Part shown: positions 1 to 64,000 of the stretch, piece by piece | Position numbering within the stretch: the stretch's first letter is position 1 | Layout: the number at the start of each line of letters is the position of its first letter | Origin: a virus | Lineage: Duplodnaviria; Caudoviricetes | DNA length: 64,000 nucleotides | Reading direction: 5' to 3' (one strand) | Virus record (IMG/VR): IMGVR_UViG_3300031555_004710 | Coordinates: 32,001 to 96,000 of that record | Program-made: the position numbers and the translations under genes | The notes under the pieces: model-generated | Databases searched by the model: none | Told to the model about the DNA's origin: nothing | The model's input: the letters and a program-made list of their open reading frames with translations, nothing else

Positions 1-242
1 ATAGTTGCAATACCAGCTGCAAACATTTTTGATGAAGTATCGATATTTTTATCATCGAATGATAACTTAGCGGCTCCTATGCAAACACCTGCAACTAAAC
101 CAGCTCCAATTGCTTCTCCTACTGTCAATGCAGTCTTAAAGGTAATTTTTCTTTTTGCTGCTTTTACTTTAGCTTTACATTCAGCTAAATCAATTTCCTG
201 TGCTTTTCCAATAATGCAGATTTTTTCATTTGTGTTTTTCAT
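1..242 (-). CDS. Partial small membrane protein (runs off the window)
   Basis: Not in the ORF track. ATG at 242 with AAAGGAG RBS, frame open to position 1 (MKNTNEKICIIG...AIGAGLVAGVCIGAAK), early motif at 302-309. Confidence 0.75.
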   Translation of the reverse strand, partial: MKNTNEKICIIGKAQEIDLAECKAKVKAAKRKITFKTALTVGEAIGAGLVAGVCIGAAKLSFDDKNIDTSSKMFAAGIAT

Positions 243-337
243 AATTAAATTCTCCTTTGTATTATTATTATTTTATTAATTTGCCTATTGTATTCATAAA
301 AATAATATATTATTTAAAACTATAAATTATACGATTT

Positions 338-1021
338 TTATATAGTTAAAAATGCAGCATATGTGTAAATATTACCAATATCTTCAGATTGTTTAAATTT
401 TAAAACTAATTTATTATCTTCTTCCGATATTATCCTATATCCTACATATGAAGTTTTCTTTAAATCTCCTAAGAATGGTCTAGCTAATAAAATAGATTTG
501 CCATTAACTGAAATTTCACATAATTTTTTATCTAACATATTTTCTATAAAGTCTTCTGATAATTTATTATATTCAGATGAACTTTCTTCACATATAAATT
601 CGTCAATGTTAGAAGAATCCCAATCGGGAATATTGTTATATGTAGCAGATATAATATCATTAATTGCATCTGAATTATTTATTATCGGTACTTTACAAGG
701 GTCCATATCAGGATTTTTTACAACAAGATAATTTACACCGTTATTCGTATCCCATTCAATCTCACTTTTAGTTTTTCGAAACTTTGTATTTATTTTAGAT
801 ATTTCAGGTATTGATAAGAATGAATATAAGAAATTAGAATAATCATATTCTTTATTAAGAATCATATAACTTCTAATTCCAGTAATTAATGACTGCATCA
901 ATATTTTATTATCTGGGAGTAGCATTATATTGGTAGCATGCTGTTTCATTAATCTACATAATGGTATTACCGTTGAATGATAGTTTGATACGATGGTTTT
1001 TGTTATATTTTTTTCAGACAT
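338..1021 (-). CDS. Hypothetical protein (227 aa; weakly sliding-clamp-like)
   Basis: ORF track; start refined to ATG 1021 behind AAGGAGG. Confidence 0.7.
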   Translation of the reverse strand: MSEKNITKTIVSNYHSTVIPLCRLMKQHATNIMLLPDNKILMQSLITGIRSYMILNKEYDYSNFLYSFLSIPEISKINTKFRKTKSEIEWDTNNGVNYLVVKNPDMDPCKVPIINNSDAINDIISATYNNIPDWDSSNIDEFICEESSSEYNKLSEDFIENMLDKKLCEISVNGKSILLARPFLGDLKKTSYVGYRIISEEDNKLVLKFKQSEDIGNIYTYAAFLTI

Positions 1022-1093
1022 GTTTTTATCCTCCTTTTTATTATTCACAAAAATAATACATTATAATAAATAATTTTCAAATAACATCAATAT

Positions 1094-1275
1094 AATGAGG
1101 GAGAGGCTAGAATTTATCCTCCAATAAATCTTGTTAGTATACATGCTGATTTTTTACTAACACTCCTTTAAAATGTAAATTTTACCCATTTGCTCTTTTT
1201 GCACTTTTAACCACATTTAATCTCCCTCAATTATATTAAATCCCTAGTACACTCTTTGCCAAGTGTACTAGGGAT
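1094..1275 (+). ncRNA. Putative late small RNA 1: multibranch structure with anti-SD segments
   Basis: AACA-N6-TA at 1083-1094; closing stem TGAGGGAGA/TCTCCCTCA; internal hairpins; terminator hairpin about 1240-1275; no ORF on +. Confidence 0.6.
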
Positions 1276-1280
1276 ATTTT
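1240..1280. terminator. Bidirectional intrinsic terminator
   Basis: ATCCCTAGTACACT...AGTGTACTAGGGAT stem between convergent units. Confidence 0.8.
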
Positions 1281-1510
1281 TATTTATAGTTTATAATAAA
1301 ATGCAGTTCGTCATTTTCGAGAGTACATGATACATCTTGAATTGAATCTTTTTCATTAAACACTTTATCACAAAAATCCAAGAATTGATGAAAATGCTTA
1401 CATGCAATAGATTCTAATATATTTAATTGTACTCCACTTAGCTCATCGACTGCAAGATGTTTAAAGATTTCGACTCTATCCGCATTTTTGAGCTCCGAAA
1501 TATTTTCCAT
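1280..1510 (-). CDS. Hypothetical protein
   Basis: ORF track; start refined to ATG 1510 behind GAAAGGCGGTG. Confidence 0.65.
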   Translation of the reverse strand: MENISELKNADRVEIFKHLAVDELSGVQLNILESIACKHFHQFLDFCDKVFNEKDSIQDVSCTLENDELHFIINYK

Positions 1511-1559
1511 TTGCAAGCACCGCCTTTCCATGGATTTTTTATGACTGCCCGAAATTCAA

Positions 1560-1790
1560 TCACATTCCTGCAATAGATTGGACAGCGTCCGCTTGAGCAA
1601 CTTTATTATTAGACAACATCTCTCTTCGATGTTCTCTAAGATAACCTAACTCTTTGTACGTCATCTGATAAATATCGTTTAGTGAAAGCTGTCCTCGAAA
1701 TTCGAATAAAACTTCATCTACTAAAGCAAGAAATGTTTTTAATTGTCTATCTCTACCATGGAATCTCGGGCTATCAGAAAAATCAGATTC
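1560..1790 (-). CDS. gp51/gpT-like C-terminal extension in the -1 frame of the upstream gene (probable frameshift product)
   Basis: 76 open codons (…FLALVDEVLFEFRGQLSLNDIYQMTYKELGYLREHRREM…) overlapping the end of 1739-3361, with no upstream ATG or RBS of its own. Confidence 0.6.
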   Translation of the reverse strand, partial: ESDFSDSPRFHGRDRQLKTFLALVDEVLFEFRGQLSLNDIYQMTYKELGYLREHRREMLSNNKVAQADAVQSIAGM

Positions 1791-3361
1791 TCAATGCTAA
1801 CAGGAATCTCACTTGTCTTACCACAAGATGGGCATTTTGATGATAGAATAAATTGAGGAGCATAATATAATTCATCATGAATCTGTTTAGCAAGCATATT
1901 AACATCTTCATTGCTTAAAGTTTTCATAGTTTCAAGCATTAAATCTGTTTCATCTGCTGTAACTTCAACATAGCTATTTTTAGCTTCATTATATACTAAT
2001 ATTCTACTCATATATAATGCAATTGCAGATAAGTATGTCATTACATTATCTTCCTGATTAATACGTTTAAGTAAATCGATAGCTCTAGCTATAGAAGGAT
2101 AAGAAAGATCGTAAATATTATTTGTGAAAGGTGATTTATATCTCTTTACCTTTCTCATATCTTCATATAATTTACGCATTTCAATATCATTACTCTTATT
2201 CTTTAATATACCATCAACTCTATTTTTGAAAGCATCAGTTATCGAATCAAACTTCAATAATGATTTAAGATTGTAAGTCTGTAACCACTGATGCGAGCAT
2301 GATGTACATGTAAGAGAAGTGCTATTTTCTTCCATAGAAGATGCACATAATATACCATAAAGTGCCATATCAATATCCTGATATGGGAATTTATTTGCAA
2401 ACTCATTATATGACATAATGTTTTTACCAGTTCCATCATACTTATGAAGAATATTTCCACCGATGAGTTTTTCATATATTAATGAAGATTTAGTACTAAT
2501 GATTTCATCAATTCTAGCATCTTCATAATTAACTATATTAACCATCTGAATCATCTGTGCGCCTTTAAAGCTAATAAAGTCTCCTAACATAGGCATTGGT
2601 ACAGAATATTTAGAAAGTGAGCCTTCAATACTGGTTATATAATCTGCCTTATGTTCTTCATCAGGACGTTCAATTGTAATATTGGCTAAATCAACATCTT
2701 CTACTACGACAAGACGAACTTTCTTAACTTTTTCAAGTTTCTGATGTTCTTCTTTTGTAAGTCCTAAATTGTTAGGATCGTCTGTTTTATTAATTTCAAT
2801 TACACCAACATCGCTATTAGTTTTACCAGAATTATATTCGTCTGTAAGCTTTTTACGAATCTGTGTATTTGCTGCTGAGTTTGCTTCATCTACAGTGAAT
2901 CCCATTTTAATAATAAGATCTTTCGCTATAGATTCTCTTGTATTTAATAAAGGAAGAGCTCGCTCAATTCTTTCTTCAATTGAAAGGTCTGGCATTATTT
3001 CTTCCAACATATCAAGATCTTCTTGAGATAATCCCGAATTACCAGCTTCAACATCGTTAGCCTTATTTTCTACTTCAGGAATATTAACCATTGGAGTTTC
3101 TAAAGTATCTAAATCTAATCCTATGGCTGTAGGAGTAGGAGTGCTCATAATATCATTGACAAATTGAGCATTGGGCTCACTAGTATTTTCTTTACTAGGA
3201 GGAGCTAATACTACAGGAGTATCTCCAACATAAGTTACGTTTTCATTTCCTTCATCCATATTAGCAAGTTCGGATTCCGGATTATTGTTTTCTAATTCTT
3301 TCGCGTCAACAGATTTTGCAGCATTAATTGCAAGATCTTTTAATGTGTTAGTGTTTTCCAT
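1739..3361 (-). CDS. Baseplate hub / tail assembly chaperone, T4 gp26-like C-terminal domain
   Basis: Two CxxC pairs (CTSC, CPSC), acidic N-terminal extension, directly downstream of a gp25-like gene. Confidence 0.55.
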   Translation of the reverse strand: MENTNTLKDLAINAAKSVDAKELENNNPESELANMDEGNENVTYVGDTPVVLAPPSKENTSEPNAQFVNDIMSTPTPTAIGLDLDTLETPMVNIPEVENKANDVEAGNSGLSQEDLDMLEEIMPDLSIEERIERALPLLNTRESIAKDLIIKMGFTVDEANSAANTQIRKKLTDEYNSGKTNSDVGVIEINKTDDPNNLGLTKEEHQKLEKVKKVRLVVVEDVDLANITIERPDEEHKADYITSIEGSLSKYSVPMPMLGDFISFKGAQMIQMVNIVNYEDARIDEIISTKSSLIYEKLIGGNILHKYDGTGKNIMSYNEFANKFPYQDIDMALYGILCASSMEENSTSLTCTSCSHQWLQTYNLKSLLKFDSITDAFKNRVDGILKNKSNDIEMRKLYEDMRKVKRYKSPFTNNIYDLSYPSIARAIDLLKRINQEDNVMTYLSAIALYMSRILVYNEAKNSYVEVTADETDLMLETMKTLSNEDVNMLAKQIHDELYYAPQFILSSKCPSCGKTSEIPVSIENLIFLIARDSMVEIDN

Positions 3362-3390
3362 AAAATATCATTTCCTTTCTATTTTATATT

Positions 3391-3810
3391 TTACCAAGAA
3401 ACATCAAAATTTAAGAAGTTTCTTTTAGATACGTTAAGTGCTATTGCGGACGTTGCTGTCCCTTCATCCACATTAAAAAATAATTGTATTATCAAAATAG
3501 GTTGCCCATCTTTTTCCATTTTCGAAACATTGACTTGGGATAATGGAATATCTGGAAGATATGTCTGTTGCTGGTTAGTTATAGCAGCAGTTAATTGATC
3601 AATAGCAGTATCCATATACTCATATTGATAATCTTCAATCCCAATACCTAATTCGGGAATAGAAGGATACGTACCAGGTTTGATAAACATCAAATTCAAT
3701 ATTAATTGAGACCAAGCTCCTACAGATGACAACTCTTTGGGTTTATCAAAAGAGTTGATATCAAGTGTAAGTTCGGATTTTCTTGATTCCATTGTACCCG
3801 ATATCTGCAT
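3391..3810 (-). CDS. Baseplate wedge protein, gp25/GPW-like
   Basis: 139 aa with ILNLMFIKPGTYPSIPELGIGI, matching the gp25 L-x-T-x-x-G-E-x-x-x-x-P-x-x-G pattern. Confidence 0.75.
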   Translation of the reverse strand: MQISGTMESRKSELTLDINSFDKPKELSSVGAWSQLILNLMFIKPGTYPSIPELGIGIEDYQYEYMDTAIDQLTAAITNQQQTYLPDIPLSQVNVSKMEKDGQPILIIQLFFNVDEGTATSAIALNVSKRNFLNFDVSW

Positions 3811-3923
3811 ACTTATTTCTCCTTTCTAGGAGTCTAAATTGTTCTATTTGTGATTATAATTTTGTGTAAACGTTCAAAAAAATATATAAAAAAGAAGAGG
3901 GTAAACACCTCTTCTTTTTATTT

Positions 3924-5477
3924 CTATTGGCCATTCTTATAAAGATTTCTAAAATTGTCTACAATCTGTTTTTCGATTTTTCCATCAGTGATTTTTATAT
4001 AAGATTCAAATCTATTATATAAATTTCTAAATAAAATATCAGATGAACTCAAGTAAACTCGCTTATCTTTTCCAGATCCAAAGATATAAACTCTTGCATG
4101 TTCAAGATATTTTCCAACAACAGTTTTACAATTTTTCAACTCTCTATTATGGAATCCTCTTGTGGTTCTCACAATAAGTTTCACATCACATTCGCGACGC
4201 ATTGCTTCTTTCAATAAACTCACAATCAATTTATTGTCTAAATGATTTGTCTGTATCCAGATTCTACCATTTTTACCTTTAGCAATCTCGGTATAAATTT
4301 CATTGGTTATAATATTTGATATTGAAGATAGTACTGGCTGTTCACTATTCCATAATACTGAAAAGTTTCGTTTAATCATATCGGTTACATTTTTCTCACA
4401 TGAAATATAATGATAATCTTTGTAAACTAACGCACTAGTAGCATTATAATTTCCAGTACTAAATACACCAATCGAAGGTGCATCTTTTAATCCAATATAT
4501 ATCATTTTTGCATGAACTTTAATTCCATTATATCTTACTTTGATATCGAGGAATTTATGATCTGCTTCTTTTAATATTTTTTCAAGATATATTATATCCT
4601 GTGAAATTTCACCTCTGGCATTTATTTCAAGATATAATTTACATTTAATCTTGTTCTTAGACGCATTAATTATAGAATCTATAATTGAAGAGTTTGACCC
4701 TAATCGGTATGCAGTAATATATATTGAATCTACTCTATCAGGATAATTTGCAGCCACAGATATCAAATCAGAAATATTCTCAAATGAATCATTTGGAACA
4801 TTTATGAGAACTGGTTTTGGGATAAATTCTGGATTATATCCATTAATAAATGACATAAAGTCATCTGACTTACACTTATCACCGTCAGAATAACATTTAT
4901 GCGAATTAGATGCTTCCCCAAATATATTAATAACCTTTAAAGGAAGATATATTATAATATCATTAGTTGGAGTTATTATAGCTATATCATCTTCATTGTT
5001 ACGTGATACTATACCTGTCTCATAAATACGAGGATAATTAAATCGAGTGTAGTATCTGTCTGTATCAATATTTTGTGTCTGAGCTATTGATAAATCTCTT
5101 TCTATTATATCGTAATTAATATCTATATAATCAAAGGGATTTTCTATCATTGTATATTTATATAAATCAATACTTATACTATTAGGACGTACATCATCAT
5201 ATATTTCATCACATTTTTTATAAATAGCTTTAAGATTCCTAATAAATAATTTGAAAGCAGATTTCAATTTATATTTATATGGATCAGTCTGAGCTCTCGC
5301 AATGGCTTCACAAGAATTTTTATACGCGATTAATACAAAATTGGCTCTAAGTTCTCTTGGGTAATTATCATTATTTGCTTCCTTAAGAACTTTTAATGCG
5401 AAATCAAATGCGCTATCTGTACGACAATCTACCACCCAAGTCTTTTTACTAGCGCCTTTCTTTTTATCTTTTTTCAT
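3924..5477 (-). CDS. ppk1: Polyphosphate kinase 1-like protein (shortened)
   Basis: PPK1 motifs YITAYRLGSNSSIIDS, LEINAR, KVHAK, TGNYN, GKYLEHARVYIF, SSSDILFRNLYNRFE. Confidence 0.85.
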   Translation of the reverse strand: MKKDKKKGASKKTWVVDCRTDSAFDFALKVLKEANNDNYPRELRANFVLIAYKNSCEAIARAQTDPYKYKLKSAFKLFIRNLKAIYKKCDEIYDDVRPNSISIDLYKYTMIENPFDYIDINYDIIERDLSIAQTQNIDTDRYYTRFNYPRIYETGIVSRNNEDDIAIITPTNDIIIYLPLKVINIFGEASNSHKCYSDGDKCKSDDFMSFINGYNPEFIPKPVLINVPNDSFENISDLISVAANYPDRVDSIYITAYRLGSNSSIIDSIINASKNKIKCKLYLEINARGEISQDIIYLEKILKEADHKFLDIKVRYNGIKVHAKMIYIGLKDAPSIGVFSTGNYNATSALVYKDYHYISCEKNVTDMIKRNFSVLWNSEQPVLSSISNIITNEIYTEIAKGKNGRIWIQTNHLDNKLIVSLLKEAMRRECDVKLIVRTTRGFHNRELKNCKTVVGKYLEHARVYIFGSGKDKRVYLSSSDILFRNLYNRFESYIKITDGKIEKQIVDNFRNLYKNGQ

Positions 5478-5510
5478 TGTACATCATATCCTTTCATTTT
5501 ATTCATGTAA

Positions 5511-5518
5511 ATAATATA
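5511..5518 (-). promoter_or_regulatory. Early promoter motif TATATTAT (representative copy)
   Basis: Same motif at 302, 21991, 22544, 36207, 55484, 56292, 59394 (-) and 63809 (+); resembles the phiKZ early TATATTAC. Confidence 0.7.
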
Positions 5519-5551
5519 CGAATAAAAAATGATTCTTAAATGATGGATTTT

Positions 5552-5563
5552 AACAATTTTGTA
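5552..5563 (+). promoter_or_regulatory. Late promoter AACA-N6-TA (representative copy)
   Basis: Same motif at 1083, 7422, 13409, 15801, 31211, 36275, 59455 (+) and 23786, 27405, 31184, 32822, 42914, 54810 (-). Confidence 0.8.
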
Positions 5564-5594
5564 ATATTTAGACTAGATTACTCTATAGGAAGGA

Positions 5595-7358
5595 GTGATA
5601 TTTGTGGATGGAATTATATCATTAGCTAATGGCTCATCGAGTAGTTTATATGGCTGCATTGGTTGTGCTGTTAAGGATATGATTATTTCTAAATTTCCAA
5701 GTAATTATTTTAAATATACTTCAGTTTCATCTGAACTTGCTACAAGAAATATACGTAGAACTTTTGGTGGAAGTAACTCAACAGCTGAAATAGTTAAGAG
5801 AGTTAAACCATATTTAGTTATTCAACCAACGTATTCTGTAATGGATCAAGATGGTCCTTTACAAAGTATTCCTTTAACAAAAAACTTTGATGACCTACAA
5901 TATCGTACGGATAAACGATATCTATTTGAAGTTATACGAGATAAAAAGAACGGTTATAATCTCAAATTTAAATTGAATAGAGATAGGATTGAATTCAATG
6001 TAACTGTTACGGTAAGCACATTGCATCAACAGCTAGATATTTATAGAACTATCCTAAACCAAATGATATGGGATAGATCCTTTTCATATAGAATGGCGTT
6101 GGAATCTGTAATTCCGAAGAAAATGATTGCAATAATGTCAAAATACTGTGGAATGGATTTGGAGCAGAATGAGGAATATATTCCTATTTTATTAAAGAGA
6201 TTAAATTCCTGCTCAGGATATCCTATCACATATAAACTTAGAAATGCTAGTGCTACAGATGAATGGTTTATGTATTACACACATAATGTAATAATGACTT
6301 TCACTGATTTAGAACTAGAAAGTGGTAATAAGAAAAACATGACTGATGACTATTATAATATCACATTCAGGGTTACAGCAGAGTTTAATCTGCCAGGTGT
6401 ATATATGATAGATGGTAGCATTGATCAGTTAAATGCAATTGATATTACTTTAAGAACTAAAGAATATCAGGAAGAAAATGATTCATATTTTCCATTGTAT
6501 TCAGTCAATAATTTATATTCTAGATTTCCTGCGGAAATGAATGGTATGCAATTGTATGGAACTACAATTTTTCAAACTACTGCTGAAAAAGGTCAACTAG
6601 AAGATAGAATTAATATTACGTCCGTATTAGATAATGACCATATTAGAGTTATTCGAGCTCATAACACATGGAATATGGAACCTAGCACGTTATTAAATGC
6701 ATATGTATTAAAAGATGGCGAGCTACTGCAATCAGAAAAAGATTATCACATTGATTGGAATACACTCGACATCGTTGTTACTAATATAGATAACACATCT
6801 ACATATCGACTGATACTATATTTCAATTATGATACAGTAAATGAAATACTTAATAATACGGCATATGATCGTAACTTCGATATAAATACTCTTAAAGAAA
6901 ATAGATTTCCAGATACAGGTCTTGCATCGGGAGAAACTGATATCTATGATAGTGTCAGTGATACAGAAATCCATAATGATAATATATATGATGAAAGTAA
7001 TATCCCTGAAGACGATACTGATTATTCAGATAATGTTATATTAGAGCCGGATCCAACATATGATGCAGACGATCATGTAATTGAAGACCCAGACCTAATA
7101 TTATACAATAATAGAGTTATTCTTAATTCGGATGATAATAGAACTAAGCAAGTATCATCTGAAATCTTTTTAGAAGGTCATGTAGATGAAAATGTTGAAG
7201 ACCCTACAATTCTTGAGGATGACCCAACTTATGATGCAAATGAAGATCATGGAGTAGACATTAATTCAATTTCTATCGCTGCATTAGACGATGCTACTAC
7301 TGCAGATATTCACAATTCATCAGTTAGTACTAAGAAAAGATTTTCATCATCAATTTAA
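5595..7358 (+). CDS. Putative virion structural protein with acidic repeat tail
   Basis: Late promoter 5552-5563, strong RBS, heads the tail cluster; function inferred from context. Confidence 0.55.
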   Translation: MIFVDGIISLANGSSSSLYGCIGCAVKDMIISKFPSNYFKYTSVSSELATRNIRRTFGGSNSTAEIVKRVKPYLVIQPTYSVMDQDGPLQSIPLTKNFDDLQYRTDKRYLFEVIRDKKNGYNLKFKLNRDRIEFNVTVTVSTLHQQLDIYRTILNQMIWDRSFSYRMALESVIPKKMIAIMSKYCGMDLEQNEEYIPILLKRLNSCSGYPITYKLRNASATDEWFMYYTHNVIMTFTDLELESGNKKNMTDDYYNITFRVTAEFNLPGVYMIDGSIDQLNAIDITLRTKEYQEENDSYFPLYSVNNLYSRFPAEMNGMQLYGTTIFQTTAEKGQLEDRINITSVLDNDHIRVIRAHNTWNMEPSTLLNAYVLKDGELLQSEKDYHIDWNTLDIVVTNIDNTSTYRLILYFNYDTVNEILNNTAYDRNFDINTLKENRFPDTGLASGETDIYDSVSDTEIHNDNIYDESNIPEDDTDYSDNVILEPDPTYDADDHVIEDPDLILYNNRVILNSDDNRTKQVSSEIFLEGHVDENVEDPTILEDDPTYDANEDHGVDINSISIAALDDATTADIHNSSVSTKKRFSSSI

Positions 7359-7362
7359 TAAT

Positions 7363-7396
7363 AAAATGAGTAGATTTTAAATCTACTCATTTTTTA
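7363..7396 (+). terminator. Intrinsic terminator
   Basis: AAAATGAGTAGATTT/AAATCTACTCATTTT followed by a T-tract. Confidence 0.75.
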
Positions 7397-7478
7397 TCTT
7401 TACTAGGTACTGCTCAATTTTAACAATCGATTAATACATTTTTATCCATTTAATTATTATCGAAAGGAGGTAAAAAAC

Positions 7479-8354
7479 ATGCCGCTTTATACACCACAAG
7501 AAGTATTACCAATTTATCCTACCTACACAACTATTGTGAAAGATGGGGTAAAGTATAAAGCATATTTCGAAACAGATTGGCATCAGGTTATAACTGAAGA
7601 CGGTGTTCCTTTATGTGAACTTCTTCAATCAATGCCATCTATTAATGCTGATAATATGTATAAATACTGCGGAATTTTTAAATCCTCTCCGCAGAAAACA
7701 GCAATAGATCAATTATATGAACTATCTAATCAAAATACTGGAGACGTTTATTTAATTGAAACTGACATGTTAGTTGATGGTGGATATGTGTGTGAAGCTT
7801 ATGTTTGGCTCGGTAATGAACCTGGATGGGTTTATTGTGGGACAACTAATAGAAAAGCTTCAATAAATAGAGACCTTCCAGAAGTAGTAAAATTATTTCC
7901 AAGTGAAGTTGGTGAACCTGGGCAGATCCTAGTAATCGGGGATGATGGTAAATCAATTACTTGGGGGACTATTTCTGAAATTTCTACAGATGGTCACAAT
8001 AGTGACCCAGATGCACATCCATCATTACAAAAAGATATAGAATTAAAAGCTGATAAACTTAGAATTTTTAATGACATATTAAAAACTAATTCATGGGTTT
8101 ATAGTGAAGCTAACCAATGCTTTGAATATCTTTATCAGAGTGAAAAATTGCCATTAAGTTCTTACTTTGAATTAACTGCAATAGTTAATTCAGATGAGGA
8201 TTCAAAGATAATGGCAGGTGCATCAATTTCACCTGTATATAAAATACAATACGGTGAAAATAAGATCCCTTATACAATATTAAGGGCAAAACATGTACCA
8301 AATGCAGATATAGGTATCTGTGTAAAAGTATTTGGTACTTATAACGAAATCTAA
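7479..8354 (+). CDS. Tail-fibre-associated protein
   Basis: Late promoter 7422-7433; GQILVIGDDGKSITW and HNSDPDAH fibre motifs. Confidence 0.6.
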   Translation: MPLYTPQEVLPIYPTYTTIVKDGVKYKAYFETDWHQVITEDGVPLCELLQSMPSINADNMYKYCGIFKSSPQKTAIDQLYELSNQNTGDVYLIETDMLVDGGYVCEAYVWLGNEPGWVYCGTTNRKASINRDLPEVVKLFPSEVGEPGQILVIGDDGKSITWGTISEISTDGHNSDPDAHPSLQKDIELKADKLRIFNDILKTNSWVYSEANQCFEYLYQSEKLPLSSYFELTAIVNSDEDSKIMAGASISPVYKIQYGENKIPYTILRAKHVPNADIGICVKVFGTYNEI

Positions 8355-8395
8355 TCACATAAATATATAATTTTAAAAGAAGGAGTGAAATAAAA

Positions 8396-9592
8396 ATGGC
8401 TTCTATTTTTGGATCTTTCAGCCTTCCAGTTCCTGAGGCTGAAAAAATTAATATGTATCCTCTTACTAAAACAAGTCTGGATACAACAGATGATAGTCTT
8501 TTACAGACAATTACTACACCTGTACAAGGCGATATTGCAGTAATCGATACTGTATTAACAATCACAAAAGAAGATGATACTACTGAACAAAAAAATGTTA
8601 ATAAAGCTGCATACATGTGGAATGGAACCCAGTGGGTTGCATTAAACGGTAATGTTGAAGCAAATAAAGTAATCCTTACATCTGACATAACAATGGCAGG
8701 TAACTATACTCAGGTTGGTAACCTTACTAAAACACAGACTGGTACTGCAACATTTGCTACAAAAGGTATGTCTGTTGCTAGTGCTTTATCAGAAATTTTC
8801 TCTAAGAGACTTCAGCCTTCTATAACAGCTGACCCTAGTCTTGGCACTGTTACAGTTTCTAAATCTGGAACAGTTGAAGTTGGTACAGTTGTAGAATCTG
8901 TAACAATTTCTGCAGTTACTTTTAGTGCTGGTACTTACTCATATGGACCTGCTACAGGAGTTACAGTTTCATCTTGGAAAACTGAAAGAGTTACCACAAA
9001 AGGTTCTGCAACAGCAACTACTGAAGTTACTGGTGCTGGTGCTGGTGGTGCAGTTACAGATAATGGTCCTTTCACAATTGGTGACCAGGATACAGAATAT
9101 AAATCTATTTCTTACAAAGTAAGTGCTACTTATGGAGATGGCGTATTAGCAAACGATAACCTTGGAGATCCTTGTACTAATAATACTAAGATCACTGGTA
9201 CAACTATTTCTAAAACTTCTAGTGCTATAACTCCTTTCCGTAAATATTTCTATGGAGCATTAACAACCGTTCCTGCTACAATTGACTCAGATTTCATTCG
9301 TGATAATCTTACTCATTCTACTGGAGCATGGTCTAACGGTAAGAAACAAGATATTACAATTCCTGAAGGTGCTAAAATTGTAGTTATTGCATATCCTGCA
9401 ACTTTCAATGATCTTTCTATGATTTGTGATAAAGCTGCATTCGGTACCGATATACTTGGTAGTAGCTTTAATAAAGAAACTATCGCAGTTGAAGGTGCTA
9501 ATGACTATCACGCTATAAACTATAAAGTATATGTGTATAAACCTGACACTGCTCTTGGAGCAAACACATATAACGTAAACTATAAGGCGTAA
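8396..9592 (+). CDS. Virion structural / tail appendage protein (Thr/Gly-rich, Ig-like)
   Basis: Composition and position in the fibre operon. Confidence 0.6.
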   Translation: MASIFGSFSLPVPEAEKINMYPLTKTSLDTTDDSLLQTITTPVQGDIAVIDTVLTITKEDDTTEQKNVNKAAYMWNGTQWVALNGNVEANKVILTSDITMAGNYTQVGNLTKTQTGTATFATKGMSVASALSEIFSKRLQPSITADPSLGTVTVSKSGTVEVGTVVESVTISAVTFSAGTYSYGPATGVTVSSWKTERVTTKGSATATTEVTGAGAGGAVTDNGPFTIGDQDTEYKSISYKVSATYGDGVLANDNLGDPCTNNTKITGTTISKTSSAITPFRKYFYGALTTVPATIDSDFIRDNLTHSTGAWSNGKKQDITIPEGAKIVVIAYPATFNDLSMICDKAAFGTDILGSSFNKETIAVEGANDYHAINYKVYVYKPDTALGANTYNVNYKA

Positions 9593-9614
9593 AGGTGAAA
9601 GGAGGTAATTAAAT

Positions 9615-12600
9615 ATGGCTAGTTATGTTGAAGCTCCTCAGGCTATTGCTAAGCTTGACTGGAGTATGAGTTTCCAAAGAACTGGTAAATTCCCTATTGA
9701 CCGTTCTAGTATGTTTGAATCATACGCTGATGCAGTAAAATATGCTGCAGGCGATGCCACAAAACCTGATAAACGTGGTCTTTGTGGTACATCTTATGTT
9801 GGACAGGTTATTACTGTATTTGAAAATGATGTTGTAACCGTATATAAAATTGAACCTGATAGAACTCTTGCAGAAGTAGGTAGAGCTACAGCTGGTGATG
9901 GTAAATCCATATCATTATCTGAAGATGGAGTTTTAAGTATTAAAGGTTTTGAAAATGCTACTGCAGGTCAACAGCCTCGTATAGTGAATAAAGGTACTGC
10001 AGAAAAACCAGATTTACAGATTGAATGGTATACACCTGATACATCTACTGTTACAGGTCTTGCTGAAACAGTTGGTGCATTAACTGAAACTGTTAATGGT
10101 GTAACAGATAAAGAATCTGGAGAAGTAACTAAAGAAGGTCTTGTTCATAAAGTTAATGCTTTGGAAGCTAATAAAGCTAACAAAACTGATGTTTATACAA
10201 AGGGCGAGATCGATGGTAAATTAACAGGTGCTTTACATTATAAAGGTACTAAAGCTACATTCCAGACTTTATTAGATGAAATTGCTGCTGAAGGTAGCAC
10301 ATATGTACCTGCAGTTGGTGATGTATGGAATATCACATCAGTTGGTACTGGTGAGAATGACACTAACGTAGACGCTAGCGGTGTTTCAATCGAAGCTGGC
10401 GATAATGTTATATATAATGGTACTGGATGGGATGTATCATCTAGTGCTGTAGATCTTAGTGGATACTACAATAAAACTGAAATAACCGATCTTTTAGATG
10501 GTAATGAAGAAAAGGGTATCGCTGGTAAGGTTGATAAAGTTGAAGGTTCTAGTCTAATGACTACCGAGCAAGCTGAAAGACTTGCCGAAGTTACTAAGAC
10601 TGAAGCTTCTGAAATAAATGGTAATATTAAAATAGATGATCAAGAAACTACAGTTTATACACTTCCTACAGCATCTGGTGGTGTAAAAGGTGGTATTAAA
10701 ACTTCCACTGCTAATAATGGTATCTCAGTTGATGCTGATGGTGTTGCATCTGTAAATAAAGTTGATGCTTCAAAAATTGATGGAATTGTAGCGGAAGCTT
10801 CTAAAGTAACCAATAGTATTACTATCGGTGCTAAAACTTTCGATGGTTCTGCAGCTATTGAAATCAAAGCAGAAGATCTTCCTATTCCAGAGGATATTGT
10901 TAGAGATACAGATATAGCTACAGGTGATGCTTTAGGACTTGTAAAATCTTCTGAAGCTCAGGATAAAGTACTTGTAGAAGCTGATGGCACTATGACAGTT
11001 AATGATATTAGTGCTTCTAAAGTTACAGGAGTAGTTTCTGAAGCTGCTAAAGTAACTAACAAATTAACCGCTGGTCAGAAGACTTTTGATGGTTCTGCAG
11101 CTGTTGAAATCAAAGCAGAAGATCTTGGTGCTGCTAAAACTACAGATCTTGACAATTATGTTAAGAAGACAGACATTGCTACTGCTGCCGCTGCAGGTAT
11201 TGTAAAGAGCTCTACTGCAAAAGATAATATCGCAGTTGACGCTGACGGTGTAATGTCTATTAATACAATCTCTGGCTCTAAAGTAGATGGAGCTGTTGCA
11301 ACTGCTACAAATGCTGAAAAGCTTGGTGGAGTTGCTAGTGCAGATATTCTTGACGGAACTTCTGGTAAAGTTAAGAGTGCTGCAGCCGCTGATAAACTTG
11401 CTACAGCTAAGAACATTAATATCACTGGTGATGCTACAGGTACCGCATCATTTGATGGTTCTGCTGAAGCTAATATAAATGTAACTCTTAAAGAAGTTGG
11501 TACTGCTGGTACTTATACTAAAGTAACAACTGATGCTAATGGTAGAGTTACAGCTGGTGCAGATCTTGCTGCAACAGATATCCCTGATCTTACATTAGCT
11601 AAGATTACAGATGCTGGTGCACTCGCTGGTAAAGATGAAGTTGCAAAAACAGATCTTGCTGATGCTCTTGTAACTGAACTTAATGAACTTGGGACAAATT
11701 CGCATACACACGATAATAAAACAGTTCTAGATGGTATTTCATCTGCTAAAGTTACTAGCTGGGATGATGCTGCTAGTAAAATAGATAGTAAAGCTAATGC
11801 AGCAACTACTATTGCTGGATATGGAATCACAGATGCTTATACAAAAGCAGAAGTTGATGGTAAAGTTTCTGGCGCATATCATTTCATGGGTAGTTACGAA
11901 ACATTTGCTGCTCTTGAAGCTGCTGTAACTAATAAAGAGATAACTCCTCTTGCTGGTCACGTATATAATATTATAACCGCTGGTGGAACAGATAAAAATG
12001 GTAATGTAATTCATGCAGGTGATAATGTTGCGTATGTTGTAGAAACTGGAGAAGGAAAAACAAGTGGCTGGGATGTTCTTGGCGGAACTATGGATCTTTC
12101 TGCATATGCTACAACTGCAAAGGTTAATGATGAATTAAATAAAAAAGCTGATAAAACTACTGTAGAAGGAATAAGTGGTAAAGTTGATGCACTTGAATCT
12201 ACAGTTGGTGATGATAATAATGGATTAGTAAAAACCGTAGCTGATCATACAACAAGATTAGATGCAGACGAAAAAGATATTGCTGCTCTTAAAACTACAG
12301 TTGGTGACAAAGATTCCGGCTTAGTTCAAAAAGCTGCTGCTAATACAGCTGCAATCGAAACTCTTAATGGTGAAGCTACTAAAGAAGGTTCTGTAAAGAA
12401 CTTAATCGCTGCTTCTGCATCTGATATAAATGCAACTATTGAAGGTATTACTAAAGATGGTGGAACTATTGATACAAAAGTTTCTACTGCAATTAATACC
12501 CACAATACAGCTGAAGATGCACATAGCGATCTCTTCGCCGCTAAACAGAATAAAGCAATTCAAGCTTCTATCACATTCGAAGTTGCTGACTTCGTTGAAA

Positions 12601-12818
12601 GTGATAATGGTTATAAAGCAAGTAAAGCAGTTACTGGCTTAGATGTGGCTAAGGATTATGCTCCTGCTGTTAGTCCTACTTTAGCTTCATGTGCAACTGT
12701 TGCAGCTGCACAGTTCTATCCAACAGCAGAAGTTAATGCTGGACAGCTTACTCTGTACTGTGTAAATGCTCCTACTGCAGCGATTGTCGTAAATGGTACT
12801 TTTACTGAAATACAGTAA
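9615..12818 (+). CDS. Long tail fibre protein
   Basis: Repeated FDGSA, GIVKSS, AGTYTKVTTDANGRVTAG, YGITDAYTK and HNTAEDAH fibre motifs; coiled coils. Confidence 0.8.
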   Translation: MASYVEAPQAIAKLDWSMSFQRTGKFPIDRSSMFESYADAVKYAAGDATKPDKRGLCGTSYVGQVITVFENDVVTVYKIEPDRTLAEVGRATAGDGKSISLSEDGVLSIKGFENATAGQQPRIVNKGTAEKPDLQIEWYTPDTSTVTGLAETVGALTETVNGVTDKESGEVTKEGLVHKVNALEANKANKTDVYTKGEIDGKLTGALHYKGTKATFQTLLDEIAAEGSTYVPAVGDVWNITSVGTGENDTNVDASGVSIEAGDNVIYNGTGWDVSSSAVDLSGYYNKTEITDLLDGNEEKGIAGKVDKVEGSSLMTTEQAERLAEVTKTEASEINGNIKIDDQETTVYTLPTASGGVKGGIKTSTANNGISVDADGVASVNKVDASKIDGIVAEASKVTNSITIGAKTFDGSAAIEIKAEDLPIPEDIVRDTDIATGDALGLVKSSEAQDKVLVEADGTMTVNDISASKVTGVVSEAAKVTNKLTAGQKTFDGSAAVEIKAEDLGAAKTTDLDNYVKKTDIATAAAAGIVKSSTAKDNIAVDADGVMSINTISGSKVDGAVATATNAEKLGGVASADILDGTSGKVKSAAAADKLATAKNINITGDATGTASFDGSAEANINVTLKEVGTAGTYTKVTTDANGRVTAGADLAATDIPDLTLAKITDAGALAGKDEVAKTDLADALVTELNELGTNSHTHDNKTVLDGISSAKVTSWDDAASKIDSKANAATTIAGYGITDAYTKAEVDGKVSGAYHFMGSYETFAALEAAVTNKEITPLAGHVYNIITAGGTDKNGNVIHAGDNVAYVVETGEGKTSGWDVLGGTMDLSAYATTAKVNDELNKKADKTTVEGISGKVDALESTVGDDNNGLVKTVADHTTRLDADEKDIAALKTTVGDKDSGLVQKAAANTAAIETLNGEATKEGSVKNLIAASASDINATIEGITKDGGTIDTKVSTAINTHNTAEDAHSDLFAAKQNKAIQASITFEVADFVESDNGYKASKAVTGLDVAKDYAPAVSPTLASCATVAAAQFYPTAEVNAGQLTLYCVNAPTAAIVVNGTFTEIQ

Positions 12819-12864
12819 TAGATCATAGAACGATGAAATATATCAGTAAAGGAGTTGTTAGTAC

Positions 12865-13365
12865 ATGGGAAAAGTATCCGGGAGTTTTTCGCTCCCAACA
12901 GCTCAGCGTACAAGTCAACTCATTAATGATACCAGATTTTCATCGATTCGGGAATATGTCCTGAACTCATCTACTCTAGCTGATTCTTCTCAGTTAGATA
13001 TATCTGATCTATTATCTGGTTCAGTTATATATCGTATTGACTTAATCGTTCTGAGTGCTTTTAGTGATGCAAGTGGTAGACAACATGATATCGAAATCAC
13101 TTGCGATAATGGAGGAGTTTTAATGGAAAGTGAATGGAATGACCCTAATAATATAGGTAGCTATTCAACTAATTGCTATGCAAGTATTAGAACTCCAGAA
13201 GATCTTGTACATGTTAACCATACTCTTGGTAATATAATGTCAGGATCTGCAATTCTAAGATTTTATGTATATAATAATATCGATACATATACCAAATTAC
13301 TTACCTCAGATGGTTTATACTATCACACAAAAGATAATATTGGTGTAGATGTAGTTGATAAATAA
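12865..13365 (+). CDS. Hypothetical tail-associated protein
   Basis: ORF with AAAGGAG RBS; shares the N-terminal GSFSLP motif with 8396-9592. Confidence 0.55.
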   Translation: MGKVSGSFSLPTAQRTSQLINDTRFSSIREYVLNSSTLADSSQLDISDLLSGSVIYRIDLIVLSAFSDASGRQHDIEITCDNGGVLMESEWNDPNNIGSYSTNCYASIRTPEDLVHVNHTLGNIMSGSAILRFYVYNNIDTYTKLLTSDGLYYHTKDNIGVDVVDK

Positions 13366-13369
13366 ATAG

Positions 13370-13406
13370 ATTTAATAACCTTGGGAATTTCCCAAGGTTA
13401 TTAAAT
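13370..13406. terminator. 18-bp-arm palindromic terminator
   Basis: ATTTAATAACCTTGGGAA-T-TTCCCAAGGTTATTAAAT. Confidence 0.75.
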
Positions 13407-13463
13407 TTAACAATTTTTTAATAGTCTTATATAATAATCAATAATTGTAAAGGATGGAAAAAT

Positions 13464-15746
13464 ATGAGTTATTTATTAAAAAATGAAATGATACCATATT
13501 ATATCGATAATGAGATTTCTCTTAATGATGGATCACTTTCTAAAGTCACCATTGATGGGGTTACTCATTTAGAAATAGCTACTTATCCTGCACAAGGAAA
13601 ATATGATAGTGAAATTATAATAGGTTTTGCACAAAGACCTTTCATTGACTTTGCAATCTCATGTGGACTTGCTGGAGCAATGAGCGAAGGAATGATTGTT
13701 GCAAAGTATGGCGACCAAGTTCCTGTCAAATTAGCATCTGCATTAGCAGCAGATTTTTCTAGAGAATATAATAACTATGTAGTTATTCCCGATGGAATAT
13801 CAGCTGCCATTACTGCAGAGCCTATTATTTCTATTTACGATATAATGAATAAAAATAGAAATGATGGTGGTATAGTATTAAATGATCCAAAAAATAATTT
13901 TGCATATAGTGCATATACTACAGCATCTGGTCAAAGAACAGTAGCTGGACTGTTGGGTTATTATTATTCATCTATAGAATTTGGAAAAGCAATAGGTTCT
14001 AAATTTGAAAATGGGGAATTAATGACACTTTACGGTCCTTGTACTATAACACTTTCAAAAAATCAAGAAAATTTATTTAATAATATTGAGCCTGAAACGT
14101 TTGATGTTTCCTATGCTATTGGAGATGTTATATCAATTGTCAATAACACGAAATATCCAAATTGTGGAGTTATAACAGGTATATCAAATAACAAAATAAC
14201 TGTAGACAATCTTCCGTTTGCTACAATAGTCCCAAATACAGATTTATATGAAGAACTTGATTTAGATGATTATACTATATATGTAATTGAAAAACCTCAG
14301 AGTGGAGAAGTTTCATTAGGTTATGGGGCACATTCTGAAGGCGAAGGTACTCATGCTTTAGAAAGAGCTTCACATTCAGAAGGTAGAGATACACTTGCCT
14401 ATGGTCGCTATAGTCATGCAGAAGGTAGAGAAACAAAGGCGTTTCATGCATCTCACTCTGAAGGACAAGGTACAACAGCATCAGGTCAAAACTCACACTC
14501 TGAAGGTAGAGATACAGTAGCTTCTGGAAAACATTCTCATTCAGAAGGTTATGCTACTATTTCTTCTAATTATGCTACTCATGCAGAAGGTAGTGAAACT
14601 GAGGCAGTAGGTGCTTATTCACACTCTGAAGGTTATCAGACTCACTCAACAAATAATTCAAGTCATGCAGAGGGTAGAAGTACTGAAGCGATTGGGTTCG
14701 CTTCTCACTCTGAAGGGCAAAATACGAAAGCAGAAGGTAATAGCTCTCATGCAGAAGGCAATGGAACGAAATCAATAGGACAGAGTTCGCATGCAGAAGG
14801 CAATGGCACAGAAGCAGCTGGTGATTATTCTCATTCTGAAGGGTATCAAACAACTGCATCTGGTAATTATTCGCATGCGGAAGGTACTGGTACAGAATCT
14901 TATGGTTCAGAATCTCATGCAGAAGGCCGCGGTTCTAGATCGATAGGACAGAGTTCGCATGCAGAAGGAAATGGAACGAAAGCAGCAGGTAATAGCTCTC
15001 ATGCAGAAGGCAATGGCACAGAAGCAGCTGGTGATCATTCTCATTCTGAAGGGTATCAAACAACTGCATCTGGTAATCATTCTCATTCTGAAGGGTATAA
15101 AAATGTTTCTTCTAATTACGCATCTCACTCCGAAGGTTCTAATACAACTGCATCTGGAGCGTATTCGCATGCGGAAGGAACACTTACAGAAGCATCTGGA
15201 TCAGAATCTCATGCAGAAGGCCGTGGTTCTAAATCAATAGGACAGAGTTCTCACTCTGAAGGATATCAAACAACTGCATCTGGTAAATATAGTCATTCGG
15301 AAGGGGCAAATACAACCTCTTCTAATTTTGGATCTCACTCCGAAGGTTCTGGTACAACTGCATCTGGTAATTATTCGCATGCGGAAGGAACACTTACAGA
15401 AGCATCCGGATCAGAATCTCATGCAGAAGGCCGTGGCTCTAAATCAATAGGACAGAGTTCTCATGCAGAAGGTACTAGTACAATAGCATCAGGTAAAAAT
15501 CAACATGCTCAAGGTAAATTTAACATTGAAGATACCGAACATAAATATGCGCATATAGTTGGTAACGGTAAATCGGATACTGAACGCTCAAATGCACATA
15601 CTGTAGACTGGAACGGTAATGCATGGTATGCTGGACACGTCGAAGCCGATTTCATAATACTGAAATCTTCTACAGAAGGAAGTAATAAACGTTTTAAAAT
15701 AACAGTCGATGATGGCGGAACTATTTCTGCTACAGAAATTAATTAA
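13464..15746 (+). CDS. Tail fibre/adhesin with YadA-head-like 14-aa SH(A/S)EG repeats
   Basis: Roughly 28 tandem SHAEG/SHSEG repeats ending in HIVGNG…RSNAHTVDWNGNAW; late promoter 13409-13420. Confidence 0.85.
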   Translation: MSYLLKNEMIPYYIDNEISLNDGSLSKVTIDGVTHLEIATYPAQGKYDSEIIIGFAQRPFIDFAISCGLAGAMSEGMIVAKYGDQVPVKLASALAADFSREYNNYVVIPDGISAAITAEPIISIYDIMNKNRNDGGIVLNDPKNNFAYSAYTTASGQRTVAGLLGYYYSSIEFGKAIGSKFENGELMTLYGPCTITLSKNQENLFNNIEPETFDVSYAIGDVISIVNNTKYPNCGVITGISNNKITVDNLPFATIVPNTDLYEELDLDDYTIYVIEKPQSGEVSLGYGAHSEGEGTHALERASHSEGRDTLAYGRYSHAEGRETKAFHASHSEGQGTTASGQNSHSEGRDTVASGKHSHSEGYATISSNYATHAEGSETEAVGAYSHSEGYQTHSTNNSSHAEGRSTEAIGFASHSEGQNTKAEGNSSHAEGNGTKSIGQSSHAEGNGTEAAGDYSHSEGYQTTASGNYSHAEGTGTESYGSESHAEGRGSRSIGQSSHAEGNGTKAAGNSSHAEGNGTEAAGDHSHSEGYQTTASGNHSHSEGYKNVSSNYASHSEGSNTTASGAYSHAEGTLTEASGSESHAEGRGSKSIGQSSHSEGYQTTASGKYSHSEGANTTSSNFGSHSEGSGTTASGNYSHAEGTLTEASGSESHAEGRGSKSIGQSSHAEGTSTIASGKNQHAQGKFNIEDTEHKYAHIVGNGKSDTERSNAHTVDWNGNAWYAGHVEADFIILKSSTEGSNKRFKITVDDGGTISATEIN
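14325..15515 (+). repeat. 42-bp tandem coding repeats with higher-order duplications
   Basis: Near-identical blocks, e.g. 15163-15252 versus 15373-15462 (210-bp period). Confidence 0.85.
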
Positions 15747-15849
15747 AGTATTTTAAAGATAGAGAGTTATTATACTCTCTATCTTTTATATATTAAATTT
15801 AACATTTCTTTAATAAGTTATCTTTAATCTTAATAAGGAGGAATTTAGT

Positions 15850-17166
15850 ATGTCAGAAATAATAAATGTTGCCGGTATACATAATGAGGGAAAAGCTGAA
15901 CTCTTCGTTGGTATTAGAAAAAATATGTTTGTAATAAAACGAGAAAATAATACCGATACCGTATATGTAGAAGATCCTATCACTGGCAAAATATTAACAA
16001 TAAATGGTAAAGATATGTATACAAAAGACGAGATAGACTTAATGATATCAAAAATAGATCCGAATGGCACTAGTTTAATTTATTCAAATGTACCATATAG
16101 TACGATATCTGGAATTGATGAAAAAAGATATATAATTAAAGCATTTCATCCTATTTCATATAATGATGGTAAGATATATTTAGATAGTGTGACTGACATA
16201 TGTAAAGGTCAAAATATAAATATATTTACAATAGCGGATGATGGTTCATATGAAAAATATCGAGGTAGTATCGATGATGTTGGTGACTCATATATAGTAA
16301 CAAATTCATCCCAAATTAATAGTCTGATGAGTACTTTACAATTTCCTATCACAAATATATCATTGGAAAATAATATTATAATAAATGGTGGAACCATAGG
16401 TAGTTTCGAAATACAGTTCGAAAATAACGCCCCGTTTTTTGTAAATATTACTGGAATAAATAATGAAGCTGGATTGAATGCGTCTGCAAATGGTATAGGA
16501 ACGAAAGCCCTAGGGTATTGCTCATCTACAGATGGATATCATACCACTGCACAACATGAAAGAGATAGAGCAATCGGCTATAAAACAAAAGCTGCTGCTA
16601 ATGAAGGATTGGCTACAGGATGTGCAACCGAAGCATATGGATATGCATCAGCTACCTTTAATAGTCATACAAAAACTTTAAAGGATAATACAGTTGCAAT
16701 GGGATATCATACAACTGCAGATTGCAGAGAGCAATTATCAATCGGAAGATATAATAAACCAGAAACCGATAAATTATTTGTAATTGGTATTGGTACAAGT
16801 GATACTAATAGAAAGAATGCACTGACAGTTAAAGAAAATGGTGAACTTTGGGTAAGTAAAGGCATCTCTATTGGTTCCGGAAATTACTCTCCAACTATCG
16901 ACTATGGAAAGCGTAATCCAGTATGGTTAAAGTATGTAAGCATGATTGGAGCTGGGTTTGTAACAATAACTGATTATGCGTCCGATACTATTACTGGGTT
17001 AAATAAATTTACCGAGCAATTAGATGAAATGCCAGTTTGTTCTATCAAAGTAAACGTAAAATCTAATGCAGCTGTTACACAAATATTAGATAATGGTATA
17101 ATTAGATTAAAACGAGTTGGATGGGGAAATAATGATTCTAATTGGGGGCAGTGGGAAGAAATATAA
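15850..17166 (+). CDS. Second YadA-head-like fibre/adhesin
   Basis: Degenerate 14-aa repeats, LFVIGIGTSDTNRKNALTV, WGQWEEI end; late promoter 15801-15812. Confidence 0.7.
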   Translation: MSEIINVAGIHNEGKAELFVGIRKNMFVIKRENNTDTVYVEDPITGKILTINGKDMYTKDEIDLMISKIDPNGTSLIYSNVPYSTISGIDEKRYIIKAFHPISYNDGKIYLDSVTDICKGQNINIFTIADDGSYEKYRGSIDDVGDSYIVTNSSQINSLMSTLQFPITNISLENNIIINGGTIGSFEIQFENNAPFFVNITGINNEAGLNASANGIGTKALGYCSSTDGYHTTAQHERDRAIGYKTKAAANEGLATGCATEAYGYASATFNSHTKTLKDNTVAMGYHTTADCREQLSIGRYNKPETDKLFVIGIGTSDTNRKNALTVKENGELWVSKGISIGSGNYSPTIDYGKRNPVWLKYVSMIGAGFVTITDYASDTITGLNKFTEQLDEMPVCSIKVNVKSNAAVTQILDNGIIRLKRVGWGNNDSNWGQWEEI

Positions 17167-17174
17167 TAAATATA

Positions 17175-17212
17175 AAAAAGAGAAGACGGATAATCGTCTT
17201 CTCTTTATTTTT
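17175..17212. terminator. Bidirectional terminator
   Basis: AAAGAGAAGACG/CGTCTTCTCTTT between convergent genes. Confidence 0.8.
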
Positions 17213-19889
17213 ATTCAGAATCAAGTTCTTCATCATATAAATCATCTATATCGCTATCTTCGATTTCATCCTCTTCTTTTTGCTGTAATAAAAGAAGCTC
17301 TTGCTGTCGTAGAAGTTCCTCTTTCTCAGCTTTTGATTTACGTCCTCTCTTCTTAGGTGCGGTATTTGAGGAGTCTGAAGAAGTTATAGTTCGTGTAGAA
17401 GGAGTTTTAAGTTTATCTATGATGGATGATACATGTCCTTTAGTTGTTGCTTTTAACTGCTCTTTCAATTCATCAGTAAGTTCATATTGTTTATTTAACT
17501 CGGAATCATTGAAAATTTCATCCCAGCACATATCACATTTTTCGCCACGATATGATTCAATTGTAATAAAAGAATTCATCTTCTTATTAAATAAATCAAA
17601 TAACTCTTGATACATTTTTCTATTTCTAGGATAGTCATAAATAACATATTCTCCAAAATGTAGTGCACAGACTTTTGTGTCATCATGAATTTCAACTCTT
17701 CCTTCTGGAATAGGAGAGAAATACAAACGTAATCCCATAGTCTTTAACTTGGCTGCAAGAATATCAGCATTTGCATTTGTGTAAGTATCTTTTACTTTAA
17801 GTTTTTGAATCTTTAAAGGATTTCCATCGGCAGAAATAATTCTATCCAATGATTTTCTTCCTAAAGCAGAAGAACGCATAAATATGTTATATTCAGCTAA
17901 ATCCGAACCATTTATAGATGCCATTAAATTATAGATTTCAGAAAGTCTTACAGGAGTTCTAGCATAAGAACTTCTATTAGTTTTCTTCGCAATATCTTTT
18001 GCAGGAAGATTACTTCTATTTACTCTGAATGTACTTCTTGCAGAAAAGTTCTTATTTGAATTCTGTTTAAGAATTAAGATATACTGATAACCTATAACAC
18101 CTTGTCTCATAGTTTTTCTCTGTTGCATTCCGAATAAATCAACATATATATCTACAGGTTTTATATCTGGAAATGCATCATATAATCTAACTACATCATC
18201 AAATAATAACGGTTTATGAGGTGCTCTTACAATATAAAAACCATTTTCTTCAATATCTCTAATGAATGCTTCTTTATATTTTGGAGCCATGAATCTTATA
18301 GTTACACCATTAACCATCTTAGTTTCTTCATAACTATTGTAAAGAGTTTTAAAGAATGATGATTGGTCAGCATTTACACAATCTAAGAACTTAAATAGAA
18401 TTTCTTCTTTCTGTTTAAGAGTTTTAGCATTCTTAATCTTATGCTGAACCTGTTCAGCAATAAAATTTGTTTCAACTTCTACTAACTGTCCTGGATTAAG
18501 ACGACGAATTGCTCCACTAGAATTGGATAATACATCTGCATATACTCTTTTTCCATCTTGAATATAGTATGGCATACGTTCATCATCAACTATTGATATT
18601 TTAGATTTAAGAATTCTTCTATCATCTTCAGATAAAGTTCCATCATCTACCAAATCAATAATAGAATCTTCCAGAGAATTTGTATTATCTTCCATTAGTC
18701 TAGATATAACACCTTTATTACCATAACGTCCAGTTATCTTAGAACCTAATTCCAAACCAACGATAGATTTTACCTTAAATTCAAGTACAATATGTGCAAA
18801 TGCTTTATCTTTATTTTTCCATTTATACTCATTATCATTGTATCTTAAATATCTTGATCTAAGATAGCTAACATTGTTAGTATAATTACTTCCAGAGTTT
18901 TTAATGATATTACATGCTTCTAAAATTTCCCTTGCATATCTACAATTATCATCATAATATCTTTTAAGCTGACGATTAAATAAATTGCTTGGAAATTCTT
19001 CATCTCCATTATAATAAACATTTATGTCATAGACTATAGAATCTTTGGATGTGTAATAATCGGTATCAGTATCCATAAGTTCTCTCATATGTTCTTTCTG
19101 AAAATCATATAATAAATGTGCTTTATTAATTCTTCTAGTTGCACATATAAGTGAATCTTTTACTGGTTGCCCTATTTCGGGAAAAGGAATATAATTTTCA
19201 TTATCACCATAAAGATTTAATAAAACATCATTATCATTTACTGGTACTTGAACTTTATCTACTTCGACAGATTTTACATCATCTGCCCAACCTTTTCTTA
19301 TAACGATAGCATCTTCTATCGTATCAGTAGATGTTGAGTAAAATACTCTGGCATTCTTTCCATATCTATAATTCATATGGTCATCATATGCTGTAGATTT
19401 ATAAAGAATTTTATCGGTTATTTTATCACCAACTTCTAACGTATCCATATAAGAAGTATTATAAACATAACCAAATTTTTCGGTAAGATTTTCAGCAATT
19501 GGTTTTTCGATTATATCATAAGTATCAGTTTTCTTATTATATAATACTAAAGTATAAATCTGATGTTTTATTGTATTTGGGTCACTTAACATTTCATCAG
19601 TGAAACTAAATTTTGGAATGATTTGTTTAACTTCCCAAGTACCCTCAAGTTTCTTGAATGAGCGATTGTATTTACCAACAGAATTTTCAAACCCTGTTTG
19701 TAGATGTGGTACATCTGGAGATAATAAGGTCAATGATTGTTTTATATGCTGATTCCACATATATGCTCTACTAGAGTCGATAGTTGACCATGTTAATGAT
19801 GATGGTCCGAATAAACGAAACATCTCATCTCCACCATATTTATTATCTAATTCTTCTAATGTGTTCTTTAAATGTATATCAACAGGCAT
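17211..19889 (-). CDS. Non-virion multisubunit RNA polymerase beta subunit, C-terminal part (phiKZ gp71-73-like)
   Basis: SSRAYM..QHIKQ, EDAIVI, GSKITGRYGNKGVIS, DVLSNSSGAIRRLNPGQLVE; virion versus non-virion assignment inferred from split pattern and size. Confidence 0.85.
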   Translation of the reverse strand: MPVDIHLKNTLEELDNKYGGDEMFRLFGPSSLTWSTIDSSRAYMWNQHIKQSLTLLSPDVPHLQTGFENSVGKYNRSFKKLEGTWEVKQIIPKFSFTDEMLSDPNTIKHQIYTLVLYNKKTDTYDIIEKPIAENLTEKFGYVYNTSYMDTLEVGDKITDKILYKSTAYDDHMNYRYGKNARVFYSTSTDTIEDAIVIRKGWADDVKSVEVDKVQVPVNDNDVLLNLYGDNENYIPFPEIGQPVKDSLICATRRINKAHLLYDFQKEHMRELMDTDTDYYTSKDSIVYDINVYYNGDEEFPSNLFNRQLKRYYDDNCRYAREILEACNIIKNSGSNYTNNVSYLRSRYLRYNDNEYKWKNKDKAFAHIVLEFKVKSIVGLELGSKITGRYGNKGVISRLMEDNTNSLEDSIIDLVDDGTLSEDDRRILKSKISIVDDERMPYYIQDGKRVYADVLSNSSGAIRRLNPGQLVEVETNFIAEQVQHKIKNAKTLKQKEEILFKFLDCVNADQSSFFKTLYNSYEETKMVNGVTIRFMAPKYKEAFIRDIEENGFYIVRAPHKPLLFDDVVRLYDAFPDIKPVDIYVDLFGMQQRKTMRQGVIGYQYILILKQNSNKNFSARSTFRVNRSNLPAKDIAKKTNRSSYARTPVRLSEIYNLMASINGSDLAEYNIFMRSSALGRKSLDRIISADGNPLKIQKLKVKDTYTNANADILAAKLKTMGLRLYFSPIPEGRVEIHDDTKVCALHFGEYVIYDYPRNRKMYQELFDLFNKKMNSFITIESYRGEKCDMCWDEIFNDSELNKQYELTDELKEQLKATTKGHVSSIIDKLKTPSTRTITSSDSSNTAPKKRGRKSKAEKEELLRQQELLLLQQKEEDEIEDSDIDDLYDEELDSE

Positions 19890-19907
19890 GTGTATTCTCC
19901 TCCTTTA

Positions 19908-20099
19908 TTATGAATTAATAATACCGAAAAATATTCCGATAAGTATACTAAGTATTATTGAACCCCAAACATGGATTTTACTATATAACAATAATAAATA
20001 TATTAGTATTGTAGATAGAGCTTCAATTATCATAAATGAAATAATTGCTGATATTACAAAAGCTAATATACTACGCAATATTCGAGTTAATCTTTTCAT
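19908..20099 (-). CDS. Small 2-TM membrane protein
   Basis: ATG 20099 behind GAGGAG; two hydrophobic stretches. Confidence 0.65.
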   Translation of the reverse strand: MKRLTRILRSILAFVISAIISFMIIEALSTILIYLLLLYSKIHVWGSIILSILIGIFFGIINS

Positions 20100-20112
20100 A
20101 TTATACTCTCCT

Positions 20113-20286
20113 CTACTTACTAGCAATAAAAATACTAACTGCTGTTAATATTCCTAAGAATCCAATTAACGGCAGTTTTATTTTATTAATAAGCGGTAGC
20201 ATAAGCATTCCAATATAATAAGAAATCCAATATATTGCTACACACATTATAATTAATAATATAAGCTTTATTATGGGTTTTATCAT
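20113..20286 (-). CDS. Small 2-TM membrane protein (57 aa, below track cutoff)
   Basis: GGAGG RBS; MIKPIIKLILLIIMCVAIYW…FIASK*. Confidence 0.65.
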   Translation of the reverse strand: MIKPIIKLILLIIMCVAIYWISYYIGMLMLPLINKIKLPLIGFLGILTAVSIFIASK

Positions 20287-20311
20287 TATTAAAATCCTCC
20301 ATTAAATATTA

Positions 20312-20355
20312 ATTATATCTATCGAAGTGATTTAAATCACTTCGATAGATATAAT
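20312..20355. terminator. Perfect 44-bp palindrome after the recA-like gene
   Basis: ATTATATCTATCGAAGTGATTT|AAATCACTTCGATAGATATAAT. Confidence 0.75.
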
Positions 20356-20359
20356 ATTT

Positions 20360-21565
20360 TTAAATTTCGTTCAAATCGATATCACCATATGCTAATCTTT
20401 CAGTATCTTCCTCTGAAGCATCTACTTTCTTAGCTCCTAAAAGACCTTCATAATATGGTTTAAGTACTCTAAGAACCCCTTCTCTAAAATCTTTATCAAC
20501 GCTCATCAGAGATATGAATTCTTTACGATTAAATTTTCGCTCATCAAAGCCTTTTATAGATAAGTATGGATTTCTTCCTTGTATTAACCCTAAGGAATTT
20601 GCAAATTCGTATATGGAATATATTGGATCAAATCCCTTTGCACTATTAAATGTGACTGGGAAACTTGTACCAACTACATTTGTCTTAGTTTTTGCAAGAC
20701 TAATATCACACTTATATCCAACAAAACCATCATCATCTATTGTATATGCAGCGGATTTCTTTGTCTTGATTCTAAAATAAGTATTTGAATAGTATTGAGC
20801 AACTGAACCTCTTGGAAGGGTTTCTGTCTGAGGATTTATCATAAGAAGACCCTGTGGAGGTGGAGCATATGGATTCATAACAGTATTCGGTCGTATATGA
20901 TTGATTACAATAAATATACAATTATACTTCCATGCTCTATCAAGAACGTTTGTATAGAATCTAGTAACATCTTTACTAGCTCTCATTTGGTCAATATTAT
21001 TTCCTAAATCTTCAACATTATATTCTTTGCTATTAAATGATGGTAATGAATCTATAATATATACAGTTGGAACATATTGCCAAAATGTTCTTCCACCCAT
21101 CTTAACTTCATACATAAACTGTTTGCCACCAGCTTCTTTAGCATCACATATCTTTGTAAAATTATCAAGAACGTCTTCTATAGAAGTATGTGATTTTATT
21201 AATCTAATTCTCGGTTCTTCATAATCCGCTTCTGCCAATGTTATGACTCTCTGTCTAGTAGAAGTCTTTTCACAGTCAATTATAAACATCATTCCATCTT
21301 CAAATCGTTTTACAATATTCCATCCTATTTGTACTGCTAGAGTTGTCTTTCCAGTACCTGTTGGACCGATAATTGAAACCATGGAACCACCTTGAATACC
21401 TATCACTGGAACTAATATCTTATTGCCATCTGCATCTACAGTTTCATTCCAAAAACCATTAGCATAATCTAATACAGTTATACCAGTTGGATAGCTAGTG
21501 GTATTATCATCTGATTTAAGAATACCTTTCTTGTCATTTGCTTCTAAATCTTGCCATAATGACAT
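20360..21565 (-). CDS. RecA/UvsX-like recombinase
   Basis: YPTGITVLD, Walker A GPTGTGKTT, IDCE, YIIDSL, IVINHIR, KTK. Confidence 0.85.
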   Translation of the reverse strand: MSLWQDLEANDKKGILKSDDNTTSYPTGITVLDYANGFWNETVDADGNKILVPVIGIQGGSMVSIIGPTGTGKTTLAVQIGWNIVKRFEDGMMFIIDCEKTSTRQRVITLAEADYEEPRIRLIKSHTSIEDVLDNFTKICDAKEAGGKQFMYEVKMGGRTFWQYVPTVYIIDSLPSFNSKEYNVEDLGNNIDQMRASKDVTRFYTNVLDRAWKYNCIFIVINHIRPNTVMNPYAPPPQGLLMINPQTETLPRGSVAQYYSNTYFRIKTKKSAAYTIDDDGFVGYKCDISLAKTKTNVVGTSFPVTFNSAKGFDPIYSIYEFANSLGLIQGRNPYLSIKGFDERKFNRKEFISLMSVDKDFREGVLRVLKPYYEGLLGAKKVDASEEDTERLAYGDIDLNEI

Positions 21566-21706
21566 AATTAAACCCTCCTAAATATATATTATTTAAATAA
21601 GTATCAATGATACTATCATAAAAATAATACATTAAAAAAATAATAAAGATAAAAATATCAAAAAAAAGAGAACGGAGCATAATATCAACCGCCCTCTTTT
21701 TTTGCA

Positions 21707-21925
21707 TTAGAGAGAATCTACTGTATCAATAACCACATCGCTAGCATCTTCAACTACGTCACTTACAACGTCGATAGCTTCAGCGCTCTTGTTAGAGAAT
21801 TTCTCTTTTGCATTAGCAGCAACTTCAGATAAAGCAGTCATCACTGCTCCTTTAGTAAGATAGTTAGCAACGACTAAGCCAGTTGCAACTCCTACACCCA
21901 CTGTTACGATAGTTCTGATTTTCAT
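21707..21925 (-). CDS. Small N-terminally anchored membrane protein
   Basis: AGGAGG RBS, early motif 21991-21998, hydrophobic N-terminus. Confidence 0.65.
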   Translation of the reverse strand: MKIRTIVTVGVGVATGLVVANYLTKGAVMTALSEVAANAKEKFSNKSAEAIDVVSDVVEDASDVVIDTVDSL

Positions 21926-22024
21926 CTCTGTTCGCCTCCTATATTAAAATATTTTTTTAATGAAGAATTCTTTTATCATTCTTCATTATAATAATATATA
22001 ATCGTATATTTGAATTTATACGAT

Positions 22025-22204
22025 TTATACTCTTCTTAATTCCGCAGATTCAATAATGCGATTTGATTCTTTTCTTATTCCTGAGAAATCAATATTATCT
22101 GTAATATTTTTAAAATCGATAATTGATTTTATTAATTTCACTGCAGCATATGAAATAAATATATGACTTGATATAAATGCAGTTTTTAAGAGATACTTCT
22201 TCAT
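22025..22204 (-). CDS. Small protein (59 aa, below track cutoff)
   Basis: AGGAGGT RBS; MKKYLLKTAFISSHIFISYAAVKLIK…. Confidence 0.6.
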   Translation of the reverse strand: MKKYLLKTAFISSHIFISYAAVKLIKSIIDFKNITDNIDFSGIRKESNRIIESAELRRV

Positions 22205-22238
22205 TTATTTTACCTCCTATAAGTATTGTATATACCTA

Positions 22239-22484
22239 TTACTTAACCAATTCTTCTGCTGATGTTTTTACCATTGAGCGTAGCAGTCGATTTCCTTCTA
22301 CAAGTTCTTTATTACCTGCAATAATATCTTCTCTACTCTTAGAAAGAATATAATGCACATCTTTTAGGTTTGCAGTAATCTCTTGTGTGGCTTCAGTATA
22401 CTGCTTACTAATTACTAACATTGTGATAGCAGACACTGTAATAACTGCAGTCGAACCAATTATAATTTTTTCAGAAGTATTCAT
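22239..22484 (-). CDS. Small TM plus coiled-coil protein
   Basis: AAAGGAG RBS, early motif 22544-22551. Confidence 0.65.
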   Translation of the reverse strand: MNTSEKIIIGSTAVITVSAITMLVISKQYTEATQEITANLKDVHYILSKSREDIIAGNKELVEGNRLLRSMVKTSAEELVK

Positions 22485-22599
22485 TGTAATTCTCCTTTCT
22501 TATTTTATAAGAATCAAAAATATAGTTCGCTATATTCACGATAATAATATATGATTGAAAATTAGAACCAAACCTCCAAGTTTGGTTCTAATTATATTC

Positions 22600-23724
22600 T
22601 TAATAATAATTTCTATTATTTTTTCCACGGTTTCCGTTTCTATTTCTTCCACCATTCTTTTTACTACGTTTATCATAGTCATTATCAAACATTCCAGAAT
22701 CCATCATCATTTTATCCAATGAAGGTTTGCTATCTTCATTATTATATCGACGATTATCGTTATAAGAATGGAATTTATTTGGTTTTCTATTATTATTTTT
22801 TCTCATAGAAATCTCTTTACGAATTCCGTTTTTATTAGTGGTAACCATCATATTACCTTCAATAGTAACAGGTTTTTTATTGTTATTATTTGAAGGTCTT
22901 TTTGTATTTACTTGTTTTTTAGATCCTTCATATGTTACCCATAGTGGCTGACCTGGTTCAGCATTCATCATTACAGGTTTATTGATAACGTCATAGTCCC
23001 AGCTACTAATATAATCTCCATTAGGAGATATTATTCTTAAAGTAAAATTTTCGTAATTAGTTTTCTTCTCATTGGTTTCTTGATCATCAAAAAGTGCATA
23101 TGATTCCAACTCAATCTTAATTTCATTGGTATGATATTTATGATCATCTTTGAATAAATTCTTATTAATTTCTATTACTAAATATAATACTTTTCTGTAT
23201 TTTCTATTATTGTAAAAGAATGGTTTTATTGAAGTTGCTATAAGTCCTTTATAGATACGATATCTAGGATCTTCCGGTATAGGTTTAATCATACCATTAA
23301 ACGGAAATGCAACTACGTATAGATTAGCTCTATCATCACCCTGTTCATGACAACGCACTTCCACAGTTGGATGATTTCTATTACCTGAGTTAATATATAA
23401 AGACATCGGTAATTCGAAATTTACTTCTCTACTATCATTTGGTTTAGAAATAAATTCATCAATATTTTTAAGTGGGGCAGATATACGAATAATCTCACGA
23501 TTAATAGGTTTTAATACATCATTTCTAGATTTTATTCTAGAATTTGAATCGTTTTTATTTTTGTTAAAATCACGACGTTGATTATAGTTATTATGTCGTT
23601 GATCATTTTCATATTGCTGCAGTTTATTTGATGATGCAACTTTAATTTTAGTATAATTTTTACCTTTTTCTTCTGTCACAATTGTTGAATAGGACATCAA
23701 TTCTTCATTTACAATGTTAAGCAT
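22600..23724 (-). CDS. Hypothetical protein with N/R/K-rich disordered termini
   Basis: ORF track; late motif 23786-23797. Confidence 0.6.
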   Translation of the reverse strand: MLNIVNEELMSYSTIVTEEKGKNYTKIKVASSNKLQQYENDQRHNNYNQRRDFNKNKNDSNSRIKSRNDVLKPINREIIRISAPLKNIDEFISKPNDSREVNFELPMSLYINSGNRNHPTVEVRCHEQGDDRANLYVVAFPFNGMIKPIPEDPRYRIYKGLIATSIKPFFYNNRKYRKVLYLVIEINKNLFKDDHKYHTNEIKIELESYALFDDQETNEKKTNYENFTLRIISPNGDYISSWDYDVINKPVMMNAEPGQPLWVTYEGSKKQVNTKRPSNNNNKKPVTIEGNMMVTTNKNGIRKEISMRKNNNRKPNKFHSYNDNRRYNNEDSKPSLDKMMMDSGMFDNDYDKRSKKNGGRNRNGNRGKNNRNYY

Positions 23725-23860
23725 TTCGACTTTAACCCCTTCTTGATTTATTTATTATTATCTAACTAGAGTTATCTAATCAGATTATTTTTCTGTTAAT
23801 TCTAAAATTAAAAATATATACTAAAAAATAAGAGGGAATCTAAATTCCCTCTTATCATTC

Positions 23861-25033
23861 TTATTCATCATCGTCTTCATCATTATCTGAATCAAAATCA
23901 AATGATGGTAATTCGGTATCATCCTCATCCTCATCACGATCAATTTTTATTGATTCAGGTTTATGATTATTATCTTTTTCTTCAACGTTATCATTTTTCA
24001 CATAACGTTCTTGAAATGATTCTATCTGACGAACTCCAGATTTTGTAATCTTTGAAATTTTGTCTGCATAGCGATTGATTGTATCTGTAAGATTATTGAA
24101 ATTTGAAGGTATGCTAAGCATATCAACTCTTAGTCTAGGACCATTTCCATTACGGAATATTCTATCAATTCTCTTAATATATAATTCAATCATCTGTTTA
24201 CGCACATTTTCAGGAGCTCTATCAAGTTCATTCATTGCAAAGTTTGTAAGAGAATCCCATACTTCGCGTACATTATCAAAGTATTCTGTATCACGATATG
24301 CATCAATTCTACGAACACCTTCGAGAAGAATTGATATTGCTACAGAAGATGTCATCTCAGAACCAAAGAATGTTCCAAAATATGATCCCCATTTAATAGA
24401 AGACACATCTTCGATTCCAGAATTACCTGTCCACTTATAAATTTCCTGAAGTAACTGATTTGAGTACATTCCAATTTTATATTTAGGAATATATTTTCTA
24501 TCAGGAATCATGAAATAGGTACTAAATACCATTTCTTTAGGAAGATTACTTTTCTTACAAATTTCTTTTACATTTCCTTTTGCTTTATCTTTAAGAGATT
24601 CCATTAACTCTGAAATATATTCACTATATTTCTCACTTTTCTCTTTATAGCTTTTTACTTCTTTGGAGGAGATATCTCCATTTTTATATCCTTCTGTAAT
24701 TTCTTTATTTGCATTATTTGAAGCTTCTATTGCCTGCTCTACAACCAAGAAGGCTATAGTACATGCACTCTGATCAAAATCTTCAGAAGTTTTACTTTTT
24801 ATGAATTTAATAGCTCTTTTCATAACAGCAGGTGTTGCTAAAGAGCCGAAAATTTTATTAACCATCGGTTTAGTCATTGGCTGTGAATTTGCATTTTCAC
24901 CAATTCCATAAAACCATTCTCTAAAATCGTCTGAGCAGAAAATTGTTTCTAAAACCTTTCCCTGCTTTTTATTAGATAAATCCGAAAATTTACCTAATTT
25001 CTTAACTAGTTTATCATAGTCAAACATGTTCAA
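23861..25033 (-). CDS. Hypothetical helical protein with acidic tail
   Basis: ORF track; AAGGAG RBS. Confidence 0.6.
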   Translation of the reverse strand: MNMFDYDKLVKKLGKFSDLSNKKQGKVLETIFCSDDFREWFYGIGENANSQPMTKPMVNKIFGSLATPAVMKRAIKFIKSKTSEDFDQSACTIAFLVVEQAIEASNNANKEITEGYKNGDISSKEVKSYKEKSEKYSEYISELMESLKDKAKGNVKEICKKSNLPKEMVFSTYFMIPDRKYIPKYKIGMYSNQLLQEIYKWTGNSGIEDVSSIKWGSYFGTFFGSEMTSSVAISILLEGVRRIDAYRDTEYFDNVREVWDSLTNFAMNELDRAPENVRKQMIELYIKRIDRIFRNGNGPRLRVDMLSIPSNFNNLTDTINRYADKISKITKSGVRQIESFQERYVKNDNVEEKDNNHKPESIKIDRDEDEDDTELPSFDFDSDNDEDDDE

Positions 25034-25161
25034 AAACTCCTTTTCTATTTTAATTTAAATTCGTTATTCTTATAGTAGTTATTTTGGTAATGATAACTTT
25101 TTACTTATTCATAGTAACAATATATGAGTAAAATTATTATCTTAAGTATTGATTAAAGGGA

Positions 25162-25203
25162 AAATTATGAATAGGTGAAAATATTTTCACCTATTCATAA
25201 TTT
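25162..25203. terminator. Perfect 42-bp palindrome after the tubulin gene
   Basis: AAATTATGAATAGGTGAAAAT|ATTTTCACCTATTCATAATTT. Confidence 0.75.
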
Positions 25204-25207
25204 ATAA

Positions 25208-26389
25208 CTATAAATTATCAAAGAAGTTTGCTAATTTATTAGTCTTTTCTTCTTCATCTGATCTGTCATTTCCTTTGAGGAAATCAGGTATTTCATCTTT
25301 CACATCAGAACTTCTAAGTTCAGTAAGATTAAATTTCTTTTGCTTATTAGCTCTTTCAGTATATTCCGCAACAATTTCATTCATCTTAGCAATTCTTGTA
25401 TAAGGAGTTGTCTGACCAGAAAGAATTATAATCATCTGTCCAGTTGCACCTTGAGTAATTGCATAGTTTTCGAAAATTGTTAAAGGTCTTCCAATATACC
25501 CTATAAGCTCTTCATAATCTGACGCTTTAGATGAATCTGTCATATCATCTGGCATATTTATAATAGCTGCCATCTGTTTTACAATTCCATCTCTCATAAT
25601 TTCTGTAGCAGGAGATTGTTTAATTTTCTTAATCATCATCTGCTGCATAGATTCTTTGTCAAGTTGACTCTGAGATACTTTATTTAAATTGTATACAGAT
25701 AAGTATCCAGGTTCAGCAATTACTGTACGCATATCATTTTCATCTATCATACCATAAGAAGATTTATTTAAATATTTTCCTCTAATGGCATTGATACTAT
25801 CAATGATAAATAGTTGTACATCTCTATATGCCTCATCATTAGGGATTCCTTGATAATAATCTAAATCAGCTAATATATAAGGTACATTTAATTCGGTAAT
25901 TTCCGAAAGACATCCAATGGAATTTTCCTGAGCTTTAACAGAATCTGTTAATCTTGGAAGTATTCCACAATAGATGATAATTTTTGAAGGATATTGCTGT
26001 TTAAGTAATGCTACTAATGACGGACAAACACCAGAGCCTGTTCCGCCAGCTGTAGAACCAGAAACTATAATAACGTCACTTCTTTCACACATATCTGTAA
26101 AATAAGGAACCTGAGTCATAAGCTCCATTCCATTATCCTTCATAAATGAAAGAGCAACTTTACGATTTTTTCCAGCACCTCTAGCTTCTTTACCGATAAT
26201 GAATGATTTAATATTCTTATCGACTACAGAGTTATTGAGGTCTGCATAAGATGAATTGATTGCAAAAACATCAATATCATGTTTAATAGCTTCATTAAGA
26301 AGCTGGTTTCCTGCATTTCCGACACCAATTAGGGATATCTGCAGAGCTGCACGATTTTCTAACATTTCGCTCACCTTTTCGAATTCCAT
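25208..26389 (-). CDS. Tubulin/FtsZ-family GTPase (PhuZ/TubZ-like)
   Basis: IGVGNAGNQ, GAGK, signature AGGTGSG, T7-loop-like MIDENDM. Confidence 0.9.
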   Translation of the reverse strand: MEFEKVSEMLENRAALQISLIGVGNAGNQLLNEAIKHDIDVFAINSSYADLNNSVVDKNIKSFIIGKEARGAGKNRKVALSFMKDNGMELMTQVPYFTDMCERSDVIIVSGSTAGGTGSGVCPSLVALLKQQYPSKIIIYCGILPRLTDSVKAQENSIGCLSEITELNVPYILADLDYYQGIPNDEAYRDVQLFIIDSINAIRGKYLNKSSYGMIDENDMRTVIAEPGYLSVYNLNKVSQSQLDKESMQQMMIKKIKQSPATEIMRDGIVKQMAAIINMPDDMTDSSKASDYEELIGYIGRPLTIFENYAITQGATGQMIIILSGQTTPYTRIAKMNEIVAEYTERANKQKKFNLTELRSSDVKDEIPDFLKGNDRSDEEEKTNKLANFFDNL

Positions 26390-26598
26390 AATTTTTAGCC
26401 TCCTAAATATATTTTATTATATGATTAACTCATTAACTGAGTAACCCTCTAGATTAGTAGAAGACAAAACTATATTATTTGTATTGATTTATATATTTTG
26501 TCCATTTGTATTAAATAGAAACTACGTGTTAGATAAAATATTTATATTATAGGAGGCTAAGCCTATTCGTAAATACTCTAACACGTAGCTTTATTTCA
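26390..26598 (-). promoter_or_regulatory. Structured 5' leader of the tubulin gene with anti-RBS
   Basis: 12-bp stem 26522-26533/26577-26588; 26550-26560 is the exact complement of the RBS at 26395-26405. Confidence 0.7.
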
Positions 26599-26637
26599 TT
26601 AAAATAATACACTATTAAATTAATATTTTATATAATT

Positions 26638-27375
26638 TTATACTCTTGGACCAGGTATCTTATTGATATCTCCAATAAGATTAGTTTGAATTCCTTGCAT
26701 AATATAATATGTAGAAAAAGTATTTAATGCAGTTTTATTATAAGGATCTTTTAAATCAAGATCTAATAAAGATACATATCCATTCTTTGCAATATCATTA
26801 TACATCTCTAGTTTAGCTTTTCGATTATCTGCACGAGGTCCCATAAATTCCTGCAGGGCGTTCATTGCTTTGATAGCTGCTAAGCTGTATGTTTCCATAT
26901 CTGAGTTAATAGCATTTCTATCTTCTCCAGTAACCTGGTTAGTAAGAACTGAACGTTTATTAATTTCAGTAGATCCTGCAGATTTTTTAAGAAGAAATTG
27001 CTGCATTCTCTTTTCATGAATATACCCTACAGGAACTGGATACGGAGTAACAATTACATTTTCAGGATCATTTGTAAGATATGGTAATGCAACTCTTTCT
27101 AATAATGGTACATTCATGTATTTAGCACATTTTTCTATATTTTCTATCGATAAATCTCTTTCATATTCCACAATTTCCAAATAGAAATTTTTCTTTGGGT
27201 CTTTAAAGAAATCCCTAATATATTTATCAAACTGCTGATCAGACATCTTCTCAAATTTTTCTTGATATATCTTTGCGTTTTGTCCCGTTGGGTCAAGAAG
27301 ATTCATTACTTTAAGAAGATGGTCCATAAATTTTTTACGTTTATCTTGTATAGATGCCATTATAAATTTCACCAC
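26638..27375 (-). CDS. Virion RNA polymerase beta subunit, small C-terminal fragment (phiKZ gp149-like)
   Basis: PVPVGYIH.KR.Q, RSVLTNQVTG, SDMETYSL, LQEFMGPRADN correspond to RpoB C-terminal motifs; late promoter 27405-27416. Confidence 0.8.
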   Translation of the reverse strand: MVKFIMASIQDKRKKFMDHLLKVMNLLDPTGQNAKIYQEKFEKMSDQQFDKYIRDFFKDPKKNFYLEIVEYERDLSIENIEKCAKYMNVPLLERVALPYLTNDPENVIVTPYPVPVGYIHEKRMQQFLLKKSAGSTEINKRSVLTNQVTGEDRNAINSDMETYSLAAIKAMNALQEFMGPRADNRKAKLEMYNDIAKNGYVSLLDLDLKDPYNKTALNTFSTYYIMQGIQTNLIGDINKIPGPRV

Positions 27376-27482
27376 CTTTAAATTGGTCAGTTTAGTTTAA
27401 GTATTAGATTTTTGTTAAAATGAGTAATTTATATTCTAAAAATAAAGAAGATAGAACCACATAGTTCTATCTTCTAATTAAA

Positions 27483-30400
27483 TTATAGTAAACCCGCTTC
27501 AGTAAATTGTTTATTATAAAAATCAATTGCAGATTTAACTCCTGGTAGATGAGCTGTGAAATTATCATATATACTTTGACACGTTTCAACGGCTTCAACA
27601 ACACCGAGGTCAAATACAACACCAACTTCAGGTTTCCATAAAACTTTGACATCGTATTCGTGATTATTTATCGAATACTTTTCTTTAATTATAGTATTTT
27701 CACGTGTTTTATCAACTTTAATCATTCTTCCAAGACCAAATTTATTCCAGTTTGGATTTTCTTCATCAGATAAATATATATTAGAAAAATATTTATCAGC
27801 AGGAATTTCAGAAGGTAATATAGAAAGACCAGTAGCTTTACAGCAAGGCATTCCTATATAGTCTATCATCTGTACAGTTGTACCATAATCTGAAATTGCT
27901 AAACATTTACCATTACCATAACAAATTGATACCAAGTTAGTAATGTATTCATATATTACATCTTCATTCCAATTAATACCATCAATAGAGTATACAAATG
28001 AATTAGAATCATATGAGATTGCTATAAATTTATCATTTGTGTATATAACTCTCCACATTCTAATATACTCGTCCAATATATCTCCAGTCCATTCGATACC
28101 ATCGATAGAATAATAATACATATCAGTATTACCATCATTACCTAATGCCACAAATTTACCATTACCATAGCATACAGATAATAATGATGTATTTGTATCA
28201 GGAGAAGCATCAAAAACTACCCAATCAATACCATTAACGGAATATGCTATATTATTACAAACTCCTACAACTACGAATTTACCATCACCGTAACAAATTG
28301 ACTTCCAACCAGTTGTCCAGGTGGAACTATCTATATCGCAATATGTCCAGTTAATACCGTCAGTAGAATACGTATATACGGTGTCATATTCTGATATGGC
28401 TACGAATTTACCATCTCCATAACATACTGAACATAATGACGCTAGATCTGTGTTTAAATAAACTTTCCAATTAATGCCATCGGATGAATAAACTATCGGG
28501 GCTCCCCCACCAGCAACCAATTCTCCAACAGCTACGAATTTACCATCTCCATAACATACTGAATACAGCCTAATATCAATCACATCAGATGGAATATTTG
28601 CGAAATTCCAGATTAATCCATCGGATGAATATGCGATACTCATACAAGGAGTCTCATTATCATAACCGATTGCTATATACTTACCATCACCATAACATAT
28701 ATCAATCCATTCAATATTAGTAGTACCAATGGAACCTTCAATCCAACGTTCAATATAAGCACATTTATCAGCTTCACAATTACACTTGTGAGTTTGAACC
28801 GATGTTGATTTAGTTTTTGCATCAGCTGCAAGTATAACATCTAATTCAGCATGAGGAGTACTCATAGGATACTCTTCGGTACCACCGCCATCATTTGATA
28901 AGGTTTTTTGAATACCAACGTATATATCGCTATCACCAATTGCATCTATTTGATATTCTGATGGGGTATACACATAGTGCGTAACATTTTTAGCAATTTC
29001 AAGATCATCCTTTGATACAGCATCAGAAATATTATAACCAGAGAATGTATTCGGAGTATTTAATATTTCTGAATAAATAGTAGAAGATAAATTGCTAGAA
29101 AAATCTTTTAAACCTTCATTATAATTAGGTGTACCAAATTTACTATTATCAACTATTTTCTTCCAAGTTGCCGCACCAGATTCATCCTCTACATATAATG
29201 TATTACCATTATGATATTTAGAATCCAATAAATCAGCAACTTCTTCAGAAGACGCCAATATATCAAACGAGGAAATTTCATATGCTCTCTCACTTACTTC
29301 AGTAGAGAATTTATCATATGGAAATATTACTATTCCCAATTTAGCAAATACATAATTATTTGATATTGCTATAAATTTTGCATTGCCATATGCAATAGAT
29401 GTCCATTCACCAAATACATCAATAGCATCTTCGATCCAATTTATACCATCGATTGAATATGCGTATATATTTGTACCATAGTCAAGGGCAATGAATTTTC
29501 CATTTCCATGACATACAGTAATCCAATATCTATTACTATTAGCTACTGGTACTTCTACCCATGTAATACCAGTTGTAGAATATGCAATAGTTCCATTCAT
29601 ACCAACTACTACAAATTTTCCATTTCCATAGCATATGTTAGTCCATGAATTATTCGAAATACTGATATTTCCAACCATCCAACTAAGACCATCAGACGAA
29701 TAAGCGAATGTATTTCCAATACCTGTAATAGCCACAAATTTTTCATTTCCATAGCATATAGATATCCAATAATCTGAAGAAATTCCTATGTTTATCTCTG
29801 CCCATATAAGTCCATCGGCAGAATAAGCAAATGTATTCGAATTATATGCAACTGCGATATATTTTCCATTTCCATAACATACAGAATACCAATTTCTTGA
29901 TACATGTGCCATAAGGACTTCAGTCCAAATAATACCATCTGTAGAATATGCTAAAATACTATCGCTAGATATTGCTATAAATTTTCCATTTCCATAGCAG
30001 ATAGTTTTCCAAATTCTATGGGTAGTGCCTACTACTGATATTTTCCAAGAGATACCATCGATCGAATAATAGAATGCGTTAACTCCCATATTATTGAAAG
30101 GTATCGCAATAAATTTATCGTTACCATAACAAATTGATTGCCATTGCATAACGCTCATTGGCATCGATGTCCACTTATCCACTGAACCTGCAATATTATC
30201 AACTGTTACATTTACTCTATTATCTAGATGATGAGTATGCTGCCCAGGTGCTTTTGAATCCCATCCGGCAATCATTTCTGGATTAATATGTGTTGATACA
30301 TGTTTATCAACTTTATCATATGATCCTGAAATAATTTGCTCTGATATAGAATAATCTAAACCATCGCTTATTCTATTTTTTAAAATATTTAATATTTCAG

Positions 30401-31139
30401 TATACAATTCCCCATCTTCAGCAAAAATAACTGGAATGTTACTTGATGGAATAAGGTTATCAAATAATTCTCTCTCATCATCAGTAATGTGGATATCATA
30501 GTTATCTCTATGATTATAAAATCTTGATAATCCTCCATCAACAAATATATCTATAGCTTCAACTACTGCTAAATATGGATCTTTTTGCACATTATTTGGA
30601 TCATATATATTTTGCAACATCTTATTTACAATATTATATGAAACCCATGTTGTTCCATTATAATATTTTAATGAAATTGTATTATTGGTTTGTAAGTTAG
30701 ATGTATCTATCCATAGCATGGTTGTATTTGTAGGAGGATTATTTCCGATACTAAATGGAGTTATATTATTTCCACTACTATCAATATCAGAAATGTCTGA
30801 CCATACGACAGGACTTGTTACTGAAGTTAATTCAGTAATATATTTAGTATTCCCCCCAGCATCACAGGTAATAAGCTTTTTACCATTTTGCTCATATACA
30901 GATATATTTACAAAATCTGTAGCTAAAGGAGAGTTTGGGAGGTTTGTAAGTTTATAATTACCAACTGGTAAATAGTATAAACTATTTGATTCCGCAGTAA
31001 ATTCGGAACCAATTGTCTCATAATTCTGCTCTGTATATCCCCATATTTCTGGCTTATACGAAAGTAAATTTCCTACAAGATTGTCAAATGATATACCATT
31101 TTCAATCTTTTTAGAAATGTAAGACAAAATATCTACCAT
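27483..31139 (-). CDS. Tail/receptor-binding protein with two beta-propeller repeat clusters
   Basis: Many W.S(I/V)CYG(N/D)GKF(I/V)A…YS.DGI.W repeats in two blocks; late promoter 31184-31195. Confidence 0.8.
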   Translation of the reverse strand: MVDILSYISKKIENGISFDNLVGNLLSYKPEIWGYTEQNYETIGSEFTAESNSLYYLPVGNYKLTNLPNSPLATDFVNISVYEQNGKKLITCDAGGNTKYITELTSVTSPVVWSDISDIDSSGNNITPFSIGNNPPTNTTMLWIDTSNLQTNNTISLKYYNGTTWVSYNIVNKMLQNIYDPNNVQKDPYLAVVEAIDIFVDGGLSRFYNHRDNYDIHITDDERELFDNLIPSSNIPVIFAEDGELYTEILNILKNRISDGLDYSISEQIISGSYDKVDKHVSTHINPEMIAGWDSKAPGQHTHHLDNRVNVTVDNIAGSVDKWTSMPMSVMQWQSICYGNDKFIAIPFNNMGVNAFYYSIDGISWKISVVGTTHRIWKTICYGNGKFIAISSDSILAYSTDGIIWTEVLMAHVSRNWYSVCYGNGKYIAVAYNSNTFAYSADGLIWAEINIGISSDYWISICYGNEKFVAITGIGNTFAYSSDGLSWMVGNISISNNSWTNICYGNGKFVVVGMNGTIAYSTTGITWVEVPVANSNRYWITVCHGNGKFIALDYGTNIYAYSIDGINWIEDAIDVFGEWTSIAYGNAKFIAISNNYVFAKLGIVIFPYDKFSTEVSERAYEISSFDILASSEEVADLLDSKYHNGNTLYVEDESGAATWKKIVDNSKFGTPNYNEGLKDFSSNLSSTIYSEILNTPNTFSGYNISDAVSKDDLEIAKNVTHYVYTPSEYQIDAIGDSDIYVGIQKTLSNDGGGTEEYPMSTPHAELDVILAADAKTKSTSVQTHKCNCEADKCAYIERWIEGSIGTTNIEWIDICYGDGKYIAIGYDNETPCMSIAYSSDGLIWNFANIPSDVIDIRLYSVCYGDGKFVAVGELVAGGGAPIVYSSDGINWKVYLNTDLASLCSVCYGDGKFVAISEYDTVYTYSTDGINWTYCDIDSSTWTTGWKSICYGDGKFVVVGVCNNIAYSVNGIDWVVFDASPDTNTSLLSVCYGNGKFVALGNDGNTDMYYYSIDGIEWTGDILDEYIRMWRVIYTNDKFIAISYDSNSFVYSIDGINWNEDVIYEYITNLVSICYGNGKCLAISDYGTTVQMIDYIGMPCCKATGLSILPSEIPADKYFSNIYLSDEENPNWNKFGLGRMIKVDKTRENTIIKEKYSINNHEYDVKVLWKPEVGVVFDLGVVEAVETCQSIYDNFTAHLPGVKSAIDFYNKQFTEAGLL

Positions 31140-31278
31140 ATTAATTTCACCTCACATAATTAAAATATTCTTGTTATCAGAATTAAGGCTTTGTTTTTGG
31201 GTATTTTGTCAACATTTTTGTAATAGTTTATTATATAAATACAAACACAATTAATAAAAAATGAAAGGAGTAGTAGAT

Positions 31279-31536
31279 ATGGCTAGTTATTGTGATAAGT
31301 ATATTAAAATCATAGCAAGACACTATATTTACAAAAAGGACGCAACATTAAAATCAACAGCAGAATATTTTGATATTTCTAGATCTGAGCTAAACTCAAT
31401 TCTTAACGAAGATTTAAAAATCGTTAGTCCTAGATTGTATGGCAAAGTTCAAGAAAAGAAAATCAGTAATACTCTAAAAGTTAGATTTGGTAATAAGAAG
31501 ACTAATTGGTTCACAAGATTATTTAAGAAAAGATAA
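31279..31536 (+). CDS. spoIIID: SpoIIID-like helix-turn-helix regulator
   Basis: YI..DATLKSTAEYFDISRS…EDLKIVSPRLYGKV parallels SpoIIID (ATVR..AK.FG.SKS…ERL..INP.L…V); start refined to 31279. Confidence 0.75.
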   Translation: MASYCDKYIKIIARHYIYKKDATLKSTAEYFDISRSELNSILNEDLKIVSPRLYGKVQEKKISNTLKVRFGNKKTNWFTRLFKKR

Positions 31537-31539
31537 TAT

Positions 31540-31575
31540 ATAGATATAGAAGATTATATAATCTTCTATATCTAT
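31540..31575. terminator. Perfect 36-bp palindrome, bidirectional terminator
   Basis: ATAGATATAGAAGATTAT|ATAATCTTCTATATCTAT between convergent genes. Confidence 0.75.
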
Positions 31576-31580
31576 TTTTT

Positions 31581-32795
31581 TTATGATTTCATCATAAACA
31601 TCATTTTTTTATCTCTCGTATATTCTATAAATCCATAGCTCCTATATAAGTTTATAGCAACCTCATTACTAATATCAACAGATAAATTTGTAATTTTACC
31701 AGCACGTATAGCTCTAGAGAATAATTGCGAACCTAATGAACTTCCTCTATATTTTTTACAAATTTCAAAAGCTTGTAACCATATGCAATTATCTTTTTTC
31801 TCTGTTTGATAATATCCTACAACATCATTTTTATCGATAAATATTTCCCCAGTTGTATTTTGATTATATCTAACATGAGTAAGTGAAGGACAATTTGACT
31901 TATATGCATCTATGATAAATTTATCAAGTTTTCCAGATTTAAATTCAGATAATCTCCTCTTTTCATTCTTATTAAAATCTTCATCAAATTTTTCAAACTT
32001 AATTCCACTTTCAGTAGCTATTTCGGATTTACTAACTTCGGTTGATAGTGATTCTAAGAGATTGAAAAATTCCGTATAATCTTTTTCCACTATCTTAATA
32101 TAATTTACATTCGACAATGATTTCATCAACTTATCTTTTTGTAATTCTTTAACTTTGTCAATCTTAAGAAGTTTTGGATGCATGTTAGTATTTTGCTTTA
32201 TCTCAATTTCAAGATTAAGTGATGGAATATATGCGTCAGGAATAAAGAAATGTTTACCTTCATTTTCAATATCATTTGGATTTTTATAATCATATTCGTA
32301 TGTGTGAGGAGAAGGCATCATTATTCCATCTGGGTCGAATTTTAAAAATCTATCAAGCATTATTAAAAAATCTTTTTCATAAGATCCAACATATCCTATT
32401 TGCTTACCATTAGCAAATGTGTATTTTCCAGAAATTCTTCTACCAGCAAGCATTTTTCTCTGTTGCTCTGGGTCATTTAATAGGGTTTCTTTTCCATATT
32501 TATTTATCATTCTGGATTTAAATTTTTCACGATATTTTTCTTTACATTCTGGATTATCACAAAATCTTTCATACTTCTGAGTAGTTTCATTCCAGTTCGT
32601 ATCTTTCTTACATTCAATACAAACTCCATGAGTTTTATTAGTCAAAATATAATAGAAGTATCTAGAATATGACCATCCCAATGGAATTAATTCTGGATGA
32701 GTATTTGCAACATGATTCCCCCATGTTTGCAATGATTTATATTTAACTCCACAATGAGGACATTTATAAGATTTAACTTTTTGCATTATTTTCAC
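31581..32795 (-). CDS. Zn-finger + PD-(D/E)xK (TnsA/T4 gp4-like) nuclease + GNAT acetyltransferase fusion
   Basis: CPHC…H…H; GSYEKDF, FIPDAY…EIEIK; KYRGSSLGSQL and NEVAINLYRSYGF; late promoter 32822-32833. Confidence 0.7.
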   Translation of the reverse strand: MKIMQKVKSYKCPHCGVKYKSLQTWGNHVANTHPELIPLGWSYSRYFYYILTNKTHGVCIECKKDTNWNETTQKYERFCDNPECKEKYREKFKSRMINKYGKETLLNDPEQQRKMLAGRRISGKYTFANGKQIGYVGSYEKDFLIMLDRFLKFDPDGIMMPSPHTYEYDYKNPNDIENEGKHFFIPDAYIPSLNLEIEIKQNTNMHPKLLKIDKVKELQKDKLMKSLSNVNYIKIVEKDYTEFFNLLESLSTEVSKSEIATESGIKFEKFDEDFNKNEKRRLSEFKSGKLDKFIIDAYKSNCPSLTHVRYNQNTTGEIFIDKNDVVGYYQTEKKDNCIWLQAFEICKKYRGSSLGSQLFSRAIRAGKITNLSVDISNEVAINLYRSYGFIEYTRDKKMMFMMKS

Positions 32796-32881
32796 CGTCC
32801 TATAATACTATTTGTTATTATTAAAAATCTGTTAAATGGACACAAAAAAGAAGAGGTTATTTCCTCTTCTTTTTTATTTAG

Positions 32882-33421
32882 TTACGATTTCTTAAATTTC
32901 CTCTTAGCCTTCTTAAATCTAGTTTCGGCTTCGCTAATCATATATATCATTTTCTTTATGCTATCAGACATAAAGTTATGAACATATAACGGCCCAAATA
33001 AATGCATGTTGCTATGAGTGCCAATTGTTGGGTATGCGAAATTGAAATCAAATATAAGTTTATAATCCCCTTTAAATGTAGTTGCCCCATATATAGTATT
33101 ATTTTGTACACATTCCATCATTGATTGAAACCTTACATGATATGAAGGATTTGATGTTACATACTCCATAAAATAACCCATTAAAATCTCATCAAAATTT
33201 TGGTCGGGCTTAAAAATAATCGTAAACACATTGTCTATTATACTCATAGAATCAGGTATTAACCTCAAATGAGTAAACCGATTTATTAACTTTGAAAATT
33301 TAGCAGGTATTAAATATTCTCCAGTATCAGTTTCTTTACTATCTTTTCTAATAAGTGTAAATTTTTGTGAGTTATCGATGTTGACAGCAACAAGTGTTTT
33401 TAATTTCTTTTTCTTAGACAT
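32882..33421 (-). CDS. Hypothetical protein
   Basis: ORF track; AAAGGAG RBS. Confidence 0.6.
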   Translation of the reverse strand: MSKKKKLKTLVAVNIDNSQKFTLIRKDSKETDTGEYLIPAKFSKLINRFTHLRLIPDSMSIIDNVFTIIFKPDQNFDEILMGYFMEYVTSNPSYHVRFQSMMECVQNNTIYGATTFKGDYKLIFDFNFAYPTIGTHSNMHLFGPLYVHNFMSDSIKKMIYMISEAETRFKKAKRKFKKS

Positions 33422-33514
33422 ATTTTATTATCTCCTTTAATGTAATAGTGATTAAATTATATTATTAATCACTATTACAATATATCACTGAAATACAATT
33501 ACACTTTACTAGAT

Positions 33515-36181
33515 TTAATAAAGTTGCATTGTCGACTGATTCGGATATGAATCTATTATTTCTGGAGTTGTCATTATAATATTTACAGGTAAACCACTCT
33601 GCTGGAAAATATCATTATGAGTTATTAAGAATACTTGCTCAGTACCAAGTGCCTGCATTTGTTTCGCTAGTATCATTATAAACTTCTCTCTATCAGCTTT
33701 ATAGATACTATTATCAATTTCATCCAATAGCATTATATTATAATCAAACATACTTTTTCTACAAAGAGCAAATGATAGTGCAATACTTATGACTGCCTGT
33801 TGACCTTGCGAAGCTAATTCAATATCCGAAACTTCATTTCCATTAATTTTATATGGTATCTTAAACTCATTACTTGATTCAGATATATCAAAGTTTACTA
33901 TTTCTAATTCATCTTCAAATATATCTGATATCAAATCATTAATGATTTCTTTACATTCATCTAGGAATACTTTTACCATTATTAACGGAATACCTTCCTT
34001 AGATGAGACTGCATCAAGTATTAATTTTAATGTATTTCTCTCATCTAAATATTCCTGATAAGATGATTTTGTTGAAGCTATATCTTGGAGTTGCATCTTT
34101 AATTTCATGGCCTTATTATTAGTCTCGGTATATATCATTTCTAATGAACTAGCTTCAGCCTCAAATATTTTCATATTCTGAATATTGGAACTAACTTTAG
34201 AAATCTTTTCAGTAATTTCTGCTAACTCTTTAGTATTCATTTCTATTGAATTAATTAATTCTTTTTTCTGAATATGATAATCTCCAGCATGTTGTAATAA
34301 AGCTAATCGTTTTTCAATACTATCTTTTTCACTTATTAACTCTTGATGAGTTTTCTGTTTATCACTCAATGTTTCTAATATAACTTCAGCATCCTTTTCC
34401 AAATCGGCTAATTCTATCTTCTTCATTTCAATATCAGTATTTTGAAGAGCTAGAATTTCATTTTCAGTTTTATAATATTCATTCTGAAGTTGCTCAAAAT
34501 CTTCTTTCATCTTTTCTTTCTCAGTTATATTAATTAATTTATCGTAATCATACCAATTACTTCTTGCATCGATAGAAGTAAGTAATCGATATAAATTTCT
34601 CTCATTTAATATTCCAAGAGTATCTAAGATAGAAGAAACTTTTTCCCACATCTTTTTCAAAAACTGCATTTTTGGATACTGAGTAATATATTCTTCATGA
34701 ATTGCTATTTCAACATCAAGAGCATCTATCTGATTTTTAATATCCATTATAGAATCATTTCTAGGGTCTTTACTCGCATTCTTAATAATTTGTGGATGAG
34801 ATTGTATGAATGGACAACTTTCAGTAGGACACATTGGGGGTCGATATAATGGTATTGGGCTTTCATATTCTGAAGAAAATTTAATATTAGAAAGAAGTTT
34901 TTGTAAATTAACCTGCCTTCCTATAAGTATATTTAATTTCTTTTTTGCCCAAGGAATTATAGTCGAATCAGAATTATATAATTTTCCAATAACTTCTCTT
35001 CGATTTAAACACATTTCCTCCATTATCATATCAAAATTTTTAATTACTTCAGGTAAACTAACAAGATATGAATAGGTATAACTACATTGAAAACCTTCTA
35101 GCATTCTTATACTATCATGATATTTAGTTTTAATATCATATGCTTTTTTCTGTAATTCAGCTAGCTGACTATCATTATTTTGTATTAATAGAAATTCTTT
35201 AATTTTATTACATCTAGTTTGATTATCAGAATACGATGTTTGCAGATTTAAAATATTCTCATGTATAGAATTTATCTTTGCCGATAACTCTCCATACTTA
35301 ATAGAAATATCTTGCATATTTTCAGTAGGAATATTTAATAGAATTTCTTCTATTTCTCCCAATTCATTCTTATCAGCTTCAATTTTATCTTCTATACTTT
35401 TAGAAAGTAATATTAAACTATCGGCCGATTCTTTTCCTATCATCGCGCTATTCATGCCTTGTAACTTAGCAATCTCGGCTTTAGCTTTATCTATCTTTTT
35501 ACGTAAATCAAATAAGCCATCTTCCAATTCTTCCAATTCTGCCTTTATCGAATTTTCATTATCTGAAGATAATCCTACTAATTTATTGGATAGTACTGAT
35601 AAAGCACTATTCATATTACGATAATCTTCCGAAAGCTTCTGATGTAGCATTGTATATATTTCAGTATCTTTTAACAGTGATGCAATAAATGATTTTCTTT
35701 CAGTTGACTTCATGTTTATTAGATTTGCAACATTTGGTCCTAATCTCAGAAGTCTTAAGAAATTTTGGTCTATGCCAAATTCAGTACGAATAATTTCTTT
35801 AAAAGTTCGAATATTTCCATTCTCATTTAATTCATTACCATTTAATTGAATAAACGATTTTGTAGAATGAGTTTGACCATTTTTATTCCAAGTATATTTA
35901 TGCTGTATAGTATAAATATTTCCATTATGAATATACTCAATTTCTTTTAATCCATCTTCTCCTGGAATAATTAATCCTTCTTGATTTCGAATATCTAAAG
36001 TCCCATACGTTGAAAATGGTTGTAGATGACCCAATATACTAGATTTCCCACTACCCATTTTCCCTATAAATATATTAATCTTTTGATTATTTTTAGAAAG
36101 ATTTAGTTCAATTTCATGCTTATGCATTCCTGCATATATATGAATAAAATTCTTTAAATAAAGTCTAGTTATTTTCCACAT
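33515..36181 (-). CDS. sbcC: SbcC/Rad50-like SMC ATPase
   Basis: GKMGSGKSS, long coiled coil with central C-x4-CPF, ASQGQ signature, LLDEID, ITH; start refined to ATG 36181. Confidence 0.9.
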   Translation of the reverse strand: MWKITRLYLKNFIHIYAGMHKHEIELNLSKNNQKINIFIGKMGSGKSSILGHLQPFSTYGTLDIRNQEGLIIPGEDGLKEIEYIHNGNIYTIQHKYTWNKNGQTHSTKSFIQLNGNELNENGNIRTFKEIIRTEFGIDQNFLRLLRLGPNVANLINMKSTERKSFIASLLKDTEIYTMLHQKLSEDYRNMNSALSVLSNKLVGLSSDNENSIKAELEELEDGLFDLRKKIDKAKAEIAKLQGMNSAMIGKESADSLILLSKSIEDKIEADKNELGEIEEILLNIPTENMQDISIKYGELSAKINSIHENILNLQTSYSDNQTRCNKIKEFLLIQNNDSQLAELQKKAYDIKTKYHDSIRMLEGFQCSYTYSYLVSLPEVIKNFDMIMEEMCLNRREVIGKLYNSDSTIIPWAKKKLNILIGRQVNLQKLLSNIKFSSEYESPIPLYRPPMCPTESCPFIQSHPQIIKNASKDPRNDSIMDIKNQIDALDVEIAIHEEYITQYPKMQFLKKMWEKVSSILDTLGILNERNLYRLLTSIDARSNWYDYDKLINITEKEKMKEDFEQLQNEYYKTENEILALQNTDIEMKKIELADLEKDAEVILETLSDKQKTHQELISEKDSIEKRLALLQHAGDYHIQKKELINSIEMNTKELAEITEKISKVSSNIQNMKIFEAEASSLEMIYTETNNKAMKLKMQLQDIASTKSSYQEYLDERNTLKLILDAVSSKEGIPLIMVKVFLDECKEIINDLISDIFEDELEIVNFDISESSNEFKIPYKINGNEVSDIELASQGQQAVISIALSFALCRKSMFDYNIMLLDEIDNSIYKADREKFIMILAKQMQALGTEQVFLITHNDIFQQSGLPVNIIMTTPEIIDSYPNQSTMQLY

Positions 36182-36285
36182 AATTTCATCATTTCCTTTC
36201 AATAAAATAATATATTAAAGGATTATTTTTTAAAATAATATAAAAAATGAATACCATAAAATTTATTTCTAAATAACAATATACT

Positions 36286-36602
36286 AATGGATCCGAGAAG
36301 TTGATTCATTTCTATTAAATTTTTTAATTTAATAGACATTTCTTATTCTGCATCCGTCTTAAAACGGTAAAAGCTAATTTTTTCTCATTGTTCCCCTTGT
36401 GTTGATAGAGTTTTTTGTTGACATAGGCATGTAAGTCGAAAGTATTTTGCACCACATACGTTCTGCATTGACTATTCAGAGTTTTATGCTAGTATATGGT
36501 AAAAGTACTATAAAATAAGGGTCGTAGAAGAAACCCGTTGTTATCTTCTACGACCCGACCTTTCTGAATCTTTTTTAATGAAGTAGATTACTCTACTTCA
36601 TT
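36286..36602 (+). ncRNA. Putative late structured RNA 2 (about 300 nt)
   Basis: AACA-N6-TA at 36275-36286; several stems including GGGTCGTAGAAGA/TCTTCTACGACCC; no ORF; terminator 36577-36602. Confidence 0.55.
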
Positions 36603-36611
36603 ATTTTCTTT

Positions 36612-37358
36612 TCAATCAATATTTGCATCAAATACATCCTGAGATGATATGATTAATTCAGAATCCAAAGGATGACCAATTGTTTCTCCTCCAGCTTCTT
36701 CTAATATAATTGTGTATTTTAAATTTAATGCTTCTGTACATCTATCAAATAAAAGCATTGATAGTCTATTAGGACCACGCAATACCTGCTTAGTATTGAA
36801 AAGCATGTTTTTAGAAGCAAATCTTATTTTATATTGATCAAGATCTACACCTTTATTGGTAATTGCTCGTTTAATAAGTTTCTTTAAAATATCGTCATCT
36901 AATGATTCAGGTGGTATTGATGAATGAGATGCGTCTGGTGTATTAAATATAACTATCTCATGATTTAATACAGCATTACGAATTTCATCGGCGTCTTGAC
37001 GAGTTATCTTATTTGCATAACGATATTCTTCAATTTCCTCTGGAGTTTCTGGATGGCATATGACATAGTTGCAACTTTCATCATCGTAGTAAACGCCAGG
37101 GCTTACTTTTTCAAAACCTTTAAGATCAGATAACTTTCCTTTATAGAAGTAATAATAATCTCCATTTAAATAAGCTATAGAAGGATCTAACTCTATACCA
37201 TTATCTAGTTTGAAATTTTTACCTTCATTACCAAAGCCATTGACTGTAAAATCCATTGGGCATAGTAATTTAGTTTGATAGTACTGCTCACCGATTTTTA
37301 ATAATGTGCTATTTGATAAAATTCTATTTGGGTTATCATTTAATAATTCATTTTTCAT
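36612..37358 (-). CDS. Hypothetical protein, possible C-terminal XRE-like HTH
   Basis: LIKRAITNKGVDL…LSMLLFDRCTEALNL pattern; weak. Confidence 0.5.
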   Translation of the reverse strand: MKNELLNDNPNRILSNSTLLKIGEQYYQTKLLCPMDFTVNGFGNEGKNFKLDNGIELDPSIAYLNGDYYYFYKGKLSDLKGFEKVSPGVYYDDESCNYVICHPETPEEIEEYRYANKITRQDADEIRNAVLNHEIVIFNTPDASHSSIPPESLDDDILKKLIKRAITNKGVDLDQYKIRFASKNMLFNTKQVLRGPNRLSMLLFDRCTEALNLKYTIILEEAGGETIGHPLDSELIISSQDVFDANID

Positions 37359-37378
37359 TGATACTTACCTTCACTTTC

Positions 37379-38050
37379 TTAAAATCTAAAATTAGTATTA
37401 TATTGTCTTTGAGCATCCAATCTTTGCTGAACTTGTTCCCTACTTAAAATAGAACCAGTTACCAATGAATGTTGGAAGCATTGCATTGCAAATTGTGTAT
37501 ATGGAATAAAGTTAAAATCTAAAATAAATTTACCAAGACGTTTTAACTGATACTCTTGTAATATTATTCCATTTGCTGCCATATTTATGTAAAATATAAC
37601 TCCTGGAACCATTACATTTTGACCAACTTCTACAACGGTTGGTACTATTTTTAACGCTGTTTTAGCTTTACCATATTCATTAACGCAAATTGCATTTAAT
37701 TTCTGATATTCAGAATTAAACATTAACATATCTTCATCATTTCTACCATAAAGAATTTTCTTATTATCCTCAGTAAACCAAGATAGTGCTTCTCTAAACA
37801 TTTCTTTTACATCATCTAATATATTCTGAGTTATACAAAATGATAGTGCAGCTTGTGCATCTGGGTCTAATGATTGTCTTTCTGAATACTTTACAACTTT
37901 CTGGATATATAATGCCGTAAACGGATAATTTATTTTATATCTAGTATTCAAAGTATCCGTTGTAAATTGTCTCATCCAAAAGGTTACCTCAATATTAGGT
38001 AAATCTAAAGGAATATTAAAAGATATTGGCATTCCCTGATCATTACTCAT
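37379..38050 (-). CDS. Hypothetical protein (helicase operon)
   Basis: ORF track; 2 bp from the helicase stop. Confidence 0.6.
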   Translation of the reverse strand: MSNDQGMPISFNIPLDLPNIEVTFWMRQFTTDTLNTRYKINYPFTALYIQKVVKYSERQSLDPDAQAALSFCITQNILDDVKEMFREALSWFTEDNKKILYGRNDEDMLMFNSEYQKLNAICVNEYGKAKTALKIVPTVVEVGQNVMVPGVIFYINMAANGIILQEYQLKRLGKFILDFNFIPYTQFAMQCFQHSLVTGSILSREQVQQRLDAQRQYNTNFRF

Positions 38051-38052
38051 AC

Positions 38053-39543
38053 TTAATCATCTCCTTTACCATGAATGTCTTGATTATACATGAATGTATA
38101 TGGATTATCATTCTTTGCTTTTGTTTCTGTAAGATACGCTAAGCGTATCTTTAATTTTCGTTTGCAATAAGTAAAACCATTATCAACAAACATAAAATAC
38201 ATTGCATCACTGCCATCGGATAATGGTCTAGCTCTACCAGCAGATTGATTGTCCATCACTTTATTACATTGGTTGGTAGATAATACATATTTTATATCTT
38301 TAGCATCCAATCCTGTACTAAATGAACTATATGTTGCAACTATAATATTTGCATTCTTTTTAACATTTTCTTTTTCGGTAGAACTAATATTACCATGAAA
38401 CCTGCCTACAAATAGATTTGGATATTTATTAGTAAGTATTTCATACATCTTATCTACGTGCTCTATATTTGTAAATAGAATTAATGCTCTATGATTCTTA
38501 TCTTTTATAAGAAAAGTATTGAGTACGTAAATAATTGCATCTAATAATATACCTTTTTTGAATTGATACTTCATATATAAATCAGGATTATATCCATATC
38601 TATTAAATGGTTCTTGTTGCTCTAATGCATCTGGATATGTGTTATAATTCATAACTACAAGTTTAGTATATTTCATAGTATTTTGTAGTTCTTTACTAGG
38701 AGTTAATACAGGCACATTTCTAAATATTTCTTTATACATTTTTTCTTTTTCATAACTACCTTGTCCAAAATCAGCAGAAAGATATACTTGATATCTAATA
38801 TTCATCAATGCATTTAACTTAACGATATTACTCACATTTCGATGTGCTTCATCATATATTAAGAATCCTATACCACATAGATTAAATAAATCTGCGATTC
38901 TACTATAATCAGATCTTTTACTCCCAAATCTATCTAGTAACATTGGTGTGCACATAAATATATCATATTCTAATGGATCTACTTTACCAGCAAGAATTTT
39001 GTCAATAATAGAACCTGTAACTCTCAATATTCTTTTCTGGTCAACATCGGTCTTCTCACAATATGCATCATACCATTGTACAAGAATATCATCTGAATAA
39101 CATAATACCCAAGTTTTCAAATTCAATTCAGTACTAAGATAAGTTGCTAATAATGTCTTACCTTGACCAGTTTGTAAATTAATAAACCAAACATTCTCAT
39201 TACTTTTTGTAGCCTCAATTTGTCGAATTATTTGACTTTGACCTTCCCAAAACTTATCAACATTCGTAAGATGAATGTTATTTGTAAAAGATTTACTCTT
39301 AATTATAGGCATCTTTTTAATTTCATATGTTGGAAACATTTTTATCAAATCTGAATATTCTCTATCATATGTCATAAACGATGACTCTCCATGGTACGGA
39401 AGGAGAAATCCTGTATATTCATCCCATCGATGATATACTTTATCGTATAATGCTGTATTATATTCTATAGCGCGACTTTGATGTTTTTTATAGGGAGTAA
39501 TTAAGCATCCTAATTTACTACGATATATAATACTCATAATCAA
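38053..39543 (-). CDS. SF2 DExH helicase (UvsW-like)
   Basis: LQTGQGKT, DEAH, LSA, STGLD, QSAGRAR. Confidence 0.9.
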   Translation of the reverse strand: MIMSIIYRSKLGCLITPYKKHQSRAIEYNTALYDKVYHRWDEYTGFLLPYHGESSFMTYDREYSDLIKMFPTYEIKKMPIIKSKSFTNNIHLTNVDKFWEGQSQIIRQIEATKSNENVWFINLQTGQGKTLLATYLSTELNLKTWVLCYSDDILVQWYDAYCEKTDVDQKRILRVTGSIIDKILAGKVDPLEYDIFMCTPMLLDRFGSKRSDYSRIADLFNLCGIGFLIYDEAHRNVSNIVKLNALMNIRYQVYLSADFGQGSYEKEKMYKEIFRNVPVLTPSKELQNTMKYTKLVVMNYNTYPDALEQQEPFNRYGYNPDLYMKYQFKKGILLDAIIYVLNTFLIKDKNHRALILFTNIEHVDKMYEILTNKYPNLFVGRFHGNISSTEKENVKKNANIIVATYSSFSTGLDAKDIKYVLSTNQCNKVMDNQSAGRARPLSDGSDAMYFMFVDNGFTYCKRKLKIRLAYLTETKAKNDNPYTFMYNQDIHGKGDD

Positions 39544-39650
39544 TCACCTCTTCTCATATAAAAAATATACGTATAAATTTTTAAACGTTTAAAAATCTAT
39601 ATTTATAAAAAAATAATGAGGTATAGTTAAAATTCTATACCTCATTAATA

Positions 39651-39989
39651 TTAATACATTGTGACAAAAATCATTACATTATTGTCAATTTGATTCAGTA
39701 TAATATGATTATCAAAATTATTTTCATTAATACCATTTATATTTCCACAAAGTATATCATCATATACTTGTGAAACTGTCATATTTTCAGCAATAAACGT
39801 TCTAGTAGTTCCAGCAACCCAGCCATTTTCACATAAATATTTATCTCCTAAATATGATACGATATCTTTTGAAGTGTCCGTAAATGATTCTTCTGAATAA
39901 CTTAAAATTGAAGCATGATATGAATCATTTATAGATATAGTATCACTTATAACTGGCACAGGATTTGGTGGTGCAATTTCTTTAGCCAT
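39651..39989 (-). CDS. Hypothetical protein
   Basis: ORF track; start refined to MAKEIAPP behind AAGGAGG. Confidence 0.55.
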   Translation of the reverse strand: MAKEIAPPNPVPVISDTISINDSYHASILSYSEESFTDTSKDIVSYLGDKYLCENGWVAGTTRTFIAENMTVSQVYDDILCGNINGINENNFDNHIILNQIDNNVMIFVTMY

Positions 39990-39990
39990 A

Positions 39991-40617
39991 TTAAATTCCT
40001 CCTTCGACAAGTTTCTTATATCCAACGCTTTGTATAGTTTTTCTTTCATTATATTTACAATCGAAACTATCTTGATAGCGTATAAGTATCTTAATTCTAG
40101 GTTTTATACTATAATACTTTTCTACACGACCAGGATTAATAATGTTATCATTTAGTAATATAACTCCTTGCAAAGCATCGGTATATGTTTTAGCAAGATT
40201 ATCAAAATCTGGAGTTGATATTGGCCTTATTAACCCTTTTTCTGCTAATAGTATCTCCGTATTAGTCATAGAATTAACAGGAGTCGGTTGATAAGTAATC
40301 AATGTAAATTCGCATCTTGTGCAAATAATTCCTTGATTGTGAAGAAATTTACGAAACGTTTTCTTCATTTGACTAGCACCTTTAACATAAAAATGAGAAC
40401 CATCTGTTCTAGGTCTAGGAGTACCTTTTGGTATTAAGTAAAAAGTACATTCTTTCTCAATCCATTTGATTGAGCTTATTCTATTTTCTTCTTCAATAAG
40501 TTTATTATTATCAATTCTCATTGTACTTTCAAGATATTTAACTAATTCTTCCTGAGTATCAGGATATATTGAATACATCGATCTATATTCATAATTATCC
40601 GGTTTATATATTTCCAT
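39991..40617 (-). CDS. rusA: RusA-family Holliday junction resolvase
   Basis: PKGTPRPR and TPDFDNLAKTYTDALQGVILLND. Confidence 0.85.
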   Translation of the reverse strand: MEIYKPDNYEYRSMYSIYPDTQEELVKYLESTMRIDNNKLIEEENRISSIKWIEKECTFYLIPKGTPRPRTDGSHFYVKGASQMKKTFRKFLHNQGIICTRCEFTLITYQPTPVNSMTNTEILLAEKGLIRPISTPDFDNLAKTYTDALQGVILLNDNIINPGRVEKYYSIKPRIKILIRYQDSFDCKYNERKTIQSVGYKKLVEGGI

Positions 40618-40682
40618 AAATAACTCACCATTCCTTATAATTATTAATATAAGGTTTGGTGAGTTATAGTTATTTATATTTT

Positions 40683-42875
40683 TTACATCGTGAAAAATGG
40701 ATTTAGTAAATTAAATAAGCTATCATTTATCTTATTCTCAATTCTTCCAGGAATATCTTTCCATAGGCCTTGAATAAAAGAAAAAGCTAATTCTGCTTTA
40801 GTATCTAAGTTAAATGCATATGCATCGAACCCGCAAAAGTTTGCAAGATATCCAAGTAATGCTTCATTTTTGCAAAATAATACTGGGTGAGTTGTATTAG
40901 TCATCATTAATTCATCTACTAATGGAGTAATTTCCATTTGAACTTCCCATTCTGTTGCAATCGAATCTATTGTATAACTAGTTTCATCATTTCCACCTTT
41001 AGTTATAGTTAAACTTGATATAATCCCTAGTTCAATATTAAACGATCCTGGTTGAATACATTTTACTAAAAATGGATATGTATACATATTATCAGATTGC
41101 TGTTTAGGCAATGCCATTGCTAATAAGTGACAAATTGGTACAATGCACTTTAAGAATACAGAATATTTATCACCATAAGGAGACATAAATTTCATGTTAC
41201 ACGAAATATTTTTTGCATATTCTGCCCTTTCCAGCATCTTAGGTAATACCATTTGACCACCATTCATAAAATTCTTTCCTAATGAGACAATCCCATCAAA
41301 TACATCGCCGCTACCATCTTTTAAAGCATTTAATGCACTATGAACATCTTCCATACCTACATCAAATCCACCACCAGAAAAGTAATTCAATGTTTTTGCA
41401 GCAGACGAGATTGTATCAACTACAGATGACAATGGACTATTAGTAACTCCATTCGTAATTGAATCTGTAACAGATGTTTCACTACCATTTAAAAAGAAAT
41501 TTATATATGCAGTATTATCGGTTGCAGCAGTAGCAATTGATTTTACATTACTTACTAAACCATCCCAAAATTTTCTAAATATAGACTTATCATTATCTGC
41601 GGCAATTGCTGGTTCTAATGTATATTTTTTTCTAATTGACCAATAAGAATAATCAAATTCTTTAAGTTTAGTTCTTGTATGAGGCATGAACTTATCACCA
41701 ATTCCAAGCATTATCGCACATGAACGACATAATGCATTTAAATATAATGCATATTCTTTAGTTGCTGCCTGAAATTCATAAAGTTTTCCAGAAAACATCG
41801 CAGGTTCATCTGCAACGATTTTATCATATAAAGATTGATTACCATATGCCATTTGTTTCAATCCATCAAAAATTGTATCTCTTTTACTACCAATAACATT
41901 TGGGAACATTTTTACGGTTCCTGGACAAATTGATAGTATTGCTGGATTTGAAAGTACTGTTTTATTCATAACCCTTCCGCCACCAGCAGTTAAATCATTA
42001 TTATATTGAACATCAATATCCATATTGAATTTAGGTGGAGCACCTAATGCATTCATATATTTATCTGCTAATCTTTTATAATATTCATCACCAGCAGTAT
42101 ATCTATTTTCATCACTTACACTCCAATAATCATATTGATAATTTGTAGCATCTGTCCACTCATTTGCGACTGGCACAGGAGTGGCATCGGTTTTAGATAC
42201 TGCAGCAGTTGGATTAGATCCTGTCACATTAACATATGAAGCACTAACCCAAACTTCTGTAAGGGTGCCCCATCCAGAAGTTCCAGATACTTTATGATAC
42301 CCATTTTTAGTTTCATGAATGGTTAATGAAGCATTATAATTAAAAGCTCCAACATATTTATTATTCACACCAGCACCATCTCTAGCTTTCAATCCACTTT
42401 TTGCAGTAACTACACCTGTACTAGTTGCTGGTGGAGTTGTATTTCGAGTCATCTTAAACATTTGTGGTGTTGGTTCATTATCTCTATAAATATATTTAGC
42501 ATCTACAAATCCTGTTAAAGTTCCTTCGGTAGTAACGGCTTCTATTGAGATTATATTTATATGTGTATCATCTACAATTTTACAAGTGGTACCATTATTA
42601 ACATTACCTATCCAATTAGATTTCTTCTCATCATCATACATTGCAACATATGGATGTGCTACTATAGTACCTGTCATACCTGTTCCACCATGAGTAACGT
42701 TTGGTTCCCCGTTATCATATTCTACCATATAATAATTACCACTAGTACCAACTACTTTTAACATAGTGCCTTTATCAACTGATGTTGCAACTTGAGAAGA
42801 ATCAGCATCTGTAAATAAAGATGTTTTAGTATCACCACTAGATGGTTTAATCATAATCATTTTAGCCATAATCAC
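40683..42875 (-). CDS. SH3b-domain-containing tail/baseplate structural protein
   Basis: N-terminal SH3b-like repeats (GLKARDGAG…WVSASYV; GFVDAKYI); late promoter 42914-42925. Confidence 0.65.
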   Translation of the reverse strand: MIMAKMIMIKPSSGDTKTSLFTDADSSQVATSVDKGTMLKVVGTSGNYYMVEYDNGEPNVTHGGTGMTGTIVAHPYVAMYDDEKKSNWIGNVNNGTTCKIVDDTHINIISIEAVTTEGTLTGFVDAKYIYRDNEPTPQMFKMTRNTTPPATSTGVVTAKSGLKARDGAGVNNKYVGAFNYNASLTIHETKNGYHKVSGTSGWGTLTEVWVSASYVNVTGSNPTAAVSKTDATPVPVANEWTDATNYQYDYWSVSDENRYTAGDEYYKRLADKYMNALGAPPKFNMDIDVQYNNDLTAGGGRVMNKTVLSNPAILSICPGTVKMFPNVIGSKRDTIFDGLKQMAYGNQSLYDKIVADEPAMFSGKLYEFQAATKEYALYLNALCRSCAIMLGIGDKFMPHTRTKLKEFDYSYWSIRKKYTLEPAIAADNDKSIFRKFWDGLVSNVKSIATAATDNTAYINFFLNGSETSVTDSITNGVTNSPLSSVVDTISSAAKTLNYFSGGGFDVGMEDVHSALNALKDGSGDVFDGIVSLGKNFMNGGQMVLPKMLERAEYAKNISCNMKFMSPYGDKYSVFLKCIVPICHLLAMALPKQQSDNMYTYPFLVKCIQPGSFNIELGIISSLTITKGGNDETSYTIDSIATEWEVQMEITPLVDELMMTNTTHPVLFCKNEALLGYLANFCGFDAYAFNLDTKAELAFSFIQGLWKDIPGRIENKINDSLFNLLNPFFTM

Positions 42876-42985
42876 AAAATCTCCTTTCTTTTTTGAAAGT
42901 TTGTAAGATTGATTAGATTTTTGTTAAAATTGATTATTAATGATACAAGAGAATGAATAATTCATTCTCTTGTATCATATTTTTA

Positions 42986-45900
42986 TCACATTATATTATG
43001 AGCATTAAGTTTAGAAGCAACTAACATATGATGATTTGCTAGTGTTTCTTTATATTTTGATGTATTTGCAACTCTTTTTGGTGTTGAACCTCCAGATTGC
43101 GAAATATTTGTAGTATTAGATACTATATTATTAGTAGTAGCTGAACTTTGAGCAGATCCAGTAGTTTTCTTAGATTCAGCAAACCATTCAGATATTATTC
43201 CTATTACCTTATCAAGTTTACCATCAGTATTTGTCATATCAAATCCAGCATCTACAGTCATACCAGGACCGAAACCAATAGCTTCAAAATCTCTAGGCGT
43301 TACTTTAAATTCTTCTTGAGTGTCAATAGATTTACGTAACTGCTCACGATAAGCAGGGCTATCAATCTTAGTAGTTTTCTTAGCATTACCATAGCCTAAG
43401 CTAAGTAATGGAATATTTCCAAATCCATCAGCTGGCAGTTTTGTAAAATCAAATGACTTATTATCGCCAAGACTAACGACACCACTACCATAATTATATG
43501 TATCAGGATTAATATTATTTGTCTTATATGTCCAAGGTTTATTTCTAATCTCATAATGTAGATGATTTCCAGTACTACTTCCAGTTGTTCCAACTACACC
43601 AACGCATGTTCCAGCTTGATAATACTGTCCAATAGTTAAAGGAGATTTATTCTTCATATGAGCAAAATAATGTTTAGTACCATCATCAGCTTCAATAACA
43701 CAAAGATTACCATATCCACTATGATAATAGTTTTCAACGCATTTTCCAGCTACTGGTGTATATATATTTGGGCTTTTACCAGAAGTACCATAATCAATAC
43801 CAGCATGGAATTTATATTCACCACTAATTGGGTGAGTTCTATTTCCATAGTCTGATGTTTTTCTAGCATTTAGAGTATTTGTAAAGAATGCAGTTGCATT
43901 CTGAGAAGAGGTAGGTTTTGGTCCAGATTTTACAGGAGTGCTACCTGTATCTTCCGAACTACCACCTTCTTTATCTTTAGAAGTAGATAATCCCATAGCA
44001 TCAGTATCAAGTCCCATCTTGCCACCCATATGTCCAACAAGTATTTTATTTATTTCATTCATACCAGTAGAAAAAGTTTTAACTTTTTCCATATTATCTG
44101 TAGCATTTATAACTACATCACCAATTTTATCAAGACCTTCAGTTGGTTTACCAAATCCCAATGGATTAGTTTCTTTTGCAAAATATTGACTAAGTCCTCC
44201 AGGATCAGGAACGAATGATTTGAATTCGTAACCAGCAAGGTTTTCATAAGTGTCTTTAATTCTTTTTGTATATGAACTAGCATACTTGGAATTTGCCCAA
44301 TAAAGCTTTCTACTAAGTAATAAATTATAAGCTGCTGCCAATTCCTCATCCTTAGTTGTTAAATTAGCTTCTTGTGGCCAATGATACATAAATGCATTAT
44401 CTTTAGTTTTGCTAGTGATTAAATTTGGACCTGTATTACCAATATCAGCAAGTAATGGAAGAGTACGCAAATCTTTAATAAGACCAGTATCATAATAACC
44501 GGCAAAATGTGGATTATAAAATGTATCATGATAAAATTTCATTGCAGTAGCATCAATAGATGATCTTATAGCATCTTTATTTTGCTCATCACCTAATGCG
44601 CTAGAAAGATCATTCATCTGATCTTTAGTGAGAGCTTTACCATTATTAATTAAATTAGCATACTCAGTAAATTTACTCTTAAGTTCAAATGGAATACCTG
44701 AAGCATTAGCTAAGTTCTTAAGAAGTTTTACAGCGTTACCTGCATTTGCCTGATAAGGACCTACTGATGCCTTATTGTTAGTATCATTTATAACGGTGGC
44801 ATAATTTCCACCACTTTCACCGCGATATATATTCTCAATAGTTTTACCAAGTAATTCTTCCTGAATATTATTTGGGCTATTGATAGCATTAGTTAATGTA
44901 GTTGATGATCCTTTTAATATAGCACCTGATGATGCAGATGGATTTGTCTCCTCACGAGTAAGCTCTTCAAACTCTGTCCAGAAATCAGTTCCATTAAGAG
45001 TTGCATTTATTTTTGCTTGAGCAATGAATCCCAGCAACTTCAATTTACCAAAGAATTTCTTCTTTTTAGCAAATTCTGCAAGTTGTTCAGCATTCATTAT
45101 ACCTGTTTGCTCTACAACTGGAGTTGTTATTTCTGCACTTAATCCAGAAGCTTCTCTAGCAAGCTTTCTATAATCATCATCGTTTATATCAGTTATATAT
45201 GAACTAAATTTACTAGAATCTCTTGTAAATTCTAAAGTATTACCAACACCATACATTACACGACATGCATTACATAATGCAAGGAATTTTTCAGCATCGC
45301 TAAGAGGTGCCGATACAAATGTATTACCTTTACGATTTTCCGATACAATCGCAGCAGCATATATTTTAGCTACTAAGTCTTGTGTAAGACTGTGATATGT
45401 ATCAGTATATTTATTACCTAATTTCTTTGGAATAATTTGGATTGTTCCATAACTTCCACCATTCATTCCAAAGTATTGAGTTGATAAAACGTATCCTAAT
45501 CTTACTCTACTAATCGTACCACCAGTTCTATCTGCATATTTTATAATATTATTACTAGTTTTACCATGAACATCATCAGGATATTTATCAGTAAACCAGG
45601 TATCATTATCTTTAAAGTATTTATAGTTACTATTTAATATATTATCATCAATACCACTTGAATTGGTTTTATACCCACTTATAGTTCCATAATCAATAAG
45701 ACCATTTGATGCATAATCATCTACATATCTTGTAGTACCAGTATTAGAATATTTGATAGTTGCACTACCATCAGAATGTATTGTAGTAGTCGTATAAATT
45801 GGGTTACCTTTACGATCAGTACCAGTACGAACTCTAATAACTTTATCATATATAGGTTTACCTGACTCATCAACATCTGATTGAACATATATCACATTTG

Positions 45901-48900
45901 ATTTCGCAGGTGTAGATGTGGAAGTAGTGGATGTATTTGTATTTTTTCCAGTTAAATTTGTACTTTTACCAGGAGTTAAACCAACAGCTTTTTTATCTGA
46001 AGGTCTAGGACCATACCCAGCACTGTATGCCCAAGCATGTTCAGTATTCTTTGATACATTATTAATATCGTATAGTTTATGCTTACCAGTAATAGGATCC
46101 ATTACACTCATATTATTTCCATATATTCCATCAGCCATTACAATATGACCAGCTTGAGTATATGGGTCAGCTGAGCTACTAGATCTACCCGTCAATATTG
46201 TAGGTTTACCAGCAAGTAAATTATCCTTTAATTCATAAGAATTGTTAATAGGATTGCTTACGAGTCCCATTCTAGCAGCACCTTCAGTAAATAATCCAGC
46301 ATTTGCACCACCTTGGCTAATATAACCATTAGATGCAGCATATGCTCCCATATCTGCAGGTGTTATTGGACCGTATCCTATATTTCTTTCAGCAACAGTA
46401 TTTGCTGCAGCAGCTAATGCGGTAGGACCACAACCAGCTTTATCCATAGTAGCAACAGATCCATCTGGTAAATAACCTATTGGCATTTTACCCCATCTAG
46501 GATCTCCTTGCGCATACACACCATTTATAATAGCAGGATGCTTAGGTCCATATCCAAGACCTTGACCTAGACCTTTTTCTTTTTTATATGCAGCAATTTC
46601 ATCAGCAGTAACATCTTGTTTAGAATTCCATTGTGTTTCAAATTTAGTTCCAAATATAGCATTAGATGTCGCTTTAAAACCATCCCAGATGGTTCCACCA
46701 ATTCCCTTATTAACTTTATTATTATACTCTGTAGAAGATATATTTGTACCATGTTCTTTATTATATTTAGCAGTAGCAATTTCTAATGCAAGTTGTGAAT
46801 CTTCGAGACCTTTATCTCCCAGTAATCCAAAACCCCCATCTTCTGGAGCCATTGCTTTATATAATGCAGAAGCCCATTGGCATTTAAAATCAGTATCCAT
46901 TATTGCTTGTACTACTTCTAATACAATATTCAAAAGATATATTGGAGATAGTCCTAATACAAATTCAAATAATGCAGATATCAAACACATTAACCAGTCA
47001 GTTTCAGTTGTTCTAAATAGATTCTTTGCAGAAAATGCACCGTTTATTAAATCATATGCACCAAAAAGAACTGCCAGAGGAGTTGTCCTTAACCCCAGTT
47101 CAGCTAATCCACCTGCTATTTTTGTAGATAATTTCATCCATATTTTTTCATTAGAAAATACTTTTGTTGCAAGTTTTTCTATAATCTCTTTAAATCCTTT
47201 AATAAATTTACCAATTATTGAACTATCCGCAGTAAATTTACCTATGATTTTCATAACCTTTTCATTTTTAGATAATTTATCAATTGCACCCTTAATCTTT
47301 GCAAATAAGGATTTGATAACACCTTTTTTACTCTCTTTAACAGTAGCTTCCACTGCTTCAGTACCAGCTTCTTTAATTGCAGTAGTACCAGTTTTCTTCG
47401 CAAGTTTTTCAGCAAGTTCAGTAGCTGTTTCACTCTTAGTTTCTTTCATCAATCTCTCAGTTGATTCTTTAATAGCTTTTTCCATAGTCTCTTTAGAAGC
47501 AACTTGACCATTTTCAGAAAGAGTTGCAGAAATTGAAGCACCTATTGATTCAGAAAGTACTTTAGATGAAGCTTCTTCAGTTGAGAGTTTTAGTGCTAAC
47601 GCTCCTCCACCACTAGAAGCTTTTGCTAATGCAGAATCAGTAGCCTCTTTTATAGATTTTTCAAGTGCACCAGCATCAACATTCACAGTGCTTGAAGTTA
47701 CAGTTTTGGATAACTGCCTATTCATTCTCCAGTTACCAAGTGCAGATTTATTGCTAACTATTTCACTAGTAGCATCTGGAAGATAAGTAGCACCGAAACG
47801 AGATACTCCGTTAGAAACCTTATCTCCTACTTTGCCACCAGCTTTCCATCCAGCCTTTGCGCCTTTAAATCCACCAGTAGCCATTCCAGAAACTGTTCCA
47901 ACAGGACCACCAAAAGTACCAGCAACAGCACCACCAGTTGCACCAAGACTAGTACCTCCCATTACACCAACAGCTCTAAATGGCATTTTTACAGCAGCTC
48001 TACCTGCTTTACCATGAATTCCAGCTCTACCGGAATTTAAACCACCACGAATTATAGCATTTGAACCAGCAGTAATTAATCCAGTATTAGCTGTTTTATC
48101 TTGATTATATTCGATAATTACATTTCCATTTTCATCAATGGTTGCAGATTTTGCACTAACTTCAACCACTTCTCCAGTTTCAGAATCAATATAAGAAGCT
48201 TTACCGGAATTATTTTTCATTTCATCAACAAATGCTTGCTTATCAGATGAAGTTGAAAAACTACTATTAGATATAGTTTCTTTATCTCCATTTGGACGTT
48301 TCTTAAGTCCAAGAGCATATAATAATTCATTTCCTAAAGATTTTACAATCTCCCAAGAACCTTTTAATACAGCTCCCAAAATTTCAGGAGTTGATTTAAG
48401 GATTGCAGTTGCAAGAGGAGGAGCAATCTCAGAAATAACTGTACAGAATGCACTAATAATTTTAGGTGCATGGGTAGCAATAAGTTCTCCAGCCTTAACA
48501 ATTGTACCTGGAAGGTATTCAAAAATTATTTCTGGTACTTTACTTACTGCATCTTTAAGCCATGGGAATGCCTTATTATCCCACCATGGGGAAATTTTCT
48601 CATTCCACCATTCACCAACTACAGTGTCGTCAAACCATGTACCAAATTTAACACTAAAATCATGCATCACTTTTTTCATACTAAAATCATCAGAATTTAC
48701 ATAGTCATTAAATTCATCAATTTTATCACCAACTTTTTTCGCGGTTCCAGGTCTTATTAATTCAGCTACGGTAAATCCTAATGCGCCTAATAATCCTATA
48801 GAACCAGCAAATTTCATTCCTTTAAGAATGAATTGTCCAGCACCAGAGCCGCCAATAAGTTTTCCAACAGATTTTATTTTGCCCCAGATTCCACCAGTTT

Positions 48901-51900
48901 TTTCTTCTTCTTCATCTTCGGTTTTAGCATTTGGATCTACATCACCAGTCAATAATAATTGACCAGTACCTTTTCTAGCATATTCATCTTCAGCTTCTTC
49001 AGCATCAGCTCTACTTTTCTTTTTATTAAAGCCGAGCCAGCTTGTAAAAGCATTGAATTTACCCATTATTCTAGAACCAAAACTTTTACCTTTTCTCTTT
49101 TTAACAGCAGTATCATCAATTTCACCACTAGTAGAAATCTCTAGTTGTGCACTGTCTATTTCTTTATGCTCTTTATTAACATCTAAAAGATCTTTAATAT
49201 TAGCATTCATTTCACTAAGTATTTTAGTAGCTTGGTCTTCAGTAATATCTTTTCCAGCACCTTTTAATTTACCTCTTAATAAAGTCCATTCATTCGTAGC
49301 ATTTTCAATTTGCTCAGTTGAGTATTTGGAAGTAGCCATTCGACCATCGGTCATTATTTCACGCAATTTAGCTTGTCTATCAAATAACTCTTCTTTAGCA
49401 GATCTTTGAGGAGCTGGAAGGGCTAACAACTGCGAAGTTGTATTATTCATATTATTAACAATATCATTCTTGGAAGTTTTAGAACCTATCCAAGATTTAA
49501 ATTTACCCCACTTATTACTAAATCCGTTTTTAATTTTTGATCCATTTGCTCTCAAATTAAAATGGTTTGTATCAGTATTTGAACTTTCTGGAGTTTCTTC
49601 CCCAGATTTATATTTCGATTTTTGAGTAATTTTAAATTCTTTCATGAAACCAATGAAATCACCAGTTTCAGCATATTTAGAATATTTATAATCAGTTAAT
49701 CGATCAGAATCTACTTCATTAATATCAAAATCACGCATTTCGGGATTATTTAAATCTACATTAAATATTCCTGCACCATGTAATTTTGTACGAAGTTTTT
49801 TCTTATCTTTTCTCCATTTCTTATCAAAACTATCAGTATTATCTTTATCAAGTTTCTCTCTTGCGAAACCTGCAAAATCTTGTCTGATACCATCTAATAC
49901 GTCGAGTACATCATCTTGGAAATCTTCTGTCTTTTCTCTAGATCTTTTCTGTTCATCAGTTTCCTCAATGATCATCCCTCCACTAACTTTACTCTTAGAT
50001 GGATCCATTTTCTTTTTAAATTCATTCTTACGATAAATAATATCCATGATATCATCAGATGATTGTATATACTTTTCATCAATACCAAGTCTCTTAAATT
50101 TATCTCGTATTGCTTCAAACTTATAGTCATTGAATGTTAATTCTCGACCACCTAATTCATCACGTAACGTAGAACTAAATTTATCTATTTTACGCCATTT
50201 CTTTTCGTCGGCTTGACGAGCTTTTCGGTTTGCTTTAAGTGCACGATGTTCTTGATGAACCCCTCTCCAATTTAAATGATTTTTACCATCGGCGGCATGT
50301 TCGTCATTCCATCCTTCTCTAGCAGCATCTGCAATTTCACCATGACCAATATAAGTTCCAATAGTATCAGATATTTTACCAAATATATTTCGTTTATTAC
50401 CTTCAGCTTCTTCAGCGTCCCACTTCTCACGAAGTTTTCCACTTAAGTTACCTTTAGCATAGTAATTTTTATAGAATTCGGCATATTCCTTACGACGTTT
50501 ACCAGCAGTTAACATTCGTATTCCTTGTAAGCCTATACTTGCTGGAGCCATTGCTAATTTAGTAGCACCACTAGCAATACCTATCATTGATTTACCAACC
50601 CAACCAATTGCTTTAGTTATAGGGCTAAATATTGCTTTCGTTGTCTTACGGAATACATCCATTATACCGTTACCAATTGCCTCGAATTTTTCTTTAGCAA
50701 AATCAACGACATTATCCTTGATCCCTGTCAGTGAATCTAAAATAGGACCAAATGCTAATCTAAAAGGATATGTAATTTTCTCTTTAGTCCAATCAACTAA
50801 GTCTAACATTTTAGACTTGAATGTATCACTTATTGGTTGAACTACATTTGTCATGAGAATATTCTTAACCCTAGTTAACATTCCATCTTTTCTTCTACCT
50901 ATTACATTACCATTTTCATCAAGTTCTTCGGTACCAAATAACCATGCATTAAACTTACTAGTACTAGCAGCAATACCTAATCCAAGTCCAGCAATACCCA
51001 TACCAACAGGACCACCCAATGATAACATTGCAGGAAGATAACCGGCACTACTTAATACAGCTCCAGATAATGCACCAATTCCTAAACCAGCTCCAGCTTT
51101 TTTAATACCTGGCATAAGTTTAGAAAATCCACTTTTAACTTTATTAAAGGAATTCGAAATAATAGTACCACTTCGTTTTCCATCTTCACCTTTTTTACCA
51201 AGTAGCATTGTCTTAAAGCTTTCCGAATTCTTAAGAATACTAACTCCAGCTCCAAGTAATGCTCCGCCTAAAATACCTCCAGGAAGTATTTGCGTTCCTA
51301 ATATACCTAATCCGCTATTAAATCCAAGTGCTCCTTTTAAAAGACCTTTAAGTCCTCCAAGTACTGCACCACCAATAGCAAATGGCATAACTTTCTTAAA
51401 ACTAGCACGCATCTTTTCACTGATTAACCCACCTTCACGAGCCGAATTGGGATCATTTGGGTCGGATAATTTACCAAACATAAATGTCTTGAAAGCTTCA
51501 GTTTGTGATAATATTGTTAATCCACCACCAACTATAGCGCCGGCTATAGGACCACCAGGAAGAAACATGCTTCCAAGTAAACTGAATTGATTATTAAGAA
51601 GCCCAATACCTGCTCCAGCAACAGCACCAGCTAATGCTTTAGGCATTGTAGCTTTCATTTTCTTTAAGAAACCATCTTTATATGCCTTTTTCTTAGTTTC
51701 TACAGGTTTATCTATATCACCAACAGTAGATTCTGCAGCAGCTCTAACATGCTTCTCGGTTTTCTCACCAATTACCATAAGATTATTCTCAATAGTCTCT
51801 ATTGGCTTTTTAAGTCTGTCTTCAATTTCCTCATACTCTCTGTCGAATGCCATTGATTCATCTGTAGAATATTTAGATGTACCAAGTCGAGCTTCGATTC

Positions 51901-54763
51901 TCATCTTCTTTAACTCAGCTTTTCTCTTCTCTAAATCTGCTCTACTTCTAGGATCTACGTATGAAGATTTTTCAGGCAAACCTAATAATTGAGATGTAGT
52001 ATTATTTATATTATCTTCAGCAGCTTTCTTACCATTTTCAACTTCGTTCTCAACTTTTGCAGCTGCTTCAGCTTCAGCTTTTTTCTTCTTTTGCTCAGCT
52101 CGCCATTTTCTGTTAAGCTTTTGACTTAAGAAGGTATTATTTTTCCAATCATCATTATCTTGATAATTTTCACCATACATATATTGCATGGTATTATCAT
52201 ATAAGAACTCATAACCGTCTCCAAGATATCCTAAAGTTTTATCTTTTAGACTCTTTAATCCGGCTTTTGCTCCATCATATTGCTTTTTAAATATAGCATT
52301 TTCACCAGTAAATAATTTTTCTGTAGCTTTCTTTCTAGCTTCAGAATCCCACATTTTCTTAAAGAAACCTTCTTTACCAAAAAGACGAGAAGTGAAACCT
52401 TTAAAATTAGCTAGCATTGTACTAAGTGTAGCAAATACTATATTATTTGATTTTATTATAGACTCCTCTACAGTTGTAGCTGGAGGAGATTTCTGAAATA
52501 CTGCAATTGCATTAGATAAAATTTTCTGATCTCTATCATTAGCAGATTCAGTTTTCTTTTGATATGCATCATAATCTATAGTTGCAAGAGCGTTGATTTG
52601 CTCGACAGCTTTTTGTTCTTTATTATCAGTAGTGGAAGTTTTACTAGATAACCTAGTAGATGCACTTCCTACTGGAACTAAAGCAGTCGAAGTTGTAGGC
52701 TGAGATGATTTTTTACCATATCTTCCCATATATACAGAATCAAATGCCATGTCCTGCATTTTTCCACTATAGTAATCAACTCGATTACCAAATTCATCTA
52801 TTTTGCCTTTTGCTTTACTATAGATATCTTTAGCTCTACTAAAGATTTTTGATTTAGAACCAAAGCCAGACACATTATCTTTAACATTCTGCTTTGCAGC
52901 CTCTTTCTTGATTTCTCTAATAAGTTCAGCTTCAGTAGCACCACTTTTAGCTAATTTTATTATAAAATTGACAAAATCATCATCGAGACTAAGATCTACT
53001 TTAATATTTGCTTTATTTTGCAATGATTCAAAATATGCATTTATTCCCATGCTACCAGCGAAAGAGAATGAACGATAATCATTGCGCTTTATACCTTCTC
53101 TATCCCTAGATTCATAATCATGCATCTTTTTTATTGACTTAGTATATTCTGAACCATAAGTATTATTTATATTTCGATAAACGTGTTGAGTACTTCCTAT
53201 ATCATGATATAAATCATTTATTCTAGAAATAGCTCCTTCAAGTCCATCTTGGAATTCCATGATAAATTCTCTAATATGAGTATCAGAAACTCCTTCATTT
53301 TTAAGTTTACTAGCCATAGCTTGGCGAGCAGTCATTGTATCTTTCTTACCAGATATTTGATCATCGATTAATGCTTGTATACTGGTAAGAATACTTTCTT
53401 GATCTACGGATGATTTACCTGTAGCTTGAACAGCTTCAGTGAGTTTATCCATTGAATCCTTAAGAGATAATGAAAAAGTATCAAAGTATTCATTCCTCAT
53501 AGCTTTTTCAATTTCACTCTTAGATTTAAATTGACCTCTATCATAATCGTAATAACGTTTTTCGCTATTATCTAATTTAGAATCTATTGATGTTAATAAT
53601 TCAGGTATAACTTCAACAAGAGCTTTTTGTGCAATCCCATTCCATGGAGTTGCATTTTTCATATAATTAGAAAGATTTATATCTTTTATCTTCTCTCGTT
53701 TACTACCAAATACATCTCCTAATCCAAGCATTGCAAATAAAGGATTCGAGCTTAATTTATCTCCTAATTGCTTAAATCCTTCATCAAAGAATCTTGTAAG
53801 AGATTTATCGAATTTTTCTAAAGGTTCCTTCAAAGTTTTCGGAATCAAGAAATCTGTAAGAATTCCCATTATTCCAAAATCCTTTACATTACCACCAACA
53901 GATTTTGCCATCTCTGCGGCACTACCAAATAAAGAATCTTTAATACCTTCTTTAACGTAGTTAAAATATTCTTTTATATTAAAACCACCAGAGGTATCAA
54001 ATTTTCTATCTTTCTTTCGCATATCTGGCATCATAGATTTTTCAAAATTTTCAATCATTTTTCCAAGTCCAGATAGCATATCTATAGATTTACTATAATA
54101 CTCAATTGCATTTGTATTATTAAATTGCAAAATACCAGATAGATTTCGATTAATCATATCAAGTTTCTGGTTTTGAATATTAAGTGTAGTATTTATTGTG
54201 TTGAAACCATGTATCAAAGTATTATTAATTGACATACCTAAAGCTTGGGTACTTTTGATATTTGAATTAATTAAAGCCTTTGAACTAGCTTCAAGTCCTC
54301 TTAATTGTGCACTAGTACTTTGAATAACTGATTGTGCAACGCCTTTATTTCCAAGAAGAAGTATTTCTTCTGTAGACATATCTATGGCATCATCACCAGT
54401 TGGCATATTAAATGAACCGGATGTATCAGATTCATAATCATCAAACATCTCGTTATTTATTTTATCCATTGAAAAGTTTCCTGAATTTATATCATCAAAT
54501 GCAGACTTAAATAAATTTAGAGAGCGTTTATTTTGTGGAGAGTTATCTCTACTCGCCTGCTGTCTTTTAGTAACAGACTTTGTAGCTCTAGTTGCATTAC
54601 GGATATCCTTCAGGATAGCTGTTGTACTATTTACAGTATTAAATGTAGCTGGCATTACTGGTTCAAATAAAGCTTTTGCACCATTTCCAGCTTTTCCAAC
54701 AATTTTTGACCAGTTGATACGAGCAGTTTGCTGTGTACCAACATTTGAACTATTATTTTTCAC
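42986..54763 (-). CDS. Giant tape-measure-like protein with TM repeats and C39-like peptidase, lysozyme-like and M23 peptidase domains
   Basis: YAQGDPRW…GCGPTA…GHIV…DP (about 46030-46520); RGESGGNY…SVGPYQ (about 44260-44830); HAGID…YFAHM…STGNHLHYE (about 43520-43870); late promoter 54810-54821. Confidence 0.85.
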   Translation of the reverse strand: MKNNSSNVGTQQTARINWSKIVGKAGNGAKALFEPVMPATFNTVNSTTAILKDIRNATRATKSVTKRQQASRDNSPQNKRSLNLFKSAFDDINSGNFSMDKINNEMFDDYESDTSGSFNMPTGDDAIDMSTEEILLLGNKGVAQSVIQSTSAQLRGLEASSKALINSNIKSTQALGMSINNTLIHGFNTINTTLNIQNQKLDMINRNLSGILQFNNTNAIEYYSKSIDMLSGLGKMIENFEKSMMPDMRKKDRKFDTSGGFNIKEYFNYVKEGIKDSLFGSAAEMAKSVGGNVKDFGIMGILTDFLIPKTLKEPLEKFDKSLTRFFDEGFKQLGDKLSSNPLFAMLGLGDVFGSKREKIKDINLSNYMKNATPWNGIAQKALVEVIPELLTSIDSKLDNSEKRYYDYDRGQFKSKSEIEKAMRNEYFDTFSLSLKDSMDKLTEAVQATGKSSVDQESILTSIQALIDDQISGKKDTMTARQAMASKLKNEGVSDTHIREFIMEFQDGLEGAISRINDLYHDIGSTQHVYRNINNTYGSEYTKSIKKMHDYESRDREGIKRNDYRSFSFAGSMGINAYFESLQNKANIKVDLSLDDDFVNFIIKLAKSGATEAELIREIKKEAAKQNVKDNVSGFGSKSKIFSRAKDIYSKAKGKIDEFGNRVDYYSGKMQDMAFDSVYMGRYGKKSSQPTTSTALVPVGSASTRLSSKTSTTDNKEQKAVEQINALATIDYDAYQKKTESANDRDQKILSNAIAVFQKSPPATTVEESIIKSNNIVFATLSTMLANFKGFTSRLFGKEGFFKKMWDSEARKKATEKLFTGENAIFKKQYDGAKAGLKSLKDKTLGYLGDGYEFLYDNTMQYMYGENYQDNDDWKNNTFLSQKLNRKWRAEQKKKKAEAEAAAKVENEVENGKKAAEDNINNTTSQLLGLPEKSSYVDPRSRADLEKRKAELKKMRIEARLGTSKYSTDESMAFDREYEEIEDRLKKPIETIENNLMVIGEKTEKHVRAAAESTVGDIDKPVETKKKAYKDGFLKKMKATMPKALAGAVAGAGIGLLNNQFSLLGSMFLPGGPIAGAIVGGGLTILSQTEAFKTFMFGKLSDPNDPNSAREGGLISEKMRASFKKVMPFAIGGAVLGGLKGLLKGALGFNSGLGILGTQILPGGILGGALLGAGVSILKNSESFKTMLLGKKGEDGKRSGTIISNSFNKVKSGFSKLMPGIKKAGAGLGIGALSGAVLSSAGYLPAMLSLGGPVGMGIAGLGLGIAASTSKFNAWLFGTEELDENGNVIGRRKDGMLTRVKNILMTNVVQPISDTFKSKMLDLVDWTKEKITYPFRLAFGPILDSLTGIKDNVVDFAKEKFEAIGNGIMDVFRKTTKAIFSPITKAIGWVGKSMIGIASGATKLAMAPASIGLQGIRMLTAGKRRKEYAEFYKNYYAKGNLSGKLREKWDAEEAEGNKRNIFGKISDTIGTYIGHGEIADAAREGWNDEHAADGKNHLNWRGVHQEHRALKANRKARQADEKKWRKIDKFSSTLRDELGGRELTFNDYKFEAIRDKFKRLGIDEKYIQSSDDIMDIIYRKNEFKKKMDPSKSKVSGGMIIEETDEQKRSREKTEDFQDDVLDVLDGIRQDFAGFAREKLDKDNTDSFDKKWRKDKKKLRTKLHGAGIFNVDLNNPEMRDFDINEVDSDRLTDYKYSKYAETGDFIGFMKEFKITQKSKYKSGEETPESSNTDTNHFNLRANGSKIKNGFSNKWGKFKSWIGSKTSKNDIVNNMNNTTSQLLALPAPQRSAKEELFDRQAKLREIMTDGRMATSKYSTEQIENATNEWTLLRGKLKGAGKDITEDQATKILSEMNANIKDLLDVNKEHKEIDSAQLEISTSGEIDDTAVKKRKGKSFGSRIMGKFNAFTSWLGFNKKKSRADAEEAEDEYARKGTGQLLLTGDVDPNAKTEDEEEEKTGGIWGKIKSVGKLIGGSGAGQFILKGMKFAGSIGLLGALGFTVAELIRPGTAKKVGDKIDEFNDYVNSDDFSMKKVMHDFSVKFGTWFDDTVVGEWWNEKISPWWDNKAFPWLKDAVSKVPEIIFEYLPGTIVKAGELIATHAPKIISAFCTVISEIAPPLATAILKSTPEILGAVLKGSWEIVKSLGNELLYALGLKKRPNGDKETISNSSFSTSSDKQAFVDEMKNNSGKASYIDSETGEVVEVSAKSATIDENGNVIIEYNQDKTANTGLITAGSNAIIRGGLNSGRAGIHGKAGRAAVKMPFRAVGVMGGTSLGATGGAVAGTFGGPVGTVSGMATGGFKGAKAGWKAGGKVGDKVSNGVSRFGATYLPDATSEIVSNKSALGNWRMNRQLSKTVTSSTVNVDAGALEKSIKEATDSALAKASSGGGALALKLSTEEASSKVLSESIGASISATLSENGQVASKETMEKAIKESTERLMKETKSETATELAEKLAKKTGTTAIKEAGTEAVEATVKESKKGVIKSLFAKIKGAIDKLSKNEKVMKIIGKFTADSSIIGKFIKGFKEIIEKLATKVFSNEKIWMKLSTKIAGGLAELGLRTTPLAVLFGAYDLINGAFSAKNLFRTTETDWLMCLISALFEFVLGLSPIYLLNIVLEVVQAIMDTDFKCQWASALYKAMAPEDGGFGLLGDKGLEDSQLALEIATAKYNKEHGTNISSTEYNNKVNKGIGGTIWDGFKATSNAIFGTKFETQWNSKQDVTADEIAAYKKEKGLGQGLGYGPKHPAIINGVYAQGDPRWGKMPIGYLPDGSVATMDKAGCGPTALAAAANTVAERNIGYGPITPADMGAYAASNGYISQGGANAGLFTEGAARMGLVSNPINNSYELKDNLLAGKPTILTGRSSSSADPYTQAGHIVMADGIYGNNMSVMDPITGKHKLYDINNVSKNTEHAWAYSAGYGPRPSDKKAVGLTPGKSTNLTGKNTNTSTTSTSTPAKSNVIYVQSDVDESGKPIYDKVIRVRTGTDRKGNPIYTTTTIHSDGSATIKYSNTGTTRYVDDYASNGLIDYGTISGYKTNSSGIDDNILNSNYKYFKDNDTWFTDKYPDDVHGKTSNNIIKYADRTGGTISRVRLGYVLSTQYFGMNGGSYGTIQIIPKKLGNKYTDTYHSLTQDLVAKIYAAAIVSENRKGNTFVSAPLSDAEKFLALCNACRVMYGVGNTLEFTRDSSKFSSYITDINDDDYRKLAREASGLSAEITTPVVEQTGIMNAEQLAEFAKKKKFFGKLKLLGFIAQAKINATLNGTDFWTEFEELTREETNPSASSGAILKGSSTTLTNAINSPNNIQEELLGKTIENIYRGESGGNYATVINDTNNKASVGPYQANAGNAVKLLKNLANASGIPFELKSKFTEYANLINNGKALTKDQMNDLSSALGDEQNKDAIRSSIDATAMKFYHDTFYNPHFAGYYDTGLIKDLRTLPLLADIGNTGPNLITSKTKDNAFMYHWPQEANLTTKDEELAAAYNLLLSRKLYWANSKYASSYTKRIKDTYENLAGYEFKSFVPDPGGLSQYFAKETNPLGFGKPTEGLDKIGDVVINATDNMEKVKTFSTGMNEINKILVGHMGGKMGLDTDAMGLSTSKDKEGGSSEDTGSTPVKSGPKPTSSQNATAFFTNTLNARKTSDYGNRTHPISGEYKFHAGIDYGTSGKSPNIYTPVAGKCVENYYHSGYGNLCVIEADDGTKHYFAHMKNKSPLTIGQYYQAGTCVGVVGTTGSSTGNHLHYEIRNKPWTYKTNNINPDTYNYGSGVVSLGDNKSFDFTKLPADGFGNIPLLSLGYGNAKKTTKIDSPAYREQLRKSIDTQEEFKVTPRDFEAIGFGPGMTVDAGFDMTNTDGKLDKVIGIISEWFAESKKTTGSAQSSATTNNIVSNTTNISQSGGSTPKRVANTSKYKETLANHHMLVASKLNAHNIM

Positions 54764-54884
54764 GTTATCACCTACTTTCTTAATAGGGTAAAACTTAGTT
54801 AGTTGACTTTAAGAATTTGTTTTTACCCCTATATTTTAGGCAAATAAAGCATGAATAGTCTTATTAAAGGACTATTCATGCTAT

Positions 54885-55540
54885 TCAAATAATCTAAATT
54901 TTAGAATTTAAATATAATACAAAAACTATAAAGAAAAATAAATAATTATATCAAAACGATAATTCTTTCATAGTAGCACAATTATACATTTCTTAATATT
55001 TTTTCAAATTAAAGTAATATATAGATTATATTTATAACACTAGGCTTCCATAAAAAATAATATTTTTACTGATATAAATAATGACTACACAACTCCCTCT
55101 ATTCAAGGTGAGGCATGTAATTGTCAAAGTTCAATATAAAATATCAATATTTATTTTCACGCTAATATGATATTTATAAAAAGTATTATTTAAATCGAAA
55201 AACTTAATATGATATATTCTTACACATACTGAATCTAAAATCGATTTGCTATAAATAAAAACTATTCATAAAAATAATTATAGTATTATAATTTATCTTC
55301 ATTCATTTAAATTACTTTATATTTTTATAATATTTACTTTAATGATACCATATTTATCTTAATTGAGTATTATAAGATATTTTCATATTTCAATTACCAA
55401 TTGAAATAAATCAATTAAAAAATATAATATAGTACAAAGAGCAAAAATAAGCACCGCTTATTCAAAGTACAGCTCTTTCTACAATAATATAGATATTGTA
55501 GCATATTAGAAAAATGTTAACCATCTAAAAAGATACAAAA
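54885..55540. other. Long, extremely AT-rich non-coding region (candidate replication origin)
   Basis: About 650 bp with no ORF, between two terminator hairpins; function is inference. Confidence 0.35.
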
Positions 55541-55582
55541 AAGAAGATAGTTCAACGACTATCTTCTTTTTATTATGTTCTA

Positions 55583-56170
55583 TTATTTCTGTACCTCTTT
55601 TAACCAATAAGGTATAGGATTCTTTGCTTTAAGTATTGCTCTTTCTTTAGTTACTGTAACAGTATCATCTGCTGTATCATCTTTCTTGAAACGATTACCC
55701 ACAGAGGTACGTTCAGGTGCAATAACACAATTAATTTCCATACGAGTTTCATCTGGCTCAGTAATAGGGAATGAGAATTTTCTACCTGCACGCATATAAT
55801 CATGAATAACTGTTGTGCTAACATCTATCATAGCGGCAGCATGTTCTTTTGTCATCGGAATATCATCGATTTTATCAGCATCGTGCTTATCTAATCCAAG
55901 ATTTCTAAGCATAGGTTTTAATGAATCACGATAACGTTTTGAAGGTTTCTTTGTGATACCAACAGGTTCACCAGTACCAGAAGTATCTTTAGCAGAATAA
56001 GAATAAACTGTTACTTCATGGTCAGGTGTGTTAAGAAGAGCAGTTGCCATAGATTCTAAATCAGATCTTGAAACGGCACTTGATGTGCGTCCCTTTGCAC
56101 GGTTACTGCTATCAATTTTTTCTTTGATTTCACTACATAATTGAGTGTACGCATTTTTGTTTTTAGACAT
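55583..56170 (-). CDS. Probable DNA-binding protein with HU/IHF-like C-terminal half
   Basis: MTKEHAAAMIDV…IHDYMRAGRKFSF…APERT…ERAILKAK follows the HU helix/beta-arm layout. Confidence 0.5.
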   Translation of the reverse strand: MSKNKNAYTQLCSEIKEKIDSSNRAKGRTSSAVSRSDLESMATALLNTPDHEVTVYSYSAKDTSGTGEPVGITKKPSKRYRDSLKPMLRNLGLDKHDADKIDDIPMTKEHAAAMIDVSTTVIHDYMRAGRKFSFPITEPDETRMEINCVIAPERTSVGNRFKKDDTADDTVTVTKERAILKAKNPIPYWLKEVQK

Positions 56171-56359
56171 GTCTAGTATCTCCTTTACATTAAAAATATA
56201 GTATAATAATTATCATAATCTCGTACAATTATTATTAATATGAAGTTATCGTATCAATATTTTTATACACAGATTATCGATATTCAAGTAAATAATATAT
56301 GCTTAAAATAAGGATAAAAAAGAAATAGGTATTAATACAAATACCTATTTCTCTTAATT

Positions 56360-58693
56360 TTAAATGCCAAAGTTGCTAGTTGGTTCAGAAGATTCTTCGA
56401 TAGTTTCATCAGAATCATCATCTATTTCAACACGATATGTTAAATATTGTGAAACTTCTGCCGATGATGATATTGCTGAAAGGGTATCTCTTAACTGTAC
56501 TTTGAAATCTCCATTAACCGAAATATCATATTTAAGTTCTGATTTAGCATCATCTGATAATTCTGTTGTTGTAATTACTTTATGTCTCGTTTCGATATAT
56601 CCACATCTTCTACCAGATGCAAAGTATGATTCTGACATTACTTCTCCAGATACATCATTACTATTTAGATATTGCATAATATTACTATCATTTTGCAATC
56701 TAAAATAGGTGACAATATCTTGTATTAGTGGTGAGTTAAATATATTTTTAAGCTCATCATAAAAATCATCTTCATTTTCTTTAGCAAATATTATAATATT
56801 ATCTGGAATAACTTCAGGTGATGAATTGATTATTTTATCTAAAATATTTTCCTGCATTAGTTCATCATCTATAAATTTATATAATTCTTCCGATGCTTTA
56901 GAACCATCATTATTCATTATATATAATCCAAGACTATCGTTATTAGGATAGTTTATAAATCTAATATCTACTATAGTATTAGTACGATTATAGATATAAT
57001 CTGATACAATACACATCAACTTATTAATATGATGCACGCTTTTAGAACTGTATGACTTATCTCTATTGCTAATCTTTGATACATCAATATCATACATGAT
57101 ATCGCAATGCGCAACCAATACTTCAGGATCGATATATTTTGAGTCAATTCCTAAAATTTTAGAAATTTTATTAGCATGCTCATCGGTAATTTTGACTAAT
57201 GCATCTTTATCAATTATATCATAATCACCGGTTACTCTAATAGATACTCCAAGAGTAAATAAATGATCATATACTTTGGATGGTTTTAATGTGATAAATA
57301 TATCGGTTAAAATAATCCCAATTGCATGAAGATATCTGACCAGTTTATTATTTAAACTGATACGCTCATCTTCTATTTTACTGAAATCATTTATAATCCC
57401 ATCGATAATCATAGTATTTTCAACGGGAGATTCCATTCCAGATTTTGCTACAATTAAAGTTCCATTTGTACTTTCCATATCATCTATAACCTCTTTTTCA
57501 GAAACTATTGTAGAATATTTGCCCCCTATTGAATCAATAGGGGGCAAATAACTGCTATCGTCATTATTTTCTGAAACATCTTCAGATTTAACAGGACTCT
57601 TATTCTTTAATTGATTATGCATTTCTACAAGAGATTCCAATGATGTATCTTTTTGAACTGATGGTTTAGGTTTATTCTCTTTTTTCTTCGACTTATTCTC
57701 TGGTACTTTAGTAGTTGGAGTAGTATCTATATCAGGTATAACTACTTCTTTCTTTGCTTCTTCTTTATCTATGAATTCATCTAAAGATTCATATTTATTT
57801 AAAGTACCGTAGTTTGCAAATAACGGTCCCTTCTCAATTGGCTCACCGTTAAGTTTCTTTAAAAGTCTTTTATATATAATTTCAGTAATAGAATCTATCA
57901 TATCATCGGACTCTTTTCTGAAAAGTGATGCTGGAGTTTTTGGATAAATAGATTCAACATCGTCTTCATCATCATCTCCACATAAAAGTTCATCAAGTTC
58001 CGAATCTGTTAAATGACGACCTAATTTAGATTCAATTGCTGAAATTTCTTTAAGAATTTCTTCGTTACCACCTTTTTCAATTGCATGCTGTAAAGGATTT
58101 ATGAAACTAGGTTTATTTCGTTTCATCTCTGGGGGAATTTCCCCGTTTCTATATGCATTTAAACAGGTATCTGCAAATTCGCTATCACCAAACTCTGTAT
58201 CAGAATCAAAATAATCATCTTCATCATCGTCATCATAGTCATAATCGTCCATATTAGCAAAATCTCTTAAACTACGATACATTGACTTATATGATTCTTT
58301 ATTCTTACTACCGGTGATTAAACGAATTGTACGTTTAATTGCTTTACGATATAATTTCATTAAGTATTCATAAGCATCTCTAGATGAACGATTTTTATGA
58401 ATACGAAGTTTTATTGCCTCTACCAAAACCATTACCATTTCAATTCTTGCATCATGTAAAGAAGCATTAAAGAATCTCATAATAATGTCCCCTCGTGGAC
58501 CTCTTATTGCTCTTAAAATTATAGATAATGGTTTCTTTGAAGATAGAACGGTTGTGCAGAAGTTAGGAATCCCACAAGCGTCCTCAATTACTCTATCAGC
58601 ATATTTTACATATGTTGCATTTCCATATTGATCTCTTATCATAAAACGTATTTCACGTTCAATATAACGGAGACTTTGTTCCATCCCTGTCAT
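56360..58693 (-). CDS. Large acidic hypothetical protein
   Basis: ORF track; AAAGGGGG RBS. Confidence 0.6.
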   Translation of the reverse strand: MTGMEQSLRYIEREIRFMIRDQYGNATYVKYADRVIEDACGIPNFCTTVLSSKKPLSIILRAIRGPRGDIIMRFFNASLHDARIEMVMVLVEAIKLRIHKNRSSRDAYEYLMKLYRKAIKRTIRLITGSKNKESYKSMYRSLRDFANMDDYDYDDDDEDDYFDSDTEFGDSEFADTCLNAYRNGEIPPEMKRNKPSFINPLQHAIEKGGNEEILKEISAIESKLGRHLTDSELDELLCGDDDEDDVESIYPKTPASLFRKESDDMIDSITEIIYKRLLKKLNGEPIEKGPLFANYGTLNKYESLDEFIDKEEAKKEVVIPDIDTTPTTKVPENKSKKKENKPKPSVQKDTSLESLVEMHNQLKNKSPVKSEDVSENNDDSSYLPPIDSIGGKYSTIVSEKEVIDDMESTNGTLIVAKSGMESPVENTMIIDGIINDFSKIEDERISLNNKLVRYLHAIGIILTDIFITLKPSKVYDHLFTLGVSIRVTGDYDIIDKDALVKITDEHANKISKILGIDSKYIDPEVLVAHCDIMYDIDVSKISNRDKSYSSKSVHHINKLMCIVSDYIYNRTNTIVDIRFINYPNNDSLGLYIMNNDGSKASEELYKFIDDELMQENILDKIINSSPEVIPDNIIIFAKENEDDFYDELKNIFNSPLIQDIVTYFRLQNDSNIMQYLNSNDVSGEVMSESYFASGRRCGYIETRHKVITTTELSDDAKSELKYDISVNGDFKVQLRDTLSAISSSAEVSQYLTYRVEIDDDSDETIEESSEPTSNFGI

Positions 58694-58712
58694 ACTTATT
58701 CCCCCTTTCTAT

Positions 58713-59234
58713 TTAATAATCATCATCTTCATCTTCTTCGTATATGATATCTTCTTCTTCACTGTCATCGTCATCATTATCAATGTCAGAATCATCGTCA
58801 TCAATATCATATTCGTCAGAATCATCATTACCAAAAATTGCCATAGAAATACAATCGTCAAGTGATACTTCACCATCGTCCATAGGCGCCCAACCAACAG
58901 TATCCTTTACGACATTTATAAAGACTTTGCGGAGAACACTATCTCCAACATCTTCACTACATTCAAGAGTGCGTTCAATAATCTCTTCGCGTTTATTACG
59001 AAGCTGATCTTGTACTGAATAAGGTGCTCCGTGAATTAAGTCGTCAAACTGTTCGTCTATAGATTTTCTATCGAAATAATCAATAGGATTATATCCTAAG
59101 CAGTCTTCAAAATGGCTTCCCAATTCATCTTTAGAATCAAATTCATCCGGTGCTGCCATTTTTAATAAATCATCAGCAATATCATCTGCTGTCGCGTTGT
59201 TACATCTTACCATAAAATCCAGTAATTTTGCCAT
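58713..59234 (-). CDS. Highly acidic early protein
   Basis: D/E-rich C-terminal ~40 aa; early motif 59394-59401. Confidence 0.65.
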   Translation of the reverse strand: MAKLLDFMVRCNNATADDIADDLLKMAAPDEFDSKDELGSHFEDCLGYNPIDYFDRKSIDEQFDDLIHGAPYSVQDQLRNKREEIIERTLECSEDVGDSVLRKVFINVVKDTVGWAPMDDGEVSLDDCISMAIFGNDDSDEYDIDDDDSDIDNDDDDSEEEDIIYEEDEDDDY

Positions 59235-59390
59235 GCTATTAACACTCCTTATTTTTTATTAAATCATTAGCTAATTTGGTGTAGAAGCTATTGAGTTTAT
59301 AAGAATGTAATGCTTAACTTAGAATCTTACTGGCAATATCGAAATAGGTCCGTAACGATATATCCCATTCCGTTCTTCTATAAGTCCACT
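59235..59390 (-). promoter_or_regulatory. Structured 5' leader with imperfect anti-RBS
   Basis: Nested stems TAGAAG/CTTCTA, GAATG/CATTC, ATATCG/CGATAT. Confidence 0.45.
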
Positions 59391-59501
59391 ATAATAATAT
59401 ATGAATAAAATTTTTATTCAAATATACATCAGAGCTTAGAATATAAGCAATTTTAACAAAATCTTAAAGTTGACACCATATACTAAATATAAGAAAGGAC
59501 G

Positions 59502-62500
59502 GTGCCTAATATGCTTTTTGAGAATTATAGAGATAATTTAGTATATAATTCGCAATCTAAAATAAATTTTCCTCGTAGTGGTTTTAATTTAAAATTAGGT
59601 ACGGGGTCTGCACTATTTTTAATGTGCCCAAATCGTAATAAAGCAGTAGAAGCATTAAGTGACCCTATTATGAATCTAGTACCATCTTTAACAAAAAGAT
59701 TTGTTACTGATACTACTTATCGTGATAAAATCGGTACTAAGATCGTAATGAGTCTAGAACGCTCGACTACTGATAGATATTATCTAAAACAAAAAGATTT
59801 TCCATTATTTTATATTCCATATTCTAATAGAGCATCAGTATTAAGTAAAAAACTTAATATCGTTAATGATTTATCTAGATGGATGGAGATTTTCTTTTCT
59901 AGAATAGATAATCTGAGCACAAAGAAAATATGTAGTGAATTTATTAGAGTTCTTAAAGATAGATTAAACGACTCTAATTTCAATGGTTATGAAAAAACCT
60001 TAATATTTGATTTAAATTCTTGGTCTAATACTATAAAATCATGTATAATCATGAATAAGAAATTACTAAATAACCCACTGAGTATATTATTATTCTCAGC
60101 ATGTTATTTCCCGGAATTACTACAACAACTTCCAAATATTAGACTAATGATAATAAACCGTGCAAGTGGTCAAATATATTTAACAAGATTGGATTTTATT
60201 ACAAAAAATAATTATCCAAAGATTAAATCGAAATTAGGTGTATTTAAATCTATTATCTTTAGCGTTGAGGATGACTATAATCCAAACGCAGATTCTGAAA
60301 CTATTGAGGAAGAAGTTAAATCTGAAATACTCCATAGTTTTAAAGAAGATATTAAAAATAGACTTAGATACAACTTGCTTGGAAAAGGTGATGCTGATCC
60401 ATTCTCAGAGATTGAAGATATAACTTCCTCGACAGCCGAACCTTTTGATGATTTATTAAATGAATTAGAAACTTCTTTAGATGAAAATAAAGAAGACGAT
60501 GTAGCAACTCCAGAGTCAGAGTCAGATTCAACTTCACCTGACACATTTGGTGATTTTAATATTACTGATGAAGTATCGAGAGCTGTAGATGAAGCTTTTG
60601 ATGAAATAGATGATATTGATGAAATAGACCCTGAAGAGCTCACAATGACATTAGCTAATAAGGTTAAAAATGAAAAATATAAATCTACCTTTATTCCAGT
60701 AAGAAGTGAAAAAGAATTAGCTAAAATTGATAGATTAATGGCTGACCAATCTAAAGTTTTATCTATCCCAGATATAGATGATGTCAAACGTAAATCAATA
60801 TCTACTTCTACTACAGGGGGATTTATCAATACCACAAATCCTAATATAGTATCATCAAAATTTGTTAATTTTGATAAAGAGTATACTGAAAAGTGTCTCG
60901 TAAAGAATATTGATGATTCTGTAGCAATTTTATCAAAAGCATCTGATAAAATTTTCGTATCAGAGAAAATTGTAGAAGATAGCTCAACTCCAATGGATTT
61001 AAAAGAAACCTACACATATAAATTAGTTGGTGAAAAAGGAAATAAGATGACCGTATCTTTTGATGTTCCTAAAATAATCGACAATAGTTATGTGTACTTA
61101 AATGGAACGAAGAAGAATATTCGTCACCAATTTATATTAAAACCAATCGTAAAAACTGGACCAGATACAGTACAACTTGTAACTGCATATAATAAAGTTT
61201 TTATATATAGACGTGGTGCAGTAAATCAAAATATAAACAGGATTGACACTTATATGGAAAAGAATCCTGATAAATTTAAAGTTAAACTAGGTAACTGCTC
61301 AATGCAAAATGAAGGTTATATGGTTCCTTTAGATTTTTCAATGCTTTCTAGATATTTTTCTGAATTTACTATTGAAAATACTACTTTCTATATGTCAATC
61401 AATATATTAAAAGAAAGATATAAAAAACTTACAGGAAAAGATATTTCGTATGATGAAATTCATGAGATTCCTGTAGGAATTAATAAGAAAACTAAAGAAC
61501 CAGTTATACTTAAATTATCTGATTCTTATACAGATTTAGTATTCTCATATTTTAATGATGAAGATAAATCTAATATTTCTAAAATTAAACGTAAACCAAG
61601 ATTCGTTGTGGCATCAGCAAAAATAATGGGAAGATATCTCCCATTAATTCTATTCATGATGTTTTGTGAAGGTTTTTCTAAAGTAATGAAAAAAGCTAAT
61701 ATAAAATACGAATTTATTGATAAAAAACTTAGAAAAAACTATGATCCAATGAAATTTGATGCAATTGAATTAAACGATGGATATATTATGTGGGAAAAGA
61801 CACCGTTCAGAAATGAATTATTAATGAACGGGTTTAAGTATTGTGATTTATCAGATTTTGATTATGAAGACTTGGAATCTAAAGATACATTCATATCATT
61901 AATTTTCCCTTTCTATCCTGGTAATTCTAAAATATATAATGCACTTGATAACTATAGAGATTTCTTACTTGATGAGAAAGCTAAAGAAATACTTACCGAT
62001 TTTGGTTATCCTACAGATTTGGTATCTCTATTAGTTGTAGCAGCTGGACTTCTTACTGATACTAATTATCTTATCGAAAATAATATGAATAATATGAGAA
62101 TTCGTAGTAATGAAGTTATAGCTGATTTAGTATATAAAAATATTACAGCGGCTTATGCTGAATATAGAAATAGTGGAAAGAGATTATCTATTAAGAAATC
62201 TCAAATAATCGATGACTTATTAAATTCTGATACAAATATGATTGAAGAGTTTTCTAGTTTAAATCCTGTACTGGAATTAGAAAAACAAAGAGCAGTATCA
62301 TTTAAGGGTATTAGAGGAATACAGTTAGACCGAGCAATGACTCTTCCTAGAAGGGCTTATGATAAATCTATGGTTGGTACAATAGGAATGTCAACATCTC
62401 CTGATGCAAATGTCGGAGTTGTCCGCGAACTAACTTTAGAACCACAAATCACATCGACATATGGTTATATTGATACTAGTAAAAATGTTGATGAATTAAC

Positions 62501-63761
62501 CTCATCTAACTTATTTACAACTGCAGAATTACTTTCTCCATTGGGAGTAATGCATGATGACCCTGATAGAACTGCTATGAGTTACAAGCAGACAAAATAT
62601 ATGATACCAGTTCAAGATGCAGATCCTGTTCTTATAGGAAATAAAGTAGAATCAACTATACCATATTTATTATCAGATGAATTTGTCGTTGATGCTAAAG
62701 AAGATGGTAAAGTTCTGGATGTTTCAGATGGCTTCTGTGTTATTGAATATAAGTCTGGTAAAAAACAGGCTATCAATATTGCTCCACGAGCTCAGAAAAA
62801 TGCTTCTGCTGGTTTCTGGATAGATAATACGTTGGTATGTGATTTAAAACCTGGTGACAAATTTAAGCAAGGTCAAATATTAGCATATAATAATAAGCAT
62901 TTTACTAAGAATTCTGAGGATATGGGTGCTTCTATGAATTTAGGTGTACTATGTAAGATAGCAATCTCATCACAATGGGATGTGTTTGAAGATAGTGCTC
63001 CTATATCTAAAAGACTTTCAGAAAAACTTAGTTCCGAAATGGTTGATGAAAAGAGCTTAACATTTTCTCCATACACTTATATTGAATCTATTGCAAAAAT
63101 TGGTGATAAAGTAAATGCTGGTGATCCATTAATTATCTTCTCTGATGCAATGACAGCAGAAATGCAAAGGGCATTTACTTCTATGAGAGATGATAATAAA
63201 CAAGCAGTAATCGAATCATCAAAAACTACAATTCATAGTAAATATACCGGAGAAATTGTAGATATTAAAGTATATACAACTTCAGAACTCGACGAACTTG
63301 ATCCATCTTTAAGAAAAGTTGTAGAAGATTATTGGAAGAGAATCAAGAAAAGAAATAATATTCTTAATAAATATGCTAATGATGATGATTTAGAGTACTA
63401 TAAAGCTGGTCAAGTGATAAGTGAAGTTGCAGAAGTTGTAAAAATTGGTGATAATGGTAAGGTTCGAGGGGTTTCTATGAATCCTGGAGATGTATTAATC
63501 CTTTTCTACGTAAAATATAACGTACCTGCAAGTAAAGGTGATAAAGTTGTATGTAGTGTTTGTAAAGGTATTGTGTCTCATGTATTTGAAGAAGGGCTAG
63601 AACCATTCTCAGAATATAGAACAGACGAACCAATAGATACAATAGTTGCGCCTTTAGCAGTTGCGGCTAGAAAAGTTCCTGCAATATTTCTAACTATATT
63701 TGGTAATAAACTACTAATTGAACTGAAAAAACAATTAGAAGAAATATATTTAGATAATTAA
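59502..63761 (+). CDS. Virion RNA polymerase beta subunit, large N-terminal part (phiKZ gp178-like)
   Basis: TSPDANVGVVRELT, HDDPDRTAMSYKQ, FEDSA, GDK…KGIVS; ends before the RpoB C-terminal motifs; late promoter 59455-59466. Confidence 0.88.
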   Translation: MPNMLFENYRDNLVYNSQSKINFPRSGFNLKLGTGSALFLMCPNRNKAVEALSDPIMNLVPSLTKRFVTDTTYRDKIGTKIVMSLERSTTDRYYLKQKDFPLFYIPYSNRASVLSKKLNIVNDLSRWMEIFFSRIDNLSTKKICSEFIRVLKDRLNDSNFNGYEKTLIFDLNSWSNTIKSCIIMNKKLLNNPLSILLFSACYFPELLQQLPNIRLMIINRASGQIYLTRLDFITKNNYPKIKSKLGVFKSIIFSVEDDYNPNADSETIEEEVKSEILHSFKEDIKNRLRYNLLGKGDADPFSEIEDITSSTAEPFDDLLNELETSLDENKEDDVATPESESDSTSPDTFGDFNITDEVSRAVDEAFDEIDDIDEIDPEELTMTLANKVKNEKYKSTFIPVRSEKELAKIDRLMADQSKVLSIPDIDDVKRKSISTSTTGGFINTTNPNIVSSKFVNFDKEYTEKCLVKNIDDSVAILSKASDKIFVSEKIVEDSSTPMDLKETYTYKLVGEKGNKMTVSFDVPKIIDNSYVYLNGTKKNIRHQFILKPIVKTGPDTVQLVTAYNKVFIYRRGAVNQNINRIDTYMEKNPDKFKVKLGNCSMQNEGYMVPLDFSMLSRYFSEFTIENTTFYMSINILKERYKKLTGKDISYDEIHEIPVGINKKTKEPVILKLSDSYTDLVFSYFNDEDKSNISKIKRKPRFVVASAKIMGRYLPLILFMMFCEGFSKVMKKANIKYEFIDKKLRKNYDPMKFDAIELNDGYIMWEKTPFRNELLMNGFKYCDLSDFDYEDLESKDTFISLIFPFYPGNSKIYNALDNYRDFLLDEKAKEILTDFGYPTDLVSLLVVAAGLLTDTNYLIENNMNNMRIRSNEVIADLVYKNITAAYAEYRNSGKRLSIKKSQIIDDLLNSDTNMIEEFSSLNPVLELEKQRAVSFKGIRGIQLDRAMTLPRRAYDKSMVGTIGMSTSPDANVGVVRELTLEPQITSTYGYIDTSKNVDELTSSNLFTTAELLSPLGVMHDDPDRTAMSYKQTKYMIPVQDADPVLIGNKVESTIPYLLSDEFVVDAKEDGKVLDVSDGFCVIEYKSGKKQAINIAPRAQKNASAGFWIDNTLVCDLKPGDKFKQGQILAYNNKHFTKNSEDMGASMNLGVLCKIAISSQWDVFEDSAPISKRLSEKLSSEMVDEKSLTFSPYTYIESIAKIGDKVNAGDPLIIFSDAMTAEMQRAFTSMRDDNKQAVIESSKTTIHSKYTGEIVDIKVYTTSELDELDPSLRKVVEDYWKRIKKRNNILNKYANDDDLEYYKAGQVISEVAEVVKIGDNGKVRGVSMNPGDVLILFYVKYNVPASKGDKVVCSVCKGIVSHVFEEGLEPFSEYRTDEPIDTIVAPLAVAARKVPAIFLTIFGNKLLIELKKQLEEIYLDN

Positions 63762-63766
63762 AAATA

Positions 63767-63803
63767 ATTAGAGATGTAGATTCTATTCTACATCTCTAAT
63801 TTT
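63767..63803 (+). terminator. Intrinsic terminator
   Basis: ATTAGAGATGTAGA/TCTACATCTCTAAT followed by a T-tract. Confidence 0.75.
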
Positions 63804-63841
63804 ATTGATATATTATTATATTGAAGGAAGGAGTTGATGAT

Positions 63842-64000
63842 ATGATGGATAATATTAATTTTCGAATGCTTAAAAAGTCCGAGCAAAAATTTATTATAAA
63901 ACACGGATTATTTGAAAATATTGGAAAACCTATTAAACTTGGGGGCGATATATATTATCCCATTCTATATAGGAATTTATTTCTACGATATTATATTACA
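63842..64000 (+). CDS. Partial hypothetical early protein (runs off the window)
   Basis: TATATTAT at 63809-63816, AAGGAG RBS, frame open to the window end. Confidence 0.7.
   Translation, partial: MMDNINFRMLKKSEQKFIIKHGLFENIGKPIKLGGDIYYPILYRNLFLRYYIT

Follow-up and report, generated by a model that had tools for sequence, protein, structure and literature searches.

The DNA analysed here, henceforth called the window, is a stretch of 64,000 nucleotides corresponding to bases 32001–96000 of a 236,671-bp IMG/VR phage record (~94% complete, ~30% G+C), and DNA of this phage was present in animal faeces and gut metagenome runs, with no RNA run among those listed. The source phage is an uncultured AR9-like giant (jumbo) gut phage, and a split multisubunit RNA polymerase was recognised in its genome via a PF00562 match. 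A tRNA scan of the 64-kb window returned no hits. Close to the beginning of the window, an ORF-free gap separates two minus-strand genes, and within it begins a predicted RNA gene on the plus strand, which extends from 1094 to ~1283 (~190 nt including the terminator). The features of the locus, with SD denoting Shine–Dalgarno and P1 the closing stem of the RNA, are as follows:

338–1021 (−): early gene for a 227-aa protein (AlphaFold model, pLDDT 91.5)
1022–1279: ORF-free gap between two minus-strand genes, 338–1021 (227 aa) and 1280–1510 (76 aa)
1046–1060 (−): predicted divergent early-type promoter of the 227-aa gene, outside the RNA; TGTATTAT-N6-G, matches the AR9 early consensus
1083–1094 (+): predicted late promoter (non-virion RNA polymerase type), AACA-N6-TA; AACATCAATATA, predicted start A1094
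1096–1104 (+): 5′ strand of P1; TGAGGGAGA, purine-rich and SD-like (UGAGGGAGA)
1118–1122 (+): exposed CCUCC, anti-SD-like motif A; unpaired probability 0.97, at the family-typical distance from the start
1132–1162 (+): inner hairpin of the minimum-free-energy fold, lineage-specific; 1132–1139 pairs with 1155–1162, CAUGCU in the loop
1159–1170 (+): anti-SD-like motif B; ACACUCCUUU, unpaired probability 0.68–0.94
1159–1170 (+): second AACA-N6-TA match, inside the RNA; AACACTCCTTTA, promoter score rank 42/98
1221–1229 (+): 3′ strand of P1; TCTCCCTCA, pyrimidine-rich (UCUCCCUCA)
1240–1285 (+): intrinsic terminator, 14-bp hairpin (1240–1275) plus T run
17211–19889 (−): RNA polymerase beta-like protein (PF00562, RNA_pol_Rpb2_6, E = 1e-7)

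The 227-aa protein was without a match in Pfam or PHROG. Its AlphaFold model resembled PCNA/gp45 sliding clamps (Foldseek E ~1e-5, TM 0.43–0.46), and on this structural likeness the early gene product is probably the gp45-like sliding clamp of the phage. An RNA-related role of this neighbour was looked for via its fold, and the sliding-clamp-like structure gave no hint of one. Since the neighbour is clamp-like, the conserved synteny described below reflects genome order at a boundary of late and early modules and not an RNA–protein pair.

Two recurrent motifs were found by printing the regions upstream of all genes. The late motif, (T/A)3-AACA-N6-TAA, was located 40–70 nt 5′ of ~40 start codons in the genome, and an early-type (class B) motif, TATATTAT-N6-G, preceded another set of genes. 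In AR9, the late consensus is AACA-N6-T(A/G) with the start site at its last base, and the two recurrent motifs coincide exactly with the late and the early consensus of AR9, respectively (PMC5312081). The match at 1083–1094, described as a perfect late promoter in the earlier note, indeed fits AACA-N6-TA exactly. Its predicted start, A1094 (+), lies 48 nt from the predicted start G1046 (−) of the early-type promoter, with divergent transcripts that do not overlap, and downstream of A1094 the plus strand is gene-free for 4.4 kb. The internal match at 1159–1170 scored slightly above the one at 1083–1094, and no conservation was seen in relatives beyond its ACAC(C)UCC core; if active, this promoter would give rise to a ~110-nt RNA without anti-SD motifs. 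Across the genome, AACA-N6-TA(A/T) was present in 98 copies, with 66 of the 98 falling into the 11% that is intergenic. Copies ending in TAA were nearly missing from coding sequence, which suggests that spurious late promoters inside genes are selected against. Ribosome binding sites (RBSs) behind late promoters paired more strongly with the Bacillus-type 16S tail than those behind early promoters (mean −13.4 vs −11.9 kcal/mol, P = 0.005).

In the window, P1 is a 9-bp stem (1096–1104/1221–1229) that follows the promoter and, together with the terminator hairpin (1240–1275), closes a stretch without any plus-strand ORF of more than 10 codons, in agreement with the earlier note. The exposed CCUCC at 1118–1122 and the stem (1132–1139/1155–1162) followed directly on its 3′ side by unpaired CUCCUUU (1163–1169) were likewise recovered as that note had described them. 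Compared with shuffled sequences, the fold of the RNA reached z = −7.0, or −4.7 when the terminator was left out. The terminator directly follows the stop codon of the convergent gene (76 aa), and it probably also ends the mRNA of that gene.

For the 227-aa protein, 32 homologues were retrieved from public assemblies (96–34% identity). Another 11 metagenomic sequences have the architecture of the RNA in the gap flanked by the 76-aa and 227-aa genes; in them, the neighbouring protein is 34–74% identical to that of the window and the gene order is kept (baseplate wedge, 540-aa protein, 76-aa protein, gap of ~160–360 nt, 227-aa protein). Ten of these relatives carry AACA-N6-TA at the same place together with the helix and a terminator (L005, L006, L012, L008, L019, L009, L010, L011, L013, L020). 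The element is also present in L016, with AACT for AACA, and a further sequence, L003, is identical to the window. Counting the window, the late motif stands immediately 5′ of P1 in 11 of 12 family members; the back-to-back arrangement with the early-type promoter also recurs in relatives (gap 19–22 nt), and a hairpin with T run equivalent to the terminator is present in every one of them.

An alignment of the whole RNAs with MAFFT followed by RNAalifold yielded 0 pairs with the ends misaligned, and the comparison was therefore anchored on the predicted start. P1 was found in 12/12 sequences with a length of 9–25 bp; in relatives it begins 1–4 nt after the predicted start (+1 to +4), and its partner strand lies 10–17 nt 5′ of the terminator hairpin. 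The sequences of the stem diverge widely (e.g., UGAGGGAGA, AAGAGGUCGGGG, GGAAAGCUAUC, GGGUCGUAUUGC, AAGGAAUUCUGG), and the 5′ strands are only 39% identical among members. Nevertheless, the eight core pairs formed by RNA positions +4 to +11 were canonical in 96/96 cells across the 12 members, with 2–5 pair types per position, so the covariation in related phages that the earlier note had proposed as a check was observed. Combining the 5′ strand of one member with the 3′ strand of another reduced canonical pairing to 55% (vs 100% for cognate strands), and sliding the partner by 1–3 nt reduced it to 49–66%. In 11/12 sequences, the end helix was better than those of 1000 dinucleotide shuffles (P ≤ 0.009). 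The purine/pyrimidine asymmetry of P1 is conserved as well, with a purine-rich, SD-like 5′ strand in 10/12 members. Wobble pairs (G-U) favoured the plus over the minus strand (8 vs 3), lending weak support to the plus strand as the RNA strand. The anchored alifold returned P1 only and no conserved inner helix, the alignment of the interior being poor.

The occurrence of the element was further assessed by scanning for a late motif combined with an end helix of ≥ 8 bp and a terminator. In the whole 236-kb genome, only the unit 1094–1283 was recovered, and the family members were recovered in the loci of the relatives. None was detected in 117 unrelated viral loci (1.04 Mb), which were taken as negative controls from the unspecific matches of an IMG/VR scan with the motif ACCTCC..AAGTCGWARAA; that scan gave >117 unspecific matches, none with the architecture. 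Searches of GenBank phages with the region (blastn) and with the 227-aa protein (tblastn) returned no match or jumbo phages that are only remotely related (Listeria LPJP1, Bacillus BpSp), and single-protein searches of IMG/VR returned nothing. Relatives at 38–49% were all that profile searches of JGI metagenomes and IMG/VR yielded, and of these L016 has the element and L014 and L015 do not. Among contigs from four sequencing runs, the short pieces were either identical or unrelated, and no new variant turned up. Rfam searches of the window and the 11 loci at gathering and permissive thresholds assigned no family, the only (sub-threshold) matches being located on the terminator hairpin, and no covariance model matched for 6S RNA, Y RNA, or phi29 pRNA (all RNAs with paired 5′/3′ ends), nor for C4. 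With a subclade profile (nhmmer), the genome gave no paralogue, and even the diverged copy in the window escaped detection. Judged by these sequence comparisons, the family is new and occupies one syntenic position, between the 76-aa gene and the clamp-like early gene, and it is shared by a clade of AR9-like jumbo phages whose sequences derive from gut metagenomes of animals. Two observations were made on the loci of individual relatives: L019 carries a group I intron at 4566–4935 (−) (Rfam RF00028, 58 bits), close to the gene that follows the clamp-like one, and a 258-aa database gene call at L011:3001–3777, for which a sense-strand ATG inside the RNA gene is in frame with the 227-aa gene, is probably too long.

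The interior enclosed by P1 measures 85–180 nt (64 nt in the shortest member, L013), is pyrimidine-rich with 7–23% G, and is largely unstructured; the inner hairpin 1132–1162 of the window is missing from relatives. The pentamer CCUCC occurs inside 10/12 interiors (1.2 expected from dinucleotide shuffles), at RNA positions 25–43 in nine members, and its unpaired probability of 0.64–0.97 compares with molecule means of 0.36–0.50. GGAGG was never found on the plus strand of the 12 interiors. The remaining two members are L020, with two unpaired CUCCU copies and no CCUCC, and L013, with neither motif. Both ACCUCC and CUCCU are sequence of the 16S rRNA 3′ tail. A longer block is common to the subclade L005, L006, L012, L011, L008, L019, and L009, in which GUUCAUU and (G/A)ACACCUCC are followed, after a spacer rich in A and U, by AAGUCG(U/A)A(A/G)A and a CUUCUUUC-GCC tract. 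By sequence context, motif B of the window aligns with the ACACCUCC-N-AAGUCGUAAAU block of the relatives, and the segment ACACUCCUUU..AAUGUAAAU (1160–1183) looks like a diverged copy of the subclade block. Within the anti-SD sites, only the core ACCUCC/CUCC is conserved and the flanking arms are not. Of the late small RNA displaying anti-SD arms that had been proposed in the earlier note, the promoter, stem, terminator, and CCUCC are thus conserved, whereas the flanks that would make up the arms are not.

The mRNA targets named in that note were evaluated by pairing the two sites of the RNA with the RBS regions of 218 SD-led starts. The complementarities exist as described: against the RBS of gene 12865, site 1152–1175 forms a 16-bp duplex interrupted by one bulge (−19.9 kcal/mol, best of 218), against gene 59234 it forms 11 contiguous bp (−15.9 kcal/mol, third of 218), and UUUAUCCUCC (site 1109–1130) forms 10 bp with the RBS of the adjacent gene 1021 (−15.4 kcal/mol, best of 218). 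They are, however, no better than those of 400 control variants in which the CCUCC/CUCC core was kept and the flanks were shuffled. Mean best energies of these variants were −18.2 (site A) and −17.7 to −18.9 (site B), and the probability of a shuffled variant equalling or surpassing the real site was 0.975 for site A and 0.14–0.28 for site B. Energies no better than such controls had been named beforehand as the result that would speak against the targets. Cognate and non-cognate RNA/RBS pairs were equal for the orthologues of five neighbouring genes across relatives, local RBSs in relatives were negative as targets, and the RNA did not co-vary with the RBS of the orthologue of gene 1021. RBSs downstream of early promoters were bound as well as those downstream of late ones (P = 0.11 and 0.62), and a whole-interior search with RNAduplex was dominated by loopy AU pairing and gave no target. 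With four target tests negative, only the generic anti-SD core is supported. The proposal of a multi-target translational repressor, with arms pairing specifically with the RBSs of 12865, 59234, and 1021, can draw on these three being the best or near-best partners of two sites among the 218 RBS regions, but shuffles keeping the core equalled or surpassed the real sites (P = 0.14–0.975), no cognate advantage or early/late preference emerged, and the arms neither are conserved in relatives nor co-vary with the RBS of the gene-1021 orthologue; we regard it as improbable. Beyond this locus, SD-centred target matches in AT-rich phage DNA are not trustworthy without core-preserving controls.

The locus very probably encodes a genuine non-coding small RNA that is expressed from a late promoter and displays anti-SD-like sequence, as indicated by the sequence features compared above. 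That the RNA is real, late, and conserved is considered highly probable, and it is probably a generic binder of SD sites, as far as its conserved core indicates. For its working by SD pairing as such our confidence falls somewhat short of even. In the mechanism that we propose, the late (non-virion) phage RNA polymerase would transcribe the ~190-nt RNA from the AACA-N6-TA promoter, and the 5′ end would pair with the segment 10–17 nt before the terminator to form P1 round an unstructured interior. This interior would present ACCUCC or CUCCU in one or two single-stranded copies, which could pair with the purine-rich SD regions of mRNAs late in infection and hinder ribosome loading. Masking would be generic or loosely specific and not tuned to 12865, 59234, or 1021. 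P1 and the terminator would shield the RNA from exonucleases, perhaps aided by a 30S subunit on the SD-like tract at the 5′ end in the manner of STAB-SD. Both the late transcription by the phage polymerase and the action via SD pairing are what we infer from the sequence. With tens of thousands of ribosomes competing against an anti-SD of 5–7 nt, generic masking needs very high levels of the RNA. A late RNA of a previously undescribed family that masks SD sites generically is the best explanation as a whole, held with about even confidence.

Other readings of the same locus have to be weighed against generic masking. Conservation of CCUCC is by itself strand-neutral, as the motif reads GGAGG on the other strand, and the conserved feature could belong to the gene-sense (minus) strand or to the DNA, either as a small ORF or leader peptide with its SD or as a protein-binding inverted repeat, with a fortuitous plus-strand promoter. 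On the minus strand of the window, GAGGGAGA-N4-ATG does head a 19-codon ORF, GGAGGUG-N5–8-ATGAAC places an SD at start-codon distance on the gene-sense strand in one subclade, and an inverted repeat that forms a stem is a DNA palindrome, too. However, the latter arrangement is restricted to that subclade, where the ORFs comprise 3, 11, 15, or 33 codons or are fused with the next gene. No ORF was conserved in frame, start, or length on either strand among the relatives (lengths 3–47 codons), nor were the peptides. In L006 and L012, two closely related sequences, the best candidate ORF differs in frame owing to a 2-nt indel. From the terminator to the ORFs there is no minus-strand promoter, 11/12 sequences keep the late promoter in register with P1, and the wobbles favour the plus strand, all of which makes the minus-strand or DNA-level reading very improbable. 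A mini-ORF on the plus strand (..TPPF..KS-stop) was also considered and rejected, as it is without an in-frame start codon in L005 and L009 and its frame is broken in L008 and L019.

Two further explanations accept the late RNA and differ in its job, and each is thought unlikely, to about the same degree. The RNA might mimic the 16S tail as a decoy, soaking up not mRNAs but a protein or nuclease that recognises the 16S 3′ end, for example a host abortive-infection ribonuclease cutting the anti-SD or a maturation factor. Phage RNA decoys against host RNases are known (pseudo-ToxI), and a decoy would fit the absence of a specific mRNA target. Four lineages share the 7-mer CACCUCC and not only CCUCC, seven sequences have AAGUCG(U/A)A 8–15 nt downstream, and in a subclade AAGUCGUAA matches 16S positions 1492–1500. 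Yet the two motifs stand in reverse order relative to 16S, four members (L010, L013, L016, L020) are without AAGUCG and the window has a degenerate form of it (AAUGUAAAU), AAGUCGWA is unenriched in the genome (11 copies vs ~16 expected), and the Rfam rRNA models were without a match even at permissive thresholds; the resemblance was also spotted post hoc. Alternatively, the molecule could be a structured late RNA serving as protein scaffold, as sponge for a pyrimidine-binding protein, or as stability/processing element, in which CCUCC is incidental or takes part in intramolecular switching with the SD-like 5′ strand. This would agree with the pyrimidine-rich, G-poor interior, the conserved subclade motifs (GUUCAU, the CUUCUUUC-GCC tract, YUUGUCR), the conserved purine/pyrimidine asymmetry of P1, and the presence of further ORF-free late units in the same genome. 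Against it, CCUCC is the sole motif common beyond the subclade and is consistently unpaired.

Among characterised small RNAs of Firmicutes, RNAIII, which the earlier note had cited for comparison, and RsaE/RoxS seed on G-rich SD sequences through unpaired C-rich motifs and end in a Rho-independent terminator. The window RNA shares both the unpaired C-rich motifs and the Rho-independent terminator with them. RNAIII and RsaE/RoxS are host-encoded, carry their motifs in the hairpin loops of a defined structure, and have known regulons; neither sequence nor structure homology to the window RNA family was seen. Masking of ribosome binding sites by C-rich unpaired seeds is described both for Firmicute sRNAs and for the c4 RNA of P1/P7 (PMC12197685). 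The window RNA is comparable to these in being an independent non-coding unit from promoter to terminator with a single-stranded, SD-complementary seed, and targets beyond chance or co-varying with the RNA, as known for RBS-masking sRNAs, were not found among the 218 RBS regions and for the five neighbouring genes. The c4 antisense RNA (Rfam RF01695) is itself phage-encoded and trans-acting, with exposed loops that pair round an RBS and block translation (PMC12197685). Its phages are temperate, and it arises by processing of an operon transcript and acts in immunity on one target (ant) through two matched segments, whereas the window RNA has no Rfam match, no defined target, a lytic phage as its source, and a late promoter of its own.

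A partial parallel exists to STAB-SD, which stabilises RNAs in Gram-positive bacteria and is exemplified by a 5′ element of cry3A mRNA in Bacillus thuringiensis (PMC4113751). In 10/12 family members, an SD-like purine tract is located at the extreme 5′ end with no start codon behind it, and by analogy this tract may bind 30S and block RNase J1, adding stability (PMC4113751). The tract of the window family differs in being base-paired in P1, and the parallel would explain the 5′ end only and not the function of the RNA family.

A probable counterpart was encountered in AR9 itself. The late start 75478 (−), listed as ‘antisense g090’ in Table S3 of the transcriptome study, has a step height of 3757 and ranks among the four highest late sites; it is not presented as an sRNA in that paper (PMC5312081). 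It opens a 77-nt ORF-less stretch, AR9 75402–75478 (−) (L021:803–879), that begins with AAUGUCCUCCUGU, exposes an unpaired CCUCC at +6 to +10 according to the fold, and continues after 23 nt with a 16-bp terminator-like hairpin and a U-rich tail. The stretch looks like an overlooked sRNA. Like the window RNA, it combines an AACA-N6-TA promoter with an ORF-less transcript and an unpaired CCUCC, is intergenic (g090/g091) on the strand opposite to both neighbours, and runs into a hairpin behind a convergent gene. Its start is strong and experimentally mapped. It is an analogue and not a family member, since it lacks a closing stem and shares neither sequence similarity nor synteny with the family; it spans only 77 nt and neighbours the RNA polymerase beta gene. 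It is kept only in near-identical AR9/PBS1 isolates, which are too alike to reveal constraint on it. A wider generalisation, namely that an abundant late RNA with a free 16S anti-SD tail is made by AR9-like jumbo phages in general, of which the window family and AR9 75478(−) would be two forms, is rather unlikely to hold in our estimation. If true, it would imply a global reprogramming of translation by masking strong SD sites or by decoying a tail-recognising factor or nuclease, and hence a viral strategy directed against the SD/anti-SD interaction itself and not against single genes. To our knowledge, very few small RNAs with known function exist for strictly lytic phages, and a literature search for a described sRNA of AR9/PBS1 found none. 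AR9/PBS1-like jumbo phages run their own transcription. Together with its probable AR9 counterpart, the RNA gene offers a testable entry, in a cultivable Bacillus system, to the question whether giant phages use RNA in addition to proteins for translation control.

Additional late-promoter matches were noted in the genome. Outside the window, at G000:C1 ~211800–212025 (−), such a match lies immediately 5′ of two tRNA-like genes, and the phage tRNAs thus appear to be late transcripts; the tRNA of AR9 is reportedly transcribed late as well. At 55518 (−), another match leads into an 800-nt gap without a called gene (window 54764–55582), upstream of a 3925-aa ORF. A second ORF-free unit was recognised at window 36275–36610 (+), behind the late-promoter match AACAATATACTA and between two minus-strand genes. 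The nhmmer profile of the RNA-family subclade indicated no relation to this unit, which comprises ~325 nt with a fold z of −8.0, includes AAGUCGAAAG, carries two hairpins at its end, and is, by these features, probably another late ncRNA.

Follow-up and report, generated by a model that had tools for sequence, protein, structure and literature searches.

A 248-nt gap on the minus strand (26390-26637) precedes a tubulin gene in the window, the whole stretch of 64,000 nt of viral DNA that was analysed here, and both genes flanking this gap point in the same direction. An earlier note had read the gap as a two-state translational switch for the phage tubulin. The question raised by this locus is whether the leader controls translation of the tubulin gene and, if so, by which fold. 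Assembly of PhuZ- and TubZ-type phage tubulins is concentration-dependent, which makes control of tubulin dosage plausible. A literature search yielded no report of an element that controls translation of a PhuZ/TubZ-type phage tubulin gene.

Genome setting and predicted transcript

The source virus record is 236,671 bp in length and has a G+C content of about 30%. Animal faecal and gut metagenomes carry sequence identical to the window, and contigs from four DNA runs correspond to it base for base across the covered parts; RNA runs were not among the listed carriers. The tubulin gene (25208-26389, minus strand) encodes a member of the Tubulin/FtsZ family of 393 aa. Its product matches Pfam Tubulin PF00091 (E = 1.1e-15, 58.8 bits with a cut-off of 33), which bears out the identity claimed for this gene in the earlier note, and the PHROG 'tubulin PhuZ' (E = 2.3e-11). 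The tubulin GTPase signature GGGTGS/T is present, and residues G115, G116, T117, G118 and S119 are invariant in 20 homologues. A protein search of deposited phages with this tubulin returned only the tubulins of c-st, a Clostridium phage, and D-1873, both at 25% identity. The two large ORFs located directly downstream of the tubulin gene (23861-25027 and 22600-23724) gave zero Pfam or PHROG matches, and a UvsX-like recombinase gene (20360-21565, minus strand; PHROG 97, E = 4.7e-39) follows a few genes further downstream.

The upstream neighbour (26638-27360, minus strand) encodes 240 aa and was identified as a fragment of a split multisubunit RNA polymerase beta subunit (PHROG 3233, E = 5.7e-42). 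It has a late motif AACA-N6-TA of its own, ending 52 nt before its ATG; judged from this motif, the late promoter suggests a subunit of the virion RNA polymerase. An ORF of 892 aa (17211-19889, minus strand) matches RNA_pol_Rpb2_6, and a Pfam search for Rpb1_2 (beta-prime) found none. A canonical intrinsic terminator with a 13-bp stem, a 4-nt loop and a T-run lies at 27446-27475 (minus strand), between a gene of 1218 aa and the late promoter of the polymerase fragment. It exemplifies the ordinary terminators of this phage, with which the first hairpin of the tubulin leader (described below) contrasts.

The promoter classes of AR9, a jumbo phage of Bacillus, have been mapped experimentally. Its early promoter is AAATATATATTAT-(6N)-G+1 with the core TATATTAT-N6-G(+1) (Lavysh et al. 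2017, PMC5312081), its late promoter is AACA-(6N)-TA/G, and some of its genes have early and late promoters together (PMC5312081). The genome studied here resembles that of AR9 in featuring the early motif TATATTAT-N6-G(+1), the late motif AACA-N6-TA and split multisubunit RNA polymerase genes (PMC5312081). It differs in that start sites are predicted here and mapped in AR9, and in that neither an anti-RBS leader nor a tubulin leader is described for that phage (PMC5312081). The present phage also differs in its origin from animal faecal and gut metagenomes, and a DNA search with the window found no match among deposited phages. Both promoter classes appear to be in use throughout the genome, with examples in the window at 21984, 1046, 5504 and 36200 (all minus strand). 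The late motif AACA-N6-TA is found 45-55 nt before the start codons of dozens of genes. About 35 strong copies of T(A/G)TATTAT-N6-G with a same-strand start codon within 220 nt occur genome-wide, and several of them are followed by an RBS straight after the predicted +1.

One of these early motifs, TGTATTAT-N6-G, precedes the tubulin gene at 26597-26611 (minus strand). In full it reads TGTATTAT-TTTAAT-G (26611 to 26597) and deviates from the AR9 core by one mismatch (G for A), which is common to many copies in the genome. Based on this match, transcription of the tubulin gene is predicted to start at G 26597, giving a leader of 208 nt. The early-type motif near 26603 and the leader of about 200 nt that had been proposed before are therefore in line with the AR9 consensus and its roughly 35 genomic copies. 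Of the 35 strong early leaders, which mostly measure 11-66 nt, the predicted tubulin leader is the longest, and it is the only one to contain CCUCC. The early motif is kept in the tubulin leaders of 10 relatives. Since the motif with its G(+1) lies upstream of the anti-RBS described below (37 nt from predicted start to anti-RBS in the window; the same order in 7/7 leaders), the predicted leader of about 208 nt would hold both the anti-RBS and the RBS on one transcript.

Complementarity, hairpins and conservation in the leader

The tubulin RBS is an extended Shine-Dalgarno sequence, UAGGAGGCUAA (26395-26405, minus strand), 7 nt before the ATG at 26389. The segment UUAGCCUCCUA (26550-26560, minus strand) is its exact 11-nt complement, here called the anti-RBS; this central observation of the earlier note was confirmed on the minus strand. 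The exact 11-bp helix has a calculated energy of -17.1 kcal/mol, and within the window the exact 11-mer complementarity is confined to these two sites. In a duplex scan, in which the RBS region of each of 213 genes was compared to the 250 nt upstream of that gene, the top rank (1/213) went to the tubulin gene with -21.7 kcal/mol (mean -9.9, sd 2.6). Several of the runners-up appear to resemble the reverse complement of the RBS of a divergent neighbour, for example through a GUACCUCCUUAUUUUAC match. Such a neighbour cannot explain the complementarity of the tubulin leader, since the upstream gene is co-directional. The complementarity between the RBS and its upstream region is clearly non-random.

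The earlier note had extended the pairing by a second match of 9 nt (26541-26533 with 26417-26409). This match is indeed exact, but it consists of A and U only and is not conserved in relatives, so that it is best treated as chance on the basis of the sequence comparison. A reading of TAGGAGGCUAA as an RBS on the plus strand was rejected: frames of only 3-7 codons with an ATT or ATG start follow, and there is no ORF.

Three hairpins were recognised in the leader. HP1 (26520-26590, minus strand) is the 5'-terminal one and consists of a 14-bp outer stem (26590-26577 / 26533-26520) that encloses a 43-nt loop and is followed by the U-rich tail UUUCUAUUU. The 12-bp stem noted before (26588-26577 / 26533-26522) is exact and reaches 14 bp by way of a G-U and an A-U pair. 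HP1 is part of the MFE fold, for which a z-score of -4.2 was obtained over the entire intergenic region. In every leader with an early motif, HP1 starts at positions +1 to +8. The loop of HP1 contains a small apical hairpin (26549-26566, minus strand), in which AUAGG (26566-26562) pairs with CCUAU (26553-26549) and which displays CUUAGCCU in an 8-nt loop. The earlier note had placed the anti-RBS inside the long hairpin; it is enclosed by HP1, but it is situated in the 43-nt loop and outside the stem. The middle hairpin HP2 (26461-26503, minus strand) is variable and was predicted by folding, with the arms GGACAAAAUAUAU... / ...AUAUAGUUUUGUC. HP3 (26423-26445, minus strand) is conserved; its core ACUCA / UGAGU, located some 25 nt before the RBS, was derived from predicted folds and alignment.

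Two further readings of the 5'-terminal region were examined and discarded. A 5'-terminal hairpin is not a general feature of early transcripts, as z-scores below -2 were obtained for only 2/35 of them. The HP1 loop contains a sigma-70-like arrangement, TTTACG-16-TATAAT, whose spacer is the anti-RBS; the hexamers are not conserved in L002, L003 and L010. Sigma-70-like sites are found 16 times in the region, compared to 15.9 in shuffled sequences, which is no excess.

Homologues of the tubulin abound on metagenomic contigs 230-280 kb long. The comparison set comprised 13 distinct loci with identical gene order. Seven of these (the window, L002, L019, L003, L011/12, L010 and L013; tubulin identity 84-89%) share the full architecture, which from 5' to 3' features the early motif, HP1, the apical module with AGCCU(C/U)CUAU, variable middle hairpins, HP3 and the RBS UAGGAGGCUA. 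A contiguous anti-RBS:RBS helix of 11-12 bp with -15.3 to -18.2 kcal/mol can be drawn for all seven leaders, and their best leader-to-RBS duplexes range from -16.5 to -21.7 kcal/mol. For relatives lacking the block, the corresponding values are -1.2 to -11.0 kcal/mol in 5/6 cases; the 12-nt leader of the sixth, L017, is too short to score. The overall identity of the leaders is about 47%, and the two most conserved blocks of 10 columns are the anti-RBS and the RBS. In the anti-RBS core AGCCU(C/U)CUAU, 9/10 columns are invariant across 7 relatives, compared to a background pairwise identity of 0.48, and the RBS block UAGGAGGCUA is invariant in 10/10 columns across 8 relatives. The sole substitution in the anti-RBS is a C to U change (L002, L019) that retains pairing as G-U, which accords more readily with an RNA helix than with a DNA site or a reading on the opposite strand. 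A look at anti-RBS/RBS covariation in relatives, suggested as a check in the earlier note, showed conserved pairing with this single one-sided change and no two-sided change. Covariation is not decisive here, because the ribosome constrains the Shine-Dalgarno side.

The hairpins differ in their conservation. The HP1 stem shows two-sided changes in 10/14 pairs across 7 relatives, and 91% of cells are paired, compared to 30-53% in slid controls. In the apical stem, 94% of cells are paired and there are zero two-sided changes. HP2 is present in 5/7 of the leaders with an anti-RBS and missing from L003 and L011, and HP3 occurs in L013 as the compensatory variant UCCCA / UGGGA. An additional perfect hairpin was observed between HP1 and HP2 in L002 and L019, and in L013 the polymerase fragment is separated from the tubulin leader by an additional ORF of 49 aa (L013:1121-1270). 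The tubulin leader has the appearance of a mosaic of hairpin cassettes.

The apical module is missing in three lineages of the same clade, namely L072 (89% tubulin identity), L004 (81%) and L014/L015 (78-79%). L072 (89%) and L014 (79%) have the identical extended RBS without the anti-RBS, whereas L004 and L015 lack the anti-RBS and also differ in the RBS (GGAGGU). In L015 and L004 the HP1 stem is recognisably homologous and is closed by a loop of 7-8 nt. The tubulin tree forms a polytomy at the relevant clade, so that gains and losses of the anti-RBS cannot be counted; its distribution is patchy. Since close relatives (78-89% tubulin identity) lack it, some of them with the RBS kept, the anti-RBS module is, as far as this sequence comparison goes, dispensable, an optional element of fine-tuning and not an essential one.

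A search of IMG/VR with the single tubulin protein gave no match, and a search with a protein alignment gave 52 tubulin loci with identities of at most 55%. None of these 52 loci has a comparable anti-RBS. When IMG/VR was scanned for the pattern of an anti-RBS combined with an RBS, at three spacings, only three unrelated chance matches were returned. The best case among the 52 loci is L020/L021 (IMG/VR, 55% tubulin identity), where a segment containing CCUUCU about 104 nt before the start codon is complementary to the RBS region (-17.5 kcal/mol). It directly follows the stop codon of the polymerase gene and lies upstream of an early-type motif, so that it would be present on read-through transcripts only.

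Topology, energetics and proposed mechanism

The earlier note had assumed that RBS-open and RBS-closed folds exclude each other. This was not borne out: the anti-RBS lies in the HP1 loop, and the HP1 stem stays intact when both complementary segments are held single-stranded. HP1 need not open for pairing with the RBS, because the anti-RBS is part of the loop and not of the stem. According to these folding models, the anti-RBS:RBS helix and HP1 can coexist in the form of a pseudoknot. In nested folds the RBS is mostly unpaired, and the probability of anti-RBS:RBS pairing is close to 0. When both states were folded, the nested RBS-closed fold with HP1 melted was 1.7-14.8 kcal/mol worse than the MFE fold.

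Opening both segments costs 6.4-10.3 kcal/mol in the seven leaders. The sum of opening cost and helix energy is -7.9 to -8.9 kcal/mol in 7/7 leaders with HP1 intact, a value that excludes the penalty for pseudoknot closure. Replacing the duplex initiation of 4.1 kcal by a penalty of the Dirks-Pierce type of 9.6 kcal would leave about -2.5 to -3.5 kcal/mol as a rough estimate. The only local competitor of the anti-RBS:RBS helix is the 5-bp apical stem AUAGG/CCUAU (about -1 to -6 kcal/mol), which covers half of the anti-RBS and exposes UUAGCCU in a loop of 7-8 nt. This layout appears suited to loop-first nucleation on AGGCUAA. The distance from loop to RBS varies from 100 to 200 nt across relatives.

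Based on these results we propose, with a probability of roughly 0.55, that the tubulin leader is a cis translational attenuator acting via a loop-to-RBS pseudoknot in the early mRNA; the effect on translation is a prediction. The virion-type RNA polymerase would initiate at about 26597 from the AR9-type early promoter and produce a structured leader of 208 nt, in which HP1 comes first. At the tip of HP1, a small hairpin would present UUAGCCU in its loop and hold CCUAU in its short stem. The anti-RBS loop could then nucleate on AGGCUAA within the Shine-Dalgarno sequence of the tubulin gene, which lies 100-200 nt further downstream, and the helix would zip to 11-12 bp, ousting the weak apical stem of 5 bp. 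As the outer stem of HP1 would remain closed, a loop-to-RBS pseudoknot would result. If formed in vivo, this helix would span the whole Shine-Dalgarno sequence and exceed the Shine-Dalgarno:16S pairing in length, which should lower access of the 30S subunit and damp the tubulin output from a strong early mRNA. Such damping may be constitutive or conditional.

Alternative readings and related systems

HP1 is probably also the terminator of the upstream late RNA polymerase gene, a 5' stabiliser, or both. A stricter reading holds that it is mainly one of these, that the loop block serves otherwise (e.g. as a protein site) and that translation is not controlled at all. Several observations are in accordance with it. 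HP1 comes immediately after the upstream gene, at the place where a terminator of that gene is to be expected, with the U-rich tail next to it, and predicted intrinsic terminators close the operons of AR9 (PMC5312081). L007 and L017 have a plain terminator-like hairpin at the corresponding position, and L004, L015 and L072 retain HP1 without the anti-RBS. Furthermore, the HP1 stem covaries, whereas the RBS helix is without two-sided change. However, in 10/10 leaders with an early motif HP1 comes after the early promoter, which means that the tubulin mRNA must read through. A consensus terminator scan made no call despite the 14-bp stem, because the loop has 43 nt instead of 3-8 and the U-tract in the tail UUUCUAUUU is interrupted; the tails in relatives range from U5 (L002) to poor (L003). 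The reading also fails to account for the exact complementarity between the one invariant block of the loop and the RBS of the same gene. We regard it as unlikely, while noting that the roles of terminator and attenuator are compatible and not exclusive. A riboswitch-like switch, in which HP1 would exclude the RBS-closed fold and a ligand, tubulin or an sRNA would flip the state, is less probable still. The three-part layout would suit such a switch, AUAGG in the apical stem has the sequence of the 5' portion of the RBS and could serve as an anti-anti-RBS, and the closed state may come close to energetic balance once the rough penalty estimate is included. Against this, HP1 does not compete with an anti-RBS located in its loop, and the nested alternative is 1.7-14.8 kcal/mol worse. 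Middle hairpins differ in presence between relatives, and the loop outside the anti-RBS is poorly conserved and variable in length, unlike an aptamer. An Rfam check of 25000-28000 (E <= 10) gave zero matches in the leader (26390-26640), with weak chance matches in coding sequence only. As the leader shows neither an Rfam match nor, apart from the anti-RBS, a conserved unpaired core, the ligand, protein or sRNA trigger postulated earlier is not supported.

Action in trans has to be considered as well, since the order of promoter, hairpin and U-rich tail is that of an attenuator-derived sRNA. Termination at the U-rich tail might free HP1 in the form of a small RNA, about 80-90 nt long, which would act through the anti-RBS in its loop on the tubulin mRNA and two other genes with GGAGGCUAAA. 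A U5 tract immediately follows HP1 in L002 and L019, and GGAGGCUAAA is common to only 3/215 genes, with C after GGAGG in only 4/57 RBSs. On the other hand, the U-tracts are weak in L003, L011 and L010, the two other GGAGGCUAAA genes are without informative annotation, and read-through makes pairing in cis kinetically favoured; we give this reading a very slim chance. A combination is slightly easier to accept but likewise very doubtful: partial termination at HP1 would yield a small RNA of about 85 nt next to the read-through tubulin mRNA, and the loop would titrate the rare GGAGGCUAA RBSs in cis and in trans. If true, this would constitute a small phage-encoded translational regulon set by the efficiency of termination. 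The two genes concerned lie outside the window and encode 514 aa (G000:C1:186926-188470, plus strand, equal to L076:227-1771) and 109 aa (G000:C1:217282-217611, minus strand, equal to L077:183-512). Their RBSs would pair in trans with the apical loop of the tubulin leader, and family searches with the two genes gave no informative match. Finally, a choice between promoters as in T4 e/soc could lock the early or read-through mRNA by the anti-RBS, while a second, internal promoter gives an unlocked mRNA later. AR9 has genes with early and late promoters (PMC5312081), a weak AACA-N6-TT is located in the 3' arm of HP1 in the window, and GACAA-N-TATAA recurs in HP2 of five relatives. However, the region 26406-26549 holds neither a canonical late motif (AACA-N6-TA/G) nor a second early motif, relatives show no conserved candidate there, L002 and L003 lack the AACA of HP1, and the GACAA block is a hairpin arm that is missing from L003 and L011. 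This makes a promoter-choice lock highly improbable.

The proposed attenuator can be compared to several known systems. Sequestration of the RBS is a textbook class of mechanism. In the E. coli rpoS leader, in fold-back inhibition of IS10 and in RNA thermometers, an upstream anti-SD sequesters the Shine-Dalgarno sequence in cis and limits binding of the 30S subunit. The tubulin leader is similar in that an upstream segment of the same mRNA can pair across the Shine-Dalgarno sequence. In contrast to these cases, its anti-SD is situated in the apical loop of a 5'-terminal hairpin at a distance of 100-200 nt, so that a pseudoknot and not a simple hairpin would arise, and neither an activator sRNA nor temperature dependence nor an outside promoter is evident. 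In the repZ/repA mRNAs of IncI-alpha and IncB plasmids, the loop of an upstream hairpin pairs about 100 nt downstream near the RBS; this pseudoknot activates translation and is blocked by an antisense RNA. The topology, an upstream loop reaching a distal translation-start region, is shared. The plasmid pseudoknot, however, forms beside the RBS, whereas the helix proposed here would lie over the Shine-Dalgarno sequence and should repress, with no antisense RNA known for this leader.

Among phages, the transcripts of T4 e (lysozyme), soc and I-TevI that originate from upstream promoters hide the RBS, which is freed late by a second promoter inside the hairpin. Hiding of a phage RBS through pairing with upstream RNA is the common element; the defining second promoter was searched for in the tubulin leader and not found. 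The preQ1-II and SAM-II/V riboswitches also pull the Shine-Dalgarno sequence into a pseudoknot with a hairpin loop. They differ from the tubulin leader, which has no Rfam match, no conserved ligand core and a loop-to-RBS distance varying from 100 to 200 nt.

The tubulin leader is a new RNA motif in a well-known control class, and its occurrence is so far limited to one small clade of AR9-like jumbo phages from the gut, which are uncultured. It does not amount to a new principle; what is gained is a further instance of the class and a useful handle on such phages. Should the pairing function in the proposed way, the leader would represent a small, new RNA motif for regulation in cis, one that Rfam does not contain, and a concrete, testable case of the suggestion made for AR9 that translation in jumbo phages with RNA polymerases of their own is tuned by long 5' UTRs. 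Natural controls are available in the form of close relatives with the same RBS, from which the apical module is precisely missing.

AR9-type motifs at fixed distances from start codons would further permit a near-complete classification of early and late genes in an uncultured phage from sequence alone. In L007-L009 (70% tubulin identity), a motif of the late type, AACA-N6-TAAT, extends over the end of the upstream gene, and the transcript start that it predicts would coincide with the first base of a plain hairpin. The class of promoter in front of the tubulin gene thus seems to differ between lineages, while a 5'-terminal hairpin is kept.

What the first reader, a model, noticed from the sequence alone, without database searches (positions are those of the whole stretch)
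36275..36602. Second late-promoter, ORF-free, highly structured RNA (about 300 nt)
Seen: AACA-ATATAC-TA points into a gap in an otherwise minus-strand block, and sbcC has its own promoter motif at 36207, so this is not its leader. Stems: TCTATTAAATT/AATTTAATAGA, CCGT/ACGG, a long imperfect stem about 36441-36459/36492-36509, a 13-bp GC-rich stem 36519-36531/36544-36556, and ATTCAGA/TCTGAAT (alternative pairing or pseudoknot). TTTTTTCTCATTGTTCCCCTTG reads like the antisense of an RBS plus AUG, but I found no target in this window. Inference: an undescribed phage ncRNA.
Basis: partly seen in the sequence, partly recalled or inferred. Interest (0 to 1): 0.75.

Follow-up and report, generated by a model that had tools for sequence, protein, structure and literature searches.

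The report
Late structured RNA gene, jumbo phage
A 410-base protein-free gap in an uncultivated giant phage related to Bacillus phage AR9 most likely holds a separate gene for a roughly 325-base folded RNA made late in infection; its closest relative keeps the same promoter, folds and terminator, but its job is unknown and it occurs only in a narrow lineage.

Summary
Window 36203-36611 is an ORF-free gap between two minus-strand genes of a 237-kb AR9/PBS1-like jumbo phage. On the plus strand it has a site matching this phage's own late-promoter consensus (W-rich, AACA-N6-TAA, start at A36286). A stack of hairpins follows (fold z = -7.3), then an intrinsic terminator (36576-36613).

The only close relative I could reach (L011) keeps all of this. 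It has the AACA-N6-TA motif with a different spacer, the 5' hairpin, hairpin 2, a long central hairpin with an identical apical loop, a GC-rich hairpin and the terminator. All 32 scored pairs stay paired, 5 of them through changes on both sides. G-U pairs and fold energies favour the plus strand. No ORF is shared, no Rfam family matches, and no decayed gene is detectable.

Two first-reader details do not hold up. The "anti-RBS" tract lies in a window-specific insert and has no target above chance in the phage. The proposed pseudoknot is not conserved.

Two more distant relatives carry a shorter RNA unit of about 130 nt in the same slot, but homology to it could not be shown. Function is unknown. 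The best guess is a stable trans-acting late RNA that also overlaps, antisense, the 3' end of the convergent gene. Expression is untested. The scan had noted this same stretch before (e1-5496384), without follow-up.

The parts
36275..36286 (+). Late (non-virion RNA polymerase type) promoter AACA-ATATAC-TA; predicted start at A36286; the next base A gives the 'TAA' seen at 46 of 49 gene-proximal late sites of this genome
   Evidence: AR9 consensus AACA-(6N)-TA/G with the last base as the start (PMC5312081). Conserved in L011 with a different N6.
36286..36310 (+). P1: 5'-terminal 8-bp hairpin AAUGGAUC/GAUUCAUU with the invariant 9-nt loop CGAGAAGUU
   Evidence: One double (U-A to C-G) and one wobble change in L011. 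Sense -4.3 against antisense -0.9 kcal/mol.
36311..36336 (+). P2: 11-bp A/U hairpin (8 bp in L011, distal half rewritten with 3-4 compensatory pairs)
   Evidence: (I3)
36337..36432 (+). Variable linker, about 60 nt longer than in L011. It holds the small CCGU/ACGG hairpin (36354-36367), the pyrimidine/C-rich tract 36378-36399 and a G-U-rich hairpin at about 36397-36428. Not conserved.
36433..36442 (+). Conserved single-stranded element AAGUCGAAAG, identical in L011
36442..36510 (+). Long imperfect central hairpin capped by the conserved apex GACU-AUUCAG-AGUU (loop 36474-36479). The 11 nt CUAUUCAGAGU are identical in L011.
   Evidence: Sense against antisense energy is -18.2/-14.3 in the window and -21.1/-7.3 in L011.
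36519..36556 (+). GC-rich 13-bp hairpin. On the minus strand it is followed by UUAUUUUAU, so it probably also terminates the convergent minus-strand operon.
   Evidence: (I4). Kept in L011 as a 14-bp stem with G-C to A-U exchanges (read by eye).
36557..36575 (+). Single-stranded pyrimidine-rich tract GACCUUUCUGAAUCUUUUU (L011 has AUCUCCUUUAUUCUU at this place)
36576..36613 (+). Intrinsic terminator T1 of the RNA: 12-bp hairpin plus UUUUCUUUUC. It is antisense to the stop codon and the ancestral last codons of the convergent gene.
   Evidence: (one compensatory pair)
36200..36215 (-). Early promoter of sbcC (ATATATTATTTTATTG, start at G36200), divergent from the RNA promoter, with the two starts 86 bp apart
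   Evidence: AR9 early consensus AAATATATATTAT-(6N)-G.
36612..37358 (-). Convergent neighbour: conserved 248-aa protein of unknown function (77 relatives, no Pfam or PHROG hit), used as the anchor to find related loci
33515..36202 (-). SbcC-like ATPase gene, the other neighbour

Best explanation
Window 36286 to about 36611 (plus strand) is a free-standing gene for a non-coding RNA of about 325 nt in an AR9-like jumbo phage.

Inferred steps:
- The phage's non-virion RNA polymerase starts at A36286 from an AACA-N6-TA late promoter. This promoter sits back-to-back with the early promoter of sbcC.
- The transcript folds at once into a 5'-terminal hairpin (P1). P2, a variable linker, a long central hairpin and a GC-rich hairpin follow.
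- It ends at an intrinsic terminator that abuts the convergent 248-aa gene.
- The 5' hairpin and the terminator should make it a stable RNA.

Most likely mode of action (inference, about 1 in 3): it works in trans through the three single-stranded elements that stay invariant while the stems drift. These are the P1 loop CGAGAAGUU, the AAGUCGAAAG element and the AUUCAG apical loop. They could bind a protein or pair with another RNA late in infection.

A side effect, or second function, follows directly from the anatomy. Its last 100 nt or so are complementary to the 3' end of the convergent operon's mRNA.

Shown: the sequence features, their statistical excess, their conservation with compensatory changes in one close relative, the strand asymmetry and the absence of a shared ORF. 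Not shown: transcription, stability, partners. The confidence given is for 'a real, separately transcribed non-coding RNA gene on the plus strand', not for the mode of action.
For: Promoter
- AACA-N6-T[AG] is three-fold enriched in intergenic DNA: 66 of 227 sites lie in 9.5% of the genome.
- 49 sites lie within 150 nt upstream of a same-strand gene. All 49 have TA and 46 have TAA, preceded by W-rich bases. The 36275 site fits all of this.
- The motif is the experimentally mapped AR9 late promoter (PMC5312081).
- L011 has AACA-TCCATA-TA at the same distance from P1.

Structure
- z = -7.3 for the window and -6.7 for the L011 RNA.
- On 32 pairs of P1, P2, the apical stem and the terminator, 100% of cells are paired. 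Five pairs changed on both sides and 3 by wobble. Slid controls give 34-44% paired and 0-1 double changes.

Strand
- P1 and the central hairpin fold far better in the plus sense in both phages, because of G-U pairs.
- The U-run follows the terminal hairpin only in the plus sense, in all four loci examined.

Not coding
- No ORF is shared by the window and L011.
- None appears under other genetic codes.
- There is no tblastn trace of the small genes that fill this slot in other relatives.

Precedent
- AR9 has a mapped late start (115851, plus strand; tabulated as 'antisense g142') in a gap of the same minus-strand block, two genes upstream of its sbcC. It gives a short terminated transcript.
Against: - No expression data exist for this uncultivated phage.
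- The AACA-N6-TAA motif alone would occur by chance in a 400-nt AT-rich gap about once in ten.
- Hairpins next to gene ends can be plain terminators, and the GC hairpin and T1 may be conserved partly for that reason. T1 is also partly constrained by the C-terminal codons of the neighbour.
- A relative at 58% protein identity (L013) has no RNA here. A model of the 5' domain finds no copy in five related phage records or elsewhere in this genome. The RNA is therefore dispensable or young.
- No trans target was found for any single-stranded element.
Confidence: 0.66

Rival explanations
1. The unit matters mainly in cis. A late promoter fires against the end of the convergent minus-strand operon. 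This gives a transcript whose 3' 100 nt or so pair with the 3' end of that operon's mRNA (last codons of the 248/256-aa gene plus its 3' UTR). The result would be RNase III-type processing, altered mRNA stability, or insulation of early sbcC transcription from late read-through. The upstream hairpins only stabilise the RNA.
For: - The two convergent terminators overlap. The GC hairpin plus UUAUUUUAU works for the minus sense and T1 plus a U-run for the plus sense.
- T1 and its U-run cover the stop codon and the ancestral last 8 codons of the neighbour.
- The nearest upstream promoter motif on the minus strand is a late one at window 42925.
- AR9's positional analogue is listed as an antisense transcript of g142.
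Against: - The best-conserved parts are at the 5' end and in the centre (P1 and its loop, AAGUCGAAAG, the apical loop). These lie outside the overlap.
- In L011 the GC hairpin has no U-run in the minus sense.
- A 3' overlap would not need 225 nt of structured upstream RNA.
Confidence: 0.15
2. There is no RNA gene. The gap is a spacer holding terminators for the minus-strand operon, the sbcC early promoter and AT-rich hairpins. The AACA-N6-TA match is chance or a weak, inconsequential promoter.
For: - Chance expectation of the bare motif in 400 nt is roughly 0.1 per strand (from the coding-region density).
- The slot is highly variable among relatives and is empty in L013.
- The minus strand also folds well (z = -5.1).
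Against: - The motif is kept at the same place in L011 although its 6-nt spacer is completely different. It is followed in both by the same hairpin starting at +1.
- The helices are kept through 5 double changes.
- About 275 nt of the gap lie beyond any minus-strand terminator, yet they hold the most conserved blocks.
- G-U pairs make P1 and the central hairpin plus-strand-specific.
Confidence: 0.1
3. The conserved 5' block encodes a tiny hydrophobic peptide on the minus strand. In the window it would be MNQLLGSISILLFRNKFYGIHFLYYFKK from the ATG at 36309, or 38 aa from 36339. In L011 it would be MNQLLGPIIWMLRIIFKLL. The plus-strand RNA would then be its antisense partner, as in a type I toxin-antitoxin pair.
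For: - An ATG-initiated ORF begins at the same place in both phages with the same first six residues.
- Two of the three nucleotide differences in that stretch are synonymous (and read).
- The peptides are hydrophobic with basic ends, like Ibs/Fst-type toxins (established knowledge).
Against: - Neither ATG has a Shine-Dalgarno sequence in front (AAUAGAA AUG), although genes of this phage have strong ones (contexts).
- Similarity ends after residue 8 or so, and the lengths are 28/38 against 19 aa.
- All three differences are equally explained by pair-preserving changes in P1.
- The rest of the 'ORF' overlies the promoter.
- No minus-strand promoter was found upstream.
- No such ORF exists in L005 or L014.
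Confidence: 0.05
4. The RNA imitates the 3' end of 16S rRNA (decoding-site strand AAGUCG..., a helix-45-like hairpin, an anti-Shine-Dalgarno tail). It would then decoy a factor or nuclease that recognises that end, or soak up ribosome-binding sites.
For: - The window and L011 carry AAGUCGAAAG and, after the last internal hairpin, a CCUUUCU / CUCCUUU tract.
- The short RNA of L014 aligns to real Bacillota 16S 3' ends better than its shuffles do (p from 0 to 0.0125 with 400 shuffles; p 0.004-0.014).
- Another late RNA of this genome was noted to expose an anti-SD copy (e1-5496371).
Against: - For the window RNA and for L011 the similarity to 16S 3' ends is no better than for shuffles (p about 0.65 and 0.48).
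- L005 gives p of about 0.15.
- The Rfam SSU model does not match anywhere in the genome.
- The idea was formed after looking at the sequences.
Confidence: 0.03

Closest known systems
AR9 late 'antisense g142' transcript (start 115851, plus strand; Lavysh et al. 2017, PMC5312081, Table S3)
   Same: - It belongs to the same phage group.
- It has an AACA-N6-TA late promoter pointing against a minus-strand block.
- It lies in an intergenic gap a short way upstream of sbcC.
- It has no ORF.
- It ends at a hairpin with a U-run that abuts the 3' end of the convergent gene.
- Its start site was mapped experimentally.
   Different: - It is only about 85-90 nt long, with an unstructured A-rich 5' half.
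- It shares no sequence similarity with the window RNA.
- The flanking genes are not homologous (hhalign probability 0.4%).
- Two genes lie between it and sbcC.
- Its function is also unknown.
Other orphan RNA genes of this same phage noted by the scan (e1-5496371 at window 1083-1275; e1-5496382; e1-5496420)
   Same: They use the same late-promoter type with a TAA start, are ORF-free, end at their own terminator and match no Rfam family. The RNA at window 1083 also starts UAAUG and carries CU-rich tracts.
   Different: There is no sequence or model similarity: the 5'-domain model finds only this locus in the genome. Sizes and folds differ.
RsaE/RoxS (Rfam RF01820) and similar Firmicute sRNAs with C/U-rich seeds
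   Same: The layout of the 3' third is similar: a stable hairpin, a single-stranded pyrimidine-rich tract, then a terminator. L011's 3' third gives a weak RsaE hit (28.3 bits, E = 0.3).
   Different: - The score is far below the gathering threshold of 79 bits, and there is no hit at all for the window.
- This RNA is three times longer.
- Its pyrimidine tracts are not the conserved parts.
- No targets were found above chance.
Large ornate phage-associated RNAs (GOLLD RF01998, ROOL RF03087)
   Same: They are structured, ORF-free RNAs of unknown function carried by phages of Gram-positive bacteria.
   Different: No model match, even at E up to 10. The window RNA is much smaller, and its predicted fold is a row of hairpins; no multi-domain fold was seen.

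Membership tests
AR9-type late transcription unit | AACA-(6N)-TA/G motif with the last base as the start site | tested here: met
   36275-36286 AACA-ATATAC-TA. It fits the extended consensus of 49 gene-proximal sites of this genome and is conserved in L011. The consensus comes from PMC5312081.
AR9-type late transcription unit | Transcription by the non-virion RNA polymerase late in infection | not testable with these tools
   No transcript data for this uncultivated phage.
Independent ncRNA gene | Own intrinsic terminator in the sense orientation | tested here: met
   12-bp hairpin 36576-36603 plus UUUUCUUUUC. The equivalent feature is present in L011, L014 and L005.
Independent ncRNA gene | No conserved ORF on either strand | tested here: met
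   The only shared ORF start (MNQLLG...) lacks an SD and diverges after about 8 residues.
Independent ncRNA gene | Secondary structure maintained by compensatory substitutions | tested here: met
   32 of 32 pairs are kept in both sequences, 5 with double changes; slid controls give 34-44%. Power is limited: only two sequences.
Any Rfam 15 family | Score at or above the family's gathering threshold | tested here: not met
   No hit at gathering thresholds across the window. The best E-value hits are GibS 23 bits (threshold 115) and CRISPR-DR65 20 bits (threshold 43), and RsaE 28 bits (threshold 79) in L011.
Base-pairing anti-RBS sRNA | Exposed seed with complementarity to translation-initiation regions beyond chance | tested here: not met
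   RNAduplex of four single-stranded tracts against about 200 phage start regions is no better than with shuffled tracts. There is no near-match to the complement of 36378-36399 in the genome. Host targets cannot be tested because the host is unknown.
Type I toxin-antitoxin | Conserved, translatable small hydrophobic ORF overlapped by the antisense RNA | tested here: inconclusive
   The ORF start is shared by the window and L011. However, there is no SD, the length is not conserved and there is no promoter.
16S rRNA 3'-end mimic | Similarity to the last 55 nt or so of 16S rRNA above shuffled controls | tested here: not met
   Window p is about 0.65 and L011 about 0.48 against eight real Bacillota 16S ends. 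Only L014 reaches p <= 0.0125.

The most novel reading that the evidence does not exclude
This may be the founding member of a new family of structured late RNAs of AR9-like jumbo phages. Such RNAs would act in trans through three invariant single-stranded elements (CGAGAAGUU, AAGUCGAAAG, AUUCAG). They would capture a host or phage protein or RNA late in infection, for example a translation or RNA-decay factor. The short RNA units in the same slot of L005 and L014, one of which resembles the 3' end of 16S rRNA, would be diverged relatives of the same device.
Probability: 0.25. Interest if true: 0.65.

Novelty: new member of a known kind. Interest (0 to 1): 0.42.

Why it matters
Jumbo phages with their own RNA polymerases are known to make non-coding and antisense RNAs, but almost none has a defined structure or role. 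This locus is a compact, well-delimited candidate: one late promoter, one terminator, five helices and three invariant loops. It could be tested directly, for instance by in vitro transcription with an AR9-type polymerase, by pull-downs, or in metatranscriptomes.

Together with the other orphan RNA genes already noted in this genome, it suggests that AR9-like phages of uncultivated Firmicutes carry an unusually rich RNA layer. On its own it is a lineage-restricted RNA of unknown function, so its weight is moderate.

Tried and rejected
1. Rfam at gathering thresholds across the window, and at E up to 10 on the gap and on three related loci: nothing credible.
2. BLASTN of the gap and of the L011 and L014 RNAs, and TBLASTN of the 248-aa neighbour, against 50,697 GenBank phage records: no match.
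3. Pattern scans of IMG/VR with the conserved blocks. The hits (L032-L036, L037) lie inside coding regions of unrelated phages, in numbers expected by chance. L039 is the L005 contig.
The roughly 20 closer relatives seen at protein level could not be fetched.
5. Trans targets. Four single-stranded tracts against all phage start regions, and the complements of the three invariant elements genome-wide, are at chance level.
6. A covariance model of the short RNA (L014 + L005) gives only generic hairpin alignments of 10 bits or less to the window and L011. Homology of the short and long forms is not shown.
7. A model of the 5' domain finds no paralogue in this genome and no copy in five related phage records.
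8. A decayed remnant of the small genes that fill this slot in other relatives: no tblastn signal.
9. Alternative genetic codes: no ORF opens. TGA is a normal stop here.
10. Replication origin or iterons: no repeat family apart from two early-promoter-like copies, and no skew switch.
11. 16S 3'-end mimicry: not supported for the window.
12. A host sigma-A-like promoter inside the RNA (36468-36495): not conserved in L011.

Full report
**Context.** The window is bases 32001-96000 of a 236.7-kb IMG/VR virus record. Its SbcC-like protein finds Bacillus phages AR9 and PBS1, Listeria phage LPJP1, Staphylococcus jumbo phages and Yersinia phage phiR1-37 as its best cultured relatives. The phage therefore belongs to the AR9-like jumbo phages, which transcribe their genes with two phage-encoded multisubunit RNA polymerases. 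In AR9, early promoters read AAATATATATTAT-(6N)-G. Late promoters read AACA-(6N)-TA/G, with the last base as the start site (PMC5312081).

**The observation.** The finding lies in a 409-bp gap (36203-36611) between two minus-strand genes. One is the SbcC-like gene (33515-36202). The other is a conserved 248-aa gene of unknown function (36612-37358). Two further elements were not listed:
- an 8-bp hairpin that begins exactly at the predicted start site (36286-36310);
- a 12-bp hairpin followed by UUUUCUUUUC (36576-36613), which the terminator scan reports for the plus strand.

The plus strand folds much better than its shuffles (z = -7.3); the minus strand gives z = -5.1. No ORF of 50 aa or more exists in the gap under table 11, TAG=Q or table 4.

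**Promoters.** I derived the promoter motifs of this genome itself.
- AACA-N6-T[AG] occurs 227 times, and 66 of these lie in the 9.5% of the genome that is intergenic. 49 lie within 150 nt upstream of a same-strand gene.
- Those 49 sites share an extended pattern: W-rich bases before AACA, always TA (never TG), and A at +2 in 46 of 49. The site at 36275 (aaat-AACA-ATATAC-TAA) fits this fully.
- It is one of a handful of such sites with no gene downstream. The next plus-strand ORF is 23 kb away. Several of the others are RNA genes already noted by this scan.
- On the other strand, sbcC has an exact copy of the genome's early motif, ATATATTATTTTATTG, with its start at G36200.

The two promoters are divergent, with their starts 86 bp apart.

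**Relatives.** The 248-aa neighbour has 77 relatives in the protein database, about 20 of them at 80-93% identity. That scan gave one close locus and several distant ones.
- L011 (82% identical neighbour) is the close locus.
- L005/L012 (59%), L013 (58%) and L014/L020 (56%) are the nearer distant loci.
- About 20 more loci have 38-48% identity.

**Comparison with L011.**
- The gap is 330 bp and is homologous in blocks.
- AACA-N6-TA is kept at the same distance from P1, although all six spacer bases differ.
- The first 31 transcribed bases are nearly identical.
- AAGUCGAAAG and CUAUUCAGAGU are identical, and the spacing between them (29 nt) is the same.
- Most of the rest differs.

**Structure conservation.** The L011 RNA also folds far better than chance (z = -6.7).
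- I scored 32 pairs of P1, P2, the apical stem and the terminator. Every pair forms in both sequences. Five pairs changed on both sides and three by wobble. Sliding the partners by 1-3 columns gives 34-44% pairing and 0-1 double changes.
- The GC-rich hairpin is also kept, as 13 bp in the window and 14 bp in L011, with G-C to A-U exchanges. MAFFT misaligns it, so I read this by eye.
- Two sequences give little statistical power, but nothing contradicts the fold.

**Strand.** P1 and the central hairpin contain G-U pairs and are much weaker in the minus sense. The energies are -4.3 against -0.9 and -18.2 against -14.3 kcal/mol in the window, and -5.8 against -1.5 and -21.1 against -7.3 in L011. 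The U-run follows the terminal hairpin only in the plus sense. The same holds for L011, L014 and L005.

**Coding rivals.** No ORF is shared between the window and L011, except a start 'MNQLLG' on the minus strand that overlies P1 and the promoter. It has no Shine-Dalgarno sequence, it diverges after about 8 residues, and it ends after 28 or 38 aa in the window against 19 aa in L011. All three nucleotide differences within it are pair-preserving changes of P1. I keep a type I toxin-like peptide as a 5% rival. The small proteins encoded in this slot in more distant relatives leave no tblastn trace in the gap.

**Short form.** L005 and L014/L020 carry a different, shorter unit of about 130 nt in the same slot and orientation.
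- It has an AACA promoter (N6 in L014, N7 in L005) and a 5' hairpin starting at +2.
- An AAGUYG motif, two small hairpins, a single-stranded CUCUCCUUG and a strong terminator follow.
- Compensatory changes occur between the two loci.
- A covariance model of this unit does not recognise the window or the L011 RNA beyond generic hairpins.

The layout is shared but homology is not shown. L013 has only a terminator and an early promoter here, and other relatives have small ORFs. The slot is therefore variable and the long RNA is confined to a narrow lineage. A model of its 5' domain finds no other copy in this genome or in five related phage records.

**Function.**
- Nothing in Rfam matches.
- The pyrimidine-rich tracts and the three invariant elements have no complementary sites in the phage beyond chance. 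The host is unknown.
- The ATTCAGA/TCTGAAT pairing is absent from L011.
- The AAGUCG...hairpin...CCUUUCU layout looked like the 3' end of 16S rRNA, so I tested this against eight real Bacillota 16S ends fetched. The window and L011 RNAs score no better than their shuffles (p about 0.65 and 0.48). Only L014 stands out, with p <= 0.0125. I drop the idea for the window and record the L014 result as a curiosity.

What remains is anatomy. The RNA has a protected 5' end, a terminator, drifting stems and three invariant single-stranded elements. This pattern is usual for RNAs that are recognised by a partner through their loops. The last 100 nt or so are also antisense to the 3' end of the convergent operon.
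- The GC hairpin with UUAUUUUAU probably terminates that operon in the minus sense.
- T1 and its U-run cover the stop codon of the 248-aa gene.
- They also cover the eight codons that follow it in the homologues.

AR9 offers a mapped precedent. A late start at 115851 drives a short terminated transcript against g142, two genes upstream of sbcC. There is no sequence similarity, and the flanking genes are not homologous.

**Verdict.** The reading 'undescribed late ncRNA gene' is supported as far as sequence analysis can go (about 0.65-0.7). The mechanism is a guess: a trans-acting stable RNA, with a possible cis-antisense effect on the convergent mRNA. It is a new RNA with no family, of a kind already known from jumbo phages. 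Interest is moderate because it is lineage-restricted, has no functional handle yet and is not shown to be expressed. The scan had already flagged this same stretch once (e1-5496384), without follow-up.

Noticed in passing
window 36588-36614 (minus strand): The 248-aa gene ends at an in-frame TGA (36612-36614). Its homologues continue 8-10 residues further, to '...(D/N)(E/V)VE*'. Reading on in the window gives KENNEVE and then TAA at 36588-36590, in the loop of the T1 hairpin. TGA is an ordinary stop in this genome (15 of 200 ORFs). This therefore looks like a recent nonsense change or a read-through site, not a recoded genome. The database copy of the protein (P0001, 256 aa) reads the TGA as W.
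   Followed up: partly
window 36181-36202 (minus strand): The TTG at 36202 that the ORF listing gives as the sbcC start lies upstream of the predicted early start site (G36200). The real start must be one of the ATGs a few bases downstream of the GAAAGGAAA ribosome-binding site, so the mRNA leader is almost nil.
   Followed up: no
G000:C1:156266 (-), 202975 (-), 87518 (-), 97747 (-): Further late-promoter sites of the full AACA-N6-TAA type have no gene within 700 nt downstream. The transcripts from 156266 and 202975 would both begin AAGUCG. They may be further orphan RNA genes.
   Followed up: no
L014:3800-3930 (minus strand); also L020: The short RNA unit in this relative resembles the last 55 nt or so of Bacillota 16S rRNA: AAGUCGUA, a hairpin, then AUCAC(U)CUCCUU. 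This is better than 98.75-100% of its shuffles. The homologous unit in L005 is weaker (p about 0.15).
   Followed up: partly
loci L005-L031, downstream of the 248-aa homologue: The slot between the 248-aa gene and sbcC is a hot spot of variation among relatives. L013 has it empty apart from a terminator and an early promoter. L005 and L014 have a short RNA plus an extra gene of about 215 aa. L016, L018, L026, L028 and L031 have one or two small ORFs.
   Followed up: partly
G000:C1:224274-224669 (+): A 131-aa ORF ends at a TGA and would continue for 177 more codons if that TGA were read through. It may be a split gene, a read-through site or a sequencing error.
   Followed up: no
window 36231-36253 (minus strand): A second, imperfect copy of the early-promoter motif (TTATATTAT-TTTAAA-A) lies 28 bp upstream of the sbcC early promoter, between the two divergent start sites.
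   Followed up: no
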